From contig JAHLWH010000184.1 in NCBI GenBank assembly GCA_019058015.1, forward strand, positions 1 through 12,820: a DNA stretch of 12,820 nt. The letters run 5' to 3'. Within the stretch, counting starts at the first letter, position 1. Each line of letters opens with the position of its first letter. Below the pieces are notes generated by a model, which saw only the letters and a list, made by a program, of their open reading frames with translations, did not search any database and was not told the DNA's origin. The translations under genes were made by a program, and so were the position numbers. The DNA is from Promethearchaeota archaeon. GTDB taxonomy: Archaea > Asgardarchaeota > Lokiarchaeia > Sigyniarchaeales > SOKP01. This document shows positions 1 to 12,820 of the stretch, one piece after another.

Positions 1-873
1 AAACAAATGAAAGAGGACATAACATATGTCGTAGAACATACTGACAAGCCTTTCGGATTAAATATTAGAACCGGAAGAATGCAACTTGACGCCCAAAATC
101 TTTGCAGAAATGTTCCAAAATTTATCATGAACAACCCAAAAATAAAAGAACAATGTATCTACGTGATTACAAGTGCTGGCTCTTCAAAACTAATATATAC
201 TAAACCTTTCCAAAGATTAAGAGAAAGCGGTTCAAATATAAAACATTTCCATGTGGCGCCAGCTCTATGGCTTGCTGATAAGTGTGTTGCTACAGGAGTT
301 GATGGTATGGTTGTTACAGGAGGAGAAGGTGGTGGTCATCAATCCTATGAGAAAGTAAGCTCATTAGTTCTTTTGCAACAAGTTAGACAAAAACATCCTG
401 ATATGCCAATAATTGCATGTGGAGGTTTTGCAACCGGTGAAGGTCTTGCCGCCGCGTTTTCTATGGGTGCTGGTGCAATCGCGATGGGCTCTAGATTTAT
501 AGCCTCAAAAGAAAGTGAATTTCACCCAGATTACAAGGATATTGTACCACCAGCAAGAGCTCAAGATACTGTTTTAGTAACTGGTTTTCTAGGACCGATT
601 AGATTATGGAAAAATAAATATGCCGCACACCATGGTCTTGTTGCAAGTAAAGAAGAAAAAATGGCTGAGGAACAGGGTTTATCATTACAACAGGTTTTAG
701 AAGAAGGAAAATATTATGAAATGATATATGATGGAAACATGGATGATGGTGCCGTGCTTTTAGGTCAAAGTATAGGAATTATGAAAAGCATTAGGAGCGT
801 ATCGGAAATAATCAATACTATAGTCTCAGACGCTGAAAAATGCCTAAAACATGCTAATACCTTAATCAATTAA
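1..873 (+). CDS. Nitronate monooxygenase / FabK-like FMN-dependent oxidoreductase (2-nitropropane dioxygenase family), 5'-truncated by the window
   Basis: Family motifs TDKPFGLN, GxEGGGH (catalytic His) and the FMN phosphate-binding segment IIACGGFATGEGLAAAFSMGAGAIAMGSRFIASKES. The frame is open from base 1 (aaa caa atg) and the usual N-terminal PIIQGxM segment is absent, so the true start probably lies upstream. Substrate cannot be determined from sequence. Confidence 0.88.
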   Translation, partial: KQMKEDITYVVEHTDKPFGLNIRTGRMQLDAQNLCRNVPKFIMNNPKIKEQCIYVITSAGSSKLIYTKPFQRLRESGSNIKHFHVAPALWLADKCVATGVDGMVVTGGEGGGHQSYEKVSSLVLLQQVRQKHPDMPIIACGGFATGEGLAAAFSMGAGAIAMGSRFIASKESEFHPDYKDIVPPARAQDTVLVTGFLGPIRLWKNKYAAHHGLVASKEEKMAEEQGLSLQQVLEEGKYYEMIYDGNMDDGAVLLGQSIGIMKSIRSVSEIINTIVSDAEKCLKHANTLIN

Positions 874-903
874 GTGTTAAAAAGCAAATTAAAATAAAAC
901 AAT

Positions 904-932
904 ATTCTCTTATTGTTTTTTTATTCTCTTTT
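904..932 (+). terminator. Putative archaeal oligo-T terminator for the flavoenzyme gene
   Basis: T-rich tract (ttgttttttttattctcttt) about 30-60 nt after the stop at 873. A-tracts at about 985-1055 give matching T-tracts on the minus strand for the convergent gene. Confidence 0.45.
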
Positions 933-1066
933 GATATATTTCTAATCTTAAACAAAAAGTAAATTAAAAGATTATTAATAACAAATAAAAAAAATCGAAT
1001 CTACAGACACTTATCATAAAAAAATTACTTATATTGATTAAAAAACAAAAATAATAAAAATTTAGA

Positions 1067-3613
1067 TTAGATTGGCCGCGAGTTCGCTTGAAATATTGGG
1101 CCAATAAATTGACTATAGAGTATTGCATAACCTTCCTCTTCGCTAATTACCGCTACTATGTCCTCATCCTTCTTTGAGGCAGGAGCAAGCAGTACTTCTT
1201 CTGCATCCCTGGTAACCGCGTAAAAATCTCCCTTGGATTTTAACTGGCGAAATTGAATATTCCCCAAGGTTTTCATTTTAGTTATAATATCACCATATTG
1301 AGCAAGATTCCAGTGTGAAGTCAATAGGAATCTGGCTGCTTTCTTTTGAAATGCAACTTGTGAGATTAATTGCAATATCTCTGGAATAACAATTGGAGTA
1401 ACGATAATAATGGAACTTTTGGTTCTATGAATTGTATCTTTAATCGCGGCTATTAACGCTTCCACACCAATTGTATGCCAAGTGTTAACCTTCTTAATTT
1501 CTGGGATTGCACTTGAAGCTTGATCAATATCATTCAATTTCTCTTCGTTCTTTTCGGCCGTTTCACTGCAATCATCTATTGAGTTCATGAATGTTAGAGT
1601 AAAATCCGCAATTGCATCCTTGACGTTTTGAATTGTGTCTTTAACCGTGTTCGAAAGGCTACTTTGCAGAGTAGTTGCATTCTCTTTATATTTATTTTTA
1701 TGATCTTCAAGCATATCAAATAGATTTTTATCTAAATCGCTGCAATCATTATTAAAGAAATTAATCTCTCCATCAACTTTAGATGTTGTAGATTGCTTTG
1801 ATCTGTCGAAATCACTTCGAATTTTGCTAAGACGCTCATCAAACATTTCTCTTTGTTTTATTCTATAATTATCACGATGGGTATCGATATCCTTTATTTG
1901 AATATTAACTTCATTTGTTACATCAGAAATTCCAGCATTAAATTTAATATCCATATCTTTAACAAAATCCTCATTTAACCTCTTCACATCAGCATCGGAA
2001 TCATTATAATGTTTTATTGTGACATTATTATGTCGTGTGATCGCCTTATTATAATCATCATGATGTTGATGTAGGGAAGTTTCCAATGAATCTTTTAATT
2101 TTAAAGAAGTATCTGAACAGTGTTTTACACCTTCATCTATAGTAGAATCCACTTCACCTACGAGGTCATTTGCAAGAGGTCCCATATCTGAGTCAATTGT
2201 ACTTTGTGCTCTTGAATTTAAATCTGTTGTTTGCTTACTAAATTCCTCATTTTCTAAAGAAATGGTTGTTGTTACATCGTTTTTTAAATCTCTCGTAGTT
2301 TTAGAAGTATCTTCAATATATATCTCAGTTGATTGTGAAAATTCTTGCTTTAATTTATCCGATATTGTTTCTACTTTTTCTTGAACCTCTTTATAAATAG
2401 CTTTATATTTTTTATGTTTCCCAGCGAAAAGCGCTTTAAAAGCAGCACCTCTCTTTTTTAATTCAGACGATAGATCAGTGAGTTTTTCACTAGTGGTTAC
2501 TAAATTGTCCATTAATGTAAGAGTAGTATCTCTAAATTGTTTAACTTGGTTCTCTAGAGTCTTATGACGATTTTCTACATGATCCTTAATCCTTTCTTGA
2601 AGTTGTGTTGATGTTTTATTTAATGTGGATATATGTTCCTTAAACAAGGTATCAATTCTCTCTTTCAAATCAACAATGACCTTATTCATTTGATCCATAT
2701 ATTTTTCTAAAATTTTCTCCATCTTTGGTTTAAGATCTGCAGCCTCATCCTTATGATGATCAACATGAGCATCTAAATCCTTTTTCAATTCGGTCTCTAA
2801 GTTTGAGATTCTATTTAAAAAATCATCAAGTAAGGCTTTTACGATTGAATTAATATCATTTTTTGCGGTTGTTGTTCCATTCTCAGAAGTATCAACGAAA
2901 GTTTTAGAGATATTTTTAACAGTTTCATTAAGTGTGTTAAGTATGTTGTGAAAATTAAATTCTAAAGTTTTCGTTGCTTTATTATGGGTTTCCGAGATTT
3001 TATCTAATTCAGAATTTACCTCATAATCCAATTCATCAATATCACTCTTTAACTCAGAATAATCTTTATCAACTGTTCCATGCAACTCATTTTCAACAGA
3101 CTTTAATGTATCTGTAAGCCTCTTGTTTGCTGCGTCAATTTTTTCTTTCTTATAGGTTTCCTTTTTGTCAGAATCGACAAAAAAATCATTAATTTGAGTC
3201 TCAACAGCGTTTGTAACTTCATTTATTGTATTATCCTGAATACCTTCCAAAGTTTCAAAGCGATTACTTTGATCAGCAAGAACATCATCCTTAGTTTTTG
3301 ATATCTCATCTCTTAAAACTTTAGATTGCTTTATAAATAAGTCAAAAAATGGTTCAAGCGGAATATAGCGATCCACAATACCAGGAATTTTCTTTAAAAA
3401 TCCTTTACTTACTAAATCGGCCGTGATTTCTGTGAATTTCTGAAGATCCGCTTCTAAACTTTCAAACGCAATATCTTTATCTTTATTTATATACATATAA
3501 ACTTGACTTATCGTAGCGCGTGGAAGCCTTAGAAAAGTTAAATAAACACCAATCATATCTTCGGTAAAACCATATTGCGTAAATATTTCCTTCGTAAATT
3601 CTTTTAGCGACAT
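1067..3613 (-). CDS. TrmB-like wHTH + very long coiled coil + degenerate PLD-like C-terminal domain protein (848 aa), function unknown
   Basis: Residues 1-88 match the TrmB N-terminal pattern (YGFTEDMIGVYLTFL..., LVSKGFLKKIPG, RYIPLEP). Residues ~89-702 are charged and helical, nearly Pro-free, with 11-residue hydrophobic periodicity. Residues 711-848 match the TrmB C-terminal/PLD-like pattern (TWHTIGVEALIAAIKDTIHRTKSSIIIVTP; FYAVTRDAEEVLLAP). No Walker A motif or TM helix seen. Confidence 0.75.
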   Translation of the reverse strand: MSLKEFTKEIFTQYGFTEDMIGVYLTFLRLPRATISQVYMYINKDKDIAFESLEADLQKFTEITADLVSKGFLKKIPGIVDRYIPLEPFFDLFIKQSKVLRDEISKTKDDVLADQSNRFETLEGIQDNTINEVTNAVETQINDFFVDSDKKETYKKEKIDAANKRLTDTLKSVENELHGTVDKDYSELKSDIDELDYEVNSELDKISETHNKATKTLEFNFHNILNTLNETVKNISKTFVDTSENGTTTAKNDINSIVKALLDDFLNRISNLETELKKDLDAHVDHHKDEAADLKPKMEKILEKYMDQMNKVIVDLKERIDTLFKEHISTLNKTSTQLQERIKDHVENRHKTLENQVKQFRDTTLTLMDNLVTTSEKLTDLSSELKKRGAAFKALFAGKHKKYKAIYKEVQEKVETISDKLKQEFSQSTEIYIEDTSKTTRDLKNDVTTTISLENEEFSKQTTDLNSRAQSTIDSDMGPLANDLVGEVDSTIDEGVKHCSDTSLKLKDSLETSLHQHHDDYNKAITRHNNVTIKHYNDSDADVKRLNEDFVKDMDIKFNAGISDVTNEVNIQIKDIDTHRDNYRIKQREMFDERLSKIRSDFDRSKQSTTSKVDGEINFFNNDCSDLDKNLFDMLEDHKNKYKENATTLQSSLSNTVKDTIQNVKDAIADFTLTFMNSIDDCSETAEKNEEKLNDIDQASSAIPEIKKVNTWHTIGVEALIAAIKDTIHRTKSSIIIVTPIVIPEILQLISQVAFQKKAARFLLTSHWNLAQYGDIITKMKTLGNIQFRQLKSKGDFYAVTRDAEEVLLAPASKKDEDIVAVISEEEGYAILYSQFIGPIFQANSRPI

Positions 3614-3659
3614 TAAAATTTCACTTATAATAGGATTACTTTATTTGTGTTTATTGTTA

Positions 3660-3705
3660 AATAATATTTAATTTTACATAATTAATAATATTTAATTTAT
3701 AATTA
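3660..3705. repeat. Direct repeat of 15 bp (AATAATATTTAATTT) with 24-bp period in the divergent promoter region
   Basis: Exact copies at 3660-3674 and 3684-3698, each followed within 0-3 nt by ATAATTA. Background is very AT-rich, so significance is modest. Confidence 0.4.
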
Positions 3706-3979
3706 TTTCTTACTACTTTCGCAATTTTATCTTTTTTCAATTAAAAATCCTTAATTTTTCTCCAAAAATTTAATGAATAATAGTTTTGTTTAATATAAAT
3801 CTTTTTTATTACTTTCTAATAAAAATATAATTAATAACCCGTTTTCATGGATTAAACAAAAAAATATATATATATAGCTGATTTCCTAATTCTATAACAG
3901 ATTTTAAATTATAAATTTATAATAAAGAAAATCTTCAATTTTAAATATTTAAAAGACAAATTATCTTTTAATAAAAAAT

Positions 3980-4036
3980 CCAAAAATATTAAATGATTAT
4001 ATCTAATTTAATTAAGAAAATTAATAATTAGGTGGG
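3980..4036 (+). promoter_or_regulatory. Candidate BRE/TATA promoter and Shine-Dalgarno site of the beta-helix gene
   Basis: CCAAAAATATTAAAT at 3980-3994 resembles an archaeal BRE+TATA. AGGTGGG at 4030-4036 sits 6 nt before ATG 4043. A similar ATCCAAAAAATTATAT precedes the HtpX gene at about 7635-7650. Confidence 0.4.
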
Positions 4037-4042
4037 CGAGAA

Positions 4043-7000
4043 ATGTTTTTATCAAATAAAAGAATTAGATTTAAAAGATTATTTATAGTAGTAACCATCT
4101 CATTTTCATTCTTCTTCTTTTTAAATACAGAATTTTCCGCTATGATTTATGAAAATGGAAAGTTTTACAATGAAATTAATACAGAGACAGAAAAATTAAG
4201 AATTTCAAAAATTTCAGAAATAATTCATATTGATAATAACTGGACAGATGCTAAAAATGCTGGAATATGTACGGGTTCAGGCACATATTCCGATCCATAT
4301 ATAATAGAGGATTTAATAATAGATGGCGGCGGCTATGGAAGTTGTATATCTATTAATAATACAGAAGTTTATTTTATAATCAGAAATTGTACTGGCTACA
4401 ATTCAGGGATGGAATATACAAATAGAGATGCAGGAATCAAATTAGAAAATATCAGTAATGGAACGTTAATTAATAATACTCTTTATGATAATCATTTTGG
4501 GATATATTTGTTTATAAGTCTTTTTAACAATATCTCTGAAAATATGGCAAATATTAACAGTTATGGGATATATTTGGCTGGCAGTTCTCATAATAACATA
4601 ACAAGAAACACCGCAATTAACCACTCTTGTAGTGGGATACAATTACATGAATGTTGTCATTATAATTTTATCTCAAATAATACAGTGAATTATAACCATG
4701 ATGGAATAAATATTATTAATAGTGATAATAACACTTTCTATGGAAATGTAGTAAATAATAACAAGTATCATGGAATAATTAATTCTGACAGTAATAATAA
4801 CAACTTTACAGGAAACAATATAAGAGATAATAAATTTGGGATACATATTAGCTCTAGCTTTAATAACATCCTATCGGGAAATTATTTAAGTGAGTGTGGG
4901 TTATGGATTACTGGTTGGACACTTGAAGTAGTGTCTTCACATATAATTGATATATTAAACAAAATAAATGGAAAATCATTATATTATTATACCCATAAAA
5001 AAGGTTTAATCCCAAATAATTTCTCGAATGCTGGCCAAGTCATATTAGCAAATTGTAGTAATTCTATAGTATCAAATTTAAATGTTACTTACGGTTCAAT
5101 TGGAATTTCTTTATACTATTCTAATAATATCACGGTTTCTAACGTTAATGCTTCATACAATACTTATATGGGAATATTTTTAAAATGCAGCAATAACAAT
5201 TCCCTCTTAAAAAACAATGTAAGCAACACGGATTCTTATGGCTTTCGCTTAGAAGATAGTCATAATAATAATATTTCACGAAATATTGCAAGTAACAATG
5301 TGGGATTTGGGATTATGTTATCTCAAAATTGTAATAACAATACTCTCTTTGAGAACACTGCAAATAACAACACCGGTTGCGGGATATATTTAAGTGTAGA
5401 TAATAATTATAATAGAATCTTAGGAAACACCGCATCTAACAATAATAATAATGGGATAAAATTGTTCTATTGTAAGAATAACATAATCTATGCAAATAAC
5501 ATAGCAAATAACGGTTTAACAGGGATATATATTGGAGGGAATAGTAAATATAATAACATTACTGAAAATATTGCAATAAACAATGATGATTATGGAATTC
5601 AAAACATGGGTATTAATAATACTATTTTGGGGAATAATATGACGGGTAGTGGTTTTGGGGTCTTTAGAATGGGGGACTATGGATCTCTTGAAGAAATGTC
5701 TTCAAATACAATTGATATTACAAACAATGTAAATGGAAAACCCTTATATTACTATACCAACGAAAAAGGTTTAATCCCAAGTAATTTCTCTAATTCTGGA
5801 CAAATTATTTTGATCAATTGTAACGATTCATTAATTTCAAACTTAAACATTTCTTATGGCTCAATCGGCATTTCTTTATTTTATTGTAATAATAATACAA
5901 TTTCTAACAACAGTGTATGTAAAAATAATATCGCTGGTATATTCTTAAGATATTGTAATAATAACACTATGTCGGAAAATAACGCAAGCAATAATCGAGG
6001 TTCTGTTTATAATTACGGCGGTATTCATTTAGAATATAGTAATAATAACACAATCTTGAGAAATAGTATTAATAACAACTCCTTTTATGGGATTGATTTG
6101 TATTGGGGTAATAGGAATCTAATTTTGGAAAATAACGTAACAGATAATGATTCTGGGATATCATTGAGTTTTAGTACTAATAATAATCTAACTAAAAATA
6201 ATTTAATCAGGTGTGGAGTTTTAATAGAAGGATCATCGCTTGAATTTTTTAGCTCGCATTATATAGATACGACAAATCTAGTGAATGGAAAGCTTATATA
6301 TTATTATGTAAATGAAACTAAATTAGAACCAAGCAATTATATTAATGCCGGACAATTAATTTTTGTTAATTGTAACGATTCACTTATATCAAACATAGAT
6401 ATTTCCTATAGCACTGTAGGAATTGCATTATATTTTTGTTATAATAATACAATAAAAGATAATATTATTGAACACATTTTTGTTTATGGGATGTTGGTAT
6501 TGTATGGTGAGGATAATACTTTATTGAATAATATCTTTGAATATACGGGTATAACTATATTTATGAGTAATAATAACAAAATCACAGGAAATATAATAAT
6601 TGAGAGTAAGTACTATGGATTATACCTACATGGTAGTAATGGTAATAATATCTCTGGAAACAATGCGAATAACAACAATATTGACGGGATTTATGTGTCT
6701 CATAGTAATAATAATACTTTTTTAAATAACATCGTGGAAAATAATGGACAAAATGGGATACATTTAAATTTCGCTATTTCCAATTTATTTACAGGAAATA
6801 AAATCAGTGATAATTTTGACAAAGGAATATTTGTTGATATAGAAAGCGAGAATAACTTATTTTATTCTAATTCTTTTATGAATAATTGTATTAACGCATT
6901 TGATAAGGGTGACAATAATGATTGGAATATCTCCGTTATAGGAAATTATTGGGATGATTATACTGGTGTTGATGTTAACCCTATTGATGGAATAGGTGAT

Positions 7001-7486
7001 ACACCTCATATCTTTGAAGAAGGTGTTGATTATTTTCCTATTTGGGATAGTTTAGCTCCAATAATTACTATTATAACACCAATAAATAATACTGAAATTG
7101 GAAGGACTGCTCCCACCTTTAATATTGAAATCATTGAGCCAAATTTAGATATTCTGTGGTATACTATTGATGGTGGTATGACCAATATGGTTTTTGTATC
7201 AAACGGAACCATAGATCAAATTTTATGGGAAACTCTATGGGATTCTTTATTAGAAGGTGATTCTATAACGATAACATTTTACGCAAATGATACTTTTGGT
7301 CAAATTGGTTATAATGAAGTTATTGTTTTAAAAAACATTCCTGAAGTGCCTGAAGAACCCGAAGAACCCGAAGAACCCGAGGAACCTGGTCAAGGAGGAA
7401 TTATTCTAGGATATGATCTATTTATTTTTATGGGTTGTATATTCATCTTATCTATAATATTAATTAAAAAGCGCTCTAAATTTTAA
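4043..7486 (+). CDS. Secreted, C-terminally anchored right-handed parallel beta-helix (NosD/CASH/PbH1 repeat) surface protein
   Basis: Basic + hydrophobic N-terminal signal (KRIRFKRLFIVVTISFSFFFFL), GSGTYSDPYIIEDLII cap, many GIxL..SxNNxIxxN repeats, GNYWDDY..D..DGIGDTP cap, Ig-like domain (APIITIITP...ITITFYANDTFG), PEE linker, C-terminal TM helix and basic tail. Many N-x-S/T sequons. Confidence 0.9.
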   Translation: MFLSNKRIRFKRLFIVVTISFSFFFFLNTEFSAMIYENGKFYNEINTETEKLRISKISEIIHIDNNWTDAKNAGICTGSGTYSDPYIIEDLIIDGGGYGSCISINNTEVYFIIRNCTGYNSGMEYTNRDAGIKLENISNGTLINNTLYDNHFGIYLFISLFNNISENMANINSYGIYLAGSSHNNITRNTAINHSCSGIQLHECCHYNFISNNTVNYNHDGINIINSDNNTFYGNVVNNNKYHGIINSDSNNNNFTGNNIRDNKFGIHISSSFNNILSGNYLSECGLWITGWTLEVVSSHIIDILNKINGKSLYYYTHKKGLIPNNFSNAGQVILANCSNSIVSNLNVTYGSIGISLYYSNNITVSNVNASYNTYMGIFLKCSNNNSLLKNNVSNTDSYGFRLEDSHNNNISRNIASNNVGFGIMLSQNCNNNTLFENTANNNTGCGIYLSVDNNYNRILGNTASNNNNNGIKLFYCKNNIIYANNIANNGLTGIYIGGNSKYNNITENIAINNDDYGIQNMGINNTILGNNMTGSGFGVFRMGDYGSLEEMSSNTIDITNNVNGKPLYYYTNEKGLIPSNFSNSGQIILINCNDSLISNLNISYGSIGISLFYCNNNTISNNSVCKNNIAGIFLRYCNNNTMSENNASNNRGSVYNYGGIHLEYSNNNTILRNSINNNSFYGIDLYWGNRNLILENNVTDNDSGISLSFSTNNNLTKNNLIRCGVLIEGSSLEFFSSHYIDTTNLVNGKLIYYYVNETKLEPSNYINAGQLIFVNCNDSLISNIDISYSTVGIALYFCYNNTIKDNIIEHIFVYGMLVLYGEDNTLLNNIFEYTGITIFMSNNNKITGNIIIESKYYGLYLHGSNGNNISGNNANNNNIDGIYVSHSNNNTFLNNIVENNGQNGIHLNFAISNLFTGNKISDNFDKGIFVDIESENNLFYSNSFMNNCINAFDKGDNNDWNISVIGNYWDDYTGVDVNPIDGIGDTPHIFEEGVDYFPIWDSLAPIITIITPINNTEIGRTAPTFNIEIIEPNLDILWYTIDGGMTNMVFVSNGTIDQILWETLWDSLLEGDSITITFYANDTFGQIGYNEVIVLKNIPEVPEEPEEPEEPEEPGQGGIILGYDLFIFMGCIFILSIILIKKRSKF
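4940..6445 (+). repeat. Three dispersed in-frame 189-nt (63-aa) repeats within the beta-helix gene
   Basis: Copies at 4940-5128, 5705-5893 and 6257-6445 share the consensus IDxxNxVNGKxxYYY...xxPxNFxNxGQxIxxNCxxSxISNxxxSYxxxGIxLxxxxN. Copies 1 and 2 are similar at DNA level (aaaaaggtttaatcccaaRtaatttctc). Confidence 0.9.
7340..7387 (+). repeat. 9-bp coding tandem repeat (CCYGARGWR x5) encoding the PEV-PEE-PEE-PEE-PEE-P linker
   Basis: cctgaagtg cctgaagaa cccgaagaa cccgaagaa cccgaggaa cct read directly from the sequence. Confidence 0.9.
7400..7486 (+). other. Loki-CTERM-like C-terminal sorting segment
   Basis: IILGYD + hydrophobic helix LFIFMGCIFILSIILI + KKRSKF. This is the tripartite layout of archaeal sorting signals such as PGF-CTERM and resembles the IPGY-type Loki-CTERM, with Leu in place of Pro. 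Confidence 0.7.
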
Positions 7487-7495
7487 AATCATATC

Positions 7496-7517
7496 TATTT
7501 TTTTTAATTATTTTTTT
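7496..7517 (+). terminator. Putative oligo-T terminator
   Basis: Two T-runs (tatttttttaattattttttt) starting 10 nt after the stop at 7486. Confidence 0.55.
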
Positions 7518-7717
7518 AATAATTCCCAATTTAGTTAAGCATTTAAAATAGCAAATAAAACAAATTAAATTAGGAATAATTGTCCCTCTTTGCAGTAATA
7601 GAAAAAAAATAATAAAAAATGGATCTAAAATTGAATCCAAAAAATTATATTCTCGTTTAATTTCATATTTCTATAACAAAATAATCATAAACAAATCTAA
7701 ATAAAAATATGTGATAA

Positions 7718-9406
7718 ATGATGGGCTATAAAATTCGATCCGGCTTCATGTTATTTTTCCTATTTGCACTGCTTTTCGCAATCATAAATATGATTGGTTG
7801 GTGGCTTAATTGGAGCCTATGGTTTATGATCGCTATAACACTCGCCATAATCGGTTTTCAATACCTTATTTCGCCATATATCATCGGTTGGATTTACCGG
7901 ATTGACTGGATTCCGTTTGACCAATATAAAAGTCAATATCCCCATCTTGCCGAGGTCGTTGAAGCTCATATGAGAAAATTTCACATTCGAACACCACGAA
8001 TGGGCTTAATTGACGATGGAAACCCTAATGCCTTCACGTTTGGTCACCATAAAAATAATTCCCGCGTAGTAATTACCTCCGGAATTCTACAGCATCTTAA
8101 TAAAAAAGAACAAGCATCAGTCGTTGCTCATGAAATGGGTCATGTAGTTCATTCTGATTTCATAATTATGACATTAGCTAGTGCAATTCCGGTACTCCTT
8201 TATGTAGTAGCGAGATGGTGTTTTTTTGCTGGACGCTCTACTACACGTGGAAGGAGTGAGAAGGGTGGATATATCGGTTTAGTACTTTTAGTTATTGGTG
8301 TGCTTTCTTACTTTGCATATTATTTCGGATACTTGATAACATTGCTTATCTCCAGATTCAGAGAATACTACGCTGACGAAAATAGTGCCGAAATGATGGA
8401 AAATCCCAACTATTTATCAACTGCATTAGTCAAGATAGCCTACGGACTTCTTGAAGCTCAAGATAAAACATCTGAAATGTATAAATCAAAAGTTCATACA
8501 TTACGATCACTAGGTATCTATAATAAAAAGGATGCAAAAAAATTAGCATTAGCAAGCGTAGGCGCCTCTGGCGGTTTCTCCCAGGAGAACATTGAGGCGG
8601 CAGCGGCTTGGGATTTACATAATCCTTGGGCTAAATATTATCAAGTGTTTAGCACACACCCCCTTCCTGCAAAAAGAATTTTAGCACTAAATAAACGATG
8701 TGCTGAATTTAATGTAAAACCTGAAATTGATCTCTCAAGAACTAAGGAAAGAGCGGAAGAACAAGCTGGAAAATCTTTATGGGATCAATTCTTAGCTGAC
8801 TTATTCTGGTTATGGCTTCCTTCATTAGTATTTATCTCTTGTGTTGGATTCACGATTTTGTGGATTATTAACTTAATATTTAGTTATTCTACATTGCTGC
8901 TCGGAATAAATATATTATTCTTTTGGGCAATCGGTTTCTATCTTATGGGATTAGCCGTTATCGCTAGGACACTTTATAAATACAGAGGAAGTTTCCAGCC
9001 TTATACAATTGCAGAATTAGTTACTAACGTGAAAGTAAGTCCAATACGTCCAGTTGCCACAGTTCTTCAGGGTAAGATAATCGGAAGAGGGATTCCAGGA
9101 TTGTGGTATTCAGAAGACCTTGTGGTTCAAGACGAGACAGGCTTAATTACTGTGGATTACAGATTTGGATTGAGGATTGTCGATTTCTTCTGGGCAATTA
9201 TGCGAGTTGATGAATTAATCGGTCAAAACGTTCAAATTTCCGGCTGGTATAGACGTGCTCCTACACCATACGTGCAAGTGAACTACATTCTAACTGAAAG
9301 TGGAAGGAAATTTAAAAATTACTCGAAACACGTGACATATCTCAGCTCTATTATCTATTTTGGAATCGGATTACTTCTTTTCTGGTTGGCATTTAATATA
9401 TTTTAA
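7718..9406 (+). CDS. htpX: HtpX-like membrane zinc metalloprotease (peptidase M48) with C-terminal TM + putative OB-fold extension
   Basis: Two N-terminal TM helices, PNAFTFG, HEMGH zinc motif (nt 8129-8143), SRFREYYAD (third ligand), ALVKI and FSTHP motifs. About 210 extra C-terminal residues beyond the canonical HtpX length. Confidence 0.88.
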   Translation: MMGYKIRSGFMLFFLFALLFAIINMIGWWLNWSLWFMIAITLAIIGFQYLISPYIIGWIYRIDWIPFDQYKSQYPHLAEVVEAHMRKFHIRTPRMGLIDDGNPNAFTFGHHKNNSRVVITSGILQHLNKKEQASVVAHEMGHVVHSDFIIMTLASAIPVLLYVVARWCFFAGRSTTRGRSEKGGYIGLVLLVIGVLSYFAYYFGYLITLLISRFREYYADENSAEMMENPNYLSTALVKIAYGLLEAQDKTSEMYKSKVHTLRSLGIYNKKDAKKLALASVGASGGFSQENIEAAAAWDLHNPWAKYYQVFSTHPLPAKRILALNKRCAEFNVKPEIDLSRTKERAEEQAGKSLWDQFLADLFWLWLPSLVFISCVGFTILWIINLIFSYSTLLLGINILFFWAIGFYLMGLAVIARTLYKYRGSFQPYTIAELVTNVKVSPIRPVATVLQGKIIGRGIPGLWYSEDLVVQDETGLITVDYRFGLRIVDFFWAIMRVDELIGQNVQISGWYRRAPTPYVQVNYILTESGRKFKNYSKHVTYLSSIIYFGIGLLLFWLAFNIF

Positions 9407-9410
9407 TAAA

Positions 9411-9442
9411 AATTAATTTTTTTTATTCCTTTTTTATTTTTT
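9411..9442 (+). terminator. Putative oligo-T terminator between convergent htpX and V4R-like genes
   Basis: Three consecutive T-runs (attttttttattcctttttttatttttt) directly after the stop at 9406. Confidence 0.55.
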
Positions 9443-9462
9443 ATAAAATTGCCTCATTCTTT

Positions 9463-9936
9463 TTAAAATATAGCGTTGTGTATTTCTCCTAGTTGGTCCT
9501 TTAGATCTAAATTTAAATCATATTCACATAGTTGACCGCCATCCCGAAGAATACAATTCTTTAACTCTATGTGATATCCATTAACAGGCTTAAATTCTTT
9601 AAGAAATCCAATTGTATAAGGAATACAGACAATTTCCAAAAATCTTTCCCTTTTTGAAGGATTATAAGAGCCTCCAATTGGACAAAACTGATAAGGATGT
9701 TTGATTCTTATATTGAACTTTTTTTCACTTACTTTTTCTACTTTTACTTCTGCTCCTAATATTTCATACAAATCTCTTAAAGCCTGCTCTAAAGACTCTA
9801 TTTTTCGATCTTTGTAGATTTTTGCCAATTTACTACCTAATCGTGTTGATATACTTCGAGGTAGGTTCTCTCCGCCAAGATTTATCATTTCACTAATATA
9901 TGCATGAAAAAACTTTAACGCATCTTGTTTGTTCAA
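9463..9936 (-). CDS. Stand-alone V4R / methanogen output domain (MetOD1)-like protein, probable Zn-binding
   Basis: Helical N-terminus with RLGSKLA, then Cys85 (FCPIGG), Cys104 (VCIPYTIGFL), Cys128 and Cys137 (NCILRDGGQLCEY), the spacing typical of V4R-like domains. TTG start with GGAGATG (SD-like) 8 nt upstream. Confidence 0.72.
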   Translation of the reverse strand: MNKQDALKFFHAYISEMINLGGENLPRSISTRLGSKLAKIYKDRKIESLEQALRDLYEILGAEVKVEKVSEKKFNIRIKHPYQFCPIGGSYNPSKRERFLEIVCIPYTIGFLKEFKPVNGYHIELKNCILRDGGQLCEYDLNLDLKDQLGEIHNAIF

Positions 9937-10254
9937 CTTAAATACATCTCCAAATAATTTATTTAGTTCAAATCAAATATTTTTAAATTATCTTATACCA
10001 AATAACACTTTTTATCTGTTTTACAAAGAAATTTATTATTATTTAAAGGTTTATTTTGTAATTACCATTTTGATTGATTGCAACAAACAAGTAAACGCTT
10101 ACATAAATGTAAAAATATCATTTCGCCTATTTTTTAAAATAAAACAAATCAGAATTAATCAATATTGAATTTTTTTTTCTTCTCATTTTAAAAATATTTA
10201 TATTTATTTAGAGTGAAATAGAATTAAAAATTTAAATGAAATATATGATAAATT

Positions 10255-11628
10255 ATGGAAAATAAAAAATCAGATAAATTGAGTAGGAAAAATTTATTAG
10301 GATATGGATTTGGGGCAATTCCTGCAGGATTATTTATGTATGTCTTCAATCTTAAATACATAGAACTATTCTATAATGATTTACTTTTGCTCCCAATATA
10401 TTTTATAATTGGACAAGTCATATACATGACAATAAACGCTCTGAACGACCCGTTACTCGGACAACTTTCGGATCGGACTAATCGAGAAAAGTGGGGAAGT
10501 CGTAGGTTAATTTATATTAAATACGGCGCCCCTATTTGGGCAATAGCATTCCTGCTTATATGGTTTCCTTGGAGTTACACTGATCAAATTATAATTTTTA
10601 TTCATTTTACAATTAGTATTTGCTTATACGACACAATGTTTACGCTCGTTGTTCTTGCTTGGATGGCAGTATTACCAGAAATGACTTCAAGTATTGATGA
10701 GCGGAATAAGGCAAATTTTGTCAGCTTACTTATAGGAGCTATAGTTGTTGTGCCTTTTTTGCTCATCTTGGGAGCGATGGAGGCAACTTCTTTAGAATTT
10801 CAAATTGTAACGATTTTCATAGCAATTATTTCAACTGTATTTGCGGTGCTTTGTTCTTATATGTGTGAAGAAAAACCACAGTTTCAAAAAGATGAGTCAT
10901 TTCCATTATGGAAATCTATAAAAAAGACCGTGAGATTAAAATCGTTTTTACTCTTTATGGCATATAATTTCTGTGGACTCCTTATTGGAAGCATAGGTTT
11001 AAGTTATTTGTTTGCATATGAATTTATTCTGGGTTTAAGCTCTACGATGACTATGATTATCTATTTCTTAATATTTATTTTTATAGGCTATAGTGCTTAC
11101 ATTGTTTGCATGAAACTACGACCAAAATGGGGTATGAGAAAAGTTATTTTAAGGTTTGGCATATTGCGGGCTATAGGTGGTTTAATTATATTTATAATTG
11201 CGTTAATACCGGGATTAGAATTATTACTATGGATTGGCTTTACTTGGACAACCTTTTTCGCTGGATATGGAATATTTACAACCGGATCTTTAATGGCACT
11301 GTCTATGGATGAAGACGAGGTAAACCAAGGAACTCGTAGAGAAGGAATGTTTTTAGGAATAAATGCTCTCTTTACAAAACCAGCCGCCAGTATTGGGCCT
11401 GTGATTGCAACTTTAATTTTTCTTGCTTTTGGGTTCGTTCAGGGCGCAGATACTCAATCAGCCGAAGCATTAATAGGCATAAAAATATTATTTCTACTTG
11501 TTCCAGCAATACTTGCGGCGATTAGCCTAATATTCATTTACTTCTATCCTTGGCACGGCGAAAAGCTTGAGGAGATGAGAAGAAAACTCGAAGAAATACA
11601 TAAAAAGAAACTTGAATCCGTCCGATAA
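10255..11628 (+). CDS. MFS transporter, glycoside-pentoside-hexuronide (GPH, MelB-like) cation symporter family
   Basis: NALNDPLLGQLSDRT..WGSRRLIY motif, AVLPEMTSSIDER, DEDE..GTRREGMFLG and C-terminal FYP; about 11-12 hydrophobic segments. Substrate unknown. Confidence 0.92.
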   Translation: MENKKSDKLSRKNLLGYGFGAIPAGLFMYVFNLKYIELFYNDLLLLPIYFIIGQVIYMTINALNDPLLGQLSDRTNREKWGSRRLIYIKYGAPIWAIAFLLIWFPWSYTDQIIIFIHFTISICLYDTMFTLVVLAWMAVLPEMTSSIDERNKANFVSLLIGAIVVVPFLLILGAMEATSLEFQIVTIFIAIISTVFAVLCSYMCEEKPQFQKDESFPLWKSIKKTVRLKSFLLFMAYNFCGLLIGSIGLSYLFAYEFILGLSSTMTMIIYFLIFIFIGYSAYIVCMKLRPKWGMRKVILRFGILRAIGGLIIFIIALIPGLELLLWIGFTWTTFFAGYGIFTTGSLMALSMDEDEVNQGTRREGMFLGINALFTKPAASIGPVIATLIFLAFGFVQGADTQSAEALIGIKILFLLVPAILAAISLIFIYFYPWHGEKLEEMRRKLEEIHKKKLESVR

Positions 11629-11675
11629 AATCTAGCTTAGAAATAAATCAAAATATATTAAAAAAAACTTTTTTC

Positions 11676-11924
11676 TTATTTTTTTCCTGATACCAAACGT
11701 TCTCCTTTCTGCTGGTGCAGCTTTTCGAGATCAATTTCAAGTTTTTTTAGTATTTCATTATCAACTGGGTAAAAGTAAATAAAAACAAGCGCAAATATTA
11801 AAAATATTTGAGGAACGAGAAAGAAAAGGCATTTAATCCCTACTATGACTGATTCCGATTGGACATCTCTCGAACCGCCTGTAACATAAAAAGTTGCGGT
11901 TAAAATGAAAGTGGTTATTATTGG
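11676..11924 (-). pseudogene. C-terminal remnant of a paralogous GPH-family MFS transporter (not in the ORF track)
   Basis: Manual translation: PIITTFILTATFYVTGGSRDVQSESVIVGIKCLFFLVPQIFLIFALVFIYFYPVDNEILKKLEIDLEKLHQQKGERLVSGKK*. This aligns with the neighbour's C-terminus PVIATLIFLAFGFVQGADTQSAEALIGIKILFLLVPAILAAISLIFIYFYPWHGEKLEEMRRKLEEIHKKK. No in-frame ATG before an upstream TAA at 11993-11991. Confidence 0.85.
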
Positions 11925-12082
11925 ATCTTTTAGATGAATTAAATTTGTATGTAAAGAAATTAATTTTCCGAAAAATAAGATATAAAAACATTATTAAATT
12001 TATGGTCCCAAAAAAATAACAATTTTATATATAAGAAAATATAATATAATTTTGTTGGATGAAGATTCAGAGATGAAATTAA

Positions 12083-12331
12083 ATGAAAAATACAAAAATT
12101 TGGCTATTTTTACTATCTATTTTTATTTTGTATCTGAGTTTGTTATTACAAGAACATAATAAAATTTATAATAAACAAGAGGAAATGAACCCTGGGTATA
12201 TTTCAATAGCATTAGACTCATTAGATAATAATTATTTTGCTGGAGAAATATATAAAATAGAGGAGAAAGGTTATGATATAGTTATAGTTAAAAGAGGAAA
12301 TAAATTGTTTAATAAAATATATAAAGTATAG
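12083..12331 (+). pseudogene. Short ORF: signal peptide + single SBBP/beta-propeller-like blade, probably a truncated secreted protein
   Basis: MKNTKIWLFLLSIFILYLSLLL signal-like segment, then GYISIALDSLDNNYFAGE...GYDIVIVK, resembling the G.SIAxDSxxNIYxAG...DxxxVK blade pattern, followed by an early stop. Confidence 0.5.
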
Positions 12332-12336
12332 ATAAA

Positions 12337-12820
12337 ATGGTAATAATGCGAAATAATGAGATTAATCGAAAAATAATTGTTATAATGCATATTGTATTAT
12401 TTCTTATGCCAGCATTAATAGCTCTTATTCAAAATGATATTCATCTTCATAATAATGAGTTCATTGATTTCTTTCCAATCAAGCAGTCGGACGGTAGTAT
12501 AGATGTTAAAATTGAAATGGTTGATTGGGAGACACAACGTATTGATGTTGAAACTCATCCATACGGTCATCTTCAAATTGATGCATTGGTTAAAGAAAGT
12601 TACAAGTTAAAATTTAAGCTTACAAACTTGACAGATGACCCAATCTCAAATTCGATAATGTGGATGCACTTAGGTTTTATGCCTCAGAGTAAAACTAAAT
12701 TTCTCAATTTTCATGGTCCAGCAATGGCACCAAATGAAATGTTTGAAAAGCCATTAATTTATCAATGCTATGATGGAGATTACTATGGACCCTATTGGTG
12801 GATTTACGGTGTGACAGATG
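12337..12820 (+). CDS. Hypothetical secreted/membrane-anchored protein, 3'-truncated by the window (not in the ORF track)
   Basis: Open frame of 161 codons from ATG 12337 (alternative ATG 12346) to the window end: MVIMRNNEINRKIIVIMHIVLFLMPALIALIQND...PIKQSDGSIDVKIEMVDW...YKLKFKLTNLTDDPISN... Basic + hydrophobic N-terminus followed by beta-strand-like segments. Confidence 0.8.
   Translation, partial: MVIMRNNEINRKIIVIMHIVLFLMPALIALIQNDIHLHNNEFIDFFPIKQSDGSIDVKIEMVDWETQRIDVETHPYGHLQIDALVKESYKLKFKLTNLTDDPISNSIMWMHLGFMPQSKTKFLNFHGPAMAPNEMFEKPLIYQCYDGDYYGPYWWIYGVTD

Follow-up and report, generated by a model that had tools for sequence, protein, structure and literature searches.

A TrmBL2-like protein of Asgard archaea with a long and very probably folded-back helical rod

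The gene and its surroundings

The window analysed here is a stretch of 12,820 nucleotides from a Promethearchaeota archaeon (contig JAHLWH010000184.1, positions 1 to 12,820). At 1067-3613 on the minus strand it contains an open reading frame of 848 codons that begins with ATG; the plus strand frame of the same interval is full of stops. A preliminary description, made from the sequence alone, had proposed this frame without giving its strand and had quoted five 11-residue repeats from it. The frame is real, and the quoted repeats are residues 302-356. The features of the gene and of its product, the rod protein, are listed in Table 1.

The rod gene is monocistronic. It diverges from a gene for a surface protein, here a NosD-like one. 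A scan of 800-4100 for promoters and terminators returned no more than shuffled sequences did, the scan modelling bacterial promoter types and the host being an archaeon. In related loci a protein of about 230 residues with a signal peptide or transmembrane segment is encoded upstream of the rod gene, at a median distance of 322 bp (58 of 80 loci). The divergent neighbour is not kept between clades. The clade of 751-residue proteins, inside a single order, has conserved neighbours that this window lacks; they may be plain synteny among kin. The gene-neighbourhood comparison of related loci gave no conserved operon partner that would indicate a function. The locus was also considered as part of a defence system and this was rejected, as PADLOC matched nothing in it but ZorA tails and LmuB coiled coils, and five neighbouring reading frames had no match.

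In one study, two metatranscriptome runs yielded contigs that match parts of the gene (approximately 1486-3226) with 94-97% identity. They suggest, though weakly, transcription of the copy in a close relative, given that such libraries can contain DNA and that the runs with the gene were found by means of the gene itself; the stretches outside the contigs are uninformative.

Table 1. Coordinates of the rod-protein gene and of the segments that it encodes
Feature	Position in the window	Strand	Basis or remark
Whole reading frame, 848 aa plus stop (P0001)	1067..3613	-	Single full-length copy in its own genome
PLD-like domain of TrmB/TrmBL2 type, aa 709-848, without HKD motif	1070..1489	-	Model, Foldseek, profile search
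C-arm, aa 404-701, one unbroken hendecad helix, net acidic	1511..2404	-	DSSP H401-701
C-arm indel zone, aa 564-607, mirrors aa 177-220	1793..1924	-	Conservation 0.31-0.39 over aa 561-600
Conserved C-arm 'joint', aa 461-540, faces aa 261-320	1994..2233	-	G495, C499, H517
Turn or tip, aa 389-403: glycine-bracketed aromatic patch, then lysine run	2405..2449	-	Helix breaks at 389 and 398-400
N-arm, aa 89-388, one unbroken hendecad helix, net acidic	2450..3349	-	DSSP H89-388
Conserved N-arm 'joint', aa 261-320	2654..2833	-	Invariant H283, H287, P296
N-arm indel zone, aa 177-220, missing in 751-aa forms	2954..3085	-	Conservation 0.33-0.35 over aa 181-220
TrmB-type winged helix-turn-helix, aa 1-88, net charge -2	3350..3613	-	PF01978, model, structural alignment
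AT-rich intergenic region, common to the reading frame and the divergent NosD-like gene	3614..4042	.	

Distribution

The protein is present in 122 of the 134 genomes of its own family and in 17 of 19 from the other families of the order (139 of 153 in the order). Identity between Asgard groups is about 50% over the full length. More distant relatives, with inserts of up to 1674 residues, occur across Asgard lineages, and the organism names given by the source for the relatives seen are all of Asgard lineages. Two paralogues of about 730 residues in the same genome were examined as rods of the same kind and discarded, because their helical insert of about 255 residues is rich in glycine and proline and has no coherent hendecad period. 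The literature searched contained no description of such a protein and does not contradict the earlier statement that no characterised protein has this architecture.

The terminal domains

When residues 1-100 are scanned alone, the Pfam family PF01978 (TrmB) matches residues 13-87 with an E-value of 4.8e-4 and 20.4 bits, which does not reach the curated cut-off of 25.6 bits. A scan of the whole genome at E<=0.001 did not return the rod protein among its matches. The same family is found at E<=1 in 23 of 25 aligned homologues, the best value being 4.7e-7, and distant relatives exceed the cut-off with 39.0, 38.3, 35.1 and 34.3 bits. The AlphaFold model contains the elements of a winged helix (helices 18-29, 35-42 and 50-69, strands 73-76 and 82-85), and its residues 3..128 superpose onto residues 2..115 of a TrmBL2 chain with a Z-score of 9.9.

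Modelled separately, residues 690-848, with the C-terminal domain, have a pLDDT of 92.6, and the model superposes onto the sugar-sensing regulator TrmB with Z-scores of 18.3 (2f5t, residues 110..241; rmsd 1.9 Å over 130 residues) and 17.4 (3qph), and onto residues 123..264 of TrmBL2 chains with Z-scores of 15.5-16.2 (5box 16.2; rmsd 2.4-2.6 Å). Proteins of the PLD superfamily rank below these, at 15.3 and lower, and share the fold at Z-scores of 10-15. The nine best rows of the Foldseek search all belong to TrmBL2 or TrmB (E-values 7e-10 to 1.4e-8), with TrmBL2 as the top match (E 6.9e-10). A profile of the domain has 3qph on top among PDB sequences (E 0.0072), whereas searches of the PDB sequences with the full-length profile or the single sequence returned no TrmB, only apolipoprotein-type repeat matches. 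The earlier assignment of a TrmB-like winged helix and a PLD-like domain to the two ends is thus borne out.

The match of the C-terminal domain to PF11495 (E 0.038) covers profile positions 3-122 of 233, where the protein ends. The sugar-binding second half of the TrmB effector domain is therefore missing: positions 123-233 are unmatched and the chain stops at residue 848. The catalytic HxK(x)4D (HKD) motif was not found, and no histidine or lysine is conserved in 37 aligned C-terminal domains. The one invariant residue in these is D803, with P740, N785 and E806 almost invariant.

Classical reading of DNA by the winged helix seems doubtful, judging from its sequence. Its net charge is -2 here and has a median of -5 in the family (range -12 to -2), and the least conserved part of the head, residues 41-60 (mean 0.36), holds the N-terminal half of the recognition helix. 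With an acidic winged helix that varies at this place, DNA binding by the head cannot be assumed. The charge argument is weak by itself, because -2 falls inside the range of the seven winged-helix segments that match PF01978 in the same genome: the four above the cut-off have net charges of 0, +2, +7 and -2, and the three below it +5, 0 and -1. The preliminary description had proposed a candidate ATPase-less SMC-like or cytoskeletal rod, which could be a chromosome-membrane tether, a chromatin organiser or a filament-forming protein. The structural half of this proposal is supported, and one premise of its putative functional half, DNA binding, has been weakened by the acidic winged helix and the poorly conserved recognition helix.

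The helical rod

Between the terminal domains the model has 613 residues in helices 89-388, 390-397 and 401-701, in agreement with the approximately 610 helical residues with a hendecad period that had been described. The hydrophobicity spectrum peaks at 3.66 residues in the N-arm and 3.68 residues in the C-arm, with a power of 396 and 241, respectively, compared to 9 and 10 at 3.50. In a separate calculation the power at exactly 11/3 was 395 and 194 for the two arms, and none of 2000 shuffles per arm matched it, even when maximised over periods of 3.3-4.0. Only about 3 of 11 positions are hydrophobic, forming a narrow seam that is typical of coiled coils; in several segments the number is 4-5 of 11. 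The net charge is -18 over residues 95-385 and -25 over residues 406-700.

The lengths of the two arms are strictly coupled. The N-arm (residues 95-389) minus the C-arm (residues 403-700) is -3 in all of 25 and then in all of 120 homologues of at least 700 residues, the 481-residue fragment P0011 having been left out. There are eight length classes, from 251/254 to 335/338, and on a tree built without the indel zones they require at least seven changes, with 12 in the most parsimonious case. Relative to the shortest class the arms are longer by 22, 29, 40, 44, 62, 73 and 84 residues, and by arithmetic each of these increments deviates from an integral number of 3.67-residue turns by no more than 0.1 turn. 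The indels themselves are equal-sized mirror pairs, all with i+j = 781-785. Residues 177-220 pair with 564-607 (44/44), residues 198-201 with 580-583 (4/4), residues 229-239 with 545-555 (11/11), and an insertion of 18 residues after residue 201 with another of 18 after residue 582. In P0121 the 4- and 11-residue pairs occur in reversed order between the arms, which fits an antiparallel and not a parallel pairing.

The AlphaFold model of the full-length protein turns at about residue 392, in a helix break at 389-400, although its global confidence is low (pLDDT 68.6, pTM 0.28). Its topology was judged from the ranges that align to solved structures. The ranges that align to antiparallel hairpins lie mostly symmetrically about 392 (2ch7, 233..551; 5xg2, 266..517; 5nnv, 264..521; 3g6b, 279..506); a few others are off symmetry (for example 9a65, 208..552, and 4mh6, 315..484). 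The mirror correlation of conservation was set aside as a test of topology, for its r of 0.89 at i+j=784 does not discriminate against a parallel offset of 383, with an r of 0.92. A prediction with two copies of residues 300-492 gave dimer scores of 0.36, 0.36 and 0.34, the mark being 0.42 and the controls 0.00.

The covariation of arm lengths, the mirrored indel pairs and the turn of the model at about 392 support a fold-back, and the insert is very probably an antiparallel hairpin with about 300 residues in each arm, as had been suggested. The rise of an α-helix is about 0.148 nm per residue, and 295-300 residues per arm give a predicted rod length of about 44 nm. In the neck and the joints, surface positions are conserved at 0.70-0.77 (41 sequences, <=80% identity). 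These conserved surfaces, together with the exact matching of lengths through at least seven changes, indicate selection on the rod itself.

The tip of the rod

At the apex lies a loop of about 12 residues composed of glycines, aromatic residues and lysines, with no cysteine and no globular domain. It had been missed in the preliminary description. Residues 386-405 contain 3-4 F/W/Y and have a net charge of +4 to +8 in 120 of 120 homologues, the midpoint glycines are likewise conserved in 120 of 120, and 111 of the 120 tips lack any acidic residue. Between residues 95 and 700, the only 20-residue windows with a net charge of at least +5 are those at the tip. A basic and aromatic midpoint loop is found in close subfamilies only (P0122-P0126), and crude scans detected none in the distant long relatives. 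The rule is thus limited to this orthologous group.

The tip is the best clue to the function of the protein. From its composition, docking on a membrane is conceivable, with a chance that we put a little short of even. A nucleic acid, a partner protein or another tip could equally be what it binds.

A proposed strut or tether

The findings can be arranged into one scheme, which they favour by a narrow margin over its being wrong: a cytoplasmic structural rod derived from a TrmBL2-type protein, with a head at one end and a candidate docking tip at the other. The ancestor would have been a TrmBL2-type protein consisting of a winged helix, a linker helix and a PLD-like domain. The linker helix would have grown into two antiparallel helices of about 300 residues, paired in a register of i+j ~784 as a coiled coil of 11-residue repeats. 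Through the fold-back the two terminal domains would meet at one end of the rod and form a TrmBL2-like head, and the opposite end would expose the conserved loop, in which aromatic and hydrophobic residues between glycines are followed by lysines. The tip may attach to the membrane, at its anionic cytoplasmic face, or with lower probability to a different surface. The rod would then be a stiff spacer whose length is under selection, and the head may hold some partner, either a protein or, in a non-classical way, DNA. TrmB-family proteins are dimers, and by this precedent the molecule is probably a dimer as well.

Several other explanations compete with this scheme. An SMC-like chromatin organiser lacking an ATPase, with a head that binds DNA non-specifically and tips that join each other or a second DNA, would bridge 45-90 nm. 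TrmBL2, a chromatin protein according to PDB titles, is among the closest solved relatives of both terminal domains, the matched antiparallel arms recall those of SMC, Rad50 and MukB, and a polybasic tip could bind DNA. Nevertheless, such an organiser is unlikely, considering that the winged helix is net acidic throughout the family and half of its recognition helix is variable, that the arms adjoining the head are themselves strongly negative, that the turn has neither a hinge domain nor a CxxC hook, and that 3-4 exposed aromatic residues fit a lipid or protein surface better than DNA. The ancestry of the domains and the gene layout would also suit an ordinary TrmB-family transcription factor, the arm of which is a dimerisation or sensing module, possibly held at the membrane until release; monocistronic genes divergent from a neighbour are common for autoregulated regulators. 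This is improbable, since the sugar-binding subdomain of TrmB is missing, the recognition helix is acidic and little conserved in a protein that otherwise keeps about 50% identity across orders, the divergent neighbour changes between clades, and the matched lengths and conserved surfaces point to selection on the rod. For the rod protein a strut or tether is a reasonably likely function, rather than gene regulation.

Lateral or head-to-tip assembly into a cytoskeletal filament or lattice could account for the conserved neck and joint surfaces, which suggest contacts along the rod, and for the segments that are richer in hydrophobic positions. It is quite improbable, as strongly acidic arms disfavour lateral packing without counter-ions or partners, and rod lengths fall into discrete matched classes, not open-ended repeats. 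Mirror-placed indel pairs and equal arm lengths would equally be required if the chain did not fold back and two extended chains ran antiparallel. The rod would then measure about 88 nm, carry heads at both ends and have the basic and aromatic motifs at its middle. The invariably conserved midpoint glycines with the predicted helix break, the turn of the monomer model, and the fact that folding back rejoins both domains exactly as in TrmBL2 make such an extended dimer very improbable. Lastly, the 11-residue amphipathic helices could open from a bundle and lie on membranes or lipid bodies like those of apolipoproteins, with which they have the period in common. All of 25 homologues match PF01442 (Apolipoprotein A1/A4/E), with a best E-value of 6.2e-20, and ApoA-IV and ApoA-I are the top PDB sequence matches (E 8e-5 to 1e-3). 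However, the match here amounts to 46.4 bits against a cut-off of 90, hydrophobic positions are few and the arms strongly acidic, homologues keep the two arms exactly paired, the conserved N-terminus shows no sign of a signal peptide, and apolipoproteins have nothing that corresponds to the winged-helix and PLD-like head; a lipid binder of this kind is hardly credible. One distant relative, P0170, exceeds the PF01442 cut-off through its repeat content, with 114.2 bits.

The reading that we prefer is a strut or tether of fixed length, docking through its tip, with the membrane as the likeliest surface. If it is right, a small DNA-binding scaffold would have been turned into a rigid spacer of selected length, which was kept through at least seven changes in both arms together. 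Asgard cell architecture bears on eukaryogenesis through nucleoid placement, protrusions and membrane-proximal structures, and a conserved strut of 38-45 nm, one end of which may seek the membrane, offers a concrete candidate for expression and for a search in existing tomograms of cultured Asgard archaea. The family is furthermore a clean natural case of coiled-coil length evolution by phase-preserving, mirror-paired indels.

A bolder version of the strut, to which we give a small chance, is an Asgard family of ATPase-less, length-graded molecular rulers, in which a membrane-docked tip and a regulator-derived head are kept at a fixed distance. By arithmetic the rods would span about 38 nm in the 751-residue forms and about 44 nm here, and those of relatives with inserts of up to 1674 residues may exceed 100 nm. 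Chromatin or another cytoplasmic structure would be positioned relative to the membrane. Such positioning would be a prokaryotic counterpart of the tethering of chromatin to membranes, and conceivably its forerunner, in the lineage that yielded the eukaryotes.

Comparison with known systems

TrmBL2 of Thermococcales (PDB 5box, 5bpd, 5bpi and 5bqt) has the same order of parts, a winged helix, a helix and a PLD-like domain that closes the chain. In its chains of 253-263 residues the aligned range 123..264 reaches the end, and the sugar-binding subdomain seems to be missing from TrmBL2 as well. The two proteins are only 13-15% identical in sequence. The two parts of TrmBL2 are joined directly (ranges 2..115 and 123..264, hence 115 to 123), whereas a fold-back rod of about 580 residues is inserted here at this point. 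The rod protein differs further in its aromatic and polybasic tip and in a winged helix that is acidic, and variable where DNA is read. The sugar-sensing TrmB regulators (3qph and 2f5t; PF01978 and PF11495) have a winged helix of the same family and are the best structural match of the C-terminal domain, but their linker is one helix, compared to 613 helical residues in two arms.

In SMC, Rad50 and MukB, too, matched arms pair antiparallel within one chain to form a long coiled coil, and the termini are joined as one head. The model aligns to the arms of Smc5/6, Smc, MukB and Rad50 with Z-scores of 8.9-13.0, a range that is common for any long helical pair. Pfam and NCBIfam scans of the protein, and Pfam scans of 25 homologues, found no ABC ATPase or other NTPase domain, in line with the earlier proposal of an ATPase-less rod, and the NCBIfam model for the 'archaea-specific SMC-related protein' (ASRP) scores 14.1 bits against a cut-off of 300. 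The rod protein has a loop of only about 12 residues in place of a hinge domain or zinc hook, and its repeat is a regular hendecad, not interrupted heptads.

The cytoplasmic signalling domain of methyl-accepting chemotaxis proteins (MCPs; 2ch7) is also an antiparallel helical hairpin, and it aligns to residues 233..551 of the model with a Z-score of 12.3. In 2007 Alexander and Zhulin reportedly traced the length classes of MCPs to symmetric insertions in both arms, which is the same evolutionary rule as that of the rod arms. MCPs, however, are heptad-based, membrane-spanning receptors with a kinase-binding tip, and Pfam scans of the rod protein and its homologues gave no MCP family.

Exchangeable apolipoproteins (PF01442) and ZorA tails share the 11-residue helical periodicity, which gives rise to profile matches below threshold. 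Those to ZorA lie on the profile tail only (from about position 290), with an E-value of 4e-11 and scores of 34.9 and 25.1 bits, where the cut-offs are 190 and 250. Unlike ZorA of the Zorya defence system, the rod protein has no MotA/ExbB membrane part, and unlike apolipoproteins it has no wide lipid-binding hydrophobic face; the end domains differ from those of both.

The peripheral stalk (E-G) of A/V-type rotary ATPases reportedly provides a precedent in archaea for a hendecad coiled coil that serves as a stiff mechanical strut (PMC6131620, PMC3293630). The stalk is a parallel heterodimer of two short proteins and part of a known machine, and no homology between it and the rod protein is expected.

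Rod gene and genomic surroundings

The rod protein is encoded by a single open reading frame of 848 residues on the minus strand, over the interval named in the preliminary description (1067-3613). Its ATG start is sound, because the first residues are kept in all aligned homologues, and the plus strand over the same interval has no open reading, with stops throughout. The window is AT-rich (22-37% G+C), as is the 429 bp spacer between the rod gene and the NosD-like gene. The product of the latter is built of repeated NosD/right-handed β-helix units (PF05048, E = 3e-81; PF13229, E = 2e-73); its N-terminus is hydrophobic, and it also contains a PEEPEE-type linker and, at the C-terminus, a hydrophobic anchor.

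The rod gene is solitary. The conserved neighbors of its shorter orthologues, the 751-aa clade, are missing from the window. At 58 of 80 loci of that clade there is a divergent gene for a ~230-residue protein with a signal peptide and a transmembrane (TM) segment, and at 53 of 80 the neighbor is a TM-plus-winged-helix protein; this arrangement may be plain synteny. Loci of the 751-aa clade, including L033, L038, L047 and L062, have a TATA-like box (TTTTGAAAATATTATTA) in common, some 120 nt before the start. It is followed about 25-30 nt downstream by GGAATTCAT, often together with a second inverted GAATTC, and the ATG is preceded by GGAG. The upstream regions of the window's own clade contain no GAATTC elements. 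Metatranscriptome contigs from one study partly cover a copy of the rod gene that is 94-97% identical, which is a weak hint that this copy is transcribed.

Genes of the window, paired indels of the rod and segments of the rod model aligned to solved hairpins
Feature	Position	Strand	Remark
Nitronate-monooxygenase-like gene	window		convergent with the rod gene
NosD/β-helix protein, 1147 aa	window 4043-7486	+	divergent from the rod gene
M48 peptidase gene	window
MFS transporter gene	window
ORF, 157 aa	window 9463-9936	-	no Pfam or PADLOC match
ORF, 82 aa	window 12083-12331	+	no Pfam or PADLOC match
ORF, 161+ aa	window 12337-12819	+	no Pfam or PADLOC match
Joint of the rod	window 1994-2233 and 2654-2833	-	~70-130 residues from the tip
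Indel pair 44/44	aa 177-220 and 564-607
Indel pair 4/4	aa 198-201 and 580-583
Indel pair 11/11	aa 229-239 and 545-555
Indel pair +18/+18	after aa 201 and 582
Hairpin alignment, 2ch7	aa 233..551
Hairpin alignment, 5xg2	aa 266..517
Hairpin alignment, 5nnv	aa 264..521
Hairpin alignment, 3g6b	aa 279..506

Terminal domains

The TrmB-like winged helix and the PLD-like domain that had been proposed for the two ends of the chain were both recovered. Scanned alone against Pfam, residues 1-100 match TrmB (PF01978, E = 4.8e-4) with 20.4 bits, below the cut-off of 25.6 bits, which distant relatives pass. The same profile is matched by 23 of the 25 aligned homologues at E ≤ 1, the best at 4.7e-7. The full-length AlphaFold model (25-row alignment, pLDDT 68.6, pTM 0.28) contains a winged helix composed of helices 18-29, 35-42 and 50-69 and strands 73-76 and 82-85. 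Residues 3..128 of the model superimpose onto residues 2..115 of TrmBL2 with a Z score of 9.9 (112 residues), with the winged helices of Fur, BlaI/MecI and MarR no more than one Z unit away. The net charge of the domain is -2 (family median -5, range -12 to -2); it is not decisive by itself, because among the seven winged helices of the source genome that match PF01978 the net charge ranges from -2 to +7. Residues 41-60, which hold the N-terminal half of the recognition helix, have the lowest conservation in the head (0.36).

Because the C-terminal domain was modelled poorly within the full-length chain, residues 690-848 were folded separately, using a 37-row alignment (A2) to which distant relatives and stand-alone domains also contribute. 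The resulting model has a pLDDT of 92.6 and a pTM of 0.81, and its top nine Foldseek rows are all TrmBL2 or TrmB (E = 6.9e-10 to 1.4e-8). Structural superposition (VIA) gave Z scores of 18.3 for TrmB 2f5t (residues 110..241; rmsd 1.9 Å over 130 residues), 17.4 for TrmB 3qph, 15.5-16.2 for TrmBL2 (123..264), and 15.3 and lower for proteins of the PLD superfamily. The best match of the A2 sequence profile was 3qph (E = 0.0072), and the domain covers positions 3-122 of the 233 in the TrmB effector-domain profile PF11495 (E = 0.038). Across the 37 aligned domains D803 is the sole invariant residue, and neither His nor Lys is conserved at any position; thus the domain is not an HKD enzyme. Domains of this TrmBL2 type, of which P0145, P0147, P0177 and the short A2 proteins are examples, also occur in fusion with TPR repeats, zinc ribbons and HhH motifs, or as stand-alone proteins of 130-230 residues, several of which carry lysine-rich C-terminal tails.

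Predicted fold-back of the helical insert

In the AlphaFold model the insert consists of two unbroken helices, the N-arm (residues 89-388) and the C-arm (401-701), separated by a short one (390-397). The hydrophobicity of each arm has a sharp, coherent period of 3.66-3.68 residues, with a power of 396 and 241 in the two arms versus 9 and 10 at 3.50. The hendecad repeat described earlier is thereby upheld: at exactly 11/3 the power is 395 and 194, which none of 2000 shuffles per arm reached, even when maximised over neighboring periods.

That the insert folds back as an antiparallel hairpin, as was suggested from the sequence, is supported by the agreement of arm lengths, mirrored indels and the predicted model. 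The lengths from residue 95 to the turn and from the turn to residue 700 differ by exactly 3 in all 120 homologues of at least 700 residues (one 481-residue fragment was left out), and in 25 of 25 in a smaller set. Arm lengths fall into eight classes, the shortest 251/254 and the longest 335/338, and on a tree for which the indel zones were excluded the class has changed at least 7 times, most parsimoniously 12 times. By arithmetic, at 3.67 residues per turn each of the increments (22, 29, 40, 44, 62, 73 and 84) comes to a whole number of turns to within 0.1 turn, so that the hydrophobic seam stays in phase. The indels are same-sized pairs at mirror positions, and the positions of facing residues add up to 781-785 throughout. 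In one relative, P0121, the 4- and 11-residue pairs occur in opposite order in the two arms, an order that antiparallel pairing needs and parallel pairing forbids. The middle of the model can be aligned with solved antiparallel hairpins, and the aligned ranges are mostly symmetric about residue 392, with a few rows off-centre; the Z scores of 9-13 are usual for any long helical pair and were taken solely to read the topology of the model. The mirror correlation of conservation was rejected as a topology test, as a parallel offset scored just as high (r = 0.92) as the position sum of 784 (r = 0.89).

Equal arms and mirrored indels would also be produced by an extended antiparallel homodimer. 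The hairpin is favoured by the glycines conserved at the midpoint, by the break of the helix there and by the reunion of the two TrmBL2 halves that it brings about.

Tip and joint

The turn (residues 386-405) has 3-4 aromatic residues (F/W/Y) and a net charge of +4 to +8 in 120 of 120 homologues, and contains no acidic residue in 111 of them. In the rod protein it consists of a small amphipathic helix and, after it, a lysine run; most relatives have a four-residue aromatic/hydrophobic patch, bracketed by glycines and followed by four lysines. Between residues 95 and 700, 20-residue segments with a net charge of +5 or more occur only at the turn, and the arms carry -18 and -25.

Conservation along the rod was computed on 41 sequences sharing no more than 80% identity. 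It is 0.69-0.90 in the neck (residues 81-160 with 641-700) and in the joint (261-320 with 461-540), and 0.31-0.39 in the indel zones. At the surface of the neck and joint, conservation is 0.70-0.77 versus 0.48-0.62 towards the tip, a pattern in the sequences suggesting that the rod makes contacts along its length. Within the joint, the invariant, helix-embedded P296 of the N-arm faces G495, and H283, H287, C499 and H517 are invariant. The joint may serve as an elbow, or as a site for a metal or a partner. The pLDDT dips to ~57-63 at the joint although it is highly conserved.

Distribution and relatives

The source genome has one full-length copy, five more C-domain ORFs and seven PF01978 matches. 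Two paralogues on other contigs, at L111 (301-2343, 681 residues, 3'-open) and L112 (310-2502, 730 residues), have an N-terminus that appears to resemble a zinc ribbon, then a winged helix and a helical insert, followed by the same C-domain and by a tail rich in lysine and proline. Their insert of ~255 residues is G/P-rich and has no coherent hendecad period. A third locus, L113, encodes a 293-residue protein with a coiled coil and the C-domain, without a winged helix.

Matches at E ≤ 1e-10 were found in 207 of the 400 genomes of the phylum surveyed. They are present, always full-length, in 122 of the 134 genomes from the same family and in 17 of the 19 from the order's other families. In five genomes from other classes it is mainly the C-domain that is matched, in open frames of 477-1916 residues, several per genome. 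The only strong match among the 31 genomes of family f13 (G041:C363:2-1816; 51% identity, E = 7e-179) touches at least one contig end and may belong to a mis-binned contig.

Searching 1.84 billion representatives with a profile yielded 408 proteins at E ≤ 0.001. Of the best 150 of the 408, 129 have the C-domain and 61 the N-domain according to local profiles; the 47 that have both carry inserts of 68 to 1674 residues. The tip motif lies at the exact midpoint in close subfamilies of up to 1050 residues and is not evident in distant relatives. The organism names given by the sources, among those seen, are all of Asgard lineages. In the ESM Atlas the family sits in Promethearchaeota, and its next neighbors are ordinary TrmB regulators of 263-270 residues (0.76-0.77).

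Comparison with known proteins

No account of the rod protein came up in searches of the open full-text literature, and passages of 10.64898/2026.07.02.735847 and PMC10869688 are not about it. We infer that it acts as a passive strut or tether; the leading idea is a predicted membrane-docked strut of fixed length.

Apolipoproteins, ZorA and HKD enzymes were considered and rejected as families for the rod protein. It is not a member of the SMC/Rad50 group either, since it has no ATPase, hinge or hook, in accord with the head lacking an ABC ATPase in the preliminary description. By both end domains the rod protein is a member of the TrmB family, although it lacks the short linker that is a feature of that family. 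Its domain set, a winged helix, a helix and a PLD-like domain at which the chain ends, is unlike that of the sugar-sensing TrmB and is that of TrmBL2, to which its architecture is closest.
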